64,000 bases of DNA from an uncultured Pelagibacteraceae bacterium (GTDB taxonomy: Bacteria; Pseudomonadota; Alphaproteobacteria; Pelagibacterales; Pelagibacteraceae), in contig CACIJX010000002.1 in assembly GCA_902587085.1 (NCBI GenBank), forward strand, positions 6,158-70,157, written 5' to 3'. A program made the translations under genes and the position numbers. Shown here piece after piece: positions 1-64,000 of the stretch (its first letter is position 1; each line of letters opens with the position of its first letter). The notes under the pieces are model-generated. The model had not been told where the DNA came from. It did no database searches and saw only the letters and a program-made list of their open reading frames with translations.

Positions 1-1083
1 AAGAGTTTGTTTGTAACTTAGAGATATTCTTTTTTTCTCAATATCTAGTTCAATAATTTTTACTTTTATTTCTTGAGAAGGAGATAATATTTTTCCTGTT
101 TGAACATTTTTCTTGTTCCAAGATAATTCTGATTGGTGTATCAAGCCTTCTAAGTTTTCATCAATCTTTACAAAAACTCCGTAATCTACACATTTAGTTA
201 CCGTTCCATTATAAATTTCTCCTACTTTAAATTTTTTATCTACATTTTTGTATGGATCATCATACATTTGTTTAATACCGCAACTTATCCTTTTTGCTTC
301 TCTATCAATTTTTATTATTTTAACTTTAATTTTTTGACCTAATGATAATACCTCAGATGGTTTTTTTACTCTTGAGTAAGCAATATCAGTAACATGAAGC
401 AACATATCGCAACCTTTATATTCTAAGAAGCATCCCCAGTCTACTAAAGCCCGAACTTGTGCTTCCAGTACATCTCCTTCTTTAATTTCTTTTAAAACTT
501 TATCTAAATATTGGTTTTTATTTTTTTCAAGAATTGCTCTTCGAGAAACAACAATATTTCCCCTTGCCTTATCAAGTTTTACACATAAAAATTTGAGAGG
601 TATATTCATTAAACTATCGATATTTTTTGGTGGTTTAGTATCAATTTGAGATCCAGGTAAAAAACAAAGACAAGAGTCAACATTGACTACCATTCCACCT
701 TTAACTTTGTTTGTTATTATTCCTTGAACTTCTTCTTGAGTTTGAAAAGCCTTTTCCATCTTTTTCCAAGAGTTCATTCTTCTCGCTTTTTCTCTGGATA
801 CAATTATTTCACCTTTAAAAGTTTCTATTCTTTCTAAGTAAACTTCTATTTTTGAACCAATCTTTAGGTCTTTAAATTCTTTTGATAATTTAAATTCTTC
901 AATAGGTATAATGCCTTCACTTTTTGCCTTTAAATCGACAAACACATGTTTCTTTCCTATTTCACTCACAACTGCTTGAATGATGCTTCCCTCTTTTAAT
1001 TCTCTTTTTTTGAAATCTTCTTTAAGTAGGTTCTCAAACTCTTTTGTACTGGTCTTTTTAATATTTTCAGTTTTAGCTTCCAT
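1..1083 (-). CDS. rpsA: 30S ribosomal protein S1, N-terminal part (gene runs off the left edge of the window)
   Basis: Absent from the ORF track because there is no stop in the window. Manual minus-strand translation from the ATG at 1083..1081 gives MEAKTENIKKTSTKEFENLLKEDFKKRELKEGSIIQAVVSEIGKKHVFVDLKAKSEGIIPIEEF, a typical S1 N-terminus. The conserved aroA-cmk-rpsA order supports the call. Confidence 0.85.
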   Translation of the reverse strand, partial: MEAKTENIKKTSTKEFENLLKEDFKKRELKEGSIIQAVVSEIGKKHVFVDLKAKSEGIIPIEEFKLSKEFKDLKIGSKIEVYLERIETFKGEIIVSREKARRMNSWKKMEKAFQTQEEVQGIITNKVKGGMVVNVDSCLCFLPGSQIDTKPPKNIDSLMNIPLKFLCVKLDKARGNIVVSRRAILEKNKNQYLDKVLKEIKEGDVLEAQVRALVDWGCFLEYKGCDMLLHVTDIAYSRVKKPSEVLSLGQKIKVKIIKIDREAKRISCGIKQMYDDPYKNVDKKFKVGEIYNGTVTKCVDYGVFVKIDENLEGLIHQSELSWNKKNVQTGKILSPSQEIKVKIIELDIEKKRISLSYKQTL

Positions 1084-1749
1084 ACTTACTCATAATTTTT
1101 TTATCTATAATTTTTGACATTTTGTTTATCATATCCGGAATATTCCTTAATTTTCCGGTGTCCACAATTACCGCATCAGGGCTTTTTAGTAAAGGGCTGT
1201 TTTTGCGTGTGAGGTCCCTATAATTACGTATTTGTAGTTGTTTTCTTACATTGTTAAATTTTATTTTTTTTATTTTTTTTTCTAAGCTCTTTAAACCTTC
1301 GTTTTGCAGCAGTATTTAGATCACATTTAAAAAAAAATTTAATATCCGCCTTAGGTAGAATTACAGTTCCTATATCTCTGCCCTCAATACAAATCTTATT
1401 AAATTTTTTTTGCAAAGTTTCTTTGAAAGGATTTAAGTATGAGTCTAATATCTTTTTTTTTGGCAATAATAGATGTATTTTCGGAAATATCTGCAGTGTG
1501 AAGATTTATATTTTTTAATTTATTATAATTAAGTTTTTTAAAACTTTTTTTTAAAAATGTGACTTCATTTTTTGGTTTATATTTTAATAATTGATAACTA
1601 GCAAATCTATACAATAAACCAGACGATAAAAATTTTAATCCATATTTTTTGGAAATTTTTTTTGCACCAGTTGTTTTACCGCTTGCAGCTGATCCATCAG
1701 ATGCAACAATTAATTTATGATGCTTTTTTAGTCTCAAATTTACCTCCAA
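1073..1749 (-). pseudogene. cmk: cytidylate kinase, reading frame broken twice at poly(A) tracts (could equally be homopolymer sequencing error)
   Basis: Three consecutive frames together give a full-length Cmk. Frame 1 (1399..1749) has the P-loop GSAASGKTT and ends ...SFQRNFAKKI*. Frame 2 (1254..1466) has ..KKFNKICIEGRDIGTVILP..AAKRRFKELRKKNKKNKI*. Frame 3, hand-translated, reads ..KFNNVRKQLQIRNYRDLTRKNSPLLKSPDAVIVDTGKL..KKIMSKYGS* and stops at 1075..1073. The junctions fall in the A8 run (plus-strand T8 at 1403..1410) and in the A9/A8 runs (1262..1281). Confidence 0.8.
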
Positions 1750-3075
1750 GCAGCTTTATTGTACTTAAAAAATTAGGTGAAGAAGTTTTTACAGTTTCAA
1801 AGCCTTTAATAGAGGCAGGACAAGATGAAACTAAAGATAAAACAACAGTGCTCATACAGATCCTATGATCACCAAGGCTTGAAACTTTTATCAATTTTCT
1901 TTTAAAATTCTTTGTGCCAAAAATTTTAAATTCATTTTTTGTTAGTTTAGATTTTATACCAATTTGATCTAAAATTTTTTTCATTTCCTTTGCTCTCGAA
2001 CTTTCTTTGTTAGAAAGTTCTGAAATACCCTTAAAGGTATGAATTCCCTTCGTAAGTGCCGCTATCACAAATGAAATTGGATACTCATCTGGCATAGAAG
2101 GATATATGTTAGCTTTTGCTTTTATAGGCCTCAATTTACTACTCTTAATTTGAATATCTCCATATATCTCATTGATTTTATTTTTTTTAATATTTTTAAA
2201 AATGATTTTTGCACCATGCTTTTTCATTAATCTATAAAATCCTATTCTTTTAGGATTAAGTCCAACATTTTTAATTTTTAAATTACATCCAGGTACTAAC
2301 ATAGCAATTGAAGCATAAAAAGCTGCGGTTGAAGGGTCTCCCATTACAGAATATTTAGTACTCTTAATATTATTTTTTCCATAAATATTTATAAAATTTT
2401 TGCTTTTAGTTTTTTTAACTTTAATCATCTCAGAGTTTTTTATCAAAATATTTTCAGTATGATCACGACTTTGAATATTCTTATTTTCAGTTATTCTGGA
2501 ATTTCCAAAAGCATTTAAAGATGCAAGTATAACTCCGCTTTTAATTTGGCTACTTACTCCAGCTTCGTAAAAAATTCTTACTGGCATATCAGAAGAAATC
2601 ATATTAAGCGGTAAAGTTTTTTTATTTTTAGGATAGAAATTTGCACCAAATTTTCTCATTAAATTTATTATTTCATCCATATTTCTCTTGTTTAAAGATT
2701 TGTCTCCAGTAAATTTCAGATTTAAACCTGGTGTAGTTGATAAAATTGATATTAAAAGCCTAGCAAGGGTGCCGCTATTTCCAAAATTTAAAATAGTATT
2801 TTTCTTTGCAGAAAATGAACCAAGTCCTTTACCAAAAACTTGAAATTTTTTTGGACCAATTTCTTTTATTTTAATATTTAATTTTTTAAGGCAACTAATA
2901 GTGGAATACACATCATCACTTTTAAGAATATTTGAAATCTCGGATATACCCTCACTTATTGCACCAATCAAAAAAGCCCTTATGGAGATAGATTTATCAC
3001 TATCAGCCTGTATTACTTTATTAAAACCATTTATTTTTTTTTTTTTAGAATAACGGAATAGCTTCCCCTATGCAT
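1715..3075 (-). CDS. aroA: 3-phosphoshikimate 1-carboxyvinyltransferase (EPSP synthase); N-terminal ~35 codons are out of frame at an A13 tract
   Basis: The 418-aa ORF (1715..2971) is clearly AroA but starts inside the conserved N-terminal motif. Upstream, the ATG at 3075..3073 gives MHRGSYSVILKKKK*. The adjacent frame then reads KINGFNKVIQADSDKSISIRAFLIGAISEG, which matches the PGDKSISHR motif. The two frames join if the A13 run (plus-strand T13, 3034..3046) were A14. Confidence 0.85.
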
Positions 3076-3081
3076 ATTTTA

Positions 3082-3837
3082 TTAGTTTTCAAAAGAGCCA
3101 AAATATAACTCTCTAGCCTTATTAGATTTCAACACATCTTTTGGCTTTCCCGAAGCTACTATAGTTTGCTCACCAATTACATATGCTCTGTCCACAATTT
3201 CAAATAAGTTTTGAACTTGGTGATCTGTTACAATGACACCACATCCGTAAGATTGAAGCTTTAAAATAAATTTCTGAATATCCTGTACTACTATTGGATC
3301 TAAAGCAGCCATCGGTTCATCAAGCAAAATAACCTTTGGATTATTAATCAAAGTTCTTGCGATTTGAAGCCTTCTTACTTCTCCACCAGATAGAGAATTT
3401 GCATCGATATTTCTTAAATGTTGTAAGTTAAATTCATTTAAGAGTTTTTCGACTATCATTTTTTGTTTTTCACTTCCTTTTACCGAGATTTGACATATAG
3501 CAAGAAGATTATCGTAAACTGTCATATTAAAAACACTTCTGTATTGACTCAAATACGACAAGCCCATTTTTGCTCTTAAATGAATTGGCATTGATGTTAT
3601 CTCTTTTTGACTCAAAAAAATGTTTCCAGTATCTACTTTATACTGACCAATTACTGCACCGTACAAAGTTGATTTACCGGATCCATTAGGTCCAATTAAA
3701 CCTACAATCTCACCCGCATAAAGATCTAAGTTAATCTTTTTTAGTATTGGCCTTCCCTCGAAAGATTTACTCAGATTTTTAACCTGCAATACTGGCTTAT
3801 TTTTTTTAAATTTAATTATTCTAAATGATTTTTTCAT
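3082..3837 (-). CDS. lptB: LPS export ABC transporter ATP-binding protein
   Basis: 251 aa with Walker A GPNGSGKST, signature LSGGEVRR and Walker B ILLDEP. It lies directly downstream of kdsD and an lptC-like gene. Confidence 0.85.
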   Translation of the reverse strand: MKKSFRIIKFKKNKPVLQVKNLSKSFEGRPILKKINLDLYAGEIVGLIGPNGSGKSTLYGAVIGQYKVDTGNIFLSQKEITSMPIHLRAKMGLSYLSQYRSVFNMTVYDNLLAICQISVKGSEKQKMIVEKLLNEFNLQHLRNIDANSLSGGEVRRLQIARTLINNPKVILLDEPMAALDPIVVQDIQKFILKLQSYGCGVIVTDHQVQNLFEIVDRAYVIGEQTIVASGKPKDVLKSNKARELYFGSFEN

Positions 3838-4433
3838 TAATAGTTCAATTTTATATTTACTTTATCTTGATTGTACATACTTATTTTAAGTTTTTTTTCA
3901 TTTAAATCAAAATCAAGTTTATCAGCAACTAAATTACCTTCAGGAGCCTCTCCCACAACACTATCTTCTACAAGCAGATAATTCTCAGAATTTTTATAGA
4001 ATGCTTTTTCTGAATAAAGTCTATTTTCAAGATAGTACATTTCTACATTTTTTGTGAATTCCATGTCACTAGTGATACTATCATAAATACCTTCATCACT
4101 TGTTATTCTTAGTACCGTTCCATCCTTAAAGAAAAATTTACAACGCATCTTTTTCATATAAATAATGTTTGATTCTTCCGATGTAAATTCAGCAACATCT
4201 GAATTAATTATAAATTTATTTTCATTATTATCTGTTCCTTCATACTGGACATTTTCGAAAGTACTAATTCCCTCATCAATTTCTTCAATTTTTTCTTCAT
4301 CAATTAATTTTTCAGAAAATTTTTTTTCACCTTTTTCGTAAAAATAAGTGAAAAATATTATTGCTATACCAAGTAAAATTAAAATTATTTGAATTGTATT
4401 TTTTTTATCGATTTTAATTTTATTTAATGCCAT
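3837..4433 (-). CDS. lptC: LptC/LptA-family LPS export periplasmic protein with N-terminal membrane anchor
   Basis: 198 aa with one N-terminal TM segment (IQIILILLGIAIIFFTYF). It sits between kdsD and lptB, as in the canonical kdsD-lptC-lptA-lptB locus. The family assignment rests on context and architecture only. Confidence 0.55.
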   Translation of the reverse strand: MALNKIKIDKKNTIQIILILLGIAIIFFTYFYEKGEKKFSEKLIDEEKIEEIDEGISTFENVQYEGTDNNENKFIINSDVAEFTSEESNIIYMKKMRCKFFFKDGTVLRITSDEGIYDSITSDMEFTKNVEMYYLENRLYSEKAFYKNSENYLLVEDSVVGEAPEGNLVADKLDFDLNEKKLKISMYNQDKVNIKLNY

Positions 4434-5400
4434 ATTTCAATAACGAATGTATGTGAATTATTCCAATTGGTTTGAAGTAAGCTCTTTTTTTTGTGTGATC
4501 CTCATCAGTTGATACTAATAAACTCGTTATTTTTTTTTGGCTCATAATAGATAAAGCTTTTTCAGCTGAGGTATTTTGTCCAACATATAATGGTTTTTTT
4601 GTCATAAAATTTTCTATTTTAGTATTTGTAGAAAACTTTCTCGCACCTCTTCTTATATCTCCATCTGTTACAATTCCTACCGTTAGTTTATTTTTTAAAA
4701 TTATACCTATACCCAAGTTTTTTTTGCTTATAATTTGGATAGCCTTCAACATACTGCTTTTATAATTAATTAGCGGAAGTTTATTTCCAGTTAACATAAT
4801 ATCTTTTACTAGCAGTAAGGTCTTACCTATACTGCCACCAGGGTGAAATATCTTAAACCTTTCTTTTGAAAAACTGGCTTTTTGCATAAGCGCTGAACAA
4901 AGACAATCACCAAAAAGTAATGTTATGCTTGTAGATGTTGTAGGAACTAAACCTGTAGGATCCGACTCTCTTACTTGCGGGATTAATATTGGAACGTCAC
5001 TAGCTTTCAAAAGTAAACTGTCTTTTTTTGAAGCTACACCTATTATCTTAATATTAAATCTATTTGAATACTTCAACATATTAGTTAACTCTAAAGTATT
5101 TCCGGAATAAGAAAAAACTATAAGGATATCCCTTTTATCTATCTGACCTAAATCACCATGATTAGCTTCACTTGGATTTAAATAAAAAGAGGGAAAACCT
5201 ACTGAAGAAAGTGTAGCCGATATTTTTCTAGCTACTAATCCACTTTTTCCTACACCAGCAGCAATTATTTTTCCTTTGCAATTTGAAATAAGATTTACAG
5301 CTTTAATAAATTTTCTATCAAAAACCTTATTTATTTTCTTTAACTCTGAAATTTGAATTTTAGAAGCCTTTTTAGCTATGTTAATATAATTTATTTTCAT
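4420..5400 (-). CDS. kdsD: arabinose-5-phosphate isomerase (SIS plus tandem CBS domains)
   Basis: 326 aa with a SIS-domain GVGKSG motif followed by a CBS-pair region. It sits in KDO/LPS gene context. Confidence 0.85.
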   Translation of the reverse strand: MKINYINIAKKASKIQISELKKINKVFDRKFIKAVNLISNCKGKIIAAGVGKSGLVARKISATLSSVGFPSFYLNPSEANHGDLGQIDKRDILIVFSYSGNTLELTNMLKYSNRFNIKIIGVASKKDSLLLKASDVPILIPQVRESDPTGLVPTTSTSITLLFGDCLCSALMQKASFSKERFKIFHPGGSIGKTLLLVKDIMLTGNKLPLINYKSSMLKAIQIISKKNLGIGIILKNKLTVGIVTDGDIRRGARKFSTNTKIENFMTKKPLYVGQNTSAEKALSIMSQKKITSLLVSTDEDHTKKRAYFKPIGIIHIHSLLKYGIK

Positions 5401-5402
5401 TA

Positions 5403-6026
5403 TTAATGTTCAAATACATCAAATTTAAATCCAGACTGATCCAACTTAATTCTTGTATCCAAAAAATTTATACAATTTTTATACAAATCCATCCTCTTTT
5501 CTCTAATTAACATTTTTTCCAATTCTGACTTAATTTTGTGAAGAAAAATTACGTCATTAGCCGCATACTCTAACTGCTTATCACTGAATTCATTAATATT
5601 TTTGTTCCAGTCACTGCTTCCTGCTCTTTTATCTAAATTTTTATTACAGAATTCATAAACTAAATTTTTAAGACCATGTTGGTCTGTGTAAGTTCTCACA
5701 ACCTTACTAGCTATTTTTGTATCAAAAATATTTTTAACTTTGCATTTAAGAAAGAACTCTAGCGCACTTTTATCAAATCTTAAGTAATGGCCGATTTTTA
5801 ATATTTTTTCATTTTCTAATATTGATACCAAATTAGGAGCTTTGTATGCTTTTCTATCAGGCTGAATAACATATACTTCTCCCTTAAGGTCACAAATTTG
5901 TATTAGGCTTAACTTGTCTCTTTCAGGTATCTTCAAACCAGTTGCTTCAGTATCTATAGCTACACTATCTTTAATTTTTGCGACAATTTCCTTAGGCAAA
6001 TCGTTTGAAAATTTATTTATCTTCAT
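5403..6026 (-). CDS. RNase D-like DEDDy 3'-5' exonuclease (single-domain)
   Basis: 207 aa with ExoI VAIDTEATGL, ExoII HYLRFDKSAL and ExoIII YAANDVIFL motifs. Confidence 0.7.
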   Translation of the reverse strand: MKINKFSNDLPKEIVAKIKDSVAIDTEATGLKIPERDKLSLIQICDLKGEVYVIQPDRKAYKAPNLVSILENEKILKIGHYLRFDKSALEFFLKCKVKNIFDTKIASKVVRTYTDQHGLKNLVYEFCNKNLDKRAGSSDWNKNINEFSDKQLEYAANDVIFLHKIKSELEKMLIREKRMDLYKNCINFLDTRIKLDQSGFKFDVFEH

Positions 6027-6044
6027 ATATTCATTCTAATTACC

Positions 6045-6989
6045 ATGAATAATTACCCGATAGCAACAATTCTAGGCGGTGGGGGTTTTATAGGCCGGTA
6101 TCTTGTCAGAAATTTGACGAAGAAGAACTATAGATGCATTATTCCTACTCGTAACCCATTTACTAAGGTTTATTTGAAGACACAGGCGCCTCCGGGAGCA
6201 ATAGAATTAATTAAATTTGGTCAAAATAATTTTGAAGAAATTAAAAACGCTGTAGAAAATTCAGATGTAGTTATAAATCTTTGTGGAATATTATTTGAAA
6301 ATAGAAAACAAAAATTTAATAGTATTCACGGAGATATTCCTGAAAGCATCGCAAAACTTTGCGCACAATCAAAAGTAAAAAAGTTTATTCATGTTTCTGC
6401 AATTGGTGCTAGCAAAGATTCTAAATCAAAATACCAGCAATCTAAATTTTTAGGGGAAGAAAAAGCTTTAAGTAATTTTGATAAAACAGTTATCATAAGA
6501 CCAAGCGTTGTAATTGGTAATGAAGATAATTTTACAAATTTATTTGCTAAATTAAGCCTTTCTCCAATAATTCCTGTAGTGAATGTAAATTATAAATTTG
6601 AGCCTATTTTCGTAAATGATGTAGCAAAAGCAATTTTAAAAGCTATAGAGACAAAAAATAATGAAGGAAAAATTTATGAACTAGGTGGCGGCAGGGTGAT
6701 TAGTTTTGGGGATATGATAAAACTAATTCTAAGCACAATTGGAAAAAAAAGAATAGTTGCTGATGTGCCGATGACTTTAGCTAAAATTCAAAGTTCGCTT
6801 TTGGGCCTTTTACCGATTGATCCAATTATAACAAAAGATCAATGTCTAATACTTTCTGAAAAAGATAATGTAGTATCTGGCGATCACTTAACTTTAAAAG
6901 ATTTAAATATCAAACCGACGGATATTGAAAAAGAAATGGAAAAGTGGCTGTGGCGTTACCGATCAGGTGGAGAATTCGCAAAAGTCTAG
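6045..6989 (+). CDS. NAD(P)-binding epimerase/dehydratase-family protein, NDUFA9 (complex I 39-kDa)-like
   Basis: 314 aa with an N-terminal Rossmann motif ILGGGGFIGRYL. The length and layout are typical of alphaproteobacterial NDUFA9-family proteins. Confidence 0.6.
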   Translation: MNNYPIATILGGGGFIGRYLVRNLTKKNYRCIIPTRNPFTKVYLKTQAPPGAIELIKFGQNNFEEIKNAVENSDVVINLCGILFENRKQKFNSIHGDIPESIAKLCAQSKVKKFIHVSAIGASKDSKSKYQQSKFLGEEKALSNFDKTVIIRPSVVIGNEDNFTNLFAKLSLSPIIPVVNVNYKFEPIFVNDVAKAILKAIETKNNEGKIYELGGGRVISFGDMIKLILSTIGKKRIVADVPMTLAKIQSSLLGLLPIDPIITKDQCLILSEKDNVVSGDHLTLKDLNIKPTDIEKEMEKWLWRYRSGGEFAKV

Positions 6990-7885
6990 GGTACTAACAA
7001 GTTAAAAGATTTATCACTTTTTCTAATTATTAATTTGTCTTCAAAACCAAAGTCCTCACCATCTATTTGTGAGAGAACTTTATTTTCAAGTTTATCAATT
7101 TCTAACTTATCAAGCTCTTTAGTAATAATACTTTTTGCTCTACTTAAATCCCCTTTTGATAATATTAGCCAAAGGTAATATAAAATTTTAATTCTTGAAA
7201 GATCTTCAAATATATAAGCAATAACTTTATTATCAAAAATATTTGTTTTTTTCGTAATAGAGTGTGGTCCTGCATAATATTTTGAATTTGTTACAAGTAC
7301 CCAATCGGCTTTAATTATTTTTCCATCGACATTAACTTTCATCTTTTTATTTTTTAGAAATATAAAATGTTGCAGACCTTTAAGCGCAAAAATTATCTTA
7401 CCTAAATATTTTTTAATTTGAGAGTCTATTGAATGCACAATCTCTGAGTCAAAACCAATCCCAGCCATAAGAAAGAAATATTTATCATTAATTTTTGCAA
7501 GATTAATTTTTTTGGTGTTTTCTGAAACAAGTACTTTATAAATTTCTTTAGCTTTTTTTTCTATTTGTGTTTCAATCTGAAGTATATTTGCTGTTCCTGC
7601 AGGTATGTAACCGATAATAGGCTTATCAATGTCTTTGTACTTATTTATGATCTGATTTATTCCAAAACATACTGAACCATCACCACCTGCAATTACGACT
7701 CTATCTGTGTTATTTTTTGATAATTCACTAAAAACTTTTTCAGCATCTTTTTCAGAGCTGGTTTTAAATAACTCTACCGAATGATCTATTTTAAGAAGCT
7801 CTATTACTTTGTTGATAAGCTTTAATTTTCTTCCACCTGCTGCGTTAGCATTAAAAATGATGGAAAATTTTAATTTTTTAATCAT
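6986..7885 (-). CDS. diacylglycerol-kinase-family lipid kinase (YegS/DgkB-like)
   Basis: 299 aa with the DAGK catalytic-domain motif IAGGDGSV. It is transcribed divergently from plcP across a 60-bp spacer. Confidence 0.75.
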   Translation of the reverse strand: MIKKLKFSIIFNANAAGGRKLKLINKVIELLKIDHSVELFKTSSEKDAEKVFSELSKNNTDRVVIAGGDGSVCFGINQIINKYKDIDKPIIGYIPAGTANILQIETQIEKKAKEIYKVLVSENTKKINLAKINDKYFFLMAGIGFDSEIVHSIDSQIKKYLGKIIFALKGLQHFIFLKNKKMKVNVDGKIIKADWVLVTNSKYYAGPHSITKKTNIFDNKVIAYIFEDLSRIKILYYLWLILSKGDLSRAKSIITKELDKLEIDKLENKVLSQIDGEDFGFEDKLIIRKSDKSFNLLVP

Positions 7886-7887
7886 TT

Positions 7888-7916
7888 TTTAACATTTCTG
7901 TAACATATTTATGATT
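7888..7916 (+). promoter_or_regulatory. candidate Pho box (11-bp phased direct repeats TTTAACA / TGTAACA / weak TATGATT) upstream of plcP
   Basis: The repeats start at 7888, 7899 and 7910. The same heptad and phasing occur upstream of pstS and pstC, and phoB/phoR are encoded nearby. Confidence 0.45.
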
Positions 7917-7945
7917 CAACTAAAAGAAGAGATTCGTTTTATAAA

Positions 7946-8758
7946 ATGAAACAAATAAAATCTACCGCCGAAGGAAAAATACTTACATTTAAAAGTATAT
8001 TCATCTCAGATGTTCATCTAGGAACAGTTGGTTGCCAAGCAAATAAACTCTTAGAATTTTATAAACACACAAGATCAGAAAATCTTTATTTGGTGGGAGA
8101 CATCTTCGATATTTGGGCTCTCAAAAAAAGTTTTTTTTGGCCACAAGAACACAATGATGTCATTCAAAAAACTCTTAGAAAGGCAAGACACGGTACAAAA
8201 GTAAAATATATTACAGGAAACCACGATGAGATTTTTAGAAAGTTTGTTCCAATAAATTTTGGTGATGTTGAGTTAATAAACAAATGTATACATGAAACAG
8301 TTGATAAAAAAAAATATGTGGTAATTCATGGAGACCAGTGGGATGGTGTTATGAAATATGCACCCTGGTTATCTAAAGTGGGTGCCATCGCTTATAATTT
8401 CTTATTAAGATTAAATAATTTAGTAAATTTTATTAGAAACATTTTTGGCAAGGAGAAGTGGTCGCTTGCAAAATTTTTAAAAAATAAAGTAAAGAATGCA
8501 GTTAAATATATAGGTGATTATGAAAAAACTGTATCAAGCTACGGTAAAAAGAAAAATGTCGACGGAATTATTTGTGGACATATTCATAAAGCTTCAAATC
8601 AAAATTTTGATGGAGTGAACTATTTAAATTGTGGTGATTGGGTAGAGAACTGCACTGCTCTTGTAGAGCATCTAGATGGAAAAATGGAAATTATTAAGTG
8701 GGATGAAATTAGACAAGAAGTAGTAAATTACAGAACTCAGCTTAAAGAGGTAGTTTAA
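7946..8758 (+). CDS. plcP: metallophosphoesterase of the LpxH/PlcP type (phospholipase C used in P-starvation lipid remodelling)
   Basis: 270 aa with calcineurin-like motifs ISDVHLG, VGDIFD, GNHDE and GHIH. It is immediately followed by a GT4 glycosyltransferase and lies next to the pho/pst genes. This matches the plcP-agt arrangement described for SAR11 and other marine heterotrophs. Confidence 0.7.
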   Translation: MKQIKSTAEGKILTFKSIFISDVHLGTVGCQANKLLEFYKHTRSENLYLVGDIFDIWALKKSFFWPQEHNDVIQKTLRKARHGTKVKYITGNHDEIFRKFVPINFGDVELINKCIHETVDKKKYVVIHGDQWDGVMKYAPWLSKVGAIAYNFLLRLNNLVNFIRNIFGKEKWSLAKFLKNKVKNAVKYIGDYEKTVSSYGKKKNVDGIICGHIHKASNQNFDGVNYLNCGDWVENCTALVEHLDGKMEIIKWDEIRQEVVNYRTQLKEVV

Positions 8759-8763
8759 CATTT

Positions 8764-9798
8764 ATGAGAATATTAATTGTTACGGATGCTTGTCCGGAAC
8801 ATGTTTTAAATGGTGTGACCAGATCTTATTCAAGATTAGAAATTGAATTAAAAAAAATGGGTCACAAAGTTAGCTACATTAAACCTACTCAATTTTTCAC
8901 AGTTCCAATGCCCAAATATAATGAAATCAAATTAGCCATAAATGTATGGAAGGTTGGTAAATTAATTAAAAAAGAAATGATCGAAGCACAAAATAATAAT
9001 GAACAGTTTAGAATACATATTGCTACAGAGGGACCTATAGGACTATCAGCTAGAAGATATTTAGGTAGAAATAAGATAAAATTTACTACAAGTTTTCACA
9101 CTAGATTTGATAAATATCTAAAATTATATCTCCCTATAATACCCGAAAAAATATCCCAAAAATTTTTAAGTAACTTTCACAACAAAGCTGAAAGGGTATT
9201 AGTCACTACAGAGTCGATGAAAAAAGAATTAAGCGATATAGGGGTAATTAATGACAAAATGGTTGTTTGGACAAGAGGGGCAGATCATTTAGGAGAACCA
9301 AAGAAAATGACATTAAATTACAACAAACCAATTTTTGTTTATGTAGGAAGGATCGCATTGGAAAAAAATATTAAAGATTTTTTAGACCTTGATTTACCAG
9401 GTAAAAAAATATTAGTTGGTACAGGCCCCCATTTAAAAAAACTCACAAAAGAGTATCCCGATGCTAAGTTTGTTGGTCAAAAAACGAACGGTGAATTAGC
9501 TTCTTATTTTGCATCAGCTGACGTTTTTGTTTTTCCATCAAAAACGGAAACATTTGGAATTGTATGTATAGAGTCTTTGATGGCAGGAACACCCGTAGCA
9601 GGTTACGCTGATTGCCCAGGTACAATGGATATTTTTAAATTAGCTAATGGAAAATCAATTGGTTGTCTTGATAAAGATTTAAAAAAAGCGGCTTTGACAG
9701 CTTTAAAAGCAGATAGAGACAACTGTAAAGAATTTGCTAAACAATTTACTTGGAAGAGATGTGCAGAGATATTTATCAATAACACTGCAGTAAACTAG
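8764..9798 (+). CDS. agt: GT4-family glycosyltransferase (glycolipid synthase partner of PlcP)
   Basis: 344 aa with a GT-B C-terminal region (..FVFPSKTETFGIVCIESLMAGTPV..). It starts 6 nt downstream of plcP. Confidence 0.65.
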   Translation: MRILIVTDACPEHVLNGVTRSYSRLEIELKKMGHKVSYIKPTQFFTVPMPKYNEIKLAINVWKVGKLIKKEMIEAQNNNEQFRIHIATEGPIGLSARRYLGRNKIKFTTSFHTRFDKYLKLYLPIIPEKISQKFLSNFHNKAERVLVTTESMKKELSDIGVINDKMVVWTRGADHLGEPKKMTLNYNKPIFVYVGRIALEKNIKDFLDLDLPGKKILVGTGPHLKKLTKEYPDAKFVGQKTNGELASYFASADVFVFPSKTETFGIVCIESLMAGTPVAGYADCPGTMDIFKLANGKSIGCLDKDLKKAALTALKADRDNCKEFAKQFTWKRCAEIFINNTAVN

Positions 9799-9845
9799 GA
9801 CATATCTCCCCTTTAAATTAACCTTACTTCAACTATAATTAATTA

Positions 9846-11036
9846 ATGGATTTACTATTTATATTAATAGGCGCAGGTCTTGCTATATTTGTTATATTCG
9901 TATCTTTTAAAAGCATCGGAGCAGGTATAGCCGCAAAATCAGAAATAAATAGACAAAAAGACAAACTAAAATCAGACGAAATTAAAAAAGAAGAAGAAAT
10001 TTCGGAAGAAGAAGAATTAAATGGTAATGAAAAAGGATTATCGAGCAATACTTTTAATCAAATAGATGATGTTTTATTTGAGATTGATAAATTTAAAAAT
10101 ATAAAATTTTTAAACACAGCAGCTACAAAAAAATTTGGGAAAAAACTTCAAGGTAAACATATAGCTACAGTTTTAAGGGTTCCTGAAATTTTGCAAAATA
10201 TTGATGTTGTCTTATCAACAAAGAAAAATAAAAAAATTGATATTGAACTTAATAATCCAACTTTTCAGTTCTTTTCTTCCTACATAATTTTAAATAATCA
10301 AAATTCAGTAGTAATTTTTCTAAAAGATTTAACAGAAATTATTAAGACGCAAAGGCTAAGATCTGACTTTGTTGCAAACGTATCTCATGAATTAAGAACA
10401 CCTCTTCAAAGCATAAAATTAGGCCTAGAAACGATAAATAAAGGACATGCATCAAATGATTTTGAAAGCCAAAAGAAATTTTTACCTATACTTTTTCAAC
10501 AGACGGTTAGAATGGAGAATATTGTTAGAGATCTACTCTCTTTATCTAAAATAGAATTACAAGAGCATATTAGACCTGAAAAAAAGGTAGATATTAAAAA
10601 AATTATATCTTCAGTTATTGAAATGAATAACGAGATACTCAAAAAAAATGAAATACAGGCTGAATTAAAAGCCCCAGATAATGAATATGAGATTTTAGGA
10701 GAACAAGATAGATTAACAGAAGTGTTTTCTAATTTGATCGATAATGCTGCAAAATATAGCAAAAAAGGTAAAAAAATATTTGTTAAAGTTGAAAACAATG
10801 AAGAGTTCGTAATCGTTTCAATCAAAGATCAGGGAATTGGTATTCCAAAAGAATATATACACAGAGTCACTGAAAGATTTTTCAGGGTAAATCCCTCTAA
10901 AAGTAAAGATGTAGGCGGGACAGGACTCGGTCTAGCAATTGTAAAACACATTATAAATCAACACAGAGCTGATATGGATATTAAAAGCGAAGAGGGTGTT
11001 GGTACCGAATTTATCCTTAAATTTCCCGCAATTTAA
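9846..11036 (+). CDS. phoR: phosphate regulon sensor histidine kinase
   Basis: 396 aa with one N-terminal TM, a charged linker, H-box SHELRTPL and G-boxes DNAAKYS and GGTGLGLAIVKHI. It lies directly upstream of pstS. Confidence 0.85.
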   Translation: MDLLFILIGAGLAIFVIFVSFKSIGAGIAAKSEINRQKDKLKSDEIKKEEEISEEEELNGNEKGLSSNTFNQIDDVLFEIDKFKNIKFLNTAATKKFGKKLQGKHIATVLRVPEILQNIDVVLSTKKNKKIDIELNNPTFQFFSSYIILNNQNSVVIFLKDLTEIIKTQRLRSDFVANVSHELRTPLQSIKLGLETINKGHASNDFESQKKFLPILFQQTVRMENIVRDLLSLSKIELQEHIRPEKKVDIKKIISSVIEMNNEILKKNEIQAELKAPDNEYEILGEQDRLTEVFSNLIDNAAKYSKKGKKIFVKVENNEEFVIVSIKDQGIGIPKEYIHRVTERFFRVNPSKSKDVGGTGLGLAIVKHIINQHRADMDIKSEEGVGTEFILKFPAI

Positions 11037-11063
11037 ATACTCACACAACTAAAAAGTTAGTCT

Positions 11064-11092
11064 TGTAACAAAACTTTCATATTCCTGAAACA
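11064..11092 (+). promoter_or_regulatory. candidate Pho box upstream of pstS (TGTAACA-N4-TTTCATA-N4-TGAAACA)
   Basis: Three heptads start at 11064, 11075 and 11086, giving exact 11-bp phasing. They sit about 57 nt upstream of the likely pstS ATG. Confidence 0.5.
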
Positions 11093-11148
11093 ATTTTTAA
11101 ATCCTTTTTTAATAGATTGACCATGTGAACAATAAAAAAGGAAAAAAT

Positions 11149-12174
11149 ATGAAAAAAATAAAAATAATTCTTTTAGCTTTTGCTGCTATGATTTTTACAT
11201 CAACAGCTCAAGCAAGAGATCAAATCAAAATTGTAGGTTCATCTACAGTTTATCCGTACGCAACAGTTGTTGCTGAGAAATTCGGAAAGGGTGGTAAATT
11301 TAAAACTCCAGTTATTGAAAGTACTGGAACTGGTGGTGGAATGAAATTATTCTGCGCTGGTGTAGGAACTGGACATCCAGATATCACAAATGCTTCAAGA
11401 GCTATTAAATCAAAAGAAAAAGCATTGTGTGAAAAAAATGGAGTTAAAGATATCGTCGAAATAGTTGTAGGAAATGACGGGATAACTTTCTCTCATTCAG
11501 TCAAAGCAAAAGACGCTAATTTTACAAAAGAGCAACTTTGGAGAGCTTTAGCTGCTAAAGTAGATATAGACGGTAAATTAGTTGAAAATCCATATAAAAA
11601 ATGGAGCGATATTGACAAAGGTCTACCATCTGAAAAAATTGAAATCTTAATAGCACCGCCAACATCTGGAACTAGAGATGCTTGGAATTCATTAGTCATG
11701 GGTAAAGGATGCACAAAAACAGCAAAATCTCTTTACGAAGCTGATGGAAAAAAAGCTAAAAAAGAATGCGCTAAAATGAGAGAAGATGGTTACGCAGTTG
11801 AAGCAGGTGAAAACGATACACTTATTGTACAAAAACTTGCTGCAAACCCATCAGCTTTTGGTTTTTTTGGTTACAGCTATTTAGTAGCTAACAAAGACAA
11901 AATTAAAGCTGCAGGTATCAATGGAGTTCAACCAAGCTTAGAAGGTATACAGGATTACTCTTACCCAATAGCTAGACCATTGTTTTTCTATGTGAAAAAA
12001 GCACATATTGGAGTTGTTCCGGGCATACAAGAATTCATGAAGGAATTTACTTCTAAAAAATCAATGGGATCTAGAGGATATTTAACAGATATCGGCCTAG
12101 TACCTTTAGCTTCAGACAAATACAAAACAGTAAGAACCGCTGCAACGGATCTTATAACAATTAAAATTAAGTAA
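11149..12174 (+). CDS. pstS: phosphate ABC transporter substrate-binding protein
   Basis: This is a PstS-family periplasmic protein. The ORF track starts at GTG 11125, but ATG 11149 is preceded by AAAAAGGAAAAAAT and gives a signal peptide MKKIKIILLAFAAMIFTSTAQA. Confidence 0.9.
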   Translation: MKKIKIILLAFAAMIFTSTAQARDQIKIVGSSTVYPYATVVAEKFGKGGKFKTPVIESTGTGGGMKLFCAGVGTGHPDITNASRAIKSKEKALCEKNGVKDIVEIVVGNDGITFSHSVKAKDANFTKEQLWRALAAKVDIDGKLVENPYKKWSDIDKGLPSEKIEILIAPPTSGTRDAWNSLVMGKGCTKTAKSLYEADGKKAKKECAKMREDGYAVEAGENDTLIVQKLAANPSAFGFFGYSYLVANKDKIKAAGINGVQPSLEGIQDYSYPIARPLFFYVKKAHIGVVPGIQEFMKEFTSKKSMGSRGYLTDIGLVPLASDKYKTVRTAATDLITIKIK

Positions 12175-12190
12175 TTGTTCCCTCAAAAAA

Positions 12191-12215
12191 GGCCAGGTTT
12201 TCCCTGGCCTTTTTT
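12191..12215 (+). terminator. rho-independent terminator/attenuator between pstS and pstC
   Basis: GGCCAGG (12191..12197) pairs with CCTGGCC (12203..12209) around a 5-nt loop, followed by a T6 run. An A6 run precedes the stem. Confidence 0.7.
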
Positions 12216-12248
12216 ATTTACCCATAAATTCAATTTAAAGTTTTGTTT

Positions 12249-12277
12249 TGTAATAAAATTGTAACAGTTTTGTAATA
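12249..12277 (+). promoter_or_regulatory. candidate Pho box, best copy in the window (TGTAATA-N4-TGTAACA-N4-TGTAATA)
   Basis: The heptads start at 12249, 12260 and 12271. They lie between the pstS terminator and the pstC start. Confidence 0.55.
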
Positions 12278-12290
12278 CCGTCCTTCTGCG

Positions 12291-13694
12291 ATGAATTTAG
12301 CAATTCTTTTACTTATAGTTTTATTTAGTACTTCCTGTTTTTTTTTCGGTAGAAAAAAAATCATAAATATTACAGCAGCAAACAAAATTAGAATGAATGC
12401 TTTGCCTGATTACTATGGCTATTATTTAGCCCTATGGTGTGCAATTCCAGCTGTATTAATTTTAGCATTTTGGACAGTATTTGAACCCACAATAATTAAG
12501 GCTTTTATAATTAACAATATTACCTCAAGTAATTTAAAAGAATTCAATTCTGACGAATTAAACCTAATTTATCAGCAAATAAAGGCGCTTTACTTAGGTA
12601 ATTTTACTGGAACTCTTACAGAGGAAATTAGACGAGGAGCCGAAAATTATAAATCTTTTTTATCTATCGCTGAGGGCTCGAAAATAGTGATCCTCATTAG
12701 TATTGTGATAGTTACTACCCTTTATTCTTATAAGAAATTAATAAATAATAATAAAGCTAGAGAAGATGTTGAAAAAATTTTTAAAGCAGTCCTTTTTACA
12801 TGTTCTTTAGTCGCAATACTTACGACAATTGGTATTATTTTTTCACTTTTATTTGAGAGTATTAAATTTTTTACCACAATTAATATATTTGACTTTTTGT
12901 TTGGAACTTCATGGAGCCCACAAAGAGCATTTGTTAGGGATGCCACTACTATTACTCCAGAAGAATATAATGAACTTAAAGATGCCTTTGGATCTGTACC
13001 CTTATTTGCTGGTACAGCATTTATAGCTTTTATTGCAATGATAGTTGCTGTTCCGATAGGTCTTTTTTCAGGAATATATTTAGCAGAATATGCAAGTAAA
13101 AAAGTTAGAAAATATTCTAAACCAATCATAGAAATATTAGCTGGAATACCAACCGTAGTTTACGGATTCTTTGCTGCATTAACCGTTGGTCCTTTCTTCA
13201 GGGAATTCGGCGAAAGGTTTGGTCTCGAAGTATCTTCTGAAAGTGCTTTAGCGGCTGGTTTAGTAATGGGTGTAATGATAATTCCGTACGTTTCCTCTTT
13301 ATCAGATGATGTAATAAATGCAGTACCTCAATCTTTGAGAGATGGCTCTTACGCAGTTGGTGCAACCAAGTCAGAGACAATAAAAAAAGTAGTTATACCT
13401 GCCGCGTTACCAGGAATTGTAGGTTCGGTTTTACTCGCTGTATCAAGAGCAATTGGTGAGACAATGATCGTAGTTATGGCAGCTGGACTAGCAGCAAGAC
13501 TTACAATCAATCCTTTAGAGTCGACCACAACGATTACCACACAAATAGTTATGATTTTAATTGGAGACCAAGAGTTTGATAGTCCAAAAACACAATCTGC
13601 TTTTGCTTTAGGTTTAACACTATTTTTTGCAACATTAATTCTAAACTACATTGCTCTAAGGTTTGTTAAAAAATATAGGGAAAAATATGAGTAA
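12291..13694 (+). CDS. pstC: phosphate ABC transporter permease (long form)
   Basis: 467 aa, multi-TM, in pstS-C-A-B order. The start codon is uncertain; see the finding on the pstS-pstC junction. Confidence 0.85.
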   Translation: MNLAILLLIVLFSTSCFFFGRKKIINITAANKIRMNALPDYYGYYLALWCAIPAVLILAFWTVFEPTIIKAFIINNITSSNLKEFNSDELNLIYQQIKALYLGNFTGTLTEEIRRGAENYKSFLSIAEGSKIVILISIVIVTTLYSYKKLINNNKAREDVEKIFKAVLFTCSLVAILTTIGIIFSLLFESIKFFTTINIFDFLFGTSWSPQRAFVRDATTITPEEYNELKDAFGSVPLFAGTAFIAFIAMIVAVPIGLFSGIYLAEYASKKVRKYSKPIIEILAGIPTVVYGFFAALTVGPFFREFGERFGLEVSSESALAAGLVMGVMIIPYVSSLSDDVINAVPQSLRDGSYAVGATKSETIKKVVIPAALPGIVGSVLLAVSRAIGETMIVVMAAGLAARLTINPLESTTTITTQIVMILIGDQEFDSPKTQSAFALGLTLFFATLILNYIALRFVKKYREKYE

Positions 13695-14949
13695 AGAAGA
13701 ATTATTAAAAAAAAGATACAGAGCTGAAAAAAGATTTAAATTTTATGGTCTTACCTCTGTAATTTTAGCAATCTTATTTGTTCTCTTCTTAGTAAATGTT
13801 ATTTTCTCAAAAGGAAAAGGTGCATTTTCTAGAACAACAATATCTGTAGAGGTAGATTTCAATACAGAAAAACTTGAACTTAAAAACAACCCAACAAATG
13901 AAGAGATTCAAGACACAGACTTTTATGATTTATCCATTGAAAGCTTGTTAAATGTTTACAAAACAAAAGGGCTTAAAGAAGAAAAGGACTTGATAAGAAT
14001 ATTTAGCCCTGATTATGAAATTGAAATAAAGAATTTCATTATCGAAAATAAAGGATTTTTAAATAAAACAGCTATAATCGAACTCACAGCTTCAGATGAT
14101 ATAGATCAATTAAACAAGGGAAATTATCCAAGGCACTTACCCGAAGAGAGGAGAAGAATCTCTGATTTCCAGCTATTGATTTATGACAAACTTGTTGAGG
14201 ATAATAAAATTCAAAAAGCTTTTAATACATTTTTATTTACAAACGGCGACTCTAGAGATCCAGAATTAGCAGGTGTCGGAGGTTCATTATTAGGTTCGTT
14301 TTTTACAATCATAGTAACTTTGCTTTTATCATTTCCTATTGCGATACTTGCATCTATTTACTTAGAAGAATTTGCACCTAAAAATCGAATAACAGATTTT
14401 ATTGAAATCAATATAAATAATCTTGCAGCAGTCCCATCTATTGTCTTTGGATTACTTGGATTGGGTATTTTACTAGGTACTTTTGATTTCCCTCGTTCAA
14501 CACCGTTAGTTGCAGGTATTACCCTAGCTCTAATGACTTTGCCTAGAATAATTATTCCTTGCAGAGCATCTTTAAAAGCAGTGCCACCATCTATTAGAGA
14601 AGGTGCTTTAGCTGTTGGTGCATCTAAAGTTCAATCAGTTACACACCATGTTGTTCCGCTTGCTATTCCGGGAACACTTTCAGGAACAATAATAGGTTTA
14701 GCCCAAGCTTTAGGTGAAACTGCTCCTTTAATTTTAATTGGAATGGTCGCATTTGTTGTGGACTTGCCTTCTAGTCCCGTTGATCCCTCAGCATCATTAC
14801 CCGTTCAGGTCTATCTTTGGTCAGAACAAGCAGAGAGAGGTTTTGTTGAAAAAACTTCGGCAACAATAATGATTTTGCTTACATTTTTAATTACAATGAA
14901 TGCTTTTGCAGTATATTTAAGACAAAAATTTGAAAGAAGATGGTCATGA
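13687..14949 (+). CDS. pstA: phosphate ABC transporter permease
   Basis: The ORF track starts at TTG 13663. ATG 13687 overlaps the pstC stop (ATGAGTAA). The protein is a long-form PstA with an EAA-like loop region. Confidence 0.85.
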
Positions 14950-15713
14950 CAAATAATAAAGTTAAAATAAAAACTGAAAAATTAGATGTTTTTTATGGGC
15001 AAAAACAAGCTCTTAAAAATGTTAATTTAGAAATTTTTAATAGAGAAGTTACTGCCTTAATAGGACCTTCGGGTTGTGGTAAATCAACATATATAAGATG
15101 TATAAATAGAATGAACGACGTAATTGAAACATGCAAAATTTCTGGTTCAATAAAAATTGATGGACAAGAAATAAACAATAAACAAATTGATGTAGTAAGA
15201 CTAAGGGAAAGAATAGGTATGGTTTTCCAAAAGCCAAATCCTTTTCCAAAAAGTATTTACGATAATGTAGCTTATGGTCCACAAATTCATGGTTTAGCTG
15301 ATCATAAAGATAAATTGGATCAGATTGTTCAAACAAGTTTAAAAAAATCTGCACTTTGGGAAGAGGTTAAAGATCGTTTAGATGAACCAGGAACTTCTTT
15401 ATCAGGAGGACAACAACAGAGACTTTGCATCGCCCGTGCTATATCTGTTAATCCAGAAGTAATTCTAATGGATGAACCATGTTCTGCATTAGATCCAATT
15501 GCTACAGCAAAAATAGAAGAACTTATGGAGGAGCTTAAAAAAACTTTTACCATAGTAATCGTAACTCACTCTATGGCTCAAGCAGTAAGGGTCTCACAAA
15601 GAACTGGCTTTTTTCATTTAGGCAATTTGATTGAAGTCGATACTACTGATAAGATGTTTAAAAATCCTAATAACAAGATGACACAAGATTATATTACAGG
15701 AAGGTTTGGTTAG
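14940..15713 (+). CDS. pstB: phosphate ABC transporter ATP-binding protein
   Basis: Walker [10 protein letters not shown], signature LSGGQQQR and Walker B ILMDEP. An alternative start at 14946 forms an ATGA overlap with the pstA stop. Confidence 0.9.
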
Positions 15714-16415
15714 ATGTCTGAAGAAAAAAGAATAGTAAAATCTTACGAAGAAGAGATGCAAAGTTTAAACGATGATCTTGTGAAAATGGGAAGTCTAACC
15801 GAAAGTCAATTGTCAGATACTATTCAAGCAATTGTAAAAATTGATAAAGAGGCGGCGGAAAATATCATAAAAAATGATGCTCAAATAAATGAGCTTCGAG
15901 CAAAAATAGATGACCAAATTTCAACTGTTTTAGTTAAAAGAGCACCCATGGCTATTGATTTGAGAACAACTATATCCTCACTTAAAATATCACACGATTT
16001 AGAAAGGATCGGAGATTTAGCTAAAAGTGTTGCCAAAAAAATTGAACCACTTCCTATAGATCTACCGCAAGAATTAACTGGCAGTTTAAAAAGATTAGGT
16101 GAGCTTGTACAAAAACAGCTCAATAATGTTTTAGATGCTTATATAACAAAATCTAAAGATAAGGCCGTTGACGTATGGAGAAATGATGAACAAGTAGATG
16201 ATTTAACTCATATTGCCATGAATGAGGTAGCAAACTTTTTAGGAAAAAATAAAAAAAATTTAGAATTAGCTACACATTTACTCTTTGTTACTAAAAATAT
16301 CGAGAGAGCTGGCGATCACGTTACAAATATAGCTGAGTCACTTTATTATTTGATTGAGGGTGAATATTTAGAAGGCGCAAGGCCAAAAGGAAAAGAATTT
16401 GTAAAAGATAAATGA
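15714..16415 (+). CDS. phoU: phosphate signalling accessory protein PhoU
   Basis: 233 aa with two PhoU repeats (..DLERIGDLA.. and ..NIERAGDHVTNIAE..). It follows pstB directly. Confidence 0.9.
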   Translation: MSEEKRIVKSYEEEMQSLNDDLVKMGSLTESQLSDTIQAIVKIDKEAAENIIKNDAQINELRAKIDDQISTVLVKRAPMAIDLRTTISSLKISHDLERIGDLAKSVAKKIEPLPIDLPQELTGSLKRLGELVQKQLNNVLDAYITKSKDKAVDVWRNDEQVDDLTHIAMNEVANFLGKNKKNLELATHLLFVTKNIERAGDHVTNIAESLYYLIEGEYLEGARPKGKEFVKDK

Positions 16416-17095
16416 ATGCAAATATTCATATAGTTGAGGACGAACAATCAATAGTAACACTTGTAGAATACAACTTAAGCAAAGAAGGTTTTAAAGTAAA
16501 CTCTTCAACTAATGGAGAAGATGGTTTCAAAGCAATTAAAGATACAAATCCAGATTTAGTTTTGATGGACTGGATGTTGCCTGATTTATCCGGAGTCGAA
16601 ATTTGTAAGCTACTTAAGAAAAATGAAAAATATAAAAATATTCCTATTATAATGCTTACAGCAAAAGGTGAAGAAGAAGATAAAGTCAAAGCACTGAATA
16701 TTGGTGCTGACGATTATATTACAAAACCTTTTAGTTTCCCTGAACTATTAGCAAGAATAAAAGCTTTGCTGAGAAGATCAAAACCATCAGTCGCGCAGGA
16801 TGTAATTACATTCGACAATTTAAAAATAGATAGAATTACAAGAAAAGTTTATAGAGGAAATAAACAAATAGATTTAGGACCAATAGAGTACAAACTTATA
16901 GACTTTTTTATTAAGAACCCAAAAAGAGTTTATTCCAGAGAACAATTGTTAACCAATGTTTGGGGGGATAATATTAACGTTACAAGCAGAACAGTTGATG
17001 TTCACATAAGAAGACTTAGACAAGCGATTAATCTTGAAGGTACAAAAGATTTAATAAGAACTGTAAGGGCAGCCGGTTATTCTTTAGACAATTAG
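16412..17095 (+). CDS. phoB: phosphate regulon response regulator (OmpR family)
   Basis: 227 aa with a receiver domain (DLVLMDWMLPD) and a winged-helix output domain. Its start forms an ATGA overlap with phoU. Confidence 0.9.
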   Translation: MNANIHIVEDEQSIVTLVEYNLSKEGFKVNSSTNGEDGFKAIKDTNPDLVLMDWMLPDLSGVEICKLLKKNEKYKNIPIIMLTAKGEEEDKVKALNIGADDYITKPFSFPELLARIKALLRRSKPSVAQDVITFDNLKIDRITRKVYRGNKQIDLGPIEYKLIDFFIKNPKRVYSREQLLTNVWGDNINVTSRTVDVHIRRLRQAINLEGTKDLIRTVRAAGYSLDN

Positions 17096-17736
17096 TTCTT
17101 TAAATTCCTCAAAATATATATTGCAAGTATAGTACCGATTAACTCAGCAATTATAAAAAACGGTGTATTAAGATAATTTATTCCAGTAAAAGTATTGGTA
17201 AAAGTTCGCGCTATCGCAACCGCAGGATTTGCAAATGAAGTAGATGATGTAAACCAATAACCTGCGGTAATAAAAGTTGCTACTGATGTAGCTACAAGGA
17301 CTTTACCTCCTTTTATTGTTCGAAATATTATAAAAATTAATCCAAAAGTTGCTATTATTTCTGATACAAAAACATTTATTCCAGATCTACTTTTAGAAGA
17401 TAATTCGATTAAGGAATAATCAAAGAAAAAATTTGCTAACATTACACCAGTTAAACAACCTAAAATTTGTGCAGTAAAATAAACTGGTAGAAGTTGGGAT
17501 TTAATCCTTTTTGAGAGGTACATTGCAAGAGTTACAAAAGGATTAAAGTGTGCTCCTGAAATATCAGATATTGATACAATCAAAAAATATAAAGCCGCAC
17601 CGGTTGCAACTGCATTAGCTAACAACATCACAGCAGTATCATTTGTAAGACTCTCTGCCATAATACCCGAGCCTACTATTGCCATCACCAACAAGGCACT
17701 TCCTATAAATTCACCAACAAATATTTTATTCTTCAT
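17092..17736 (-). CDS. MIP-family channel (aquaglyceroporin, probable arsenite/metalloid channel)
   Basis: Two NPx motifs are present (HFNPFVT and FANPAVA). The likely start is ATG 17736 (MKNKIFVGEF), which overlaps the arsC stop by 11 nt. The ORF-track start at 17787 lies inside arsC. Confidence 0.75.
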   Translation of the reverse strand: MKNKIFVGEFIGSALLVMAIVGSGIMAESLTNDTAVMLLANAVATGAALYFLIVSISDISGAHFNPFVTLAMYLSKRIKSQLLPVYFTAQILGCLTGVMLANFFFDYSLIELSSKSRSGINVFVSEIIATFGLIFIIFRTIKGGKVLVATSVATFITAGYWFTSSTSFANPAVAIARTFTNTFTGINYLNTPFFIIAELIGTILAIYILRNLKN

Positions 17737-18160
17737 TTGCGACCCATTCTTTAATCTTATTAGATAATATTTCATAAGTTTCATCAATTACTTTTTCAAT
17801 CTCTGTATCAGAAGTAGCAGATTTAATTTTTTCAACTGGGTCTTCAATATCCCAATGAATTATATCTTTTTTTTCAGGCCAGACCGGACAGACCTCATTA
17901 TGGGCATTGTTACAAACTGTTATAACTTGATGAATTTTTATTTTATTTTTTAAAAACTGGTCAAAATTCTTTGAAGAATAATTTGATATATCGAAATTTT
18001 TTTTTTCTAAATATTTTTTTATATTAGGGTTTATTTTCCCTGTAGGATTGCTACCTGCGCTAAAAGCTTTAAATTTTAAACTATAATTTTTATTGACCAA
18101 AGCTTCTGCAAGAATACTTCTTGCTGAATTGCCCGTGCACACAAACAAAATATTCCTCAT
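17726..18160 (-). CDS. arsC: arsenate reductase, LMW protein-tyrosine-phosphatase family
   Basis: 144 aa with the N-terminal catalytic loop CTGNSARS, plus downstream Cys residues (VCNNAHNEVCP) typical of thioredoxin-coupled ArsC. Confidence 0.8.
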   Translation of the reverse strand: MRNILFVCTGNSARSILAEALVNKNYSLKFKAFSAGSNPTGKINPNIKKYLEKKNFDISNYSSKNFDQFLKNKIKIHQVITVCNNAHNEVCPVWPEKKDIIHWDIEDPVEKIKSATSDTEIEKVIDETYEILSNKIKEWVANEE

Positions 18161-18164
18161 AAAT

Positions 18165-18392
18165 CTATATCGAATACTTTATTATACCCGCAAACATTAT
18201 AGGTATTTGCAATGCAAAGTTTGTAAGTAGCGGTTTATCCTTTGTTATGGTTCCTACAACTGTCCATCCAATAATACCAAGTCCGTGGGGTATCATGCTG
18301 TAAGGATAGTAATCTAAATAGAATGCTAATATTCCAAATAAGGTTAAAAACGTACTTATCCATTTAAGATATTTTATAGTTATTTTATTCAT
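18165..18392 (-). CDS. small membrane protein of unknown function (2-3 TM), probably first gene of the arsC operon
   Basis: 75-aa hydrophobic ORF that ends 4 nt before the arsC start. A good SD (CAGGAG) lies upstream of its ATG. Confidence 0.45.
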   Translation of the reverse strand: MNKITIKYLKWISTFLTLFGILAFYLDYYPYSMIPHGLGIIGWTVVGTITKDKPLLTNFALQIPIMFAGIIKYSI

Positions 18393-18444
18393 ATTTTTTC
18401 TCCTGATTATTATATTAAAGTATTGTTAAGGTTTTATTAAAGGA

Positions 18445-18942
18445 TTACTTAGAAGCTTTAACTTTTTTTTCTATAAATTCTGGAACATCATCTTCTTTAT
18501 CGATGAGCTCCTCTTTTTGATTTTTAGGCTGGAATGCGTAAAGCACGTGCAATTTACAATAAGAAAATCCTTCAATTGGCGTTCTACCACAAAAATAAAA
18601 ATCTTTTTCATCGGGATGCCCTATTGGCCATCTGCAATTAGTATCTGAAAGTTCCTCTAACTTTTTTGGTTTCTCTGGCTCAAAGTTTTTATCAAGCAGA
18701 ATAGATTTAAATCTCTCTTTTCTACTTATATAGCCCTGCTGTTTGTTTTGATTAATTTCAAAGTGTTTTTTTGGTTTTTCTGCTTTTTTTGGCGCGACTC
18801 GCCCAGCAAGTTTAAGCCTGTGCGCTTTTCCTATAACCGCATTCCTGGTTGTGCCTCCTAGCATCTCTGCGATTTGACTGGCAGTGTGTCCTTTTTCCCA
18901 AAGTTCTTTAAGTTTTGCTTCTCTCTCTTCAGTCCAGCTCAT
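18445..18942 (-). CDS. gcrA: cell-cycle transcriptional regulator GcrA
   Basis: N-terminus MSWTEEREAKLKELWEKGHTASQIAEMLGGTTRNAVIGKAHRL and C-terminal CRWPIG..FCG motifs are diagnostic of GcrA. Confidence 0.9.
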   Translation of the reverse strand: MSWTEEREAKLKELWEKGHTASQIAEMLGGTTRNAVIGKAHRLKLAGRVAPKKAEKPKKHFEINQNKQQGYISRKERFKSILLDKNFEPEKPKKLEELSDTNCRWPIGHPDEKDFYFCGRTPIEGFSYCKLHVLYAFQPKNQKEELIDKEDDVPEFIEKKVKASK

Positions 18943-19079
18943 AATTTAAGAAAACAACATATAGTTTTCTTGTTTCAACCTATTACATTATTTAGTAGTG
19001 TTAAAATAAATAAACTCAAAATTCTGTTGAAAACAAAAGTTTTTCACAGAAATTTTATTTTGCAGTTATAAGACTACGT

Positions 19080-19892
19080 ATGGTTGAAATAAGTACAAAA
19101 TATAAATTAGGAATAAGAAGATTTGGTTTGATAAACTGGATTGGTTTATGGACTTTATACAAAAAAGAAGTCCTTAGATTTTTAATCGTTTGGATTCAAA
19201 CACTTTTATCCCCAATTATTACTTCATTGCTGTTTCTTTTAGTACTATCCGTTGCAATTGGCAGCGGTAGGTCAGACATGCTTGGCGTTCCATTCATTGA
19301 TTTTCTCGCGCCAGGATTGATTGCGATGCAAGTTATACAACAATCTTTTTCACATTCTTCCTCATCTTTTATGATAGGAAAAATGCAAGGGAACATTGTT
19401 GATATTTTGTATGCTCCTCTTTCAGCCGTTGAGGTAACTATTGCTGTTACTTTAGCTGCAGTAACCAGAAGCTTTATGATTGCTATTTTCTCAATATGTA
19501 TATTTTATTTTCTTGTAGATATTGAAGTTAAAAACTTTTATGCTTTAATTTTTTATACCTTGATCTCCTCTTTTATTTTAGGCTCGCTTGGTGTTGTGGC
19601 TGGTTTATGGGCTGAAAAATTTGATCATATGGCCTCGGTAACGAATTTTGTAATTGTACCACTTTCATTTTTATCTGGAACTTTTTATACGATAGATAAT
19701 CTTCCCGAATTTCTTCAAATAATAAGTAAATGCAACCCCTTTTTTTATATGATTGATGGATTTAGATATAGCATGCTAGGACAATCTGACGGGTCGATTT
19801 TAGTTGGTGTAATATATCTTTTTATTTTAGCAATAGTTATATGGTTGGCATCTTATTTACTCTACAAAAGAGGTTATAAAATAAAATCATAG
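19080..19892 (+). CDS. ABC-2 type transporter permease (YadH-like), no adjacent ATPase gene
   Basis: 270 aa with six predicted TM segments, an ABC-2 family look. Confidence 0.6.
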   Translation: MVEISTKYKLGIRRFGLINWIGLWTLYKKEVLRFLIVWIQTLLSPIITSLLFLLVLSVAIGSGRSDMLGVPFIDFLAPGLIAMQVIQQSFSHSSSSFMIGKMQGNIVDILYAPLSAVEVTIAVTLAAVTRSFMIAIFSICIFYFLVDIEVKNFYALIFYTLISSFILGSLGVVAGLWAEKFDHMASVTNFVIVPLSFLSGTFYTIDNLPEFLQIISKCNPFFYMIDGFRYSMLGQSDGSILVGVIYLFILAIVIWLASYLLYKRGYKIKS

Positions 19893-19895
19893 TTA

Positions 19896-21062
19896 ATGAG
19901 CGCATTAGTTAGAAATTATAATAGAAGAAAAATTGCTTTTAAAAAGGGAAAAGGCAGTTTTTTATATTCTACTGATGGAAAAAAATATTTAGATTTTGTT
20001 CAGGGTATAGCAGTTAATTCCTTAGGCCACGCAAATCCTTACTTAATTAAAGCGATGAACAAGCAGGCCAAAAAGGTTTGGCATGTTTCAAATGCGTTTG
20101 TTATCCCAGAAGGCGAAAGACTTGCTAAAAGATTAACTCAAAAAACTTTTGCAGATTATGTTGTATTTCAAAATAGTGGAGCTGAAGCAACGGAGGCTGC
20201 TATAAAGGCTGCAAGAAGATACTTTTATTCAATAGGAAAAACAAAAAAAAATAGAATTCTTTGTATTAAAAACTCTTTTCATGGGAGAACTTTAGCTACA
20301 ATTTTTGCAAGTGGATCAAAAAAAATGACAGAAGGTTTTGGGCCAAAAGTGCCTGGTTTCGATCATTTTGATTTTGCTGATCATAAGGGTTTAAAAAAAG
20401 CTATTACGAAAAATACGGCTGCAATAATGTGTGAAACAGCAATGGGAGAGTCTGGCATTAAAGTAATACCTGAATGGTGCTTGAAAGGTATAAGAAAAAT
20501 TTGCAATGAGAAAAAAATATTATTAATTTTAGACGAAGTTCAATGCGGCATAGGTAGATCAGGGAAATTTTTGGCTTTTGAATATGCAAAAATAAGACCC
20601 GATATTGTACCAATTGCAAAAGGCATTGGAGGTGGGTTTCCAATTGGTGCAGTTTTGATGAACAAAAAAGTTGCATCTGCAATGACACCAGGATCACACG
20701 GAAGTACATTTGGAGGGAATCCTTTAGCTATGAGTGTTGGAAATGCAGTATTGGATCAAATATTTAAAAAGGGTTTTTTGAAAAATGTTGAATTGAATTC
20801 TAAATACTTTATTTCTGGATTAAAAAAAATAAAATATGACTATCCAAAAATAATTAAAGAGGTAAGGGGTATCGGATTATTACTAGGTATCCAGCTTTAT
20901 AAAGATCAAAATAAATTTATAAAAAAATTAGAGGAAAACAAGTTGTTAACAATAAGAGCAGGTGAAAATGTTGTCAGAATTTTGCCTCCTTTAAACGTTA
21001 AAAAAAATGAGATTGATCTAGCAATAAAAATTTTTAGAAAAGTTTGTAATCAACTAAATTAA
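19896..21062 (+). CDS. argD: acetylornithine aminotransferase
   Basis: Class III aminotransferase of 388 aa. The gcrA-argD-argF synteny is typical of alphaproteobacteria. Confidence 0.85.
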   Translation: MSALVRNYNRRKIAFKKGKGSFLYSTDGKKYLDFVQGIAVNSLGHANPYLIKAMNKQAKKVWHVSNAFVIPEGERLAKRLTQKTFADYVVFQNSGAEATEAAIKAARRYFYSIGKTKKNRILCIKNSFHGRTLATIFASGSKKMTEGFGPKVPGFDHFDFADHKGLKKAITKNTAAIMCETAMGESGIKVIPEWCLKGIRKICNEKKILLILDEVQCGIGRSGKFLAFEYAKIRPDIVPIAKGIGGGFPIGAVLMNKKVASAMTPGSHGSTFGGNPLAMSVGNAVLDQIFKKGFLKNVELNSKYFISGLKKIKYDYPKIIKEVRGIGLLLGIQLYKDQNKFIKKLEENKLLTIRAGENVVRILPPLNVKKNEIDLAIKIFRKVCNQLN

Positions 21063-21065
21063 TTT

Positions 21066-21989
21066 ATGAATCATTTTATAAATATATCAGATTTATCTAT
21101 GAACGATTTAAGGTCGATAATAGACAATGCAAAAAAAAGAAAAAAAGATAGAGGCAAAAAGTCAAATTCACAACCAGACTCGGATCAACCGTTTCAAGGG
21201 AAAACTATGATAATGCTTTTTGCAAAAACATCTACTAGAACAAGAATCTCTTTTGATTTGGCGGTCAAACAATTGGGTGGATCTTCAATTATTTTAAATG
21301 AGGATGAAATTCATTATGGAAAAGGGGACGAAACAATTAAAGATACCGCTAAAGTTTTGTCTCAGTATGCCGACATATTGATGATTAGAACAGACTCACA
21401 TAAAGATATAATTGAATTTAAAAAACACCTCGATATCCCAATTATAAACGGCTTAACTAATTTGAGCCATCCTTGTCAAATTATGTCTGATATTTTAACT
21501 TTCGAGGAGTCAAAAGGAAAAATAGAGGGAAAAACTATTGCTTGGCTTGGAGATGGAAATAATGTCGCGAACTCATTTATTGAAGCTGCAACTAAATTTA
21601 AATTTAATATTAAGATTGCTTGTCCCAATAAATATCAACCTGATAAAAAAATTGTAAATTTTGCAAAACAAAATAACTGCGCGATTTTAATTACAGATGA
21701 TCCCTATAAGGCAGTATCCAACGCAGATTGCGTTATGACAGATAAATGGATTTCTATGGGTGATAAGGGTGATAAAAATAAAAAAAAGAAAGCTTTAAAA
21801 AAATATCAGGTAAATAGTAATATTATGAAGTCAGCAAAACCTGACGCTATATTTATGCATTGTCTTCCAGCTAGTAGAGAAGAAGAAGTAACAAGCGAAG
21901 TAATGGATGGAAAACAATCAGTAGTGTGGTTACAAGCCTTCAATAGAATTCATGCACAAAAAAGTATTATTGAATGGTGTTTAAAGTAA
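21066..21989 (+). CDS. argF: ornithine carbamoyltransferase
   Basis: 307 aa with STRTR and HPCQ motifs and HCLPA near the C-terminus. Confidence 0.9.
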   Translation: MNHFINISDLSMNDLRSIIDNAKKRKKDRGKKSNSQPDSDQPFQGKTMIMLFAKTSTRTRISFDLAVKQLGGSSIILNEDEIHYGKGDETIKDTAKVLSQYADILMIRTDSHKDIIEFKKHLDIPIINGLTNLSHPCQIMSDILTFEESKGKIEGKTIAWLGDGNNVANSFIEAATKFKFNIKIACPNKYQPDKKIVNFAKQNNCAILITDDPYKAVSNADCVMTDKWISMGDKGDKNKKKKALKKYQVNSNIMKSAKPDAIFMHCLPASREEEVTSEVMDGKQSVVWLQAFNRIHAQKSIIEWCLK

Positions 21990-22523
21990 TTAAGGATTCG
22001 GTAGTGGAGAATCACTTTTGCTATTCATATAAAGTATTACAGAAGCTCTATCTTTCTCTTTTTTTAATCCAGCAAAAGCCATTTTTGTTCCCTTAATATG
22101 TGCTTGAGGTTTAAGTAAATATGAATTCATTTCAGCATACGACCAAACTTTTCCATGAGCTATTAATGCTTTGGAATATTTATAATCTGTAATTGCAGCA
22201 GACTTTCTACCAAGAACACCATATAAAACTGGACCGATTTTATTTTTTCCACCTTTCGCAACTACATGACAAGCTGTACATTTTTTAAATACTGTTTCTC
22301 CATGCTCAATAGTTCCAAGCGCAAGTAAAGCTTTTATGTCTACACCACCTGTCTTTGATGAATCTGATGTCACAGTTTTGGCAACCGGGGCCTCTACCAC
22401 ATATGCTGCTTCAGGGGGGGTTTTAACCTGGAATATAAGGTCTGTAGTTTTTTCTATACCAAAAACAACTATAACCGTAAAAATAATTGCTGCCAAAATT
22501 TTATTTAATTCAAAACTATTCAT
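21990..22523 (-). CDS. membrane-anchored class I cytochrome c
   Basis: 177 aa with an N-terminal TM anchor, heme motif CTACH and a distal Met (GTKMAF). Confidence 0.8.
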   Translation of the reverse strand: MNSFELNKILAAIIFTVIVVFGIEKTTDLIFQVKTPPEAAYVVEAPVAKTVTSDSSKTGGVDIKALLALGTIEHGETVFKKCTACHVVAKGGKNKIGPVLYGVLGRKSAAITDYKYSKALIAHGKVWSYAEMNSYLLKPQAHIKGTKMAFAGLKKEKDRASVILYMNSKSDSPLPNP

Positions 22524-22619
22524 AAATTTGATAATTAATACATTAGATATATCACGAGTAACAAAAAAAAACTTTAAGTAATTTGTATGATATTGCGTCT
22601 TTGAGCCGCATAAATATTT

Positions 22620-23357
22620 ATGAGTAATACAGTCGTCATTATCCCTACACGTTTGAAAGCTAAAAGATTTCCTAATAAACCATTAAAATTAATAAATCAA
22701 AAAGAAATGATCTTGCATGTTTATGAATTAGCTAAAAATTCTAATGTTGGCGATGTTTTAGTTACAACCCCCGACAAGGATATTGCCAATCTTATAAATA
22801 AAAAAAATGGAAAATCATTTATATCTCAAAATGATCATCAAACTGGAACCGATAGAGTTTACGAGGCGTATGAAAAATTTTATTCATCAAAGCCAGAAGT
22901 AGTAATTAATCTTCAAGGAGATATGCCAAATCTAAAACCAGAGGCAATAGTGAAAATTAATAATTATATGTTAAAAAAAATTTGTGATGTAACCACCTTA
23001 GCATCCTCTATTAAGAGCAAAGATGAATTTGAGCAACAAAACATTGTTAAAGTTGAAACTAAAGACAATATAGAAAAACTAGATTTTTCTGAAGCAATAG
23101 ACTTTAAGAGAAATTTAATTAAATACGAACAAAAATTTGTTTACCATCATATAGGCGTTTATGCTTTTACTAGCAGTGCCTTAAAAAAGTATGTAAATTT
23201 AAAAAGAAGTAAGTTAGAAGTGAAGAGAAATTTAGAACAAATGAGGGCTATGGAAAACAATATTAAAATTCATGTGGGTTATACAAACTCTCAACCACTT
23301 AGCGTTGATACTGAAGATGATTTAGAAAAAATAAAGAAGATAATGGAAGTTAAATGA
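22620..23357 (+). CDS. kdsB: 3-deoxy-manno-octulosonate cytidylyltransferase (CMP-KDO synthetase)
   Basis: 245 aa with the N-terminal motif VVIIPTRLKAKRFPNKPL. Confidence 0.85.
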   Translation: MSNTVVIIPTRLKAKRFPNKPLKLINQKEMILHVYELAKNSNVGDVLVTTPDKDIANLINKKNGKSFISQNDHQTGTDRVYEAYEKFYSSKPEVVINLQGDMPNLKPEAIVKINNYMLKKICDVTTLASSIKSKDEFEQQNIVKVETKDNIEKLDFSEAIDFKRNLIKYEQKFVYHHIGVYAFTSSALKKYVNLKRSKLEVKRNLEQMRAMENNIKIHVGYTNSQPLSVDTEDDLEKIKKIMEVK

Positions 23358-24196
23358 AAAATTTAAAAATAGCGTTTCAAGGAGAAAATGGTGCATACTC
23401 GCATATAGCTTGTGAAAATTTATTTCCCGGTTCAACAGTAAAAGCCTGCCCAACATTTGAAGAGACGTTCAAAACAGCTTTTGATGATGATAATTTTAAA
23501 ATAGTTATACCAATAGAAAATTCCTTAGCAGGAAGAGTAGCTGATATTCATTATTTATTACCAAAGTATAAACTTCAAATCTATGGTGAACACTATCAGC
23601 CTGTTCAACATAATCTTTTAGTTAAGCAAGGAACAGATTTAAAAGATATTAAGTATATTAGGAGTCATGCTCAAGCAATTGACCAATGTCAAAAGATTAT
23701 TCAAAAACATGGATTTAAAACAATCATTTCTGCAGATACTGCTGGGTCCGCAAAAGATTTATCAAAAGGCAAAGATAATTCAATAGGTGCAATTGCTTCG
23801 TTGATTTCAGCAAAAATTTATAATCTAAAAGTTTTAATGAAAAATATTGAAGATGAGAGTAATAATGTAACCCGATTTTTAATCATGGGAAAAAATATTA
23901 TTCAACCAAATTACGAAAAAAATAAGCAATATATAACAAGCTGCATATTTAGACTGAAAAGTATTCCGGCCGCTCTTTATAAATGCCTTGGAGGATTTGC
24001 CACTAATCAAGTAAATCTTACAAAGCTAGAAAGTTTTTCTGTAAAAAATACATTTGATCAAACTAATTTTTATCTTGATTTGGAGGGTCATATTGAAAAT
24101 TCAAAAGTACAAAAGGCTCTTGAAGAACTGGGATTTCATACTGAAAGTTTGAATATTTTGGGGGTTTATGAGGCTTCACCATTTAGAAAAAAATAG
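23354..24196 (+). CDS. pheA: prephenate dehydratase
   Basis: 280 aa with IAFQGENGAYSH at the N-terminus and a C-terminal ACT-like region. Confidence 0.85.
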   Translation: MKNLKIAFQGENGAYSHIACENLFPGSTVKACPTFEETFKTAFDDDNFKIVIPIENSLAGRVADIHYLLPKYKLQIYGEHYQPVQHNLLVKQGTDLKDIKYIRSHAQAIDQCQKIIQKHGFKTIISADTAGSAKDLSKGKDNSIGAIASLISAKIYNLKVLMKNIEDESNNVTRFLIMGKNIIQPNYEKNKQYITSCIFRLKSIPAALYKCLGGFATNQVNLTKLESFSVKNTFDQTNFYLDLEGHIENSKVQKALEELGFHTESLNILGVYEASPFRKK

Positions 24197-24219
24197 TCCA
24201 CAAATTTAAGATTCGATAC

Positions 24220-24249
24220 TTGTAGAATTCAATTTGATACTGATATAAT
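24220..24249 (+). promoter_or_regulatory. candidate sigma-70 promoter for ffs (TTGTAG-N18-TATAAT)
   Basis: A perfect TATAAT lies at 24244..24249, 5-6 nt before the predicted SRP RNA 5' end. Confidence 0.45.
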
Positions 24250-24254
24250 AATTT

Positions 24255-24343
24255 GGAGGCCATTCAGGCGGTTTTGATACGTTTAATGTGTCAGGGTGTA
24301 ACAACAGCAGCACGAACTTTTGAAAGCGGGTTGTTTGGTCTCC
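24255..24343 (+). ncRNA. ffs: signal recognition particle RNA (4.5S type)
   Basis: The terminal helix pairs GGAGGCC (24255..24261) with GGTCTCC (24337..24343). The domain IV core GUCAGG-GU-GUAA-CAACAGCAGC has a GNRA tetraloop and the conserved UCAGG and AGCAGC strands. The position directly upstream of dnaX is classical. The ends are approximate. Confidence 0.75.
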
Positions 24344-24347
24344 TAGT

Positions 24348-26027
24348 ATGAAAAATATTAATGAAACTAAAATCTTAGCTTTAAAATATAGGCCAAGAAC
24401 TTTTAAGGATTTGATCGGGCAAGAATTAATTTCTGAGACAATATCCAATTCAATTAAAATAAAAAAAACACCCAATGCTTTTTTACTGACTGGTATTAGA
24501 GGAGTGGGCAAAACTACAACTGCAAGATTAATTGCTAAAGGTCTTAATTGTTCGAAGGAATCTGAAAATGGCAACATGTGCAGCACAAGCGATTTATGCA
24601 ATCACTGTTCTGAAATAGAAAGTTCAAATCATATAGATGTTTTAGAAATGGACGCTGCATCTAAAACTGGTATTGATGATGTAAGAGAGATAATTGAAAA
24701 TGCAAAATATAATCCAACTAGCGCAAGATATAAAATCTTCATAATAGATGAGGTACACATGTTATCAAAGCAAGCATTTAATGGATTGCTTAAAACATTA
24801 GAGGAGCCTCCAAAAAAACTCAAATTTATATTAGCTACCACTGAAGTGAGAAAAATTCCGGTAACAATTTTATCAAGGTGCCAAAGATTTGATTTGAAGA
24901 GAGTAAATATAGAAATAATTTTTGATCACATTAAAAAAATAATGGATATAGAGGGTGGAAAAGTATCAGATAATGCATTGAGAATATTGGCAAAAACATC
25001 AGAAGGCTCCGTAAGAGATGCAGTCTCCTTACTCGACAGAGCTTTGATGTCGCAAAGTCTTGATAAAAATAAAATACTTAATGATGCAGATATAAGAAAG
25101 ATGCTTGGTCTAGCTGATAGGTCTAAATTGATTAATCTTACCAGTGATATTTTTAAAGGAAATAAAGATGAAGCCTTAGGTCGACTTAAAGAACTTATTA
25201 ATGATGGTTTGGACCCCAAAAACTTTTTAAATGATTTTTTGGAAATGCTCTATTTATTTAGTAGAAGAATTACACTTGGATCTTTCGAGAAAGATGCATT
25301 TATATCTAAAGGAGAATTAGATTTAATTCAAAAGAGCAGCGAGAACTTAAGCATTCAAGATATTGGATTATTCTGGCAATTAACTTTAAAAACAATTGAG
25401 GATTTAAAAATTGTTCCAAATGAAAATATAGCTCTTGAAATGTTCATTTTACAATTGATTCATATAAAAGAATTAGATGAAGATGATAAAGAAGATGAAG
25501 TTATAAAACAGTCATCAAAAAATATAGATCAACAAATCTCAAAAAAGAAAATTGAAATTACGAACCAAGATATCGATACCTCTAACTTCACAAAAAACCA
25601 GCTTAAAAATACTGAACAAGTAAAAAGTCAAACTTTTAAAGATGTTGAACTAAATAAAAAACATCAAATTAAATCATTTTCAGAATTAATCTATTTGTCA
25701 GAAAAAAATAAAGAAATTGAGTTAAAATATGATCTTGAAAAAAATGTAAGGTTAATAAAATTTGAGGAAGGTAAAATTGACATAAATTTTAACGAAAATC
25801 TAAATAAAAATTTTATTAAGAAATTATCTCAAAACCTTTACGATTGGACAGGTAAAAGATGGATAATAAGTTTAAGCAAAGATGAAAGTGCAAAAACTTT
25901 TAATGATCAAAAAGAAGAAGAAAAAGAGAAAAACTTATTACTTGAAAAAGAAAGCAATATTTCTATTAAAATTAAAAAATATTTTCCAGACGCTGAGCTA
26001 ATTGAGGTTAAAAAAGAAAATGAATAA
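24348..26027 (+). CDS. dnaX: DNA polymerase III subunit tau (gamma/tau)
   Basis: 559 aa with an AAA+ module (GIRGVGKTT), a Zn-module Cys cluster (CSKESENGNMCSTSDLCNHC) and IIDEVHMLS. Confidence 0.9.
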   Translation: MKNINETKILALKYRPRTFKDLIGQELISETISNSIKIKKTPNAFLLTGIRGVGKTTTARLIAKGLNCSKESENGNMCSTSDLCNHCSEIESSNHIDVLEMDAASKTGIDDVREIIENAKYNPTSARYKIFIIDEVHMLSKQAFNGLLKTLEEPPKKLKFILATTEVRKIPVTILSRCQRFDLKRVNIEIIFDHIKKIMDIEGGKVSDNALRILAKTSEGSVRDAVSLLDRALMSQSLDKNKILNDADIRKMLGLADRSKLINLTSDIFKGNKDEALGRLKELINDGLDPKNFLNDFLEMLYLFSRRITLGSFEKDAFISKGELDLIQKSSENLSIQDIGLFWQLTLKTIEDLKIVPNENIALEMFILQLIHIKELDEDDKEDEVIKQSSKNIDQQISKKKIEITNQDIDTSNFTKNQLKNTEQVKSQTFKDVELNKKHQIKSFSELIYLSEKNKEIELKYDLEKNVRLIKFEEGKIDINFNENLNKNFIKKLSQNLYDWTGKRWIISLSKDESAKTFNDQKEEEKEKNLLLEKESNISIKIKKYFPDAELIEVKKENE

Positions 26028-26340
26028 TTTTTCTGATATGCTTTCAAAGGCGAAACAAATGCAAGAAAAAATGAAAGAGGTTCAAGAAAGTTTAAAAAAA
26101 ATTGAAGTAGAGGGAGTTTCGGGAGGAAATTTAGTTCGTATTACTTTAAGCGGTGACTATCAAATGAAGTCAGTGACAATAAGTGAAAACGCAAAAAAAG
26201 AAACAAACGAAATTCTAAATGATCTTATTGTTGCTGCTTATAATGATGCAAAAGAAAAAATAAAAAAAAAAACATCAGAGGAAATTTCAAAATTTTCTGG
26301 ACTACCAAACCTTCCTCTCGATTTAAAATTCCCTTTTTAA
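26020..26340 (+). CDS. ybaB: nucleoid-associated protein YbaB/EbfC
   Basis: Conserved dnaX-ybaB-recR order. ATG 26020 (MNNFSDMLSKAKQMQEKM) is more likely than the track's TTG at 26002. Confidence 0.85.
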   Translation: MNNFSDMLSKAKQMQEKMKEVQESLKKIEVEGVSGGNLVRITLSGDYQMKSVTISENAKKETNEILNDLIVAAYNDAKEKIKKKTSEEISKFSGLPNLPLDLKFPF

Positions 26341-26949
26341 ATGGATAATCAAATCCCAGAAATCCAAGAATTAATAAGACAAATTTCTAAACTACCGGGA
26401 CTTGGACCTAAATCAGCCAAAAGAATTGTTTTAAAACTTATAAACAATAAAGATAACATGATAAAACCACTCGCTAAATCATTAGCAGTTGTCTATAAAA
26501 ATATAGTCAGATGTAATGAATGTGGGAATTTAAAAATTATACAAAAGAAATGTAGTTGTGAAACTAATAATCAAAATTACGATAAAATTTGTGTGGTAGA
26601 AAATTTAGCTGATATGTGGGTCATTGAATCTTCAAATATTTTTAAGGGATATTTTCATATATTAGGTGGAACTATTAATCCCAATGAAAACTATGAGCAA
26701 AAAAATTTGTTAATAGACTCTTTGGTAAAAAGAATCAAAAAAAACAATCTTTCAGAGGTTATTATAGCAACAAGTGCAACAGTAGAGGGTCAAACCACAG
26801 CTCATTATATCGAAGATGTAATTAAAAATGATAAAATTAAAATTTCAAAATTAGGACAAGGACTACCTGTAGGTGGTGAAATAGAGCAGTTAGATGATGG
26901 TACTTTAGTCTCTGCCTTTAAAAATAGAGTCCCAGTATCTAGTGAATAG
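26341..26949 (+). CDS. recR: recombination protein RecR
   Basis: 202 aa with an HhH motif (LPGLGPKSAKR), a C4 zinc finger (CNECGN..CSC) and a Toprim region. Confidence 0.9.
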   Translation: MDNQIPEIQELIRQISKLPGLGPKSAKRIVLKLINNKDNMIKPLAKSLAVVYKNIVRCNECGNLKIIQKKCSCETNNQNYDKICVVENLADMWVIESSNIFKGYFHILGGTINPNENYEQKNLLIDSLVKRIKKNNLSEVIIATSATVEGQTTAHYIEDVIKNDKIKISKLGQGLPVGGEIEQLDDGTLVSAFKNRVPVSSE

Positions 26950-29083
26950 ATTTTTTTTCCAATCTTCTTTTGTGAAGTAGAGGCTCAGTGTATCCGGATG
27001 GCTGAATTCTGCCTTTAAAAATTAAATCACAAGCTGTTAAAAAAGCTTTTGATTTTTCAAAATTTGAAGACATAGGCTCATATTTTTTATCAGAACTGTT
27101 CTGTTCATCTACTGTTTTAGCCATTTTTTTTAACACCTTCAGTACTTGGTCCTTTGAGCATATATTATGATGTAACCAATTTGCGATATGTTGAGATGAA
27201 ATTCTAAGTGTAGCTCTATCTTCCATTAAACCAATATTATTAATGTCAGGTACTTTTGAACAGCCCACACCCTGATCAATCCACCTTACGACATAACCCA
27301 AAATACCCTGTACATTGTTTTCAAGTTCTTTGTTTATGTCTTCCAAAGACCAATTAGGTCTGTCAGCTTTAGGTATTTCAAGTAAGTTTGATAATTTTGC
27401 CTTTTCTCTAGTTTTTAACTCATTTTGTTTTTTGAAAACATCAAGATAATGGTAATGAGTTGCATGAAGAGTAGCTGCCGTTGGAGATGGCACCCAAGCA
27501 CAATTAGCTCCAGATTTCGGGTGATTAATTTTTTGTTTCATCATATCGGACATTTTATCTGGCATAGCCCACATACCTTTTCCTATTTGAGCTTTACCGG
27601 AAAAACCACATGATAAACCAATATCCACATTCCAATCTTCGTAAGTATTTAGCCACTTAGATTTTTTCATATCCCCTTTGAAAATCATAGGACCCGCTTC
27701 AAAGGAAGTATGCATCTCATCCCCAGTTCTATCTAAAAATCCAGTATTTATAAAAACAACTCTTTCCTTAACTTTCCTTATACATTCTTTTAAATTTACA
27801 GTGGTCCTTCTCTCTTCATCCATTATTCCAACTTTAATTGAATATTTTTTTAATTTTAAAGCATCTTCTACTTTTGAAAATAAATTATTAGTAAACTCAA
27901 CTTCTTCGGGGCCATGCATTTTAGGCTTGACTATATAAACTGATTTTTTTCTGGAATTATTATTTAATTTAAAGTCATGTATTGCACATAAAGTAGATAC
28001 AAAAGCATCCATAATTCCTTCAGGAATTTCAGATCCATCTTTTAAGATTATGGCAGGATTAGTCATTAAATGACCTACATTTCTATTGAGTAGCAAAGCT
28101 CTGCCATGCAAAACTAATTTAGAACCATCTGGTCTTATATAATTTCTGTCAGAATTTAATTTCCTAGTAAATGTTTTTCCATTTTTATTAACTTGAGTTT
28201 TTAAATCGCCCTTCATTAAACCAAGCCAATTTTTATAACATTTTACCTTATCAATAGAGTCTACAGCTGCAACAGAATCCTCATTATCTACAATTGTAGA
28301 TATTGCTGATTCAATAATTATATCAGAGATTCCGGCTTTATCAATTTTTCCAATTTTACTATTTTTATCGATGATAATATCAATATGTAAGTTGTTATTT
28401 TTAAATAATAAAGATTTTGGATTATTTATTTCACCACAAAAACCAGCAAATTGATTTTTGTTTTTTAGATTATATTTTTTATCACCTGTTAAAAAAACTA
28501 AATTACTATCTTCAATCTTTATTTTGGATATTTTTTTCCAACTAATTTTTTCAATTGGAAGAGTTTTATCAAAAAATTCCCTTACATAATTTATCACCTT
28601 AATTGCTCTATCTTGACTCCAACTGTTTCCTTTATCTCCAGGTATTACATCGGTACCATAAATTGCATCATACAAACTACCCCATCTGGCATTTGCAGCA
28701 TTCAATGCGTATCTTGCATTATCAACAGGCACAACTAATTGTGGTCCGGCTACAGATGAGATTTCTTCATCAACGTTTGATGTATTGATTTTAAAACTAT
28801 CTTTTTCTTCTACAATGTAATTTATAGATCTCAAGAATTCTGCATATTTATTTTTATCCAAAACGGTGTCTTTATTTGATAAATGCCAGTCATCAATTTT
28901 TTTTTGTATTTCATCTCTTTTTTTAATTAAATTTTTATTTATCGGAGCTAATTCGTAAACTACTTTGCTAAACTCTTTCCAAAAATGATCTTTATCCAAA
29001 TCAGTTCCTGGAATAGCATCCTCATTTATGAATTTAACAAGATTCTCATCTATCTTTAAATTATTTATGGTTATTTTTTTCAT
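26939..29083 (-). CDS. glcB: malate synthase G
   Basis: 714 aa, the length and sequence of the GlcB type. Confidence 0.9.
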   Translation of the reverse strand: MKKITINNLKIDENLVKFINEDAIPGTDLDKDHFWKEFSKVVYELAPINKNLIKKRDEIQKKIDDWHLSNKDTVLDKNKYAEFLRSINYIVEEKDSFKINTSNVDEEISSVAGPQLVVPVDNARYALNAANARWGSLYDAIYGTDVIPGDKGNSWSQDRAIKVINYVREFFDKTLPIEKISWKKISKIKIEDSNLVFLTGDKKYNLKNKNQFAGFCGEINNPKSLLFKNNNLHIDIIIDKNSKIGKIDKAGISDIIIESAISTIVDNEDSVAAVDSIDKVKCYKNWLGLMKGDLKTQVNKNGKTFTRKLNSDRNYIRPDGSKLVLHGRALLLNRNVGHLMTNPAIILKDGSEIPEGIMDAFVSTLCAIHDFKLNNNSRKKSVYIVKPKMHGPEEVEFTNNLFSKVEDALKLKKYSIKVGIMDEERRTTVNLKECIRKVKERVVFINTGFLDRTGDEMHTSFEAGPMIFKGDMKKSKWLNTYEDWNVDIGLSCGFSGKAQIGKGMWAMPDKMSDMMKQKINHPKSGANCAWVPSPTAATLHATHYHYLDVFKKQNELKTREKAKLSNLLEIPKADRPNWSLEDINKELENNVQGILGYVVRWIDQGVGCSKVPDINNIGLMEDRATLRISSQHIANWLHHNICSKDQVLKVLKKMAKTVDEQNSSDKKYEPMSSNFEKSKAFLTACDLIFKGRIQPSGYTEPLLHKRRLEKKSIH

Positions 29084-29183
29084 TCTGGTTACAATACACT
29101 AAATATTATGCAATATAGCAAGAATTTATTGACACATTTGAAATTTATTAAGATTAATAATATTGTTTCAATAATCAAAATTT

Positions 29184-30293
29184 ATGAAAAATTATCTTGA
29201 GTTTGAAAAAGAAATAAAATCATTGGAGGAAAATTTAGAAAAATCTAAGAATCCATTTGATAAAGATGGTATATCCCAAGTTGATACTGCTAAAATAGAA
29301 AAAATTCAGGAAGAAATTAACGATAAATTAAAATCGACTTATTCAGCTTTAAACAGTTGGCAAAAAACTATGGTTGCGAGACACGAGGATAGGCCGAGAG
29401 CTAATTTTTACATAAAAGAGATATTTTCAGATTTTACTTTATTATCCGGAGATAGACTTTTTGCAGACGACAGATCATTAACAGCAGGTTTTGGTGTAAT
29501 TGAAAATAAATCAGTTTTAATATTAGGACAGGAAAAGGGTGAAGATCTCAATAGTAGAATGGATAGAAATTTTGGAATGATGAAACCTGAGGGTTATCGA
29601 AAATCCATAAGACTTATGAGGCTCGCAGACAGATTTAAAATTCCAGTAATTACTTTCATAGATACTCCAGGAGCATATCCAGGAATTGGAGCCGAGCAAA
29701 GGGGGCAAGCTATTGCAATTGCTAATTCAATAGAATGCTGTATGTCGCTGAAGGTTCCAAACATTTCAATAATAATTGGAGAGGGCGGGTCTGGAGGTGC
29801 AATAGCTTTAGCTTCTTCAAATAAAGTTATAATGTTAGAACATTCTATTTATTCGGTTATATCACCTGAGGGATGTGCCTCAATTTTATGGAGAGACCCA
29901 AGCAAATCATTAGAAGCAGCTTCTGCAATGAAATTAACATCTAAAGAACTTTTAAATTTAGGAATTGTAGATGAAGTCATAGATGAGCCTATTGGTGGCG
30001 CACACCGAGATAATAGAGAAATGGCAATTCAAATTAAGAAATCTATAATTGATAATCTCAAAAGCTTTGAAAATTTATCTGGTGAAGAGATTTTTAATCA
30101 AAGAAAATCTAGATTTTTGAAAATTGGTAGAGATAAAGGTTTTAAAAAACCATCAGAGAAATTTAGTGAAAAATTAGCCTACGTTCAGCCTTCCTACTCT
30201 AAAATAGTTAGTTTCCTTGAAGCAAGAAAAAATTTGCTTATAACTACAATAGTTATATTGGCAACCATTATGCTATTAAGTGTTTTCCTGTAG
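29184..30293 (+). CDS. accA: acetyl-CoA carboxylase carboxyltransferase alpha subunit with ~54-aa C-terminal extension ending in a hydrophobic segment
   Basis: The AccA core runs to about residue 315 (..RKSRFLKIG). The tail then ends in NLLITTIVILATIMLLSVFL. Confidence 0.85.
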   Translation: MKNYLEFEKEIKSLEENLEKSKNPFDKDGISQVDTAKIEKIQEEINDKLKSTYSALNSWQKTMVARHEDRPRANFYIKEIFSDFTLLSGDRLFADDRSLTAGFGVIENKSVLILGQEKGEDLNSRMDRNFGMMKPEGYRKSIRLMRLADRFKIPVITFIDTPGAYPGIGAEQRGQAIAIANSIECCMSLKVPNISIIIGEGGSGGAIALASSNKVIMLEHSIYSVISPEGCASILWRDPSKSLEAASAMKLTSKELLNLGIVDEVIDEPIGGAHRDNREMAIQIKKSIIDNLKSFENLSGEEIFNQRKSRFLKIGRDKGFKKPSEKFSEKLAYVQPSYSKIVSFLEARKNLLITTIVILATIMLLSVFL

Positions 30294-30341
30294 TAAATAG
30301 GCAATTTTATTAATTTTTTTATTTAAATGATAATCATTCTC

Positions 30342-30370
30342 TTGACATTTAATGCATAAATCTATTTAAG
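30342..30370 (+). promoter_or_regulatory. candidate promoter for the cold-shock gene (TTGACA then AT-rich -10 candidates TATTTA/TTTAAG)
   Basis: A perfect -35 TTGACA lies at 30342..30347. The -10 assignment is ambiguous. Confidence 0.35.
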
Positions 30371-30425
30371 GGCAATATTAGTAAATTTTACTAATGTAAC
30401 GTTAATAAACAAGTAAGGAAGAAAA

Positions 30426-30635
30426 ATGAGTCTAAAAGGTAAAGTAAAGTGGTTCAATGGAACTAAAGGATATGGTTTTATTGAAAGAGAAGATAAAGAA
30501 AAGGACGTTTTCGTTCATTCTTCAGCAGTAAGAGCAGCCGGTTTAAAATACTTAAACGAAGGTGATGAGCTTACTTTTGATGTAGAGAACGGAGAAAAAG
30601 GACCTGCCGCGGTAAATCTACAGAAAACATCTTAA
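30426..30635 (+). CDS. cspA: cold-shock protein (CspA family)
   Basis: 69 aa with RNP1 KGYGFI and RNP2 VFVH motifs. Confidence 0.9.
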
Positions 30636-30662
30636 ATCTTATTACCAGCAATACAATTAATT

Positions 30663-30706
30663 GGGGCGAGGACTGAGATCTAAGTTTTTGCCCCAGTAAT
30701 CTGGGG
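30663..30706 (+). terminator. two mutually exclusive GC-rich hairpins downstream of csp (possible terminator/read-through switch)
   Basis: Hairpin 1 pairs GGGGC (30663..30667) with GCCCC (30690..30694). Hairpin 2 pairs CCCCAG (30691..30696) with CTGGGG (30701..30706). Both need the same CCCC, and a T-rich tract follows only after about 8 nt. Confidence 0.4.
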
Positions 30707-30742
30707 TTGCAATATATTTTTAATTTGTTAAAAGAACTAGAA

Positions 30743-30817
30743 ATGTTAACAAAAAAAAACATCTCTAAATCTCACACACACTCCCACAGAGTGCACGCTA
30801 GGCTATTGCTTAGCTAA
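30743..30817 (+). CDS. hypothetical 24-codon His-rich leader ORF (MLTKKNISKSHTHSHRVHARLLLS)
   Basis: Hand-translated and below the ORF-track length cutoff. Four CAC codons fall within eight codons (30773..30796). The stop lies just after a 7-bp hairpin, GCTAGGC-TATT-GCTTAGC (30797..30814). The ORF sits upstream of tRNA-His-hisS-hisZ-hisG, and its SD is weak. Confidence 0.25.
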   Translation: MLTKKNISKSHTHSHRVHARLLLS

Positions 30818-30862
30818 ATCACTACATATTTAAAATATAATTTTATAAACAATTAATATAAA

Positions 30863-30868
30863 AAGGAG
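30863..30868 (+). promoter_or_regulatory. strong Shine-Dalgarno-like AAGGAG located 4 nt upstream of the tRNA-His 5' end
   Basis: The same hexamer serves groES and groEL in this window. Here the only nearby ATG (30871) is 2 nt away and opens a 3-codon ORF inside the tRNA. Confidence 0.3.
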
Positions 30869-30872
30869 TTAT

Positions 30873-30949
30873 GCAGCAGTAGCTCAGTTGGTTAGAGCAC
30901 TAGTTTGTGGAACTAGGGGTCGGTGGTTCGAATCCACCCTGCTGTACCA
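30873..30949 (+). tRNA. tRNA-His (anticodon GTG), CCA encoded, no encoded G-1, G1:U72, A73
   Basis: Hand-folded 77-nt cloverleaf. Acceptor GCAGCAG/CTGCTGT, D stem GCTC/GAGC, anticodon stem CTAGT/ACTAG with loop TTGTGGA, T arm GGTGG-TTCGAAT-CCACC, then ACCA. Confidence 0.92.
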
Positions 30950-30953
30950 AAAA

Positions 30954-32288
30954 ATGGTAAAAGATAAAAAAACAAAACCTTCTAAAGAATTACCATTAGG
31001 TTTTGTAGATAGACAAGAAAAAGAATTATTAATCCGTGATTTTGTAATTTCTAATATTAAAGAAGTTATGATTAAATACGGTTTTCAATATCTCGAAACG
31101 CCTAGCTTCGAGTATACGGATAGTATTGGAAAATTTTTACCTGATAAGGAAAGGCCAGATTCTGGAGTATTTTCTTTTAAAGATGAAAATAAATGGATGT
31201 CGCTTCGTTACGATCTCACTGCTCCTCTAGCAAGATATGTTGCAAAAAATTATCTTGAAATACCGAAACCATTTAAACGTTACCAATTAGGCTCTGTGTG
31301 GAGAAATGAGAAACCTGGACCAGGAAGATTTAGAGAATTTTTACAATTTGACGCTGATTATGTGGGAACAAAAAATTTACAAGCAGATGCAGAGCTATGT
31401 GTATTAATATCTGAGATATTAGAAAAGTGCGGTTTAAATAAAAAAGATTATACTGTAAAAATTTCTTCTAGAAAATTTACAAATAGATTATTTGAAAAGT
31501 TAAAAATTACATCAGAAGAGCAAATCTCCACCACGCTAAGAGCTCTTGATAAAATCGATAGACTTGGTTGGCAAGAGGCAAAAAAGCTCCTTGGAGAAGG
31601 TCGAAAAGATAAATCAGGAGATTATACAAAGGGAGCAAACCTTAGAAGTGATCAGATTAAAACAATCGAATCCGCTTTGCAAGAAAAAGTTCCTGATAGC
31701 GAAGATGTTTTAGAAATTTTAAAAATATTTGAAGCTTATAATTTTAAGAATTATAAATTTGATCCATCGGTTATCAGAGGATTAGAATATTATACAGGAC
31801 CCATTTTTGAAGTTAATTTAAATTTTGAAGTAAAAAATTCAAAAGGACAAACCATTCAATTTGGATCAATAGGTGGAGGCGGAAGATACGATAACCTTGT
31901 AAGTAATTTTGGAAGTTTAGATTGTCCCGCAACTGGAATATCAATTGGTCTAGACAGACTTGTATTCGCCTTAATGCAGAAAAAAGATTTTAAAATAAAG
32001 TCTACACGACCAATCATTATATGTGTTTTTGATAAAGATAAAATTAAGCAATATGTAGATATACTTAATAAACTTAGAACCTCGAATATAAGCTCAGAGA
32101 TCTACCCGGGAGAAGGTAAGTTAAAAAAACAAATGGAATATGCAAATAAGATAGGATCTCCAGCTGTTATCTTATATGGAGATAACGAAATAAAATCAGG
32201 AAAAGTGACTTTAAAAAATCTTGAAAATGGAAATGAAAGCTCAGTTAAAATAGAGGAATTGGTAAATGAAATCAAAAAATTATTCTGA
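30954..32288 (+). CDS. hisS: histidyl-tRNA synthetase
   Basis: The track ORF (30888) begins inside the tRNA. The first ATG at 30954 gives MVKDKKTKPSKELPLGFVDR.., and the conserved N-terminal region (LPLGFxD) requires this start. Class II motifs are present (..FREFLQFDAD.., ..GGGRYDNL..). Confidence 0.9.
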   Translation: MVKDKKTKPSKELPLGFVDRQEKELLIRDFVISNIKEVMIKYGFQYLETPSFEYTDSIGKFLPDKERPDSGVFSFKDENKWMSLRYDLTAPLARYVAKNYLEIPKPFKRYQLGSVWRNEKPGPGRFREFLQFDADYVGTKNLQADAELCVLISEILEKCGLNKKDYTVKISSRKFTNRLFEKLKITSEEQISTTLRALDKIDRLGWQEAKKLLGEGRKDKSGDYTKGANLRSDQIKTIESALQEKVPDSEDVLEILKIFEAYNFKNYKFDPSVIRGLEYYTGPIFEVNLNFEVKNSKGQTIQFGSIGGGGRYDNLVSNFGSLDCPATGISIGLDRLVFALMQKKDFKIKSTRPIIICVFDKDKIKQYVDILNKLRTSNISSEIYPGEGKLKKQMEYANKIGSPAVILYGDNEIKSGKVTLKNLENGNESSVKIEELVNEIKKLF

Positions 32289-33318
32289 AAATATAATAAA
32301 AGTATTTAAGAAAGATGGTTTTGTTTTATCAGAACCAGATGTTCTTTTAGACTCAGATTATATAATCGAAAGATCTGGTGAGAATTTTAGGAAGATAATG
32401 CTAACTTTTGAGGACGATACCGGGAAAAGCATGTGTTTAAGACCAGATTTGACAGTTGCTTCGTGTATCAAATATTTGAAAGACAATTCTAAAGCAAACT
32501 CAAAAATATATTATTCTGGACAAGCTTACAGACGCTCAAAAAATTTAAAAGATAAAGTTATCAATTATCAAATAGGAGTAGAAATTTTTGGATCAAAAAA
32601 TAAGTCTATCGATGATTTAAAAGTTTTAAAAACAATTACTAATTCAATCAATAAAATAAAAGTTAAAAATACATCAATTAAAGTCGGTGATGTTAGTTTA
32701 TTCAAAAATTTAATCGAGTCTTTAAAAATACCTGAGAGATGGAGATTGAGATTAAAAAGACACTTTTGGAGACCACAATATTTTCAGGATTTACTTGATA
32801 GACTTGAAACAAATTCAGACGTTGATCCTACTACAGTTGAACTAGATAAGAAAAAATTTTTTAAAATGAAAAATATTGATCAAAACAAAGAAATCGCAAA
32901 CCGTAAGGTTTCAGAAATTATAACTAGATTTGATAGAAAAATTAAAGATCCAAGATCATTTAAAGAAAATAAAAAAACCGTAAAAATTATTAAAGATTTT
33001 TTAAAGATCAATTGTCCTATAGAAAATTTAGAAAAAACATTAAATAATTTTACTAACAAAAATAACTTAGGGAAAAATATTTTTAGAGACATATCGAGTT
33101 TAAAAAACTTATCAAAACTAAATTCAAAAATAATTTTCTCGACTAATTTTGGAAGGGATATTGAATATTATTCGGGATTAGTTTTTGAGATATATAATTC
33201 CTCAAAAAAAGAAATTGCAAGGGGAGGAAGATACGATGGTTTATTAAAAAGCCTTGGATCAAAGAAAAATATTTCAGCGGTTGGAGCAGCAATAAATTTA
33301 AACAATTTAAAGATATGA
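32266..33318 (+). CDS. hisZ: ATP phosphoribosyltransferase regulatory subunit (HisRS paralogue)
   Basis: 350-aa HisS-like protein without an anticodon-binding domain (..GGRYDGL..). It lies between hisS and a short-form hisG. Confidence 0.8.
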   Translation: MKSKNYSENIIKVFKKDGFVLSEPDVLLDSDYIIERSGENFRKIMLTFEDDTGKSMCLRPDLTVASCIKYLKDNSKANSKIYYSGQAYRRSKNLKDKVINYQIGVEIFGSKNKSIDDLKVLKTITNSINKIKVKNTSIKVGDVSLFKNLIESLKIPERWRLRLKRHFWRPQYFQDLLDRLETNSDVDPTTVELDKKKFFKMKNIDQNKEIANRKVSEIITRFDRKIKDPRSFKENKKTVKIIKDFLKINCPIENLEKTLNNFTNKNNLGKNIFRDISSLKNLSKLNSKIIFSTNFGRDIEYYSGLVFEIYNSSKKEIARGGRYDGLLKSLGSKKNISAVGAAINLNNLKI

Positions 33319-33986
33319 AAAATATAATAACAGTAGGACTACCGAGCAAAGGAAGATTACGAGAAGGAGCAATAGATTTTTTTAAAAAAAATAATTATAA
33401 CCTTACCTCAAATGGCGGTGAAAGAAATTATTTTGCGGATGTTGAAAATTTTCCGAATATAAAAATCATTTATTTACATGCAAAGGAAATTATTCAAAGA
33501 CTTGGTGATGGCACACTTGATATAGGAATTTCAGGCTTAGATCTTTTAAATGAGTCGTCATCAAACTTAAAGAATAAAATTGAGGTTAATAAAAAATTAG
33601 ATTTTGGTTCAGCAAATGTTGTGATTGCTATTCCTGATGATTGGATTGATGTTCAAACTGTTGCAGATTTAGAAGAAGTATCTTTTGACTTTAGAGACAA
33701 AAAGAATACGAGATTAAGAGTTGCAACCAAATATCCCAATTTAACAAATACTTTTCTTGTTTCTAAAGGTGTTACACAATACAAATTAGTCCCCAGTCTT
33801 GGCGCAACTGAAACTTACCCATTCATTGGCTCATCAGAAATTATTACAGATATAACTTCAACTGGAAAAACACTAAAAGATAATAATCTTAGAGTTTTAA
33901 AAGATGGTTTAATTCTTCAATCAAAAGCATGTTTGTTGGTTGCTAAAAAATCTTCAAAAAAAGTAAAGTCATTGAAAATTTTTTAA
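33315..33986 (+). CDS. hisG: ATP phosphoribosyltransferase, short form
   Basis: 223 aa. Its start forms an ATGA overlap with hisZ. Confidence 0.85.
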   Translation: MKNIITVGLPSKGRLREGAIDFFKKNNYNLTSNGGERNYFADVENFPNIKIIYLHAKEIIQRLGDGTLDIGISGLDLLNESSSNLKNKIEVNKKLDFGSANVVIAIPDDWIDVQTVADLEEVSFDFRDKKNTRLRVATKYPNLTNTFLVSKGVTQYKLVPSLGATETYPFIGSSEIITDITSTGKTLKDNNLRVLKDGLILQSKACLLVAKKSSKKVKSLKIF

Positions 33987-34017
33987 ATTGGGTGTAGAAG
34001 TCAACTCTTTTATTCAA

Positions 34018-34803
34018 ATGAGAAAACTTAAAATACTTATTATGGGATTGCCCGGTTCAGGCAAAACTTATCTTAGCGAACGTCTTGCTCCACTCTTAAA
34101 CGCAGAATGGTTAAACGCTGATAAAGTAAGAAAAAAAGCTAATGATTGGGATTTTAGTACTGAAGGCAGAATTAGACAAGCCAATAGAATGAAGAAGTTA
34201 GCGGAAGAAGCACTTAAAAACGATAAACATGTTATCGCAGATTTTGTTTGTCCAACAAAAAAAACAAGGGATGATTTTAAACCAGACTTTACGGTGTGGA
34301 TGAACACAATAAAACAAGGTAGATTTGAGGATACAAATAAAATTTTTGAAACACCTGAAAAAAATCAAGTAAACTTTGAGATAAAAGAAAAGAACGCAGA
34401 TTTATTCAAATTTATTGTTGCAGATAAAATTCAAGGTTACCAGTGGGATAATAAAAAACCCACCGCACAAATGTTAGGTAGGTGGCAACCCTGGCATGAT
34501 GGCCACCAAAAGTTATTTGAGGAAATATTAAAAAAAACTGGACAAGTGAACATAATGGTTAGAGATGTTAAAGGGGTGGGAGATAATCCTTTTGATTTTG
34601 AAACAGTTAAAAAGAAAATTGAAGAAAGGCTAATTGATTTTAAAAGTAGGGTAAAGGTTGCTTTAGTTCCAAATATTACAAACATTTGCTACGGAAGGGG
34701 TGTTGGATATAAAATTGAAGAAATTGTTTTGGAAGAGTCGATACAAAAAATATCTGCAACTGAAATAAGAAAACAAATGAAAGCAAAAGGTGAATTGAAA
34801 TAG
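34018..34803 (+). CDS. fusion protein: N-terminal adenylylsulfate(APS)-kinase-like P-loop kinase plus C-terminal minimal HxGH (cytidylyltransferase-like) nucleotidyltransferase
   Basis: The N-terminal half aligns by eye to CysC: GLPGSGKTYL, WLNADKVRKKANDWDFSTEGRIRQANRMKKLAE (compare [30 protein letters not shown]) and VIADFVCP (compare VLTAFISP). The C-terminal half has GRWQPWHDGH (HxGH motif) and ISATEIR (ISxTxIR motif). ATG 34018 is preferred over the track's TTG at 33988. Confidence 0.6.
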   Translation: MRKLKILIMGLPGSGKTYLSERLAPLLNAEWLNADKVRKKANDWDFSTEGRIRQANRMKKLAEEALKNDKHVIADFVCPTKKTRDDFKPDFTVWMNTIKQGRFEDTNKIFETPEKNQVNFEIKEKNADLFKFIVADKIQGYQWDNKKPTAQMLGRWQPWHDGHQKLFEEILKKTGQVNIMVRDVKGVGDNPFDFETVKKKIEERLIDFKSRVKVALVPNITNICYGRGVGYKIEEIVLEESIQKISATEIRKQMKAKGELK

Positions 34804-34810
34804 ACTTTTC

Positions 34811-35566
34811 ATGAAAAAGTGCTATCTCCACATAGGAAATTTCAAAACTGGAAGTTCTTCGCTCCAAGCATTTTTGTACCAAAATAGAAAAATTTTTAGA
34901 AAACATAGTATAGAACCAGTATATGAAAAAAATTTTTTCAAAAAAACAATTAATAACCTTAAGTTATTTAAGAATTTTAATGATCAAGATCAGAACAAAT
35001 TGAGAGAGAAATTCAAAAAATATAAAAAATTTAAAAATATAATAATAAGCTCGGAATACTTTTCTTGTATGTCAAATGATGAGTATAAAATTATTTTTTT
35101 AAAAAAATTTTTGAAAAAATCAGGTTTTAAACCTATTATTATTTTTTATTATAGAGATGACGATGACTATCTCTATTCTTTTTACTCAGAACAATTAAAG
35201 CAACGCAAAAATATAGAGATAGAAAATGTTTTTAAGTTTTTGGAAAAAATTTATAAGTTTGGATATTATTTTAATAAAAAAAATAAAATATATTATTTAA
35301 GTCAAAAGTACTTTTTTGATAAAAAGATAATATTCAAAACATGGAAAAAAATTTTTAAATCTGACTTCAAATATTATAAATATTACAAAGAGGATGATAA
35401 AAGAATTTACTTTAATTTTTTAAGTTTTGTAAATATTAAAGGAAAGGAAAAATTTAACTTCCCAATAAAAAGAAATATTTCTAGAAAAATACGACCCTGG
35501 AATTTAATGAGGATTGGTCTTTATCTATTCTTAAAATTTCATTCTAAGAAATTATTAAATAGGTAA
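34811..35566 (+). CDS. sulfotransferase-fold protein (both PAPS-binding motifs recognisable)
   Basis: 251 aa. A 5'-PSB-like motif HIGNFKTGSSSLQ lies at the N-terminus and a 3'-PB-like motif YYRDDDDYLYSFYSE mid-protein. The protein is very Lys/Phe/Tyr-rich, and no further homology is recognisable by eye. Confidence 0.5.
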   Translation: MKKCYLHIGNFKTGSSSLQAFLYQNRKIFRKHSIEPVYEKNFFKKTINNLKLFKNFNDQDQNKLREKFKKYKKFKNIIISSEYFSCMSNDEYKIIFLKKFLKKSGFKPIIIFYYRDDDDYLYSFYSEQLKQRKNIEIENVFKFLEKIYKFGYYFNKKNKIYYLSQKYFFDKKIIFKTWKKIFKSDFKYYKYYKEDDKRIYFNFLSFVNIKGKEKFNFPIKRNISRKIRPWNLMRIGLYLFLKFHSKKLLNR

Positions 35567-35570
35567 AAAA

Positions 35571-35602
35571 AAACGCCAGATAAATATATTTATCTGGCGT
35601 TT
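35571..35602. terminator. bidirectional rho-independent terminator between the sulfotransferase-like gene and groEL
   Basis: An 11-12 bp stem pairs CGCCAGATAAAT with ATTTATCTGGCG. It is flanked by A9 on one side and TTT on the other, which gives a T9 tail for the minus-strand groEL transcript. Confidence 0.8.
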
Positions 35603-35625
35603 AAAATTCTTCTATTATTATGGTA

Positions 35626-37296
<1,671 letters not shown>

Positions 37297-37306
37297 TTAA
37301 AATTAC

Positions 37307-37600
37307 TTATTTTGATTTTGTAACGCCCATAACATCAGACTCTTTCATTATACTATATTCTTTTCCATCTATTTTTACTTCTGTTCCAGACCATTTTCCA
37401 AACAAAACACGGTCGCCTACTTTCACATCCATTTTAATTATTTTACCTTCTTCAGTTTTTGCCCCAGGACCCACTGCCACTATTTCTCCTTCTTGAGGTT
37501 TTTCTTTAGCAGTATCTGGTATGATTATGCCGCCTTTTGTTTTTTCTTCGCTATCAAGCACTTTAATTAATACTCTATCGTGCAAAGGTCTAAATTTCAT
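37307..37600 (-). CDS. groES: co-chaperonin GroES
   Basis: 97 aa beginning [21 protein letters not shown] lies upstream. Confidence 0.95.
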
Positions 37601-37630
37601 GAAAACTCCTTTAATTTATAATATTCAGAA

Positions 37631-37658
37631 ATATGGTATGTATTTAGAATATTTCAAG
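37631..37658 (-). promoter_or_regulatory. candidate sigma-32 (RpoH) promoter for groESL: CTTGAA-N16-CCATAT
   Basis: On the minus strand, CTTGAA is at 37658..37653 and CCATAT at 37636..37631. No CIRCE inverted repeat is present in the leader. Confidence 0.4.
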
Positions 37659-37701
37659 AGTATGATAAAAAAAAATTACCTAAAAAAACCTTGAATTTCC
37701 T

Positions 37702-38517
37702 ATGAAAATTAAAAAATTAGATCACCTATCTAAAATATACCACCGATATGATGCCTTTATAATCGATTTGTGGGGGGTAATGCATAATGGGATCGTACTT
37801 AGCCCATCAGCTGTTGAGGCAGTAAATAAACTCCAAGATAATAACAAAAAAATTATTTTTTTAACCAATGCTCCTCGTCCAGTAAAGAAGGTAACAGAAT
37901 TTTTAAGGAAATTAAAAATGGAAGAAAAATTACTAAAAAATGTTTTTTCCTCTGGAGAGGCGGCCATGAATTCACTTAAAGAGAATAAATTTGGAAAAAG
38001 TTTTTTTCATTTAGGTCCTCAAAGGGATGATTCATTATTTTTTAATATTAGAGAAAATAAAACATCTATTGAAGAATGTGATTTTATTCTATGCACAGGG
38101 ATGTTTGATGAAAAAGAAGAAGATCTAATTTTTTATGAAAAGCTTTTAAAAAACTTTACCAAAAAAAAATTAGTATGTACCAATCCAGATATTACCGTTC
38201 ATAGAGGGGGGGAAGAAGAATATTGCGCAGGCAAAATTGCTGAGATTTTCGAAAAATTAGGAGGAGATGTTATTTATTTTGGAAAACCTCATAAAGAAGT
38301 TTATCTTTCATGTATTGATAAAAAAAAGAAAACTTTAGTAATCGGTGATAATCTAAAAACTGATATTAAAGGAGCTAATAATATGAAATTAGATTCTATT
38401 TTCATAACAAATGGTATTCATAAGTCAAAAAAAATTATAAACGAAAAAAATGCGCAAGAACTAATTGATGAACACAAAGTGTATGCAAATTTTTTTCAAA
38501 ATGAATTAACTTGGTAA
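37702..38517 (+). CDS. HAD-superfamily subfamily IIA hydrolase
   Basis: 271 aa with motif I FIIDLWGV and a C-terminal GDN..TDI motif. It lies next to ribF, as in many alphaproteobacteria. Confidence 0.7.
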   Translation: MKIKKLDHLSKIYHRYDAFIIDLWGVMHNGIVLSPSAVEAVNKLQDNNKKIIFLTNAPRPVKKVTEFLRKLKMEEKLLKNVFSSGEAAMNSLKENKFGKSFFHLGPQRDDSLFFNIRENKTSIEECDFILCTGMFDEKEEDLIFYEKLLKNFTKKKLVCTNPDITVHRGGEEEYCAGKIAEIFEKLGGDVIYFGKPHKEVYLSCIDKKKKTLVIGDNLKTDIKGANNMKLDSIFITNGIHKSKKIINEKNAQELIDEHKVYANFFQNELTW

Positions 38518-39426
38518 ATGAAAATTTATAAAAATTATAATTTAAAAAATAAACATAAAAATTCTGCAATTGCGATCGGTAATTTTGATGGTTTTCACTT
38601 GGGTCATCAAAAGGTAATTAAGAATGGTATAAAAATTGCAAAAAAAAATAATTTAAAATTTGGATTACTTGTATTTCAGCCTTTACCAATAATGTTTTTT
38701 AATAAAAAATTAAAAAATTATAGAATAGATTCTCTTGAACAAAAAATTTCTTCATCAAAAAATTATGGAATAGATTTTTTAATTATTAAAAAATTTGATA
38801 AAAAATTTTCAAATATTACAGCCAATAATTTTATCAAAGAAATTATTTTTAGAAAACTTAAAATTAAGCTTCTCTTTATAAGCAAAAATTTTAGATTTGG
38901 AAAAAATAGAACAGGAAATGTAAAATTACTTAAAAAAAATGAAAAACTTTTTGGATATAAAGTTAAAACTATTCAACCATTCTTAAAGAAGAGATTAACT
39001 ATTTCATCTACATTAATTAGAAAAAAATTATCACAGGGAAAAATTAATTATGCCAATAGGCTGTTAGGAAGATTTTGGACAATCGAGGGTATTGTAGAAA
39101 GAGGAGAGAGAAGAGGAAGAAAAATTGGTTTTCCAACATGCAATATAGATTTAAAAAACTATATCATACCCAAACCTGGAGTTTATTCATCTAAAATAAT
39201 TATAAATAACAAATATAAAAAGAGCGGTATAACAAATATAGGTTATAGGCCAACTTTTGGAAAAAAAAAGCTTATTTTAGAAGCTCATATTTTTAGTTTG
39301 AAAAAAAATTTATATGATAAAAGAATAAAAATAATGTTAACTAAATTTATAAGGAAAGAAAAAAAATTCAAAAATATTACACAATTAAAAAAACAGATAA
39401 AAAGTGATATTAAGAATGCAAAATAA
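38518..39426 (+). CDS. ribF: bifunctional riboflavin kinase / FMN adenylyltransferase
   Basis: 302 aa with GNFDGFHLGH at the N-terminus and a C-terminal riboflavin kinase region (GFPTCN, PGVY). Confidence 0.9.
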   Translation: MKIYKNYNLKNKHKNSAIAIGNFDGFHLGHQKVIKNGIKIAKKNNLKFGLLVFQPLPIMFFNKKLKNYRIDSLEQKISSSKNYGIDFLIIKKFDKKFSNITANNFIKEIIFRKLKIKLLFISKNFRFGKNRTGNVKLLKKNEKLFGYKVKTIQPFLKKRLTISSTLIRKKLSQGKINYANRLLGRFWTIEGIVERGERRGRKIGFPTCNIDLKNYIIPKPGVYSSKIIINNKYKKSGITNIGYRPTFGKKKLILEAHIFSLKKNLYDKRIKIMLTKFIRKEKKFKNITQLKKQIKSDIKNAK

Positions 39427-39431
39427 TTTAA

Positions 39432-42152
39432 ATGCCAGAAAATAATTTAAACCTACCTAAGACAGCTTTCTCTATGAAAGCAAATTTGCCGTCAAAGGAA
39501 CCAAAAATTTTGGAAATATGGGAAAAGATTAAACTTTTTGATAGATTAAGAAAAAAATCAATCGGCAAGAAAAAATTTGTGCTCCATGATGGTCCTCCAT
39601 ATGCGAATGGCCATATTCATATGGGAACTGCTCTAAATAAAATTTTGAAAGATATTGTCACTAAATTTCATCAAATGAATGATAAAGACTCAATTTATGT
39701 TCCAGGTTGGGATTGTCATGGACTACCAATAGAGTGGAAAATAGAAGAACAATACAAAGAAAAGAAAAAAAATAAAGACGAAGTTCCAACAAAAGAGTTT
39801 AGAAGAGAATGCAGAGAGTTTGCGGAAAAGTGGATAATTATTCACAAAAAAGAATTTAAAAGACTCGGAGTTATAGGAGACTGGGAAAACTACTACTCTA
39901 CAATGAGCTTTGATGCTGAAGCACAAATAGTAAGAGAACTAGGCAAGTTTCTTATTGAAGGTAGTTTATACAAGGGTTTTAAACCTGTACTTTGGTCTAC
40001 AGTTGAAAAAACAGCGCTTGCTGATGCAGAGGTGGAATATAAAGATCACAAGTCAAACACTATTTACGCATATTTTAAAATCAAAAAATCAGATAAAGAC
40101 TTTTTAAATGATGCTTCAGTAATTATCTGGACAACAACACCATGGACAATTCCTGCTAATAAAGCTTTAGCCTATAATAAAGATATAAATTACTCTATTT
40201 TAAAAATTGAAAATAAAAAAATTATTATAGCTGAAAAACTAATAAATTCTGTTATTGAAAATTGCAAAATAAATAAATTTGAGGTTTTAAAATCTTTTAA
40301 AGGTAAAGAATTTTACAAAACTGTATGTTCACACCCATTTGAAAAATTAGGTTATGATTTTGATGTTCCAATGTTAGAGGCAAATTTTGTCACTTTGGAT
40401 CAAGGTACTGGAATAGTTCACTGTGCTCCAAGTCATGGCCCGGATGATTTTAATTTATGTTTGCAAAATGGAATGAAAGCAATTGAAACTGTAAATGATG
40501 ATGGGAGATACACAAACAATATACCTGTTTTTGAGGGCATTCATGTTTTTAAGGCAGATGAAATTGTTATAAAAAACTTAGATGAACAAAAAAACTTATT
40601 AGGCAGCGGCACCCTTGTTCACAGCTACCCACATTCCTGGAGATCAAAGGCACCACTTGTACACAGGGCAACTCCCCAATGGTTTATATCGATGGAAAGT
40701 CATAAACTGAGAAAAAAAGCATTAAATTCAATTGATCAAACATCATTTTATCCAGAGAAGGGAAAAGCAAGAATTAGAGCCATGATAGAAACCCGGCCTG
40801 ATTGGTGTATTTCAAGACAGAGGTCATGGGGAGTTCCTTTACCAATTTTTGTTGATAAAAAAACAAATGAACCTTTAAGGGATACTGAAGTAATTGAAAA
40901 TATAGCAAGTATTTATGAAAAAGAGGGCTCAGACTGTTGGTTTACCGATGATCCGCAAAGATTTTTGGGAAAAAAATACAAAAAGGAAGATTATATAAAA
41001 TCGAGTGATATAGTCGAGGTTTGGTTTGATAGTGGATCAACACACTCTTTTGTTCTCGAAAAAAGAAAAGATTTGAAATGGCCAGCGTCAATGTATCTGG
41101 AGGGTTCAGATCAACATCGCGGATGGTTTCATTCTTCTCTTTTAGAATCTTGTGGGACAAGGGGTAGAGCACCTTTTGATAGCATTTTATCTCATGGTTT
41201 TGTAGTAGACGGCAAAGGCATGAAGATGTCAAAATCTGCAGGAAATATTATATCTCCTGATGAAATTTTAAAAAAATATGGAGCAGATATTCTTAGATTA
41301 TGGGTTGCATCCTCTGATTACGCTGAGGATTTAAGAATAGACCACTCTATTTTAGATCAACACGCCGAGTCCTATAGAAAAGTTAGAAATACATTTAGAT
41401 TTCTTTTAGGTAATTTGAGAGATAATTTTAGTCCACAAAATTTTAAAGGAATTAAAAACAAAGAACTTCCTGAACTAGAGCAATTAATTTTACATAAGCT
41501 ATATATTTTAAATAATGAAATTAAAAAAAATTTAAAAGAATATAATTTTCATAGACTTCAAAAAGAACTTTTAAATTTTTGTGCTTTAGATCTTTCATCG
41601 TTCTATTTTGATATAAGAAAAGATATTTTATATTGTGATGATTTAAATTCAAAAATAAGAATATCCTGCATCACTTTGCTTAATATTGTGCTAGAATGTT
41701 TGACAAAATGGTATGCACCGGTTCTTTCTTTCACTACAGAGGAAATTATTGAATTAGCTAAAAAAAATAATAAAAGAAGCATCCACGAAGAAAACTTTCC
41801 TGAAATACCTGATGACTGGAAAAATCAGTCACTATTTGAAAAGTGGGAAAAATTAATAAAAATTAGACAAGAAGTTAACATTGCGATAGAGGAAAAAAGG
41901 TCAAAAAAAATAATTGGATCAAGTCTGGAGGCAGATATAGAAATTGCTTTACCAAAATTAGAGTTTGAAGTTTTAAAAAAGATTGATGCTAAAGAATTAT
42001 TTATAACATCAAATGTTAAACAAACTATATCTAAAAAAAATGAAATATCTGTGATTGTTAAAAAAGCCAAAGGTATTAAATGTTCTCGATGCTGGAAAAT
42101 CGTAGAAAAAGTAAAAGACAATAAGTGTGAAAGATGTTCGAAAATAAAATAA
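39432..42152 (+). CDS. ileS: isoleucyl-tRNA synthetase
   Basis: 906 aa with HIGH-type motif PYANGHIHMGT, KMSKS, and a C-terminal Zn cluster CSRCW..CERC. Confidence 0.95.
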   Translation: MPENNLNLPKTAFSMKANLPSKEPKILEIWEKIKLFDRLRKKSIGKKKFVLHDGPPYANGHIHMGTALNKILKDIVTKFHQMNDKDSIYVPGWDCHGLPIEWKIEEQYKEKKKNKDEVPTKEFRRECREFAEKWIIIHKKEFKRLGVIGDWENYYSTMSFDAEAQIVRELGKFLIEGSLYKGFKPVLWSTVEKTALADAEVEYKDHKSNTIYAYFKIKKSDKDFLNDASVIIWTTTPWTIPANKALAYNKDINYSILKIENKKIIIAEKLINSVIENCKINKFEVLKSFKGKEFYKTVCSHPFEKLGYDFDVPMLEANFVTLDQGTGIVHCAPSHGPDDFNLCLQNGMKAIETVNDDGRYTNNIPVFEGIHVFKADEIVIKNLDEQKNLLGSGTLVHSYPHSWRSKAPLVHRATPQWFISMESHKLRKKALNSIDQTSFYPEKGKARIRAMIETRPDWCISRQRSWGVPLPIFVDKKTNEPLRDTEVIENIASIYEKEGSDCWFTDDPQRFLGKKYKKEDYIKSSDIVEVWFDSGSTHSFVLEKRKDLKWPASMYLEGSDQHRGWFHSSLLESCGTRGRAPFDSILSHGFVVDGKGMKMSKSAGNIISPDEILKKYGADILRLWVASSDYAEDLRIDHSILDQHAESYRKVRNTFRFLLGNLRDNFSPQNFKGIKNKELPELEQLILHKLYILNNEIKKNLKEYNFHRLQKELLNFCALDLSSFYFDIRKDILYCDDLNSKIRISCITLLNIVLECLTKWYAPVLSFTTEEIIELAKKNNKRSIHEENFPEIPDDWKNQSLFEKWEKLIKIRQEVNIAIEEKRSKKIIGSSLEADIEIALPKLEFEVLKKIDAKELFITSNVKQTISKKNEISVIVKKAKGIKCSRCWKIVEKVKDNKCERCSKIK

Positions 42153-42625
42153 AAATACAAAAATTCGATTTCTACAGCCTAGGATTAATTTTAATAATTT
42201 TCTCATTAGATAGATTATCAAAATTGTATGTAATTAATTTAATAAAGGACCGCGACAGTGAAATATTTTTATATGATTTTTTAAATATTACGTTGAATTG
42301 GAACACAGGTATTGCATTCGGTCTTTTAAGTTCAAACACAAATTTTTTCTATCATTTTGTTTCTGCCATAATTCTGTTAATAATTATCTATCTAATATAT
42401 TTAATGGTTAAAGAAGATAATTATGGAAAAATAATTTTTGCATTAATAATAGGGGGTGCGGTAGGAAATTTATATGATCGTTTAACCTATTTTGCTGTTC
42501 CAGATTTTATTGATTTTCATATAAAGAATTTTCATTGGTTTACATTTAATATTGCAGATGTATTTATTACATTCGGGATTTTTTTTATGTTGATAAAAGA
42601 ATTTTTTTTTAAACAGAATTCATGA
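42134..42625 (+). CDS. lspA: lipoprotein signal peptidase (signal peptidase II)
   Basis: 163 aa in the ileS-lspA order, with conserved Asp-containing TM motifs (FNIADVFI). Confidence 0.9.
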   Translation: MFENKIKIQKFDFYSLGLILIIFSLDRLSKLYVINLIKDRDSEIFLYDFLNITLNWNTGIAFGLLSSNTNFFYHFVSAIILLIIIYLIYLMVKEDNYGKIIFALIIGGAVGNLYDRLTYFAVPDFIDFHIKNFHWFTFNIADVFITFGIFFMLIKEFFFKQNS

Positions 42626-42900
42626 AAATATTTTTAAAAATCATTTTTGTTTTAATTACATTATCTTTGTATAGTTGTGTCAATAATTTTGCAAAACAGA
42701 CAGATGAGTTTTTGGTAAAAAAAAAGGATCCATTAATTTTACCACCAGATTTTGAAAAGATACCCTTACCTAATAGCAAAAAAAATAAAAATAAAAATAG
42801 TTCAGTTCAGTCCGTGTTAAAAACAAAAGAAAAAACTACTGGAAGCTCAAAAAATAAATCAAAATTAGAAACAATGATTTTAAAGGAATTAAAAAAGTAA
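42622..42900 (+). CDS. small putative lipoprotein
   Basis: 92 aa with a signal peptide and lipobox-like LSLYSC. Its start overlaps the lspA stop. Confidence 0.5.
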   Translation: MKIFLKIIFVLITLSLYSCVNNFAKQTDEFLVKKKDPLILPPDFEKIPLPNSKKNKNKNSSVQSVLKTKEKTTGSSKNKSKLETMILKELKK

Positions 42901-42906
42901 ACAGGC

Positions 42907-44055
42907 ATGCTCTCTGCAAATGAGATAGAGAAAGAAATAAAAAAAAATAGGAAAGAATTATATAATTCATTTTTTAAGAATTATAAATACAGTTATAGTT
43001 TAAAAAAAATAAAAAAATATAAAAAATTTCAAACTATTGTTGTTATAGGTATGGGCGGATCCATCCTGGCAGCTAAAGCAATTTATTCTTTTTTGGAGCA
43101 TAAGATTAAAAAAAAATTTATATTTATAGATAATCTTGATGAAAATTACATAAATAAAACTAAAAAAAATAATAAATTATCAAGAGCTCTTTTTTTAATT
43201 ATTTCGAAATCAGGTAATACAAATGAAACTATTATTAATTCTAGTTATTTTAAAAACTATTTTAAAAGTTCAAACGTTATAGTTATTTCAGAAAAAAAAA
43301 ATAATATTCTATTTAATTTTGCAAAAAAAAATGGTTTCGAATTTATCAAGCACGAACCTTTTATCGGAGGAAGGTATTCAATATTTTCAGAAGTTGGAAT
43401 GATACCAGCTTACTTAATGGGACTAAAAATAGAAAACTTTAAAAAAAATTCAATTAATTTTTTTAATAACAAAAAATTACTATCAAATTCACTTCAAAAT
43501 TTAAAAAAAATCAATTTTAAAAAATTTAAAATTTTAATTTTTTTTAATTACGTTCCAGAACTAAATGATTTTTTATTTTGGTGTCAACAGTTAATGGCTG
43601 AAAGCCTGGGAAAGAATCAAAAAGGTTTTATGCCAGTCATCTCAAGCGCTCCAAAAGATCACCACAGTTTGTTACAGCTTTATTTAGATGGTCCAAAAGA
43701 CAAAATCTTTTATATTTTTAGTGCAAAACAAAGCAAAAAAACAAAGTTAAACTTTAATATTTTTGATGAAAGAACAGATTATTTAAACAAAAAAAACTAC
43801 AATGATATTAAGAGATCCCAAAAAGATGCGTTTATTGAAGTTCTTAAAAGAAATAAAACGCCTTTTAGAGAAATCGTTGTAAAGAAATTTGATGAGGATA
43901 ATTTAGGAAAACTTTTTTTATCTTTTATCTTTGAGACAATATCATTAGGAAAAATTTTTAATTTAGATCCTTTTGATCAACCCGCGGTTGAAGAGGTAAA
44001 AAGTTTGACAAAAAGGTTTCTTAAATTAAGAAAGCTTTCCAAAAAAAATCTCTGA
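42907..44055 (+). CDS. pgi: glucose-6-phosphate isomerase (short SIS-type)
   Basis: 382 aa with PGI signatures GMGGS, SKSGNTNET, GGRYS and ESLGK. Confidence 0.7.
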   Translation: MLSANEIEKEIKKNRKELYNSFFKNYKYSYSLKKIKKYKKFQTIVVIGMGGSILAAKAIYSFLEHKIKKKFIFIDNLDENYINKTKKNNKLSRALFLIISKSGNTNETIINSSYFKNYFKSSNVIVISEKKNNILFNFAKKNGFEFIKHEPFIGGRYSIFSEVGMIPAYLMGLKIENFKKNSINFFNNKKLLSNSLQNLKKINFKKFKILIFFNYVPELNDFLFWCQQLMAESLGKNQKGFMPVISSAPKDHHSLLQLYLDGPKDKIFYIFSAKQSKKTKLNFNIFDERTDYLNKKNYNDIKRSQKDAFIEVLKRNKTPFREIVVKKFDEDNLGKLFLSFIFETISLGKIFNLDPFDQPAVEEVKSLTKRFLKLRKLSKKNL

Positions 44056-44589
44056 TCTTCCGTATATTCTTTTTTCTATAATTTTGATGGCTCCAGATAA
44101 AGATTTATCAGACCCTTTTTCTCTGTGAATAATTATAATATGTTTATCGCTAAAAATATTTTTATCTATAATTATTCCTAAATTTCTAACAAAATCTCTA
44201 TTTTCGAAAGGTGGATCAAAAAAAATAATATCAAATTTTCTCTTTAAAAAAACACCCTTTAAGTAATTATTAACATTGCTAGAAAAAATTTTTGTTTTTT
44301 TTTCAGTTTTTAAATTTTTTATATTTTTTTTAATACTTTCTAAAGCATCATTGTCTTTTTCAACAAATGTAACTTCTAAAGCATTTCTTGAAATACACTC
44401 AAAACCGAACGATCCGGAACCTGCATATAAATCTAAAATATTAGCATTGTTAACTTCCGTTCCTAATTTTGGAGAATGTTCCAAAATATTAAAAATATTT
44501 TCTTTTACGCTATCTTTTAGTGGTCTTGTTTTTAAATTTTTTGGAAAAAAAAGTTTTTTATTTCTAAATTTACCTCTTATTATTCTCAT
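44026..44589 (-). CDS. rsmD: 16S rRNA (guanine966-N2)-methyltransferase
   Basis: 187 aa with MRIIRGKFRNKKL..RP, GSGSFGFE and DPPF motifs. Confidence 0.8.
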   Translation of the reverse strand: MRIIRGKFRNKKLFFPKNLKTRPLKDSVKENIFNILEHSPKLGTEVNNANILDLYAGSGSFGFECISRNALEVTFVEKDNDALESIKKNIKNLKTEKKTKIFSSNVNNYLKGVFLKRKFDIIFFDPPFENRDFVRNLGIIIDKNIFSDKHIIIIHREKGSDKSLSGAIKIIEKRIYGRSEIFFGKLS

Positions 44590-45853
44590 TATTTTCTAGT
44601 GCTCTCCATCCTATATCTTTCCTAAAAAAACCATCAACCCAATTAATTTTTTTTAAAGTATCAAGTATTTGCGATCTTGCATTAACCAAAGTATTTGCCA
44701 AGCTGCAAATATTTAAAACTCTACCACCCGAAGATAAAATCTTATCATTTTTTTTGTATGTTCCTGCATGAAATATTTGATTGTTTTCATTTGATTTTAC
44801 AAATGATAAGTTTTTTATTTCAGAATTCTTTTTGTAATTACCCGGATAACCCTTTGCACACAAAACTATTGTCATACTTTTTTTTTTATTCAATTTAATT
44901 TCCGAATCACTTAAATTGTTTTTAATAGAGCAATCTATAATGTTTAAAAGGTCTGTTTCTAGTCTCATCATTATAACCTGACATTCAGGATCCCCCATTC
45001 TAATATTATATTCTATTAAATAAGGTTCATCTTTAAAGATCATCAAACCCGCATACAAAAAACCTTCGTATGGATGACCATAAGCTTTCATTGCATTAAG
45101 AGTTGGTTCTAATATTTTTTTTCTAATTTTTTCATCTAAAGAATTAGTTAACAATTTGGATGGGGAATAGGCACCCATACCTCCTGTGTTTGGCCCAATA
45201 TCGCCTTCGCCGACTCTTTTATGGTCCTGGGCTGAGCCAAAAAATTTATAAGATTTTCTGTCTACAATAATAAAATAACTTAATTCCTCTCCATTAAGGA
45301 ATTGCTCTAAAATAACTTTTTTAGATGATTTAAATTTTCCATTTAAAATTTCCTTTGTTTTTTCCTTTGCATCAAAAATTGAATTACATATTGAAACACC
45401 CTTACCTGCTGCCAATCCATCAGCTTTAACTACTATTGGAGTTCCATTTTTCTTTATGAATTTTTCAGCATCATTAAAGTTATCGAAGATCCCATAACCC
45501 GCTGTTGGAATATTATTTTTTTTACACAACTCTTTCATAAAAGCTTTTGAACCCTCTAGTTGGGATGCAAATTTATCTGGTCCAAAAACCTTAATTGATC
45601 TTTCCTTTAGGTAGTCTACAATTCCATCAACTAAAGGTTGCTCCGGACCAACAATAACAATATCTATATTTTTTTTCTTAATAATTTTATAAATTCCTTC
45701 AAAATTTTTTAAATCCTCGTTAATATTTTCAGCAATACTCTCTGTCCCAGCATTACCAGGTATACATACTAACTTTTTTAATCTTTTTGATTTATGTAAT
45801 TTGTAGCAAATTGCGTGCTCTCTACCGCCACTTCCTATAACTGCTAAATTCAT
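44570..45853 (-). CDS. purD: phosphoribosylamine-glycine ligase
   Basis: 427-aa ATP-grasp protein, typical PurD. Confidence 0.9.
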   Translation of the reverse strand: MNLAVIGSGGREHAICYKLHKSKRLKKLVCIPGNAGTESIAENINEDLKNFEGIYKIIKKKNIDIVIVGPEQPLVDGIVDYLKERSIKVFGPDKFASQLEGSKAFMKELCKKNNIPTAGYGIFDNFNDAEKFIKKNGTPIVVKADGLAAGKGVSICNSIFDAKEKTKEILNGKFKSSKKVILEQFLNGEELSYFIIVDRKSYKFFGSAQDHKRVGEGDIGPNTGGMGAYSPSKLLTNSLDEKIRKKILEPTLNAMKAYGHPYEGFLYAGLMIFKDEPYLIEYNIRMGDPECQVIMMRLETDLLNIIDCSIKNNLSDSEIKLNKKKSMTIVLCAKGYPGNYKKNSEIKNLSFVKSNENNQIFHAGTYKKNDKILSSGGRVLNICSLANTLVNARSQILDTLKKINWVDGFFRKDIGWRALENNENNKR

Positions 45854-45883
45854 ATATTATTGAAATTTAAAAATTAAATTAAC

Positions 45884-46084
45884 ATGACTGAAAATCAAGC
45901 AAAAGTTAAATTTTATCAAAACAAATTTGAAGTTATTAAGAATGGAGACCATGTTGTATGTGCAGTTTCTGGAAAGAATATTCCACTTAATGAACTTTTT
46001 TATTGGAATGTTGATTTACAGGAAGCTTATTTTTCACCAAAAGAAGTGAAAATTAGATATCAACAAATCAACAAAGAGGGATAA
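45884..46084 (+). CDS. small conserved protein (DUF2093-like)
   Basis: 66-aa ORF divergent from purD. The family call is from memory and uncertain. Confidence 0.4.
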   Translation: MTENQAKVKFYQNKFEVIKNGDHVVCAVSGKNIPLNELFYWNVDLQEAYFSPKEVKIRYQQINKEG

Positions 46085-46960
46085 TTATTTCCATCTATTG
46101 TGTGTCCAAATCCATTGATCCGGATTTTTATTAATCATTTTCTCAATAATTTGATTGATTTGAATAGTAATTCTTTTTTTATCTTCCTCTAAATTATCTG
46201 TTCTATTTGTTTGAAGTGGTTCAAGTATTTCCATCTCGAAAGAGTTATCATCTAATCTTTTCAAATAAATTGGAACGATTTCTAAATTAAACTTTATTGC
46301 TATTTGAGCAGGTATAGTTGTTGTGTGTGCCGGTATTCCAAAAAAAGGCACCCTATCAGACTCACCCACTCTTTGATCAACCATTAGAGCTATACTGTGT
46401 TTATTTTTGACGAAATCAATTATATCTCTTGTTCCTTTCAAACCTTTTTTGATCTGATTTTTACAAATGTATTTCTTTCTTAAGAAAACCATAAATGGAT
46501 CCAAGAAAATATTATTTAGAGGCCTGTAAATTGTAGCAAGATTGACACCACTTTTTTCTAGTTCCATAGCCATTAATTCAAAGTTTCCAAAATGCCCCGA
46601 AATAAATACAACTGGTTTTTTAAGCTTAATTATTTGATCAATTTTTTTATATCCTAAAATTTTAATGTGTTTTTTTTTAAATTTATTTAATCTGAATTTA
46701 TTTAGATGCACATATTCTGCGAAAACATAACCATAATTTTTCCACATAGACTTTATTATTTTTTTGATTTCAAAACTAGATTTATCTTTAAAAACATTAG
46801 AAATATTTTTCTCAACTAATTTTTTATTTCTAAAAAGAAAACCTACTTTTAAAAAAATAAAAGCAGAAATATTTCTTGCACCCTTAACTCCAATTAATTT
46901 GAAAATTAAAAATAATAAATAAATAAAGAAAGCTTCGATCAGGTATTTTAGTATCTTCAT
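46085..46960 (-). CDS. lpxL: lipid A biosynthesis late (lauroyl/myristoyl) acyltransferase
   Basis: 291 aa with an N-terminal TM and the HX4E-type motif SGHFGNFE. It sits in the lpxK-waaA-msbA operon. Confidence 0.75.
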   Translation of the reverse strand: MKILKYLIEAFFIYLLFLIFKLIGVKGARNISAFIFLKVGFLFRNKKLVEKNISNVFKDKSSFEIKKIIKSMWKNYGYVFAEYVHLNKFRLNKFKKKHIKILGYKKIDQIIKLKKPVVFISGHFGNFELMAMELEKSGVNLATIYRPLNNIFLDPFMVFLRKKYICKNQIKKGLKGTRDIIDFVKNKHSIALMVDQRVGESDRVPFFGIPAHTTTIPAQIAIKFNLEIVPIYLKRLDDNSFEMEILEPLQTNRTDNLEEDKKRITIQINQIIEKMINKNPDQWIWTHNRWK

Positions 46961-47886
46961 TTTATATATTTTTCTATGGTCTCTATAAGTTTCTCTTGAT
47001 TCTCAATTTCAACTTTTATCTCAATCATACTAAATCTTTTTCTTAAAAATTTACTTATTCTCAAGTAATCTTTTTCAGTCGTAACTAATTTTGCATTAAA
47101 CTTTTTTTCCAAAGTATTTAATTTATCAAAATCTTTATCAGTATAATTATAGTGGTCAGGAAAAGCTACTTCGCTTACAATATTTAATCTATTTGATTTT
47201 AAAATGTCAAAAAAATTACTAGGATTTCCTATACCGGCAAAAGGAATCAATTTTTTATTTTTAAAGTTGTTTAGATTTTTTAATAAGTATTTAAAGTAAA
47301 AAAAATTTAAATTTTTATTAAATTTTCTACATTTTTCCTCAAATTCTAAATTTTTATTTCCATTAATCATCACAATTTTGCATCTTTCTAACGCAGAGAG
47401 ATTTTCTCTTAAAGGCCCTGATGGTATCGTTTGTCCATTACCAATTTCCTGATTTTGGTTAAAACAAACTATGTTTAAATCCCTTTTTAATTTAAAGTCT
47501 TGAAAACCATCATCTAAAATCACAAGATCAAATTTCTTTTTTATAGCTTGCTCAAGCGAAGAATATCTATCATAATTTGTTATCACTTTTGCATATTTTG
47601 ATAATAATGTAATTTCATCATTTTGGTCTTTATAATTTTTTTTTATAATTACTGGATTTTTTTTTTTCTTAAAAATTTCATAGAGTTTTAATGCAACGGG
47701 AGTTTTTCCAGTCCCCCCAAGATATATATTACCTATACAAATGATAGGTATATTAAATTTTTTTTCATGGGATAGTCTTTTTTTTATATGGAAAATAAGT
47801 TGATACAAAATTGATAATGGCCACAAGAGAATTGAAAATATAGTAAAATATTTTTCGTCCCAGAATTTTGGTTTTTTATATTTCAT
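46957..47886 (-). CDS. lpxK: tetraacyldisaccharide 4'-kinase
   Basis: 309 aa with P-loop GGTGKTP. Confidence 0.85.
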   Translation of the reverse strand: MKYKKPKFWDEKYFTIFSILLWPLSILYQLIFHIKKRLSHEKKFNIPIICIGNIYLGGTGKTPVALKLYEIFKKKKNPVIIKKNYKDQNDEITLLSKYAKVITNYDRYSSLEQAIKKKFDLVILDDGFQDFKLKRDLNIVCFNQNQEIGNGQTIPSGPLRENLSALERCKIVMINGNKNLEFEEKCRKFNKNLNFFYFKYLLKNLNNFKNKKLIPFAGIGNPSNFFDILKSNRLNIVSEVAFPDHYNYTDKDFDKLNTLEKKFNAKLVTTEKDYLRISKFLRKRFSMIEIKVEIENQEKLIETIEKYIK

Positions 47887-49151
47887 TTAATTAATTTTTC
47901 GTATTCACTAATTGTATTATTAAAAATATCTTTACTTAAATTTTCTAATTCTTGATTTGTTTCGTGTTTTTTTTCACCAAATTTACCAGAGTTTTTAATA
48001 ATATTTTGAGCTAATTCTTCAGGTGTTATTATCTTTTTCGACAAATTTTTGTTCCCTAAAAAATCATAAATTTCCCTAAAATTGTAAACGTAAGGACCAT
48101 GGTATACTTTGCAACCTAGTTTTGCTGCATCGATAGGATTTTGGCCTCCCCGGTTCTTTAGTTTGCCCAATAATGATTTTCCGATAAAAATTTGGTTTAT
48201 TTTTTTAAGATATTTTGCAATTTCGCCATAATAATTTACCAATGCAATTTCTGTATTTTTATTAATACTATCTTTTTCATTTTTTAACTGAACATCAAAG
48301 CCCATTTTTTTTAAATTTGATGATATTTTTTGAATTTTATTAATGTGCCTTGGTATTAAAATAAGAGTAGATGGTTTAAGTTTTTTTTGTATAATTTTAT
48401 GGGCCTTTCCTAAAAAGATTTCCTCATTAGGATGGGTACTAATTGCACACCAAACAAAATTATTTATAATTTGATCAAACTGATATTCTTTTGTATTTTT
48501 ACCAATCTTTATTAAAGAACAATATTTTATATTTCCAAAAAATTTAACATTACTAACATTAAAATATTTTAAATAATCTATTGTCTCTTTGCTTGAAGCT
48601 ATACACAATGTAAATTTACTGAAAAGCTCTGACGCAAAATTGTTTACAATTTTCCATCTTTTAAAACTTTTTTTTGTAATTCTAGCATTTAATAATAGAA
48701 AAGGTAAATTTTCTTTTCCAATTTTTAAAATAAAATTAGGCCAAATTTCTGAGTCCACAAATGACACAATATCAGGTCTCCAATTTTTAAAAAAATTATT
48801 TATTAGAAAATTTGTATCATAAGGTAAAAATTGATGAAAAAAATTATTATTATCTTCATATTTTTTTTTAAATTCTTTATAAGAACTTAAAGTTGTAGTT
48901 GTAATAAGAAAGTTATAATTTTTATTTTTTTCATTAAAATAATTTAATATAGGAATAATACTATTAAATTCGCCTAAACTAGCAACATGAAACCAAAACA
49001 AATATCCGTCTGGTCTTTTAAATTTAGCAGGAAAAATTTTTTCTGTGAATTTAGATTTATCTTCTTTATTTATAAAAATTCTAAAAAAAATTATTAAACA
49101 AAATGGTATATAAAAAATTTTTATTAAAATGGTATATAAAAACTTTGACAT
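47883..49151 (-). CDS. waaA: 3-deoxy-D-manno-octulosonic acid transferase
   Basis: 422 aa with motif LWFHVASLGEF. Confidence 0.85.
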   Translation of the reverse strand: MSKFLYTILIKIFYIPFCLIIFFRIFINKEDKSKFTEKIFPAKFKRPDGYLFWFHVASLGEFNSIIPILNYFNEKNKNYNFLITTTTLSSYKEFKKKYEDNNNFFHQFLPYDTNFLINNFFKNWRPDIVSFVDSEIWPNFILKIGKENLPFLLLNARITKKSFKRWKIVNNFASELFSKFTLCIASSKETIDYLKYFNVSNVKFFGNIKYCSLIKIGKNTKEYQFDQIINNFVWCAISTHPNEEIFLGKAHKIIQKKLKPSTLILIPRHINKIQKISSNLKKMGFDVQLKNEKDSINKNTEIALVNYYGEIAKYLKKINQIFIGKSLLGKLKNRGGQNPIDAAKLGCKVYHGPYVYNFREIYDFLGNKNLSKKIITPEELAQNIIKNSGKFGEKKHETNQELENLSKDIFNNTISEYEKLIK

Positions 49152-49158
49152 ATTTCAT

Positions 49159-50907
49159 TTATATAACTTGTTTGTTATAAAGGTTCTTGTAATCTCCAGA
49201 CGTTTGCATTAGTAAATCATGTTTTCCAGAACTCACTATATTTCCATCTCGCATGACAATAATATTGTCTGCTTTTTTTATTGTTGATAATCTATGAGCA
49301 ATAACTAGTGTCGTTTTATTTTTTGTAAGATTAAAAATAGCGTTCTGAACTTTTTGCTCCGACTCAGTATCAAGTGATGATGTAGCCTCATCGAGAAGAA
49401 TAATGGGAGCATTTTTGAGTATAGCTCTTGCAATAGATAGCCGTTGTTTTTGTCCCCCAGAAAGTCTTACTCCATTTTCTCCTATTGTTGTTTGATATTT
49501 ATCTGGTAATTCATTAATAAATTCATCCGCAACAGCCTGTTCGCAGGCTTCATGCATTTCTTCATCTGTTGCATCAATTTTAGCAAATTTGATATTATTC
49601 TCTACAGTGTCATCGAATAAGATTGTATCTTGGCTTACCATAGAAATTTGATCTCTTAATGAGTAAAGAGAAACCCTATCAATATCTTGGCCATCAATTA
49701 CAATTTTTCCTTCCTGTTGTTGGAAGAATCTTGGAATTAAATTCATAATAGTACTTTTTCCAGCACCGCTATGACCAACCAATGCAGTAATTTTTCCACC
49801 TTCAATGTCTAAACTAATATTTTTAATAGCACTTACTTTCCCGGCCTTATACTTAAAATTTACTTTTTCAAATTTTATATCTCCTTTTTTTATTTTTAGC
49901 CCAGGAAACTTTTCCTCATCTCTTATTTGGATTTTTTCGTCAATTATCGCAAAAATCCTTTTAGCTGCAGCTGTTCCTTGGTAAATTGTCATATTTAAAG
50001 TAGCTAAGGATCTTGTAGGTTGATAAGAGAGCATCATTGCTGTCAAAAAAGAAAAGAAATTATTAATACCTAATTCACCATTTGATATTAGAAATCCTGC
50101 AAAATAAATAAAACCAGCTATCATTATACCAGTTAAGGTTTCCATTATGGGCGTAGCTCTAATTAGTGTTTTTCCTATTTTTATACCTTTTTGTGTAACA
50201 TCTTTTATTGCAGCCTCAGATCTCTGTTGTTCAATTTTTTCTCTTCTATAAATCTTTATGATTCTTGCGCCCTTAATAGTTTCTAGAAGCAAAGTAGAAA
50301 ATGATCCAACAGAACGAGCAGCCTGGGTGGTTACTTTGCCCATTCTTTTTCCAAGCGATTTTGCAAAAATGGCTGCTAATGGAATCATTAAAACAGCAAA
50401 CAAAGCTAGTTTCCAATTTTGATAAAACATTAGTGAAACCAAAGCTACTAATGTTAAACTATCTTTGAGCATATTAAGAACCCCAGTGCTTATTAAATTT
50501 TGAATTTGTCCCACATCATATAAAAAGTCAGAAATGTACTTTCCAGAATGTTTTTCCTCTAAGGTTTGCGTGTCAGACAGTAGAAGATGTTCAGCCATTT
50601 GGTTCTGTAAGTTTTGAACGACTCGAAAACCTACTACAATCACGAGTAATCTTCCCATATATAATGAAATGGCTTTAGCAGTAAAAACTAAAATTATTGC
50701 TATGGGAATTAAAGCCGCATAAGTTCGATTATTTTCAATAAAGATTTTTTTGACCGCTGGATCTAATAACCATGCAATTGCAGCAGTTGTTCCCGCAACT
50801 ACCAAAGAGAAAAATAAAGCAGCTATAAGTCGCCCAATATATTTTATGACGTATTCTCTGTATAATCTTTTTAAGTAATAAATTATTTCACTAACAGTTA
50901 ATGACAT
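49159..50907 (-). CDS. msbA: lipid A export ABC transporter (fused permease/ATPase)
   Basis: 582 aa with six TM segments and an NBD (GHSGAGKST, LSGGQKQR, ILLDEATS). Confidence 0.85.
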   Translation of the reverse strand: MSLTVSEIIYYLKRLYREYVIKYIGRLIAALFFSLVVAGTTAAIAWLLDPAVKKIFIENNRTYAALIPIAIILVFTAKAISLYMGRLLVIVVGFRVVQNLQNQMAEHLLLSDTQTLEEKHSGKYISDFLYDVGQIQNLISTGVLNMLKDSLTLVALVSLMFYQNWKLALFAVLMIPLAAIFAKSLGKRMGKVTTQAARSVGSFSTLLLETIKGARIIKIYRREKIEQQRSEAAIKDVTQKGIKIGKTLIRATPIMETLTGIMIAGFIYFAGFLISNGELGINNFFSFLTAMMLSYQPTRSLATLNMTIYQGTAAAKRIFAIIDEKIQIRDEEKFPGLKIKKGDIKFEKVNFKYKAGKVSAIKNISLDIEGGKITALVGHSGAGKSTIMNLIPRFFQQQEGKIVIDGQDIDRVSLYSLRDQISMVSQDTILFDDTVENNIKFAKIDATDEEMHEACEQAVADEFINELPDKYQTTIGENGVRLSGGQKQRLSIARAILKNAPIILLDEATSSLDTESEQKVQNAIFNLTKNKTTLVIAHRLSTIKKADNIIVMRDGNIVSSGKHDLLMQTSGDYKNLYNKQVI

Positions 50908-51773
50908 TAAATTTTTGTAACCTCTATTAAAATAGCTAAAAACACAAATAATCCAGATAAATTATTCAATTTAAATGCTTTTAATGAATTTTTTGGTTTT
51001 TTTATACTAAAAATTTTTATTTGGTAAAAGAGACTCGCCATAAATAAAAAAATAAATAAAAAACCAAAATTGATATCCATTTTAATCATAACAAAAGATA
51101 TGAACAATGAACTTAAGAAATAACACATACCAATAAATAATTTAAGGTTTTTCTTAAATTTAATAGATGTAGATTTTACTCCTATCACCTCATCGTCAGA
51201 TAAATCTTGTAATCCATAAATCGTGTCATAGCCTAGTGTCCAAAATATGGCTCCAATATAAAGAAGTACCGGCAAGTATGTAATCTCGTTTGAAATGGAT
51301 ACCCAACCCATTATAATTCCCCAATTAAAAGTAAATCCTAAAAATAGTTGTGGCCAGTAAGTAAATCTTTTCATGAAAGGGTAACTAAAAGCAAATATCA
51401 TTGAAAAAATTCCTAAATAAATTGTTAATTTGTTGAATTGAATTAAGACTAAAAAAGCTAATGAGCATAAAACCAAAACATAAGTCCATGCTAAGTTTTT
51501 ACTCAAAGATCCAGAAGCTATCGGTCTATTTTTTGTTCTTGAAACCCTTTTATCTATTTTTTCATCAACTATGTCATTAACTATACAGCCAGCACTTCTC
51601 ATTAATACTGAACCACACAAAAAAAGAAATAAATAATATATAAAATTTTGTAGATCTTTCTGAAAAAAATAAGAAAGTGATAAACCCCACGAACATGGCC
51701 AAAACAATAAAAAAAAACCAATCGGTTTATTTAATCTAGTTATATTTATGAAATTTTTAAGATGTACTGACAT
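50907..51773 (-). CDS. ubiA: 4-hydroxybenzoate polyprenyltransferase
   Basis: 288 aa with motif NDIVDEKIDKRVSRTKNRPIASG. Confidence 0.85.
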   Translation of the reverse strand: MSVHLKNFINITRLNKPIGFFLLFWPCSWGLSLSYFFQKDLQNFIYYLFLFLCGSVLMRSAGCIVNDIVDEKIDKRVSRTKNRPIASGSLSKNLAWTYVLVLCSLAFLVLIQFNKLTIYLGIFSMIFAFSYPFMKRFTYWPQLFLGFTFNWGIIMGWVSISNEITYLPVLLYIGAIFWTLGYDTIYGLQDLSDDEVIGVKSTSIKFKKNLKLFIGMCYFLSSLFISFVMIKMDINFGFLFIFLFMASLFYQIKIFSIKKPKNSLKAFKLNNLSGLFVFLAILIEVTKI

Positions 51774-51825
51774 TATTAGTTCTTGTAAATATCAAACACT
51801 AAATACATAATCAATTTGATTCGAT

Positions 51826-52233
51826 ATGAATATAGATTATACGGTTACCGCCCTTATGTTTCCAGCCATACCCCTGGTGATGACTGTCTATAGTAATAGG
51901 TTTCATACTTTGAGCGCACTGATCAGAAAGTTGCATGACGAACATGTATTTGAAAAACACATTCCTCCTGAATGGGAAAAGCAACTTAAAAACCTAAGTA
52001 AAAGAATAAATTACTTAAAATTTGCCATTGGTGCAGCTAGTTTAGGATTTTTGTTTAATATGCTAACTGTCCTAGGACTATATTTAGATGCTGTGATTAT
52101 TGCTAGGCTTATTTTCGCATCATGCTGTATATCTATGATTATTTCGATACTTTTATTTTTACTTGAAATTTTTCTTTCTACAAATGCGCTGAAACTGCAC
52201 TTGTCTGATATGAAAATAGATAATAAAAAGTAA
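51826..52233 (+). CDS. DUF2721-like membrane protein
   Basis: 135 aa with three TM segments. The family call is from memory. Confidence 0.5.
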   Translation: MNIDYTVTALMFPAIPLVMTVYSNRFHTLSALIRKLHDEHVFEKHIPPEWEKQLKNLSKRINYLKFAIGAASLGFLFNMLTVLGLYLDAVIIARLIFASCCISMIISILLFLLEIFLSTNALKLHLSDMKIDNKK

Positions 52234-52238
52234 TTGCT

Positions 52239-52340
52239 ATGAAGATTAATGCAATGAGAGCCTTTATAATCGCCTCGATAATCATTATACTTCTATATGC
52301 GTTAGGTTTATTTTTACCTATAATTTTAACATCAAATTAA
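52239..52340 (+). CDS. hypothetical 33-aa single-TM peptide (MKINAMRAFIIASIIIILLYALGLFLPIILTSN)
   Basis: Hand-translated and below the ORF-track cutoff. It fills the gap between two plus-strand genes with 5-nt and 2-nt spacers. Confidence 0.25.
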   Translation: MKINAMRAFIIASIIIILLYALGLFLPIILTSN

Positions 52341-52342
52341 TT

Positions 52343-52534
52343 ATGTTTAGTAAACCAGTTATACTTATTATTATATTAATTTTGCTAATTTCATTTTATT
52401 TAGTAATTCGAATTGGGGCTGGTAAAAAGAAAGAAATAGAAAACTCACAAAGTTTAACGAGATATCTTTTTGGTGTAAGAATATTAGTAATTATATTAGC
52501 TGCTGTAGGTTTAATCTTATGGCTTTTTCTCTAA
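52343..52534 (+). CDS. hypothetical 63-aa two-TM protein
   Basis: ORF track entry; hydrophobic with no recognisable family. Confidence 0.35.
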   Translation: MFSKPVILIIILILLISFYLVIRIGAGKKKEIENSQSLTRYLFGVRILVIILAAVGLILWLFL

Positions 52535-52792
52535 TTTTTTTGAATACACTAGCTTTCCAAACTCAATTTTCTCTTGATACGATCGCTCAAAAGTTTTTAA
52601 TTGTGTATCACTCATTCTTTTTCTAAGAACTTTAAGATTACTCATTTTCCAGTCGTCCAAAGTCGTCGGATTCTTCCAAATTTTTTTTTCTTCCTCAGAT
52701 CTTGCACAACCAAAACACAAACCTGTAACCGGATCACTTTTACATATACTTATACAAGGACTTAAAATAGATTTTTTTTTTGAATTAATCAT
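52517..52792 (-). CDS. DUF1289-like small Cys-rich protein
   Basis: 91 aa with the motif CISICKSDPVTGLCFGCARSEEE. Confidence 0.65.
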   Translation of the reverse strand: MINSKKKSILSPCISICKSDPVTGLCFGCARSEEEKKIWKNPTTLDDWKMSNLKVLRKRMSDTQLKTFERSYQEKIEFGKLVYSKKLEKKP

Positions 52793-53762
52793 TTGGAATC
52801 AAAATTGCTGGTCCTATTATTTTTCTTGACTCTAGGTCCTCGTGGGACTTTCTTGCATCTGATAACAAATATTCTTTAAAAATTTTAACTTTAATTTTGC
52901 CAAATTTAATTTTTTCGAATAGGGTCTTGCCAGCATCCTGAAGTTCACCTTCGTCAGAGTGATGCCCTAAAACTGGACGAGTAAAAAATAAACTCTTTGG
53001 CTGGATGTACTTTGGAACATTAATTGGTTCTAAAGGCCCAGATGAATTACCAAAAGAAACCATCATTCCTCTTGTTTTTAATGAACCAACAGATCCAGTG
53101 AATGTATCTTTCCCAACTCCATCATAAACCACATCTACTCCTTTACCATTTGTAATTTCTTTGATTCTTTTTTCAAAATTTTCTTTTTTATAGTTTATTA
53201 CAAAGTCACAACCATTATCTTTAGCTATGCCTACTTTTTCTTCTGAACCAACTGTTCCGATTAATTTACAACCTAAACTTTTTGCCCATTGGCAAAAAAT
53301 TTGTCCGACCCCACCGGCAGCTGCATGAAAAAGAATTGTTTCGCTAGCACCAGGTTTGTAAGTTTTATACAATAAATAGTGTGTTGTTAAACCCTTTGTC
53401 ATAACTGATGCAGCAATTTTATGATTTATTCCATCTGGAATTTTAACCGCAATCTTTTCTGGAATAATTCTTTCTTCAGAATATGATCCTAAAGGTGTAG
53501 ATGCATATGCTATATTATCACCTATACTAAAATTTTTAACCTCGGAACCAATTTCCTCTACAACTCCCGCACCCTCCATACCAATGCCACTTGGCAGTTT
53601 AAGAGGATAGAGACCTGATCTATGGTAGGTATCTATAAAGTTTAATCCAATTGCTAAATTTTTAATTTTAATATCTTTTGGTCCAGGACTTCCAACTTTT
53701 GTTTCTTTTTGTTGTAATACCTCAGGTCCTCCATGCTCATTAATTATAATTGATTTTGCCAT
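52785..53762 (-). CDS. qor: NADPH:quinone oxidoreductase (zeta-crystallin family MDR)
   Basis: 325-aa medium-chain dehydrogenase with nucleotide motif AAAGGVG. Confidence 0.8.
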   Translation of the reverse strand: MAKSIIINEHGGPEVLQQKETKVGSPGPKDIKIKNLAIGLNFIDTYHRSGLYPLKLPSGIGMEGAGVVEEIGSEVKNFSIGDNIAYASTPLGSYSEERIIPEKIAVKIPDGINHKIAASVMTKGLTTHYLLYKTYKPGASETILFHAAAGGVGQIFCQWAKSLGCKLIGTVGSEEKVGIAKDNGCDFVINYKKENFEKRIKEITNGKGVDVVYDGVGKDTFTGSVGSLKTRGMMVSFGNSSGPLEPINVPKYIQPKSLFFTRPVLGHHSDEGELQDAGKTLFEKIKFGKIKVKIFKEYLLSDARKSHEDLESRKIIGPAILIPND

Positions 53763-53783
53763 TGCAGCTTATATAAATTCTTC

Positions 53784-54503
53784 ATGACTTCAAAAGCAAG
53801 ACTTTTTTATCACAAAGAATTAAAAAGTGACCTTATCTCTAAACTTTCTGAAAGCCAATCTCATTATACCAAAAATGTTATGAGATTAAGACCAGGTGAC
53901 AAAATATCTCTTTTTAATCCAACAAATGGAGAGTGGGATGCTTGTATACTTAAACACGATAAAAACTTAACTGAATTTAAAGTAGAAAAATTATCTAGAG
54001 CAATAATGGAAGAAGCTAATTTATGGTTGGCCTTTTCTCCTATAAAAAAAAACCCACAAGATTTTATGCTACAAAAAACAACAGAACTTGGAATTCAAAA
54101 ATTTTTTCCACTTTTATGCCAAAGAAGTATCACAAAGGAAATCAATCTTGATAGAGCAAAAAAAATTATTACCGAGGCGAGTGAGCAATCTAATAGAATA
54201 TCGGTTCCAGAGATATTAAAAATTCAAAATCTAGAAAATTTCATTAAAAATTTTCCAAAAAATGGACACCTAATTTTTTGTGACATTAATTGTAAAGACA
54301 CTGATTTAAAAAATATTTTATTAAAAAAAAATCCAGTTTGTTTATTGGTTGGTCCAGAGGGAGACTTTTCTGAAAATGAAAGACAATTAATAGTTGATAA
54401 CAAAAAAACCATTTCTATCTCATTAGCTAAGAATATTTTACGTGCTGAGACAGCAGCAATAGCTGCAACTACAATTTTAAGTTATAAGTTAAATTTTAAG
54501 TAA
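53784..54503 (+). CDS. rsmE: 16S rRNA (uracil1498-N3)-methyltransferase
   Basis: 239 aa with an RsmE-like N-terminus (..HYTKNVMRLRPGD..) and a C-terminal SPOUT region (GPEGDFSENE). Confidence 0.8.
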   Translation: MTSKARLFYHKELKSDLISKLSESQSHYTKNVMRLRPGDKISLFNPTNGEWDACILKHDKNLTEFKVEKLSRAIMEEANLWLAFSPIKKNPQDFMLQKTTELGIQKFFPLLCQRSITKEINLDRAKKIITEASEQSNRISVPEILKIQNLENFIKNFPKNGHLIFCDINCKDTDLKNILLKKNPVCLLVGPEGDFSENERQLIVDNKKTISISLAKNILRAETAAIAATTILSYKLNFK

Positions 54504-54598
54504 TTTACCCTTTAAATTTAAGCAGAATTTTACCTTGCAAAAGTGTCGCAAAACCTTATTAAACATGCATAAAGTATTTATATATAGTAAATTAAATT

Positions 54599-54859
54599 AT
54601 GAGCACATCATACGCATTACTTCTAGGGCTAGTCATTTTTTTAGTCTTGTTCATTTATTTCGTATTTTTTTCGGTGTCACTTAGACTCGAAAAAAACGAA
54701 AATGAGGCAGAACTTGCAGTAAAAAGAAAATCAGTGCCATTTAGGTGGAGAGATTTAGTTGACTCTAAAAACAAGAAGATGGGTTTTATAGATTTAGGAA
54801 ATCACATTTTAATTGCAGGGATCATACTATTAGGAATTTTTATTATTATAAACGCATAA
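54599..54859 (+). CDS. small two-TM protein, first gene of the cytochrome oxidase cluster
   Basis: 86-aa ORF. Its stop lies 1 nt before the coxB ATG. Confidence 0.45.
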   Translation: MSTSYALLLGLVIFLVLFIYFVFFSVSLRLEKNENEAELAVKRKSVPFRWRDLVDSKNKKMGFIDLGNHILIAGIILLGIFIIINA

Positions 54860-54860
54860 A

Positions 54861-55727
54861 ATGATAGTTGCTTTAAGTATATTTTTAATAACAGTTGGAT
54901 CAATAGCCTTTCACTTTTGGTCTCCGTGGTGGTGGACAGAAGTAGCATCGAACTGGGGTAATATGGATGATACCATAATTCTAACCTTTTGGATTACTGG
55001 CGTTGTATTTGTTGCTATATGTTTTTTTGTTGCATACTGTGTTTGGAAATTTAGTTATAATAAAGATAGAAGAGCTGAATATAAACCAGAGGATAAAAAA
55101 TTAGAAAGCAGATTAACCTGGGCCACTGCTATCGGAGTTGCGGCTCTATTAGCACCAGGACTAGTTGTTTGGAATCAATATGTGACTGTGCCGGACAATG
55201 CTTACAAAGTAGAAGTTTTTGCATATCAGTGGGGTTGGAAATATAGATTACCAGGTGATGATAATATTTTAGGAAAAACAGACATTAAATATATAAATGA
55301 TGATAATCCGTTTGGATTAATTTTAGAAGATCCAAATGGTAAAGATGATCTTTTAGTTGATGCTCAAGAACTTCACTTATTATTAGACCGACCAGTTAAG
55401 TTTGAGCTTAGAACTATAGATGTTTTACATAATTTTTACGTTCCTCAATTTAGAGGAAAGATGGACATGGTACCCGGTATCGTGACATATTACTGGCTGA
55501 CACCAACCAGAACAGGTGATTTTGAAGTTTTGTGTGCTGAGTATTGCGGGTCTGGACATTATGCTATGAGAGGAAGAGTAATAGTAGATGAAGAGAAAGA
55601 TTACAAAAAATGGGAAGCAAATCAAATAACTTTTGAAAAAATGTTAGCAAAAAACAAAAAAAATGACAATTTGCAACTAGTAAAAAAAGATAAATTAACT
55701 ATAAAGAAACAGAAAAATGTCAGATGA
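54861..55727 (+). CDS. coxB: cytochrome c oxidase subunit II (CuA site present)
   Basis: 288 aa with CuA ligands H..CAEYCGSGHYAM. Confidence 0.9.
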   Translation: MIVALSIFLITVGSIAFHFWSPWWWTEVASNWGNMDDTIILTFWITGVVFVAICFFVAYCVWKFSYNKDRRAEYKPEDKKLESRLTWATAIGVAALLAPGLVVWNQYVTVPDNAYKVEVFAYQWGWKYRLPGDDNILGKTDIKYINDDNPFGLILEDPNGKDDLLVDAQELHLLLDRPVKFELRTIDVLHNFYVPQFRGKMDMVPGIVTYYWLTPTRTGDFEVLCAEYCGSGHYAMRGRVIVDEEKDYKKWEANQITFEKMLAKNKKNDNLQLVKKDKLTIKKQKNVR

Positions 55728-57546
55728 ATACGAACATAAGTTAGAAGCAAAATCAGATTATGCTACTGATGCATCTTCTGTTTCTTCACCAGATTTAGAT
55801 GCAGTTCCAGAAGCGGAACTGCCAGATCAGGAGCTTTATCACTCTCATAGCTGGTGGACTACATATGTATTTTCACAAGATGCAAAATATATTGGTATTC
55901 AATACGCTTTAACAGCAGTGGGTACAGGTCTCTTAGGATTAGTTTTATCTTGGCTAATGAGAATTCAATTAGCCTTTCCTGGCCTTGGCTGGCTCGACCC
56001 AGCAGCTTATTATCAGTTTGTAACAATGCATGGAATGATAATGGTAGTTTATTTACTAACTGCATTATTTTTAGGAGGTTTTGGAAATTTATTAATACCA
56101 CTTATGTGCGGTGCAAGAGATATGGCTTTTCCATATGTAAATATGCTCAGCTATTGGGCATTTGTTGTTGCTGTTGTAGTTTTATTAGCAAGTTTCTTCG
56201 TGCCTGGCGGACCAACCGGAGCAGGTTGGACACTCTATCCTCCACAAGCAATCACTGCCGGAACTCCAGGAAGTGATATGGGAATAATTTTAATGTTGGT
56301 TTCACTAATACTTTTCGTAGCAGGTTTTACAATGGGAGGATTAAATTACATAATTACAGTTTTACAGTTGAGAGCTAGAGGTATGACGCTTATGAGACTT
56401 CCACTAACGATTTGGGGAATTTTTACTGCAACAGTTCTAGCGATGTTCGCTTTTCCTGCTTTATTAGTAGGCTGTTTGATGATGACATTAGATAGTCTTC
56501 TTGGAACAAGCTTCTTTATGCCGGCTATGGTTTCACTTGGCGAAACATTAACACATGAGGGCGGAAGTCCAATCTTATTTCAGCATCTATTTTGGTTTTT
56601 TGGTCACCCAGAAGTTTACATTGTTGCTCTACCAGCTTTTGGAATAGTTTCAGATTTACTTTCAGTGCACTCAAGAAAAACAATTTTTGGTTATAGGATG
56701 ATGGTTTGGGCCATAGTTGGAATTGGTGCTTTGAGCTTTTTTGTTTGGGCACACCACATGTACGTGAGTGGAATGAATCCTTGGTTTGGCTTCTTTTTTG
56801 CAACTACAACACTTATAATCGCGGTGCCTACAGCAATAAAAGTTTATAATTGGATCTTAACTTTATGGAGAGGAAATATTCAACTATCGCTTCCAATGCT
56901 ATTTTCTCTTGGATTTATTGTGACTTTTTTGAATGGAGGATTGACGGGATTATTCCTTGGAAATGTAACAGTTGACGTTCCATTATCTGACACATATTTT
57001 GTGGTTGCTCACTTTCACATGGTAATGGGCATAGCACCTATCCTTGTTATTTTTGGAGCAATTTACCATTGGTATCCTTTGATAACAGGTAGGATGATGA
57101 ATGAAACTTTAGGAAAAATTCATTTTTGGTTTACATTTATAGGTTCATACGCAATCTATTTCCCAATGCACTATCAAGGTTTTGTTGGTGTCCCAAGAAG
57201 GTATTTTGAAATCTATGATAGTCCTTACATTGACACATCCACACTTCTTTTGAACAAGTTTATAACTATTGCAGTTTTAATAGTTGGTGCAGCACAATTA
57301 TTATTCTTGTATAACTTAATTACTAGTGCTCGACTGGGAAAAAAATCAGAAAAAAACCCTTGGAAAGCATGCTCCTTAGAATGGCAAACACCTCAAATGC
57401 CCCCAGAACACGGTAATTGGGGTAAAGAACTTCCTAAGGTTTATAGATGGCCTTATGATTTTAGTGTGCCAGGTGCAAAAGAGGACTATATTCCGCAAAA
57501 CCAACCTCCGAGCGAGATAATAGGTGCGAAAGTTGAGAAAACGTGA
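55717..57546 (+). CDS. coxA: cytochrome c oxidase subunit I
   Basis: 609 aa with WFFGHPEVY and the rest of the heme-copper core. Confidence 0.95.
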   Translation: MSDEYEHKLEAKSDYATDASSVSSPDLDAVPEAELPDQELYHSHSWWTTYVFSQDAKYIGIQYALTAVGTGLLGLVLSWLMRIQLAFPGLGWLDPAAYYQFVTMHGMIMVVYLLTALFLGGFGNLLIPLMCGARDMAFPYVNMLSYWAFVVAVVVLLASFFVPGGPTGAGWTLYPPQAITAGTPGSDMGIILMLVSLILFVAGFTMGGLNYIITVLQLRARGMTLMRLPLTIWGIFTATVLAMFAFPALLVGCLMMTLDSLLGTSFFMPAMVSLGETLTHEGGSPILFQHLFWFFGHPEVYIVALPAFGIVSDLLSVHSRKTIFGYRMMVWAIVGIGALSFFVWAHHMYVSGMNPWFGFFFATTTLIIAVPTAIKVYNWILTLWRGNIQLSLPMLFSLGFIVTFLNGGLTGLFLGNVTVDVPLSDTYFVVAHFHMVMGIAPILVIFGAIYHWYPLITGRMMNETLGKIHFWFTFIGSYAIYFPMHYQGFVGVPRRYFEIYDSPYIDTSTLLLNKFITIAVLIVGAAQLLFLYNLITSARLGKKSEKNPWKACSLEWQTPQMPPEHGNWGKELPKVYRWPYDFSVPGAKEDYIPQNQPPSEIIGAKVEKT

Positions 57547-58175
57547 GCAATAAGAAAAGTATTTTTCAATTACTAACTGAAAAGCCTTGGGAAAAAGATC
57601 AAATAGAGGTAGATAACAAACACCAAGGTCAAACAGTAAATTTGAGCAAACAGAAGTTAGGTTTAAGAACAATAATGGCTGCTAGCACGGTATTGTTCTC
57701 ACTATTCATAGTGGCATATTCTGATCGTATGTTAATAAGTGATTGGAAAAATATGCCTGAGCCATGGTTACTATGGTTAAATACCGGCATTTTAGTAATA
57801 AGCAGTTTAGTTTTTCATATGACAACAAAATATGCTCAAAAGGATAATTTTGATAAAACTAAAAACGGTTTATATTTTGTTGGTTTTCTTGCTTATTTTT
57901 TTCTGATTGGTCAGCTTATAGTTTGGTATCAACTTATGAATACCGGATACTACGCTACTACTAATGTAGCTAACGCTTTTTTCTATTTATTTACAACAAT
58001 TCATGGCCTTCATATAGTTGGAGGTATATATTTTTGGGGTAAAACTACATCAAAATTTATTAAAAGAACGTATAAAAAAGAAGAAATAAATAATTTAATT
58101 GATACTTGCGCTGTATATTGGCACTTTTTATTAGCTGTTTGGATTGTGCTTTTTGGATTAATGCTATCAAGTTAA
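57543..58175 (+). CDS. heme-copper oxidase subunit III-family protein (first of two)
   Basis: 210 aa with a GTG start overlapping the coxA stop (GTGA). The C-terminal region VYWHFLLAVW resembles the subunit III signature. Confidence 0.7.
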   Translation: MSNKKSIFQLLTEKPWEKDQIEVDNKHQGQTVNLSKQKLGLRTIMAASTVLFSLFIVAYSDRMLISDWKNMPEPWLLWLNTGILVISSLVFHMTTKYAQKDNFDKTKNGLYFVGFLAYFFLIGQLIVWYQLMNTGYYATTNVANAFFYLFTTIHGLHIVGGIYFWGKTTSKFIKRTYKKEEINNLIDTCAVYWHFLLAVWIVLFGLMLSS

Positions 58176-58184
58176 GGGATATTT

Positions 58185-58889
58185 ATGTCAGACTCTTCAT
58201 TTCAAAATCTTCCTAAAGGTTGGAAAAGCGTTCCGAGTGATTTAGGTTCAGATCAGACTGCGTTTAAAGGTGTTCAATGGGGTAAAGCAATGATGTGGAT
58301 CTTTTTATTGAGTGATACTTTCATTTTTAGTTGTTTTTTAATCTCTTATATGAAGGGCAGGGCATCAACTGTGGTTGATTGGCCAAATACAAGTGAAGTA
58401 TTTTCACTAGATTTTATGGGAGTCCCTGTACCATTACTTTTGATCGCTATAATGACCTTTGTGCTTATTACAAGTAGTGGAACTATGGCTTTAGCAGTGA
58501 AGTATGGGTATGAGAAAAACAAAAAAATGTGTGGCTGGTTCATTTTTGCTACTGCAATTGGCGGATTAACCTTTGTAGGTATGCAAGCCTACGAATGGTC
58601 TAAACTAATACATGAAGGAGTAAGACCTTGGTCAAATCCTTTTGGCGCTGGTCAATTTGGCTCATATTTCTTCATGATAACAGGATTTCATGGTACGCAT
58701 GTATCTATAGGTGTAATATTTCTATTTATATTTGCCAGAAAAGTATTTAGAGGAGATTTTGATACCGGAAGGCGCGGATTTTTCACTACAATGAAGTCAG
58801 ATTATGTTTCAATTGAAATACTTGGCCTTTATTGGCACTTTGTTGATTTAGTCTGGGTTTTTATTTTTGCCTTCTTCTATCTCTGGTAA
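58185..58889 (+). CDS. coxC: cytochrome c oxidase subunit III
   Basis: 234 aa with the signature LYWHFVDLVW. Confidence 0.85.
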   Translation: MSDSSFQNLPKGWKSVPSDLGSDQTAFKGVQWGKAMMWIFLLSDTFIFSCFLISYMKGRASTVVDWPNTSEVFSLDFMGVPVPLLLIAIMTFVLITSSGTMALAVKYGYEKNKKMCGWFIFATAIGGLTFVGMQAYEWSKLIHEGVRPWSNPFGAGQFGSYFFMITGFHGTHVSIGVIFLFIFARKVFRGDFDTGRRGFFTTMKSDYVSIEILGLYWHFVDLVWVFIFAFFYLW

Positions 58890-58901
58890 GATAATATTAT
58901 T

Positions 58902-59252
58902 ATGAATGAAAATACAGAAATAAACAAAGACAAACAAAAGGCCTCAACAACACATAAGATAGGAATTTACTTATGGATATGGGGATTGTTATTTGTACTA
59001 AGTTTTTTTTCCTACATGGTTGACTGGTACCAGTTTCAAGGTTTACTTAGATGGTCTTTAATTTTGTTTTTTATGTTTTTAAAAGCAGGTTTAATTATGG
59101 CTTTTTTTATGCATCTCTTTTGGGAGCGCTACGCCCTTGTAAATGTTTTGCTATGGCCGATGACTGCGATAGCCTGTTTTGTCGGTCTAATGGTAGCCGA
59201 GGGAAAGTACACTGTTTTTACAAGACTTATTTACTTTGTTCTTGGAGAGTAA
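58902..59252 (+). CDS. prokaryotic-type oxidase subunit IV-like membrane protein
   Basis: 116 aa with three TM segments. Its position after subunit III matches cyo/qox-type operons. Confidence 0.55.
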   Translation: MNENTEINKDKQKASTTHKIGIYLWIWGLLFVLSFFSYMVDWYQFQGLLRWSLILFFMFLKAGLIMAFFMHLFWERYALVNVLLWPMTAIACFVGLMVAEGKYTVFTRLIYFVLGE

Positions 59253-59269
59253 TTTAATAAAGGATCAAA

Positions 59270-60181
59270 TTGTTTAACACACAGACAAAAACACGAGAAT
59301 TTAAACTAGATATTAACAATTATCTAAAGGCTCTTTTTGACTTAATGAAACCTAGAGTGATGTCTTTAGCGGTTTTTACTTGTGTAGTTGGATTAATAAT
59401 TGCTCCAGACTCAGTAAGTTTATTCACCGCAACTCTATCTATTATAGCTGTTGCTTTTGGATCAGGTGCTGCAGGTGCTTTAAACATGTGGTATGAAGCC
59501 GATCTAGACTCTGTAATGTCAAGAACGTGCTTGAGACCAATTCCAACTGGCAGATTAACAAAAAAACAAGCACTTATTTTTGGAACATTAACCTCCTTTG
59601 CTTCTGTCATAGCTTTATATTTTTTTTCAAATTTAATGGCTGCTTCTTTATTGGCCATAACGATTTTGTTTTACGTTTTTATATATACAATTTGGCTTAA
59701 GAGAAAAACACCTCAAAATATCGTTATCGGCGGAGCTGCAGGTGCACTTCCACCAGTTATAGGCTGGTCAATAGCAACAGGGGGAATTGACATAGAGCCT
59801 ATTATATTGTTTTTAATTATTTTTATTTGGACGCCATCTCATTTTTGGGCACTAGGATTGTATAAATCTGATGATTATAAGAAGGCAAAAATACCTATGC
59901 TTCCTGTAACCTCAGGTATTCAGGCAACTAAAAAAAATATATTAATTTATTCCATTCTTTTATTCCCAATAGCTCTAGCACCTGTACTTTTAAAGTTTTC
60001 AGGTATCATATATTTTTTATTTTCTTTTCCACTAAGCGCATATTACATTTTAATTTGTTATAAACTTTTTAAAACAAAAAGTTCAAAATTGGAAAAGAAA
60101 ATATCAAAACAAATATTTGGTTTCTCAATTTTCTACCTGTTCTTAATATTTGTATCAATTCTAGTGGATAAAGTTGTCTAA
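59270..60181 (+). CDS. ctaB: protoheme IX farnesyltransferase (heme O synthase)
   Basis: 303-aa UbiA-family protein with a TTG start preceded by AAGGA. Confidence 0.9.
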   Translation: MFNTQTKTREFKLDINNYLKALFDLMKPRVMSLAVFTCVVGLIIAPDSVSLFTATLSIIAVAFGSGAAGALNMWYEADLDSVMSRTCLRPIPTGRLTKKQALIFGTLTSFASVIALYFFSNLMAASLLAITILFYVFIYTIWLKRKTPQNIVIGGAAGALPPVIGWSIATGGIDIEPIILFLIIFIWTPSHFWALGLYKSDDYKKAKIPMLPVTSGIQATKKNILIYSILLFPIALAPVLLKFSGIIYFLFSFPLSAYYILICYKLFKTKSSKLEKKISKQIFGFSIFYLFLIFVSILVDKVV

Positions 60182-60620
60182 AAAAAAAGAAAATAAAAAT
60201 AAATTATTAATTTTTTTCTTATCTATAATAATAATATTTTCATTATCCATTTTTTTTTCGAAGGAAAATATTTCAAATAAACAGGAAATAAGCACCAAGT
60301 TGATAACAAGTGTTCATAAGGATTTACCATTTAAGTTTGAAACAGAACAGCAATATATAACTATAAAACCTGGTGAGATTAAAACAGTAAACTATACAGT
60401 AACAAATTTAAGTGAAAACAGTGCATCTGGCATGGCCACCTTTCAAGTATATCCCAGTGAATTAAAAGAATATATGACTAAAATGAACTGCTTTTGTTAT
60501 GAACAGCAGACTTTGAATGCAGGTCAAAAAGAAAAGTATGCTCTAGTTTTATTAGTTGACCCTAATGTGACAAAGAATATAAAAGAAGCTATAATTCAAT
60601 TTGTATTTTTTAAAAAATGA
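60174..60620 (+). CDS. ctaG: cytochrome c oxidase assembly protein CtaG/Cox11 (short)
   Basis: 148 aa with an N-terminal TM and the copper motif CFCYEQQ. A TTG start is inferred. Confidence 0.75.
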   Translation: MSKKKENKNKLLIFFLSIIIIFSLSIFFSKENISNKQEISTKLITSVHKDLPFKFETEQQYITIKPGEIKTVNYTVTNLSENSASGMATFQVYPSELKEYMTKMNCFCYEQQTLNAGQKEKYALVLLVDPNVTKNIKEAIIQFVFFKK

Positions 60621-60790
60621 TTATTAATATTTCAAATTCTGAAATCCTCGAGATGTGCGCAGTGTGTATTTCTGAAACATCAGGTGGTCAAATGGCTTTG
60701 TTAGTTATTGTGGTTTCACTTACTCTTATGGGATTGCTAAATAGATCTTGGAAGAAAAACTTTAAAAAAGAAGAAAAATTATCTAGATAG
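60617..60790 (+). CDS. hypothetical 57-aa membrane protein with CxxC motif (MIINISNSEILEMCAVCISETSGGQMALLVIVVSLTLMGLLNRSWKKNFKKEEKLSR)
   Basis: Hand-translated and below the ORF-track cutoff. It is overlap-coupled at both ends: ATGA with the ctaG stop, and TAGTG with the thrC GTG start. Confidence 0.45.
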   Translation: MIINISNSEILEMCAVCISETSGGQMALLVIVVSLTLMGLLNRSWKKNFKKEEKLSR

Positions 60791-62166
60791 TGGAATATAT
60801 CAGCACAAGGAATAAAAATCTAAAATACAATTTTAAAGATATTTTTTTAAGAGGGTTAGCCCCTGATGGGGGACTTTTTATTCCTAAACAAATTAAAAAA
60901 TATAGTAAAGATGAAATTAAAAAATTGAGCGTTTTGAGTTATGTTGATCTTGCAACAGAAATAATATTTAATTTTTGTTCATCAAGTATAGAAAAAAAAA
61001 AACTTAAAAATCTTATAAAAAAGTCCTACCAAAGCTTTTCATCCGAAGAAGTTATAAAACTCAAGAAGTTTGGAAATTTAAATTTAATAGAACTTTATCA
61101 TGGACCTACGCTGGCATTCAAAGATATTGCAATGCAAGTTCTTGGAAACATGTATGATGAATTTAATGTTTCTTCTAATAATAAAGTAAATATTATAGTT
61201 GCTACTTCTGGCGATACTGGTTCAGCAGCTATTGCAGCTTTAAACGATAGAAAAAATATTAATGTATTTATTTTACATCCATATAAAAAAATTTCAAATA
61301 TACAAAGAAAAATTATGACAACTATTGGATCTAATAATATTTATAATATTGCCGTCAAAGGAACATTTGATGATTGTCAAAAACTTGTCAAAGAAATGTT
61401 TTCTGAAAATAAATTTAGAGAAAAAATTAATATGTCTGGTGTAAATTCTATAAATTGGGCAAGAATAACTTGTCAGATAGTTTATTATTTTTATTCTTAT
61501 TTTAAATTTCAAAATAAGAAAGTTAGTTTTGCAGTACCAACTGGTAATTTTGGAGATGTTTTTGCAGGATATGTAGCTAAAAAAATGGGACTACCAATTC
61601 AAAAATTAATAGTTGCTACCAATGAAAATGATATTTTAGAGAAAGTTATTAATACAGGTAAATATAAACCAACTAAAGTAAAACCATCATTGTCTCCAAG
61701 TATGGATGTTCAAATATCAAGTAATTTTGAAAGACTACTTTTTGACGTGCTTAATGAAGACGATAAAAAAGTATCAATTTTTATGAATGACTTAAAATCT
61801 AAGGGTTCGTTTTTGTTAAATAAAGAACAGATAGATTTTATAAAAAAAGATTTCAGTGCTAAAAAAATAAATGATAAAGAAACTATTGAAATAATAAAAG
61901 GTTTTTCGAGAGAACATAATTTCGTAATTGATCCCCATACAGCAACTGCAGTTGGGGCCTCTAAGGATGTAAAAGATGGTTCTGAAATTTTGATTCTAGG
62001 CACAGCCCATCCTTATAAATTTTTAGAAACAATTAAAATGGCAACATCTCAGAAAGTCGAGATTCCAAAACAAATAGCGCATTTAATGGATAAAAAAGAA
62101 AATTATGATATTTTAGAAAATAAAATAAACGATGTTAAAAATTATATATTAGGCAAAATATCATGA
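60790..62166 (+). CDS. thrC: threonine synthase
   Basis: 458 aa with N-terminus (M)EYISTRNKN..GLAPDGGLFIP and the PLP lysine motif TLAFKD. The start is GTG. Confidence 0.9.
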   Translation: MEYISTRNKNLKYNFKDIFLRGLAPDGGLFIPKQIKKYSKDEIKKLSVLSYVDLATEIIFNFCSSSIEKKKLKNLIKKSYQSFSSEEVIKLKKFGNLNLIELYHGPTLAFKDIAMQVLGNMYDEFNVSSNNKVNIIVATSGDTGSAAIAALNDRKNINVFILHPYKKISNIQRKIMTTIGSNNIYNIAVKGTFDDCQKLVKEMFSENKFREKINMSGVNSINWARITCQIVYYFYSYFKFQNKKVSFAVPTGNFGDVFAGYVAKKMGLPIQKLIVATNENDILEKVINTGKYKPTKVKPSLSPSMDVQISSNFERLLFDVLNEDDKKVSIFMNDLKSKGSFLLNKEQIDFIKKDFSAKKINDKETIEIIKGFSREHNFVIDPHTATAVGASKDVKDGSEILILGTAHPYKFLETIKMATSQKVEIPKQIAHLMDKKENYDILENKINDVKNYILGKIS

Positions 62167-62651
62167 AAATAAAAACTGGAGATAAATTACCTCAGAGTGA
62201 TTTTTTTTATTTGGACGATACAAATGTAGTAAAAAAAATTTCAACAAATGATTTATTTAAAGCTGAAAAAATAATCATTTTAGGAATGCCCGGAGCTTTC
62301 ACAAAAACTTGTTCAGCGATTCATTTACCGGGCTATGTCAAAAACTATGATTTAGCAAAAAAAAAGGGTATTGCTAAAATAATTTGTTTGGCGGTTAACG
62401 ATCCAAACGTAATGAAAGCTTGGGGTCAAAATCAAAATGTAGGTAATAAAATATTCATGGTTGGAGACCCATTTTGTAAATTTACTAAAGCTATTGGGGC
62501 TGAAGTAGATAAGTCAGCAAAAGGTTTAGGAATTAGATCAAATAGATATACAATGCTATTAGAAAATGGAGTTGTTAAAAAAATCGAGGAAGAAAAAGAA
62601 ACCGCAACCTGTGAATTGTCTGCTGCAGAAAATTTCTTAAATAGAATTTAA
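62163..62651 (+). CDS. peroxiredoxin (Prx5-type)
   Basis: 162 aa with motif PGAFTKTCS. Confidence 0.85.
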   Translation: MKIKTGDKLPQSDFFYLDDTNVVKKISTNDLFKAEKIIILGMPGAFTKTCSAIHLPGYVKNYDLAKKKGIAKIICLAVNDPNVMKAWGQNQNVGNKIFMVGDPFCKFTKAIGAEVDKSAKGLGIRSNRYTMLLENGVVKKIEEEKETATCELSAAENFLNRI

Positions 62652-63032
62652 TTACTTAGTTGGAAGTTGATTATTTTTCCAGCCAATTTTTTCTCTGTCG
62701 TCACCTCTAAAACCATCTGAAACATTTAAGCATTTAAAGCCTTTTTCACTTAATAATTCTGCTGCTCTTTGAGATCTATTACCAGATCCACACATAACAA
62801 GAATTTCACAATTCTTATCAATTTTAAAATTTTCAAATTCTTTTACGAAATTTTGATTAACAATTCTACCTTGGAATTGGGATGATAAAAAATATGTTTT
62901 AATTCCTATTTTATCACCATCGGGTTTTCCTATTTGATCCCACTCTTCTTTTGTTCTTACATCTAACAAAATACTTTTTGGTTTTTCTTTTATGAAGTCT
63001 TTGATCTTATTACTTGGAATTTGTTTTATCAT
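62652..63032 (-). CDS. single-domain rhodanese-like sulfurtransferase
   Basis: 126 aa with the active-site loop CGSGNRS. Confidence 0.75.
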   Translation of the reverse strand: MIKQIPSNKIKDFIKEKPKSILLDVRTKEEWDQIGKPDGDKIGIKTYFLSSQFQGRIVNQNFVKEFENFKIDKNCEILVMCGSGNRSQRAAELLSEKGFKCLNVSDGFRGDDREKIGWKNNQLPTK

Positions 63033-63461
63033 TTATCTTTTTATAGCTCCTTTTGCGAGTTCATCAACAATATTATTATATTCATTTTGAGCATGCCCTT
63101 TTACCCAAATCCACTTAATAGAATGTCTTGACGATAAATCTCTTAACTTTTTCCATAACTCTATATTTTTAACAGGTTTTTTTGTTGCAGTTTTCCACCC
63201 ATTTTTTTCCCATTTTTTTATCCAGGTTGTTATCCCTTCTTTTAGATAAGTCGAGTCTGTATAAATTGAAATTTCTGATTTTTTCTTGAATTTTTGCATC
63301 GCTTTTATCGGTGCTAATAGTTCCATTCTATTATTTGTTGTGTTTTTTTCACTCCCTGAGATTTCATCTTTAATTTTATCATCTATTAATATTATTGCTG
63401 CCCAACCACCTGGACCAGGATTACCTGAGCATGCACCGTCGGTATATACTTTATATTTCAT
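63033..63461 (-). CDS. rnhA: ribonuclease HI
   Basis: 142 aa with motif VYTDGACSGNPGPGGWAA. Confidence 0.9.
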   Translation of the reverse strand: MKYKVYTDGACSGNPGPGGWAAIILIDDKIKDEISGSEKNTTNNRMELLAPIKAMQKFKKKSEISIYTDSTYLKEGITTWIKKWEKNGWKTATKKPVKNIELWKKLRDLSSRHSIKWIWVKGHAQNEYNNIVDELAKGAIKR

Positions 63462-63462
63462 A

Positions 63463-64000
63463 TTAAATTAGATAATCCTCAAAGCTCTTCGCATTTTTAT
63501 GAAATTCTAATCTTTTTAAATATTCTTCAGGGTCTTTTATTTTCACAACGGCATCGTTAACAGTATTAATGTAATCGAAAACCCTTGTTAAAAGAAATCT
63601 TAAAGCAGCACCTTGAGAAAGAACCTTAATAGCCATTTTTTCATCTTTAGATATTTTTCTAACTTCGTTATAACCCTCCATCAATTTTTTGGCTTTAGTT
63701 ACATTAAAACTTAAATTTTGCTTTATTCCATCAAAACACAATGCATTAAAACATATTGCAATCTCAAAAGCATAAAAATCATTACATGAAAAATAAAAAT
63801 CAATGAATCCAGAAAACTTATTATTTTTGAAAAAAATATTATCACTAAACAAATCTGCGTGAATAATTCCAGAAGGTAAGTTTTTTGGCCAATCTTTTTC
63901 TATAGTCATTAAATTTGCTTCAATTAATTTTGGTAGTTCAGGATGAATTTTATTACACTTATCTTTAACTTGTGAAAATATATTTCTCCAAGATCTCACT
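63463..64000 (-). CDS. thrB: homoserine kinase, type II (APH-fold), C-terminal part; gene continues beyond the right edge
   Basis: Catalytic motif IHADLFSDNIFF. The thrB-rnhA adjacency is typical of alphaproteobacteria. Confidence 0.8.
   Translation of the reverse strand, partial: VRSWRNIFSQVKDKCNKIHPELPKLIEANLMTIEKDWPKNLPSGIIHADLFSDNIFFKNNKFSGFIDFYFSCNDFYAFEIAICFNALCFDGIKQNLSFNVTKAKKLMEGYNEVRKISKDEKMAIKVLSQGAALRFLLTRVFDYINTVNDAVVKIKDPEEYLKRLEFHKNAKSFEDYLI

What the first reader, a model, noticed from the sequence alone, without database searches (positions are those of the whole stretch)
30863..30956. tRNA-His gene ends 4 nt before the hisS start codon, with a strong SD on the other side of the tRNA: possible structure-bridged RBS or tRNA-as-operator
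Seen directly:
- The hand-folded tRNA-His (30873..30949, CCA encoded) is followed by AAAA and then the only possible hisS ATG at 30954. The conserved HisRS N-terminus LPLGFxD lies 13 codons downstream, so the start cannot be later.
- There is no SD between the tRNA and the ATG.
- A perfect AAGGAG (30863..30868) sits 4 nt upstream of tRNA position 1. This is the same hexamer used by groES and groEL in this window.
- The ATG next to that hexamer is only 2 nt away and opens a 3-codon ORF, so the hexamer is unlikely to serve it.

Inference:
- When the tRNA folds, its acceptor stem brings positions -1 and +78 together. The virtual SD-to-AUG spacing is then 4+4 = 8 nt, which is close to optimal.
- A hairpin-bridged RBS of this kind has been reported for phage T4 gene 38.
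- RNase P cleavage at 30872/30873 would cut the SD away from hisS. tRNA maturation and hisS translation from one transcript would then be mutually exclusive.
- Alternatively, HisRS binding its cognate tRNA embedded in its own mRNA could occlude initiation. This would resemble the ThrRS operator but use a real tRNA.
- I know of no described case of a synthetase translated through its own cognate tRNA gene.
Basis: partly seen in the sequence, partly recalled or inferred. Interest (0 to 1): 0.7.

Follow-up and report, generated by a model that had tools for sequence, protein, structure and literature searches.

The report
tRNA-His inside hisS ribosome-binding site
In SAR11 ocean bacteria the only histidine tRNA gene found here sits between the ribosome-docking motif and the start codon of its own charging enzyme, inside a histidine-sensing operon, so the ribosome may have to dock across a folded tRNA, which has not been shown.

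Summary
tRNA-His (30873..30949) ends 4 nt before the hisS ATG (30954), and AAGGAG (30863..30868) lies 4 nt upstream of the tRNA.

- **Conservation.** All 80 Pelagibacteraceae species loci, and two more distant lineages, place tRNA-His 3-5 nt before hisS.
- **The purine motif is under selection.** GG occurs within 10 nt upstream in 57 of 60 distinct sequences, in a spacer that is otherwise 2% G.
  - Its offset from the tRNA varies (0, 1 or 4 nt).
  - One whole lineage lacks it.
  - Most genes in this genome have no Shine-Dalgarno (SD) sequence.
- **Outgroup.** An outgroup without the tRNA insertion has AAGGAAG directly before hisS. The tRNA therefore appears to sit inside an ancestral ribosome-binding site.
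  - A conserved promoter and a His-rich leader peptide (30743..30817) lie upstream. The unit is hisL-tRNAHis-hisS-hisZ-hisG.
  - tRNA-His plus hisS is exchanged between genomes as one cassette.
- **Spacing correction.** The bridged SD-to-AUG spacing is 12 nt, not 8, because A73-C74-C75-A76 is unpaired.

The split-RBS reading is plausible but unproven. It competes with SD-independent initiation on a processed, nearly leaderless mRNA.

The parts
30707..30712 (+). -35 element (TTGCAA) of the operon promoter P1
   Evidence: 78 of 81 loci have TTGnnn, a 16-17 nt spacer, then TAnnnn ending 6-8 nt before the uORF ATG. Assigned by conservation only; no transcript data.
30729..30734 (+). -10 element (TAAAAG, preceded by TGT) of P1. 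The predicted start site is about 30741-30743, so the leader ORF would be nearly leaderless.
30743..30817 (+). His-rich leader ORF (hisL-like): MLTKKNISKSHTHSHRVHARLLLS*. His codons start at 30773, 30779, 30785 and 30794.
   Evidence: All 81 loci have an ATG-started ORF of 19-27 codons with 2-4 clustered His, stopping 48-56 nt (44-69 nt over all loci) before the tRNA. The N-terminal half is variable; frame, length and His codons are kept. It is also present in distant lineages and in the outgroup (MLIIKHHHSHI). His makes up 1.4% of residues in window proteins; P(>=3 His in 8 residues) = 1.5e-4.
30779..30793 (+). Hairpin H1 (CACTCC-CAC-AGAGTG) over the His codons
   Evidence: Compensatory changes occur: CACTCT/AGAGTG, CATTCT/AGAATG, CACACT/AGTGTG; pair 12-22 is UA:12 and CG:9. 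Found only in clades A and C.
30797..30814 (+). Hairpin H2 (GCTAGGC-TATT-GCTTAGC) in the last codons of the leader ORF, ending at the stop codon
   Evidence: Present in every lineage. 100% of cells are paired, and changes are one-sided only (G-U/A-U). No U-tract follows, so it is not a canonical terminator.
30818..30862 (+). A/T-rich, almost G-free spacer with a conserved TAATAT-AAA block (30854..30859)
   Evidence: G frequency is 2% over -45..-11. The TAnnAT block is conserved in all lineages. It could be a weak internal -10 box, but no -35 lies at the right distance.
30863..30868 (+). AAGGAG, an SD-like element and probably the 5' half of a hisS ribosome-binding site split by the tRNA
   Evidence: -8.2 kcal/mol with the anti-SD, the second strongest in the window after groEL. 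GG lies within 10 nt upstream of the tRNA in 57 of 60 distinct sequences. The outgroup has AAGGAAG directly before hisS. The motif is absent in clade D.
30873..30949 (+). tRNA-His (GTG), 77 nt, CCA encoded, no G-1 (T at 30872), G1-U72, A73
   Evidence: ARAGORN; Rfam RF00005, 71.9 bits. The G-1-less/A73 type is described for this group (PMC3937112; PMC4284800).
30950..30953 (+). AAAA spacer between the CCA end and the hisS start
   Evidence: Spacer length is 3 nt (5 loci), 4 nt (66) or 5 nt (10), and is A-rich.
30954..32288 (+). hisS (histidyl-tRNA synthetase, 444 aa)
   Evidence: Pfam PF13393 (1.3e-36) and PF03129. The start is conserved.
32266..33318 (+). hisZ (HisRS-like regulatory subunit of ATP phosphoribosyltransferase); overlaps hisS by 23 nt
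   Evidence: Pfam PF13393 only, with no anticodon-binding domain. Same order in all lineages.
33315..33986 (+). hisG (ATP phosphoribosyltransferase); overlaps hisZ by 4 nt
   Evidence: Pfam PF01634, 6e-35

Best explanation
The tRNA-His gene is the first structural gene of a histidine-controlled operon, and it sits inside what was the ribosome-binding site of hisS.

**Architecture**
- The order is: sigma-70-type promoter (30707..30734), a nearly leaderless His-rich leader peptide (30743..30817), an A/T-rich spacer, AAGGAG, tRNA-His, AAAA, then hisS-hisZ-hisG.
- tRNA-His and hisS form a co-adapted pair that is inherited and exchanged as one cassette.

**How hisS is most likely translated**
- On the primary transcript the tRNA folds. 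Its acceptor stem then leaves the SD-like element only 8-13 nt of single strand (12 nt in this window) from the AUG.
- A 30S subunit docked on the SD can then reach the start codon. This is a split RBS of the T4 gene 38/25 kind, with a whole tRNA as the bridging structure.
- Cleavage by RNase P and the 3'-end nucleases releases the tRNA. What remains is a hisS-hisZ-hisG mRNA with a leader of 0-4 nt.
- That mRNA is translated without an SD, as most genes in this genome are. The SD is therefore an enhancer and not a requirement.

**Shown versus inferred**
- Shown: the anatomy, its conservation, selection on the motif, the leader ORF and the cassette exchange.
- Inferred: transcription from P1 through the tRNA, sensing of His-tRNA by the leader peptide, and use of the SD across the tRNA.
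For: **Adjacency**
- tRNA-His lies 3-5 nt before hisS in 80 of 80 species loci and in more distant lineages.

**Promoter and leader ORF**
- 78 of 81 loci have TTGnnn-16/17-TAnnnn ending 6-8 nt before an ATG-started ORF of 19-27 codons with 2-4 clustered His codons.
- Chance of >=3 His in 8 residues is 1.5e-4.
- No promoter-like or terminator-like site lies between the leader ORF and hisS.

**SD-like motif**
- The spacer is 2% G, yet GG lies within 10 nt of the tRNA in 57 of 60 distinct sequences.
- The motif scores -8.2 kcal/mol, second only to groEL in the window.
- It ends 0-4 nt from tRNA position 1, giving bridged spacings of 8-13 nt.
- Outgroup L085 has the same hisL-hisS-hisZ-hisG operon without the tRNA, and AAGGAAG lies 4 nt before the ATG. 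Its tRNA-His, of the same type, sits 5 nt after tRNA-Phe with no GGA upstream. The motif therefore goes with hisS and not with tRNA maturation.

**Cassette exchange**
- L087 matches clade-B loci at 81-95% in flanks and leader, up to position -1 of the tRNA, and again in hisZ/hisG.
- Across tRNA-His plus hisS it matches at only 29-70%.

**Precedent**
- Split RBSs bridged by RNA structure are documented for T4 genes 38 (22 to 5 nt) and 25 (27 to 11 nt) (PMC3014915).
Against: - Clade D (L081-L083, L089-L093) has no G in the 20+ nt before the tRNA, yet keeps tRNA-5 nt-ATG. The SD is therefore dispensable.
- The offset of the motif differs among clades (0, 1 or 4 nt), with no compensating change in the downstream spacer.
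- Only 11% of 61 window genes reach -6 kcal/mol with the anti-SD, against 7.6% of random positions. SD-independent initiation is the norm here.
- RNase P would sever the SD from hisS, and this is probably the only tRNA-His gene, so most transcripts must be processed.
- A 77-nt L-shaped tRNA is far bulkier than the 16-17-nt hairpins of the T4 cases.
- No canonical terminator/antiterminator follows the leader ORF, so how it is read out is unknown.
- No transcript or ribosome data for this locus were found.
Confidence: 0.45

Rival explanations
1. tRNA punctuation with SD-independent initiation.
- The tRNA is cut out quickly by RNase P and a 3' endonuclease or exonucleases.
- hisS is translated only from the processed, nearly leaderless mRNA (5'-AAAAAUG), or by SD-independent binding to the A-rich start region.
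- The GGA motif does not act as an SD. It serves something else, such as RNase E cleavage, weak pairing with C74-C75 of the precursor, or protein binding.
For: - 82-89% of window genes lack an SD.
- The hisS start region is A-rich and unstructured.
- The spacer is held at 3-5 nt and the start codon is always ATG, as leaderless initiation requires.
- The leader ORF itself looks leaderless.
- Clade D works with no purine motif.
- infA stop-2-7 nt-tRNA-Phe shows that tRNAs abut coding sequences elsewhere in SAR11.
- MFE folds of clade B and C precursors pair the GG with C74-C75.
Against: - This model gives no positive reason for strong selection on GG/GGAG immediately before the tRNA.
- The same type of tRNA-His needs no such motif in the outgroup or in clade D.
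- In the outgroup the motif sits on hisS.
- Short spacers are the rule in this streamlined genome, so the 3-5 nt spacing is weak evidence.
Confidence: 0.3
2. tRNA as operator. HisRS binds the cognate tRNA while it is still embedded 4 nt upstream of its own start codon and blocks 30S binding. This would be autoregulation in the manner of the ThrRS operator, but using a real tRNA. It could coexist with either model above.
For: - The start codon is 3-5 nt from the CCA end in every lineage.
- tRNA and synthetase co-vary as a matched cassette.
Against:
- The precursor lacks a free CCA end, and processing would remove the operator.
- A His-rich leader peptide already provides a sensor.
Confidence: 0.1
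3. Internal promoter. The conserved TAnnAT block (30854..30859) is the -10 box of a second promoter that drives tRNA-His and hisS. The GGA/AAGGAG marks its start-site region, so in clade A the motif lies at or before the 5' end of the RNA and cannot serve as an SD.
For: - TAATAT, TAGTAT, TAAGAT or TATTAT is conserved 13-18 nt before the tRNA in all lineages, including clade D.
- In clade A, a start 7 nt downstream of it falls on the GG.
Against: - No -35 element lies at 16-18 nt in any clade, whereas P1 has a clear one.
- The GG keeps its distance to the tRNA (-8..-2) and not to this block (+6 to +16).
- The block aligns with TTAGTAC just 5' of the SD in the outgroup's hisS leader, where it cannot be the hisS promoter.
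Confidence: 0.1
4. No function. The juxtaposition is a by-product of genome streamlining, and the AAGGAG is a chance or decaying relic.
For: - The hexamer is not over-represented in the window (24 against 30 expected).
- Intergenic spacers are generally tiny.
Against: - GG is kept in 57 of 60 distinct sequences, across clades whose HisRS differ by more than 20-50%, inside a spacer that has otherwise lost nearly all G.
- Adjacency is kept in every lineage and is carried through a cassette replacement.
Confidence: 0.05

Closest known systems
Split (structure-bridged) ribosome-binding sites of phage T4 genes 38 and 25
   Same: An SD lies too far from the AUG in the primary sequence. A stable intervening RNA structure brings it within working distance (22 to 5 nt and 27 to 11 nt; PMC3014915). 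Here 85 nt become about 12 nt.
   Different: - The bridge here would be a complete, functional tRNA gene of 77 nt that is normally excised, not a 16-17-nt hairpin.
- Function is untested.
- The SD is missing in one lineage.
Leader-peptide (ribosome-mediated) attenuators of his operons and of hisS/hisZ paralogues
   Same: - A short ORF with clustered His codons lies between the promoter and histidine-related genes.
- His leader peptides upstream of hisS-family genes and hisZ are described in bacilli (PMC2965389).
- Variants that control translation instead of termination are known (PMC9413887).
   Different: - No terminator/antiterminator with a U-tract is present.
- There is no match to Rfam His_leader.
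- The His codons are interspersed (H-x-H-x-H-x-x-H), not a run.
- The ORF appears leaderless.
- The first regulated gene is the tRNA that reads the regulatory codons.
tRNA-mRNA co-transcription units (E. coli thrU-tyrU-glyT-thrT-tufB; metY-rimP-nusA-infB). Cited from my own knowledge.
   Same: tRNA genes at the 5' end of an operon that encodes a translation protein which handles tRNA, separated from it by RNA processing.
   Different: - Here the tRNA is the cognate substrate of the enzyme encoded next.
- The gap is 4 nt instead of roughly 100 nt.
- No separate RBS lies downstream of the tRNA.
Mitochondrial tRNA punctuation. Cited from my own knowledge.
   Same: tRNAs abut coding sequences, and their excision would create mRNAs with leaders of 0-4 nt.
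   Different: This is a single junction in a bacterial genome, with an SD-like element retained on the far side. No processing data exist.
ThrRS operator (tRNA mimic in the thrS leader). Cited from my own knowledge.
   Same: A tRNA-shaped element lies next to the start site of the cognate synthetase gene.
   Different: Here it is a genuine tRNA and not a mimic. Binding and repression are untested.
pylT-pylS (tRNA-Pyl gene next to its synthetase gene). Cited from my own knowledge.
   Same: A cognate tRNA and synthetase encoded side by side and moved between genomes as a unit.
   Different: A different amino acid and domain of life, with no overlap with an RBS and no leader peptide.

Membership tests
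Split / structure-bridged RBS (T4 gene 38/25 type) | An SD complementary to the 16S 3' end lies too far upstream of the start codon in the linear sequence | tested here: met
   AAGGAG scores -8.2 kcal/mol with CACCUCCUUA and lies 85 nt before the ATG. The 16S sequence of this organism is not in the window, so the anti-SD is assumed to be canonical.
Split / structure-bridged RBS (T4 gene 38/25 type) | The intervening sequence folds stably and brings the SD to a working distance (about 5-13 nt) | tested here: met
   The intervening sequence is a tRNA (71.9 bits). Bridged spacing is 12 nt in the window, 11-13 nt across clade A, and 8-9 nt in clades B and C, counting the unpaired ACCA.
Split / structure-bridged RBS (T4 gene 38/25 type) | SD and geometry conserved among relatives that keep the arrangement | tested here: inconclusive
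   GG lies within 10 nt in 57 of 60 marine sequences. However, there are three different offsets, and clade D has no motif.
Split / structure-bridged RBS (T4 gene 38/25 type) | Disrupting the SD or the bridging structure lowers translation | not testable with these tools
   Needs reporter fusions or toeprinting.
His-type leader-peptide attenuator | Short ORF with clustered codons for the regulating amino acid, lying between the promoter and the cognate genes | tested here: met
   81 of 81 loci, the distant lineages and the outgroup have it. The promoter is present in 78 of 81. Downstream genes are tRNA-His, hisS, hisZ and hisG.
His-type leader-peptide attenuator | Mutually exclusive terminator and antiterminator hairpins, with the terminator followed by a U-tract | tested here: not met
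   - No terminator-like site lies in 30300..31300.
- H2 is conserved but has no U-tract.
- There is no significant pairing of the leader with the SD region.
His-type leader-peptide attenuator | Match to Rfam His_leader (RF00514) | tested here: not met
   Only tRNA was found at E<=1 in 30300..31300.
tRNA-mRNA co-transcription unit | Same strand, with no room for a promoter or terminator between tRNA and coding sequence | tested here: met
   The spacer is 3-5 nt in all loci.
tRNA-mRNA co-transcription unit | A transcript spanning both genes | not testable with these tools
   No SAR11 start-site or long-read RNA data were found.
ThrRS-type translational operator | The synthetase binds a tRNA-like element in its own leader and competes with the 30S subunit | not testable with these tools
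   Only the geometry is known: a real tRNA 4 nt from the AUG.
G-1-less tRNA-His of the Rhizobiales/Rhodobacterales/Caulobacterales/Pelagibacter group | No encoded G at -1, and A73 instead of C73 | tested here: met
   T at 30872. The acceptor is GCAGCAG/CTGCTGT, followed by A73-CCA. The trait is described in PMC3937112 and PMC4284800.

The most novel reading that the evidence does not exclude
A complete, functional tRNA is the bridging structure of a split ribosome-binding site. A 30S subunit docked on the SD just 5' of the tRNA initiates at the AUG 4 nt 3' of it. RNase P cleavage at 30872/30873 competes with that docking. Each primary transcript would then give a short burst of HisRS synthesis before it is converted into one tRNA-His plus a poorly translated, nearly leaderless mRNA. 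All of this would sit under a leaderless His-codon leader peptide that is read by the very tRNA it controls.
Probability: 0.3. Interest if true: 0.8.

Novelty: new variant of a known kind. Interest (0 to 1): 0.62.

Why it matters
SAR11 is among the most abundant groups of organisms in the ocean and has very few protein regulators. This locus packs four things into about 250 nt: a sensor (the His leader peptide), the tRNA that reads the sensor, the enzyme that charges that tRNA, and the first enzyme of histidine synthesis.

- **If the SD works across the tRNA.** This would be the first split RBS bridged by a functional tRNA. It would also make RNA processing and translation initiation directly antagonistic on one transcript.
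- **Even if it does not.**
  - The data show that a cognate tRNA and synthetase pair is kept in absolute linkage.
  - The pair is swapped between closely related genomes as one cassette. This is a concrete mechanism for keeping tRNA identity rules and synthetase matched under heavy recombination.
- **For annotation.**
  - Gene callers often extend hisS into the tRNA.
  - The leader ORF is not called.

Tried and rejected
1. **RBS-sequestor model** (the leader-ORF region pairs with the GGA motif). RNAduplex of the -12..+2 window against the leader ORF in 81 loci gave a mean z of +0.34 against shuffles, with inconsistent partner positions. Rejected.
2. **Hairpin H2 as a mimic or anti-sense of the tRNA 5' region.** There is apparent 12-13-nt complementarity in clades A and C. 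However, H2 is unchanged in L086, whose tRNA-His has a different D-arm and acceptor stem. Rejected.
3. **In-frame extension of HisRS from TTG 30888 inside the tRNA.** The spacer varies between 3 and 5 nt, so the frame is not kept. Rejected.
4. **The 3-codon ORF at 30871 as the target of the SD.** No ATG is present in clade B, and the SD overlaps the ATG in clade C. Rejected.
5. **Canonical intrinsic terminator after the leader ORF.** None was found (and inspection).
6. **Rfam.** Only tRNA matched; there was no His_leader and no other family.
7. **Reaching distant relatives with the search for homologous proteins on the window protein.** It returned only relatives of at least 91% identity. The representative search, followed by secondary searches, was needed.
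8. **Wang, Sobral and Williams 2007 (PMC1855720).** The paper is not held, so I could not confirm whether it already reports the tRNA-His/hisS adjacency. A later paper says it discusses co-transfer of the pair.
9. **Literature searches.** I looked for SAR11 start-site mapping, for a SAR11 His leader peptide, and for a synthetase translated across its tRNA. Nothing was found. Meyer et al. 2009 excluded tRNA-containing intergenic regions from their RNA-motif search.
Full report
**1. The observation**

The sequence is as described.
- ARAGORN finds one tRNA in the window: tRNA-His(GTG) at 30873..30949 with CCA encoded. Rfam's tRNA model scores it at 71.9 bits.
- The tRNA has T at -1, so no G-1 is encoded. 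It also has a G1-U72 pair and A73. This is the derived tRNA-His type described for Pelagibacter and several alphaproteobacterial orders (PMC3937112; PMC4284800).
- AAAA follows the tRNA, then ATG at 30954 opens a 444-aa histidyl-tRNA synthetase (Pfam PF13393 and PF03129).
- AAGGAG lies at 30863..30868, followed by TTAT and then the tRNA.
- ATG 30871 opens a 3-codon ORF.
- groES and groEL do carry the same hexamer 4-5 nt before their starts.
- Downstream, hisZ (32266..33318) overlaps hisS, and hisG (33315..33986) overlaps hisZ.

One detail needs correcting. The acceptor stem pairs positions 1-72, so A73-C74-C75-A76 stays single-stranded. The bridged SD-to-AUG distance is 4 + 8 = 12 nt, not 8.

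**2. Conservation of the junction**

A scan of one genome per species returned 80 Pelagibacteraceae loci whose HisRS is 76-98% identical to the window's.
- All 80 have tRNA-His immediately before hisS.
- The spacer is 3 nt (5 loci), 4 nt (66) or 5 nt (10), counting the window. It is A-rich and always followed by ATG.
- Because the spacer length varies, the open frame that runs from inside the tRNA into hisS in this window is not conserved. The ATG at 30954 is therefore the true start.

**3. The purine motif**

Upstream of the tRNA there are three configurations:
- AAGGAG ending at -5, as in the window (about 33 loci);
- AGGA ending at -1 (clade B, which has a different acceptor stem);
- (A/G)GGA(T/C) ending at -2 (clade C).

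The 45 nt before the tRNA are otherwise almost free of G: 2% over -45..-11. Yet GG occurs within the last 10 nt in 57 of 60 distinct sequences, against 0.5% of comparable windows further upstream. The motif is therefore under purifying selection in these clades.

With the anti-SD it scores -8.2 kcal/mol. That makes it the second strongest such site in the window, after groEL at -8.7.

**4. SD usage in this genome**

- Of 59-61 long ORFs in the window, only 9 have even a 4-mer SD.
- Only 11% reach -6 kcal/mol, against 7.6% of random positions.
- A gene without an SD is therefore the rule here, and hisS needs no special device to be translated.
- Conversely, a strong conserved SD-like element is rare in this genome, so this one stands out and needs explaining.

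**5.

An alignment of the upstream 110 nt showed a strongly conserved block 50-100 nt before the tRNA. Read in frame, it is a short ORF.
- In the window it runs 30743..30817 and encodes MLTKKNISKSHTHSHRVHARLLLS*.
- All 81 sequences have an ATG-started ORF of 19-27 codons with 2-4 clustered His codons. It stops 48-56 nt before the tRNA in nearly all loci; the full range is 44-69 nt.
- The N-terminal half differs freely between clades: MLKKINTSIS, MIENLKIINLLN, MIKKVKVSVN, MIIKKTLSTLR. Frame, length and the His cluster are kept. This is the signature of a regulatory leader peptide and not of a functional small protein.
- His is 1.4% of residues in the window's proteins. The chance of 3 or more His in a given 8 residues is 1.5e-4.
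- 78 of 81 loci have TTG(A/C)A(A/T), a 16-17-nt spacer, then TAnnnn ending 6-8 nt before this ATG. In the window these are TTGCAA at 30707..30712 and TAAAAG at 30729..30734.
- The predicted start site falls on or just before the ATG, so the leader ORF would be leaderless. This fits its invariable ATG and its lack of an SD.
- The last codons form a hairpin, H2 (30797..30814), found in every lineage. It is 100% paired, with one-sided changes only.
- A second hairpin, H1 (30779..30793), lies over the His codons and shows compensatory changes in two clades.
- No terminator-like hairpin with a U-tract follows, and Rfam's His_leader does not match.
- His leader peptides in front of hisS paralogues and hisZ are known in bacilli (PMC2965389). 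Leader-peptide systems without a terminator are also known (PMC9413887).
- The survey of Pelagibacter RNA motifs excluded intergenic regions that contain tRNAs (PMC2704228). That would explain why this leader ORF went unnoticed.

**6. More distant lineages**

*Clade D.* A lineage with 61% HisRS identity (L081-L083, L089-L093; four sublineages) has the following features.
- The gene order is hisD-infA-maf-tRNAPhe-leader ORF-tRNAHis-5 nt-hisS-hisZ-hisG. The leader peptide reads MKKIYISTHRYHPHARHVLS or similar.
- There is no G at all in the 20 or more nt before the tRNA.
- The adjacency and the leader peptide are therefore older and more constant than the SD-like motif, and hisS can do without the motif.

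*L086 and L087.* These loci have a HisRS only 44-48% identical to the window's and a very different 75-nt tRNA-His. They still have the leader ORF..AAGGAT, the tRNA, AAAA and the ATG.

*Outgroup L084/L085.* HisRS identity is 46-48%.
- It has the operon hisL (MLIIKHHHSHI*)-hairpins-AAGGAAG-ACTA-ATG hisS-hisZ-hisG with no tRNA in it.
- Its tRNA-His is of the same G-1-less type. It lies 1.4 kb upstream, 5 nt after tRNA-Phe, with no GGA before it.
- Two things follow. The purine motif is attached to hisS and not to tRNA-His maturation. And the SAR11 arrangement looks like a tRNA gene lying in the spacer of a canonical RBS: with the tRNA removed, the window reads AAGGAG-TTAT-AAAA-ATG.

**7. A cassette**

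L087 and clade-B loci (L027, L037) compare as follows:
- 81-95% identical through csp, the promoter, the leader ORF and the spacer, up to the base before the tRNA;
- 84-95% identical again from the start of hisZ onward;
- only 29-70% identical across tRNA-His plus hisS.

The breakpoints coincide with the 5' end of the tRNA and the 3' end of hisS. A matched tRNA and synthetase pair has therefore been replaced as one unit in an otherwise closely related genome.

This gives a second, non-exclusive reason for the tight junction: absolute linkage of a co-adapted pair. Co-transfer of tRNA-His and HisRS into SAR11 was discussed earlier, according to PMC3937112. I could not read the original paper.

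**8. How it most likely works**

*Shown*
- The anatomy and its conservation.
- Selection on the motif.
- The leader ORF and its promoter.
- The cassette exchange.

*Inferred*
- Transcription starts at P1 and runs through the leader ORF, the tRNA and hisS-hisZ-hisG. No promoter-like or terminator-like site lies between them, and the gap is 4 nt.
- Ribosome stalling at the His codons reports low His-tRNA-His and raises expression of the tRNA, its synthetase and the first enzyme of histidine synthesis.
- The read-out step is unknown. There is no canonical terminator, and I found no sequestering helix for the SD.
- A Rho-dependent mechanism is possible, in which the stalled ribosome covers the C-rich His-codon region. 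This is pure inference.

*hisS translation.* I favour a dual route.
- On the unprocessed transcript the folded tRNA leaves the SD 8-13 nt from the AUG. That is within the range where an SD works, as in the split RBSs of T4 genes 38 and 25.
- After RNase P and 3' processing, the mRNA has a leader of 0-4 nt and is translated without an SD, like most genes here.
- The SD would then be an enhancer. This fits both its retention in the marine clades and its loss in clade D.

*The main rival.* All translation comes from the processed or SD-independent route, and the motif does something else. This rival explains clade D and the SD-poor genome, but gives no reason for the selected motif.

*Other readings.*
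- The tRNA-as-operator idea remains possible and untested.
- An internal promoter at the conserved TAnnAT block is unlikely. It has no -35 element, and the motif tracks the tRNA and not that block.

**9. Verdict**

- The specific claim, a structure-bridged RBS through a tRNA, is partly supported by comparative evidence but unproven. I put it at roughly 0.3-0.45.
- The architecture is a new variant built from known parts: a leader-peptide control region, tRNA-mRNA co-transcription and a split RBS.
- The adjacency itself may already have been noted in 2007. I found no description of the leader ORF, of the motif's conservation, or of the cassette exchange.

Noticed in passing
L087 2422..3892 compared with L027 and L037; also L086: tRNA-His plus hisS is replaced as one cassette by a very divergent pair (75-nt tRNA GCCGCCTTCGGATAATGG..., HisRS 44-48% identical). 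The flanks stay 81-95% identical. The breakpoints fall at the tRNA 5' end and at the hisS 3' end / hisZ start.
   Followed up: yes
window 30707..30817: A conserved promoter and a His-rich leader ORF are not part of the finding as given. The -10 box ends 6-8 nt before the ATG in 78 of 81 loci, so the leader peptide would be translated from a leaderless RNA.
   Followed up: yes
window 30662..30706: Downstream of the cold-shock gene (30426..30635) lie two mutually exclusive hairpins: TGGGGC (30662..30667) with GCCCCA (30690..30695), and CCCCAG-TAAT-CTGGGG (30691..30706). The second abuts the -35 box of the his promoter. This may be the csp terminator or a switch. The 3' arm (GTCCC..) is conserved in related loci.
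   Followed up: partly
L015-L044 and L081-L087, upstream of tRNA-Phe: In many Pelagibacterales loci the stop codon of infA is followed within 2-7 nt by tRNA-Phe; in clade D the tRNA follows maf after a longer gap. tRNA genes that abut coding sequences are therefore not peculiar to tRNA-His. tRNA-Phe has no purine motif of its own upstream.
   Followed up: partly
proteins P0001, P0010, P0012, P0121 and others: Public gene calls for this hisS often start inside the tRNA. Lengths of 454, 460, 466 and 494 aa are called instead of 444 or 478. For example, P0121 begins MEPDVGGSSPPSCTKT, which is the translated T-arm and acceptor strand. This is a systematic mis-annotation.
   Followed up: partly
whole window: SD sequences are rare. 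About 11-18% of long ORFs have one, barely above background. Strong ones sit on groES, groEL and a few others.
   Followed up: partly
window 30854..30859 and the equivalent position in all lineages: A TAnnAT-AAA block 13-18 nt before the tRNA is conserved even in clade D and resembles TTAGTAC in the outgroup's hisS leader. Its function is unknown; it may be a weak internal -10 box or an RNA element.
   Followed up: partly
window 32240..32265: hisZ has its own SD-like GAGGA (-7.1 kcal/mol) inside the end of hisS, whereas hisG has none.
   Followed up: no
L085 2374..2500: The outgroup's his leader has a 10-bp hairpin that starts at the uORF stop codon (GTTTGTTAGT..GCTAACAAAC). A U7 run lies 12 nt further on, and a second small hairpin abuts the SD. 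This may be a more conventional attenuator, useful for comparison.
   Followed up: partly

What the first reader, a model, noticed from the sequence alone, without database searches (positions are those of the whole stretch)
34018..35566. Two-gene cassette between hisG and groEL: APS-kinase-like domain fused to a minimal HxGH nucleotidyltransferase, plus a sulfotransferase-fold protein (possible miniature activated-donor synthesis and transfer module)
Seen directly, in gene 1 (34018..34803):
- The N-terminal half matches adenylylsulfate kinase CysC motif by motif: GLPGSGKT, LNADKVR...DWDFSTEGRIRQANRMKKLAE and VIADFVCP.
- The C-terminal ~110 residues carry the two signature motifs of the cytidylyltransferase-like superfamily, GRWQPWHDGH and ISATEIR.

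Seen directly, in gene 2 (34811..35566, starting 8 nt downstream):
- It carries the two PAP(S)-binding motifs of sulfotransferases: a 5'-PSB-like KTGSSSLQ and a 3'-PB-like RDDDDYLYSFY.
- The pair is closed off by the only strong hairpin terminator in this part of the window.

Inference:
- The three domains cover nucleotidyl transfer, 3'-phosphorylation, and transfer from a 3'-phospho-nucleotide donor. That is the logic of PAPS synthesis plus sulfation.
- The kinase-then-nucleotidyltransferase domain order matches metazoan PAPS synthase. However, the nucleotidyltransferase here is far too small to be a canonical ATP sulfurylase.
- CysC-like kinases can act on other donors, for example the CDP-amidate kinase Cj1415 of Campylobacter jejuni (Taylor and Raushel 2018). 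The activated group therefore need not be sulfate.
- SAR11 is reported to lack assimilatory sulfate reduction (Tripp et al. 2008). A dedicated donor-making module would then serve modification of a lipid, glycan or metabolite rather than assimilation.
Basis: partly seen in the sequence, partly recalled or inferred. Interest (0 to 1): 0.7.

Follow-up and report, generated by a model that had tools for sequence, protein, structure and literature searches.

The report
Compact sulfate-activation enzyme plus sulfotransferase-like gene
A SAR11 marine bacterium carries, between hisG and groEL, a fused APS-kinase/mini-nucleotidyltransferase gene followed by a sulfotransferase-fold gene; comparison with other genomes suggests that the small nucleotidyltransferase is the ATP-sulfurylase activity that SAR11 has been reported to lack.

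Summary
Gene 1 (34018..34803) has an N-terminal APS-kinase-like domain and a 123-residue C-terminal HxGH nucleotidyltransferase (NT) whose closest solved relatives are archaeal/NadM-type NMNATs. Gene 2 (34811..35566) is a SAR11-only protein with no Pfam hit, a confident model whose best full-length structural matches are sulfotransferases, and invariant PAPS-motif-like residues.

The exact gene pair is not conserved; it was seen only in this lineage. The parts recur together in several forms:
- In most Pelagibacteraceae the kinase and NT are two overlapping genes. In this window, in other SAR11 lineages, in other Alphaproteobacteria and in some phages they are fused.
- A kinase-only gene precedes gene 2 in 10 other loci.
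- Fused homologs sit next to unrelated sulfotransferases in Bradyrhizobium, an Acetobacteraceae MAG and other SAR11.
- In five Pelagibacteraceae species a stand-alone NT gene lies directly upstream of an aprM-like gene, aprB, aprA and tauE. That is the position sat holds in Allochromatium vinosum.

Best reading: a compact PAPS-supply enzyme, made of an APS kinase and a candidate non-canonical sulfate adenylyltransferase, feeding a sulfotransferase that probably modifies the envelope. The kinase and sulfotransferase assignments are well supported. The NT's substrate is inferred from genomic context only. No paper in the searched library describes this family. Interest is high and biochemistry is needed.

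The parts
34018..34803 (+). Gene 1: fused APS-kinase-like domain plus minimal HxGH nucleotidyltransferase (261 aa)
   Evidence: ORF. Pfam and NCBIfam hits. AF2 pLDDT 96.4. More than 8000 homologs. Identical in independent contig L090.
34018..34431 (+). Kinase domain (residues 1-138), a short APS-kinase-like P-loop kinase
   Evidence: PF01583 30.8 bits, above cut-off. Profile against PDB APS kinases E 3e-15. Foldseek top hits 3cr7/2ofw/1m7g, TM (target-normalised) 0.6-0.7. Found as a separate ~136-aa gene in most Pelagibacteraceae.
34045..34068 (+). Walker A P-loop, GLPGSGKT
   Evidence: Translation. G10, G15 and K16 are invariant or nearly so in 48 diverse homologs.
34111..34170 (+). APS-kinase substrate-site motifs LNADKVR ... 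WDFSTEGR
   Evidence: Aligns to LDGDxxR ... GFSxEDR of APS kinases 2yvu and 2gks. R38 is invariant; F46, R51 and Q54 are nearly invariant.
34432..34800 (+). NT domain (residues 139-261), an NMNAT-like HxGH nucleotidyltransferase and candidate sulfate adenylyltransferase
   Evidence: Profile against PDB: NadM 2qjt 1.8e-9, MJ0541 2.7e-8, no Sat hit. Separate ~124-aa gene in most Pelagibacteraceae. A stand-alone copy lies upstream of the aprM-like gene, aprB, aprA and tauE in L024-L028.
34477..34506 (+). GRWQPWHDGH, the HxGH signature
   Evidence: Translation. G, R, Q, P, H, G and H are invariant in 24 NT domains.
34690..34710 (+). YGRGVGY loop (YGRDVGY in non-SAR11 homologs)
   Evidence: Y, G, R, V, G and Y are invariant. 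No NMNAT stretch aligned to this loop in the printed profile-to-PDB alignments. Parallels the GRD loop of ATP sulfurylase (PMC3779200).
34750..34770 (+). ISATEIR, the superfamily SxTxxR motif
   Evidence: S and R are invariant. Aligns to SGTEIRR of MJ0541.
34811..35566 (+). Gene 2: SAR11-restricted sulfotransferase-fold protein (251 aa) with an amphipathic C-terminal helix and low GC
   Evidence: AF2 pLDDT 89.8. Foldseek best hit is sulfotransferase 3rnl, then 1nst. About 57 homologs. GC 18-22% against about 32% for gene 1.
34829..34861 (+). 5'-PSB-like strand-loop-helix, HIGNFKTGSSS
   Evidence: H7, G9, K12 and T13 are invariant in 45 sequences, including 25-30% identical relatives. Strand 2-9 and helix 15-24 in the model.
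35153..35179 (+). 3'-PB-like motif RDDDDYLYS (R115-x7-S123)
   Evidence: R115 and S123 are invariant. R115 follows strand 106-114 and S123 lies within helix 120-129 in the model.
35571..35602 (.). 14-bp hairpin between the convergent gene 2 and groEL
   Evidence: Terminator scan. The T-run is on the - strand (groEL side), and an A-run lies on the gene 2 side.

Best explanation
Overall model. The cassette is a small sulfation module sitting in a variable islet between hisG and groEL of a SAR11 genome.

Gene 1 is a compact PAPS-supply enzyme.
- Its C-terminal 123-residue HxGH nucleotidyltransferase is proposed to interconvert ATP + sulfate and APS + PPi. This step is inferred.
- Its N-terminal short APS-kinase domain phosphorylates the 3'-OH of APS to give PAPS. 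The fold and motifs are shown; the activity is inferred.

Gene 2 is a divergent sulfotransferase-fold protein that keeps the Lys/Thr (5'-phosphate) and Arg...Ser (3'-phosphate) PAPS-binding positions. It would transfer the sulfuryl group to an unknown acceptor. An envelope glycan or lipid is likely, given its amphipathic C-terminal helix and the glycan genes that share this islet in other strains (inferred).

The same two catalytic parts occur across Alphaproteobacteria, either as a translationally coupled gene pair or as a fusion. In SAR11 lineages the NT alone sits in the sat position of an aprMBA operon. There it would run in the reverse direction, APS + PPi to ATP + sulfate, during sulfite oxidation.
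For: Kinase:
- PF01583 scores above its cut-off.
- The family profile hits PDB APS kinases at E 3e-15, and the Foldseek top hits are APS kinases.
- The APS-site motifs align with 2yvu and 2gks and are conserved in 48 homologs.
- Smith et al. 2016 list one cysC in SAR11 strains, with the same presence/absence pattern as aprA.

Link between kinase and NT:
- They are fused in the window, in L001-L008, L128 and L129, in all non-SAR11 Alphaproteobacteria sampled, and in phages.
- In about 40 Pelagibacteraceae species they are adjacent genes, with a 4-bp overlap in the one junction read in detail, L034.

Link between NT and APS:
- A stand-alone NT gene (77-82% identical to the window's domain) lies directly upstream of a 4-TM protein with no Pfam domain, then AprB (PF12139, 8e-32), AprA, a 116-aa protein and TauE (2e-47). 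This holds in five different species, L024-L028. In L030 the NT gene is followed directly by tauE.
- In A. vinosum, sat lies immediately upstream of aprMBA and is co-transcribed with it (PMC3779200).
- SAR11 is reported to lack sat and cysDN while aprAB is core (PMC5069961; PMC12636525).
- Some SAR11 keep the NT but have lost the kinase.

Link to sulfotransfer:
- A kinase-only gene precedes gene 2 in 10 loci.
- Fused homologs are followed by a TPR+Sulfotransfer_3 protein (3.6e-50, Bradyrhizobium), a Sulfotransfer_1 protein (SAR11, L072), a gene-2-family protein (6.8e-9, Acetobacteraceae, L029), and a sulfotransferase-like 313-aa protein (L128).

Motif order: the NT has R-x-Q-P-x-H-x-G-H, then GR(D), then S-x-T-x-x-R. 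This parallels QXRN-P-HXXH, GRD and SGTxxR of Sat.

Gene 2: the confident model's best match is a sulfotransferase, the invariant residues are K12, T13, R115 and S123, and distant relatives give weak Sulfotransfer_1/3 hits.
Against: - The NT has no detectable sequence similarity to ATP sulfurylase, even at E<=10. Its nearest relatives are NMNATs.
- It lacks domains I and III of Sat, and in SAR11 the GRD aspartate is a glycine.
- Its fold neighbours could not be examined separately, because kinase hits filled the Foldseek list.
- The apr linkage is one inherited arrangement in a single group of related species, so it counts as roughly one evolutionary event.
- In the main SAR11 group the pair sits among C1/osmolyte and acyl-CoA genes, not sulfur genes.
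- Phage copies have no obvious sulfotransferase partner.
- A close relative of the kinase is fused to an RmlA-type nucleotidyltransferase (P0269). Kinases of this clade may therefore also act on other nucleotide-linked donors.
- Gene 2 has no significant sequence hit to any sulfotransferase family, and its structural match is modest (TM 0.42-0.52).
- Most gene 2 loci have no adjacent kinase.
- No activity has been measured.
Confidence: 0.5

Rival explanations
1. NadR-like NAD salvage enzyme. The NT is a true NMN adenylyltransferase and the kinase phosphorylates nicotinamide riboside (NR to NMN to NAD). Gene 2 would be unrelated.
For: - NMNATs are the only significant solved relatives of the NT: NadM 1.8e-9, MJ0541 2.7e-8.
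- NCBIfam gives weak NMNAT hits, and a PHROG NMNAT family hits weakly.
- A kinase joined to an NMNAT is the known NadR architecture (own knowledge).
- Occurrence in phages would fit NAD-salvage auxiliary genes (own knowledge).
Against: - The kinase matches APS kinase, not the NadR kinase domain. The NadR structures in PDB hit the profile only weakly: 6gye through the P-loop stretch (positions 4-30), 8x7f and 1lw7 through the NT region. Pfam AAA_28 scores 0.0026 against 3e-7 for APS_kinase.
- The NT is about 50 residues shorter than archaeal NMNAT. Only the first ~80 NMNAT residues and the SxTxxR motif align.
- NCBIfam NMNAT scores are far below cut-off, 22.6 against 127.
- This reading does not explain the aprMBA-tauE linkage or the repeated sulfotransferase neighbours.
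Confidence: 0.12
2. Only the kinase serves sulfation, making PAPS from APS supplied by AprBA. The NT would be an accessory or regulatory domain, or would act on another adenylate, and would not be a sulfurylase.
For: - A kinase-only gene, without NT, is enough next to gene 2 in 10 loci.
- AprBA can form APS from sulfite + AMP (PMC5069961).
- The NT shows no sequence similarity to Sat.
- Fungal Sat carries a non-catalytic APS-kinase-like regulatory domain, which is a precedent for regulatory pairing (own knowledge).
Against: - All catalytic-type residues of the NT (HxGH, SxTxxR, the GR loop) are invariant across 31-83% identical homologs.
- The NT persists alone in apr operons and in genomes that have lost the kinase.
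- The fusion also occurs next to sulfotransferases in non-SAR11 Alphaproteobacteria, where no apr gene was seen within the 6-kb flanks.
Confidence: 0.15
3. A donor other than sulfate, by the logic of the Campylobacter MeOPN pathway (Cj1416/Cj1415). The NT would make a nucleotide-linked group such as a phosphoramidate or another phospho-ester, the kinase would add the 3'-phosphate, and the sulfotransferase-fold protein would transfer that group.
For:
- A close kinase relative is fused to an RmlA-type NTP_transferase (P0269, PF00483 4.6e-15).
- Many fused homologs lie in glycan clusters.
Against: - No glutamine-kinase-like or amidohydrolase partner was seen in any neighbourhood examined.
- The partner transferases include a canonical Sulfotransfer_3 protein.
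- The NT is linked to APS reductase and TauE.
Confidence: 0.08
4. Alternative CoA synthase. The NT would act as a phosphopantetheine adenylyltransferase and the kinase as a dephospho-CoA 3'-kinase.
For: - JGI names some members 'phosphopantetheine adenylyltransferase'.
- The chemistry is analogous: adenylyl transfer followed by 3'-phosphorylation.
- In the main SAR11 group, and in L129, the neighbours are enoyl-CoA hydratase, a CoA-binding protein, and acyl-CoA dehydrogenase and synthetase.
Against: - PPAT hits are not significant, E 0.08-0.5.
- The kinase resembles APS kinase and no CoaE-like hit was seen.
- This reading gives no explanation for the sulfotransferase and apr neighbours.
Confidence: 0.04

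Closest known systems
Metazoan PAPS synthase (PAPSS1/2)
   Same: It has the same domain order, APS kinase at the N-terminus and adenylyltransferase at the C-terminus. It has the same proposed two-step chemistry. The kinase domains are homologous, since PAPSS1 kinase structures are among the top Foldseek and profile hits.
   Different: The window protein is 261 aa, against 630 residues for the PAPSS1 chain. Its C-terminal domain is 123 aa and NMNAT-like, not a Sat-family domain with a PUA-like domain I and a domain III. It gives no hit to Sat. The kinase has a shortened lid and C-terminal third.
sat-aprMBA operon of sulfur oxidisers (Allochromatium vinosum)
   Same: In five SAR11 species the stand-alone NT gene lies immediately upstream of a multi-TM protein without known domains, then aprB and aprA. 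That is the position of sat.
   Different: The gene in that position is a 126-aa HxGH nucleotidyltransferase instead of the roughly 400-aa Sat. In SAR11 the operon continues into a 116-aa protein and tauE. This arrangement is not in the window itself.
NodPQ-NodH of rhizobia (dedicated PAPS synthesis next to a sulfotransferase)
   Same: A donor-making enzyme is encoded beside the sulfotransferase that uses the donor. The fused homolog beside a TPR-Sulfotransfer_3 protein in Bradyrhizobium is the same logic.
   Different: NodPQ are CysD/CysN-CysC type proteins (a GTPase-coupled sulfurylase). Here a single small protein with an unrelated adenylyltransferase domain does the job.
Archaeal/NadM-type NMN adenylyltransferase
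   Same: It shares the GRxQPxHxGH signature, the NPF motif and the SxTxxR motif. About 40% identity over the first ~75 residues (read off the 2qjt alignment); profile E 1.8e-9.
   Different: It is about 50 residues shorter. It carries an invariant YGR(D/G)VGY loop to which no NMNAT stretch aligned. It is always coupled to an APS-kinase-like protein or to apr genes.
Cj1415/Cj1416 of the Campylobacter jejuni MeOPN pathway
   Different: This is a different nucleotidyltransferase class (recalled as not HxGH type; not checked here). No glutamine kinase or hydrolase partners were seen. The partner here has a sulfotransferase fold, and the context points to APS.

Membership tests
APS kinase (CysC, PF01583) | Walker A P-loop | tested here: met
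   GLPGSGKT at residues 10-17, conserved in homologs.
APS kinase (CysC, PF01583) | Family HMM score above the curated cut-off | tested here: met
   30.8 bits against 21.1, but only profile positions 4-93 of 152 match. NCBIfam equivalog cut-offs are not reached, 24.4 against 138.7.
APS kinase (CysC, PF01583) | APS-site motifs (DGDxxR, FSxxDR, FISP) | tested here: met
   NADKVR, FSTEGR and FVCP align to these motifs in 2yvu and 2gks. The first Asp is Asn. R38 is invariant; F46, R51, F76 and P79 are nearly invariant.
APS kinase (CysC, PF01583) | Full-length fold including the lid and C-terminal third | tested here: inconclusive
   Foldseek top hits are APS kinases, TM (target-normalised) 0.6-0.73. 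The domain is only about 138 aa, and sequence matches stop near profile position 90-112.
APS kinase (CysC, PF01583) | APS 3'-phosphorylation activity | not testable with these tools
   Needs an enzyme assay.
ATP sulfurylase (Sat) | Sequence membership in the Sat family | tested here: not met
   No Pfam ATP-sulfurylase hit. No Sat chain found by the NT profile at E<=10.
ATP sulfurylase (Sat) | HXXH motif preceded by the QXRN-P loop | tested here: inconclusive
   The domain has G-R-W-Q-P-W-H-D-G-H. R, Q, P and both H are present but in a different register from Q-x-R-N-P-x-H-x-x-H.
ATP sulfurylase (Sat) | GRD loop after a beta-strand | tested here: inconclusive
   An invariant Y-G-R-x-V-G-Y follows the PNI strand. 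It reads GRD in non-SAR11 homologs and GRG in the window.
ATP sulfurylase (Sat) | SGTxxR motif | tested here: met
   SATEIR. The motif is shared by the whole superfamily, NMNAT included, so it does not discriminate.
ATP sulfurylase (Sat) | Domain I (PUA-like) and domain III | tested here: not met
   The NT is 123 aa in total, whereas Sat has three domains (PMC3779200).
Archaeal/NadM NMNAT | GRFQPFHxGH signature and N-terminal half | tested here: met
   E 1.8e-9 to 2qjt and 2.7e-8 to 1f9a over profile positions 7-81.
Archaeal/NadM NMNAT | Full-length domain reaching family cut-offs | tested here: not met
   NCBIfam NMNAT models score 18.6-22.6 bits against cut-offs of 127-341. About 50 residues are missing between the PNI strand and SxTxxR.
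PAPS-dependent sulfotransferase (gene 2) | Sequence membership in a Sulfotransfer_* family | tested here: not met
   No Pfam, NCBIfam or PDB hit for gene 2. Only sub-threshold hits in distant relatives P0173-P0178.
PAPS-dependent sulfotransferase (gene 2) | Sulfotransferase fold | tested here: inconclusive
   Best Foldseek hit is 3rnl (E 9.5e-4, probability 0.99, TM 0.42). 1nst has TM (query-normalised) 0.52. P-loop kinases follow closely in the list.
PAPS-dependent sulfotransferase (gene 2) | 5'-PSB Lys/Thr in a strand-loop-helix and 3'-PB Arg...Ser | tested here: met
   K12, T13, R115 and S123 are invariant in 45 sequences. Their positions fit the model's secondary structure.
PAPS-dependent sulfotransferase (gene 2) | Catalytic base and sulfuryl-transfer activity | not testable with these tools
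   E82 and H7 are invariant candidates. An assay is needed.

The most novel reading that the evidence does not exclude
The roughly 125-residue NMNAT-like nucleotidyltransferase is a previously unrecognised, third kind of ATP sulfurylase. SAR11, the most abundant marine bacterium and reported to lack both sat and cysDN, would use it in two ways. It would complete AprBA-dependent sulfite oxidation (APS + PPi to ATP + sulfate). Coupled or fused to a minimal APS kinase, it would make PAPS for surface sulfation. Phages of Xanthomonadaceae carry the fused form as a one-gene sulfate-activation module.
Probability: 0.4. Interest if true: 0.85.

Novelty: new variant of a known kind. Interest (0 to 1): 0.7.

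Why it matters
SAR11 genomes are described as having an incomplete sulfur pathway: aprAB is core and under strong purifying selection, but no enzyme is known to connect APS with sulfate, and no source of PAPS is known for the sulfotransferases in its hypervariable surface-glycan islands. If the mini-nucleotidyltransferase is that enzyme, three things follow:
- A long-standing gap in the sulfur metabolism of the ocean's most abundant heterotroph is closed.
- A new and very small enzyme family is added for a central reaction of the sulfur cycle.
- Metagenomic sulfur budgets that score sat or cysDN would be undercounting this capacity.

It also gives a directly testable one-gene PAPS synthase that could be useful for biocatalytic sulfation. 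Even if the NT proves to be something else, the tight coupling of an NMNAT-like domain to an APS-kinase-like domain in bacteria and phages is uncharacterised.

Tried and rejected
- Fold neighbours of the NT domain alone.
- Direct sequence evidence for a Sat relationship. The NT profile against PDB at E<=10 gave none.
- First genome scan with the 48-sequence alignment. It failed because no stretch was conserved enough, and was repeated with 15 sequences.
- Whether gene 1 homologs generally sit between hisG and groEL or next to gene 2. None of 83 loci did.
- L022's downstream 321-aa protein as a gene 2 relative. No relation was found.
- The C-terminal domain of P0323 (kinase fusion with a YRSGST motif) as a sulfotransferase. 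This was not confirmed by hhalign or PDB search.
- Context of the distant gene 2 relative in the cyanobacterium Romeria. It was uninformative.
- Phage context of fused homologs. No sulfotransferase was present and the neighbours are mostly unknown.
- Nine literature searches found no description of the kinase-NT family.
- The CoA-synthase and NadR-like readings were considered and ranked low, for the reasons given under the rival explanations.
Full report
**1. What is in the window**

Two ORFs on the + strand, 34018..34803 (261 aa) and 34811..35566 (251 aa), lie between hisG (33315..33986) and the convergent groEL (35626..37287). A 14-bp-stem hairpin at 35571..35602 separates gene 2 from groEL. 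The scan scores its T-run on the groEL strand, so it is at best a shared terminator. Gene 2 has 18-22% GC against about 32% for gene 1 and its neighbours. Closest genome hits are Pelagibacteraceae (SAR11). An independent metagenome contig (L090) has the identical arrangement, so the fusion is not an assembly error.

**2. Gene 1, N-terminal domain**

- Pfam gives AAA_33 (4e-10) and APS_kinase (30.8 bits, cut-off 21.1) over residues 5-88.
- The best PDB sequence hit is the APS kinase 2yvu. The alignment pairs GLPGSGKT, NADKVR, FSTEGR...R and FVCP with the P-loop, DGDxxR, FSxEDR and FISP motifs of APS kinases.
- A profile of 48 diverse full-length homologs hits more than 20 APS-kinase structures at E 3e-15 to 1e-10.
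- The AlphaFold model (pLDDT 96.4) has APS kinases as its top Foldseek matches.
- The domain is short, about 138 aa. Sequence similarity fades after about residue 90-110, so the lid is reduced.
- Smith et al. 2016 list one "cysC" in five SAR11 strains, absent in HIMB114 and HIMB59. That is the same pattern as aprA.

**3. Gene 1, C-terminal domain**

- Pfam CTP_transf_like scores just below its cut-off.
- Profiles hit only NMN adenylyltransferases of the archaeal/NadM type: 1f9a at 2.6e-11, then 2qjt at 1.8e-9 and 1f9a at 2.7e-8.
- NadR (0.016) and PPAT (0.08) are marginal. No ATP sulfurylase appears even at E<=10.
- Only the first ~80 NMNAT residues and the SxTxxR motif align. The domain is about 50 residues shorter than NMNAT.
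- It carries an invariant Y-G-R-(D/G)-V-G-Y loop to which no NMNAT stretch aligned in the printed alignments.
- It is therefore a member of the HxGH superfamily nearest to NMNAT, but it fails the NMNAT family cut-offs.

**4. The fusion is one form of a widespread pair**

The search of 50% representatives gave 2697 clusters at E<=1e-3 (1386 at 1e-10, 143 at 1e-30), many of them full-length fusions at 33-51% identity. Eighty genome loci were fetched, and ORF clustering shows the following.

- In about 40 Pelagibacteraceae species the kinase (~136 aa) and the NT (~124 aa) are separate adjacent genes. The L034 junction, read in detail, overlaps by 4 bp.
- In six species an autotransporter gene lies between the two genes.
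- In about a dozen species only the NT is present.
- The two are fused in the window, in L001-L008, L128 and L129, in all sampled non-SAR11 Alphaproteobacteria (Bradyrhizobium, Hyphomicrobiaceae, Inquilinus, Stellaceae, Acetobacteraceae, Sphingomicrobium), and in phages of Xylella, Stenotrophomonas and Xanthomonas (39-43% identity; phrog_10255 "kinase").

Fusion and translational coupling both argue that the two activities work together.

**5. Gene 2**

- It has no Pfam, NCBIfam, PHROG or PDB sequence hit.
- Only about 57 homolog clusters exist. The only organism-level source names among them are one Candidatus Pelagibacter MAG and one cyanobacterium, and a few distant relatives are 300-345 aa long.
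- Invariant residues across 45 sequences are H7, G9, K12, T13, Q19, E82, F84, R115, S123, Y125 and N222.
- The model (pLDDT 89.8) places K12/T13 in a strand-loop-helix, R115 just after a strand, and S123 within the following helix. This is the layout of the 5'-PSB and 3'-PB PAPS sites (the motif definitions are from established sulfotransferase literature).
- The best Foldseek hit is a bacterial sulfotransferase (3rnl, E 9.5e-4, probability 0.99). The heparan N-sulfotransferase domain 1nst gives TM 0.52. P-loop kinases follow closely.
- Distant relatives give sub-threshold Sulfotransfer_1/3/4 hits, and UniRef names one of them a sulfotransferase-domain protein.
- I accept a sulfotransferase fold with moderate confidence. 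Formal family membership is not met.
- The C-terminal 20 residues form an amphipathic helix that does not pass a transmembrane threshold.

**6. Do the two genes co-occur?**

Not as such.

- None of 83 gene 1 loci has gene 2, hisG or groEL within 6 kb.
- Among roughly 45 gene 2 loci, the full fusion precedes gene 2 only in the window's lineage.
- In 10 loci a kinase-only gene of 145 aa, with no NT, sits between hisG and gene 2.
- In about 20 loci there is no kinase. In some of these the islet also holds methyltransferases, a GT2 glycosyltransferase and an 8-TM protein.

The hisG-groEL gap is therefore a small variable islet whose constant member is gene 2.

**7. Independent links to sulfur-nucleotide metabolism**

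(a) Sulfotransferase neighbours of fused or paired homologs:
- a TPR+Sulfotransfer_3 protein (3.6e-50) in Bradyrhizobium;
- an ASST-type arylsulfotransferase (8e-27) in Inquilinus;
- a Sulfotransfer_1 protein (above cut-off) in SAR11 locus L072;
- a gene-2-family protein (6.8e-9) in an Acetobacteraceae MAG;
- a 313-aa protein in SAR11 locus L128 that aligns motif-for-motif with gene 2 (hhalign E 2.7e-4).

Other copies lie in glycan clusters.

(b) The apr operon. In five different Pelagibacteraceae species (L024-L028) a stand-alone NT gene, 77-82% identical to the window's domain, lies directly upstream of this series on one strand:
- a multi-TM protein with no Pfam domain;
- AprB (8e-32);
- AprA (619 aa);
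- a 116-aa protein;
- TauE (2e-47).

A SuyB-like gene lies opposite. In L030 the NT gene is followed directly by tauE. In Allochromatium vinosum, sat lies immediately upstream of aprMBA and is co-transcribed with it, and AprM is a 5-TM protein with no known domain (PMC3779200). The NT gene therefore occupies the sat position.

(c) Published SAR11 gene content. SAR11 is reported to lack sat and cysDN, while aprAB is core and strongly conserved. Sulfotransferases are typical of its hypervariable surface-glycan region.

(d) Motif order. The NT motifs run R-x-Q-P-x-H-x-G-H, then GR(D), then S-x-T-x-x-R. This mirrors the QXRN-P/HXXH, GRD and SGTxxR motifs of Sat. It is weak evidence, because two of the three motifs are superfamily-wide.

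**8. Mechanism proposed**

- NT: ATP + sulfate <-> APS + PPi.
- Kinase: APS + ATP -> PAPS + ADP.
- Gene 2: PAPS + acceptor -> sulfated acceptor + PAP. cysQ, which recycles PAP, is listed in all seven SAR11-clade genomes tabulated by Smith et al..

What is shown: the folds, the motifs and the genomic linkages. What is inferred: every activity, the sulfate specificity of the NT, and the acceptor.

The model accounts for the kinase-only+gene 2 loci (APS supplied by AprBA or by an NT encoded elsewhere). It accounts for NT-only genomes (sulfite oxidation without sulfation). It also accounts for phage copies as a one-gene sulfate-activation auxiliary function.

**9. Rivals**

- NadR-like NAD salvage. 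This rests on the NMNAT similarity but does not fit the kinase family or the genomic context.
- Kinase-only function with an accessory NT.
- A non-sulfate donor. This is hinted at by a kinase fused to an RmlA-type nucleotidyltransferase, P0269.
- A CoA-synthase-like enzyme, suggested by the acyl-CoA neighbours in the main SAR11 group.

**10. Novelty and verdict**

No paper in the searched library describes the kinase-NT family. Source annotations read "kinase", "adenylylsulfate kinase" or "hypothetical". The APS-kinase part is a new, shortened member of a known family. The pairing with an NMNAT-like domain as a putative sulfurylase would be a new variant of PAPS synthase.

My confidence by part:
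- The cassette is a sulfation module whose kinase is an APS kinase: about 0.75.
- Gene 2 is a sulfotransferase: about 0.7.
- The NT is a sulfate adenylyltransferase: about 0.4-0.45.

Noticed in passing
window 30873..30949: A tRNA-His (GTG) gene sits immediately upstream of hisS-hisZ-hisG. The ORF finder's TTG start for hisS at 30888 reads through the tRNA (translation ...GRWFES...), so the real hisS start is further downstream.
   Followed up: partly
L087:4263-7801, also L088, L089, L107, L114: In other SAR11 strains the hisG-groEL gap holds gene 2 plus two methyltransferases, a GT2 glycosyltransferase and a 436-aa protein with at least 8 predicted TM segments and no Pfam hit. The gap is therefore a small variable islet of glycan-modification type, outside the main hypervariable region.
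   Followed up: partly
L032, L033, L036, L045, L049, L065 (e.g. L033:1292-5994): One or two autotransporter genes of about 770 aa (PF03797) are inserted between the kinase and NT genes in six Pelagibacteraceae genomes, splitting an otherwise overlapping gene pair.
   Followed up: no
P0269, P0323, P0267/P0308, P0188: The same kinase clade is fused to other partners: an RmlA-type NTP_transferase (P0269); a 200-aa domain with a YRSGST motif, not confirmed as a sulfotransferase (P0323); an unknown ~290-aa domain with a GDSF motif (P0267, P0308); and an N-terminal DUF4118 membrane domain ahead of the kinase-NT fusion (P0188).
   Followed up: partly
L130:6992-7729 (Xylella phage Sano gp35); L131:6004-6735 (Stenotrophomonas phage DLP_6): Full-length kinase-NT fusions (39-43% identical, phrog_10255) are encoded in the early-gene regions of phages of Xanthomonadaceae. 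In Sano the gene lies about 3 kb downstream of a 'cysteine dioxygenase' gene and about 1.3 kb downstream of a MazG-like gene. Their role in phage infection is unknown.
   Followed up: partly
L013:6832-8244 (Inquilinus limosus): Here the fused homolog is followed by an ASST-type arylsulfotransferase (PF14269). From my own knowledge that family is PAPS-independent, so this pairing does not fit a simple PAPS-supply reading.
   Followed up: no
L024:9598-9945 and equivalents in L025-L028: A conserved 116-aa protein with no Pfam hit lies between aprA and tauE in the NT-aprMBA-tauE cluster.
   Followed up: no
window 34811..35566: Gene 2 has a much lower GC content (18-22%) than its neighbours (about 30-33%). 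Published descriptions of horizontally acquired surface-modification genes in SAR11 hypervariable regions report the same feature.
   Followed up: partly
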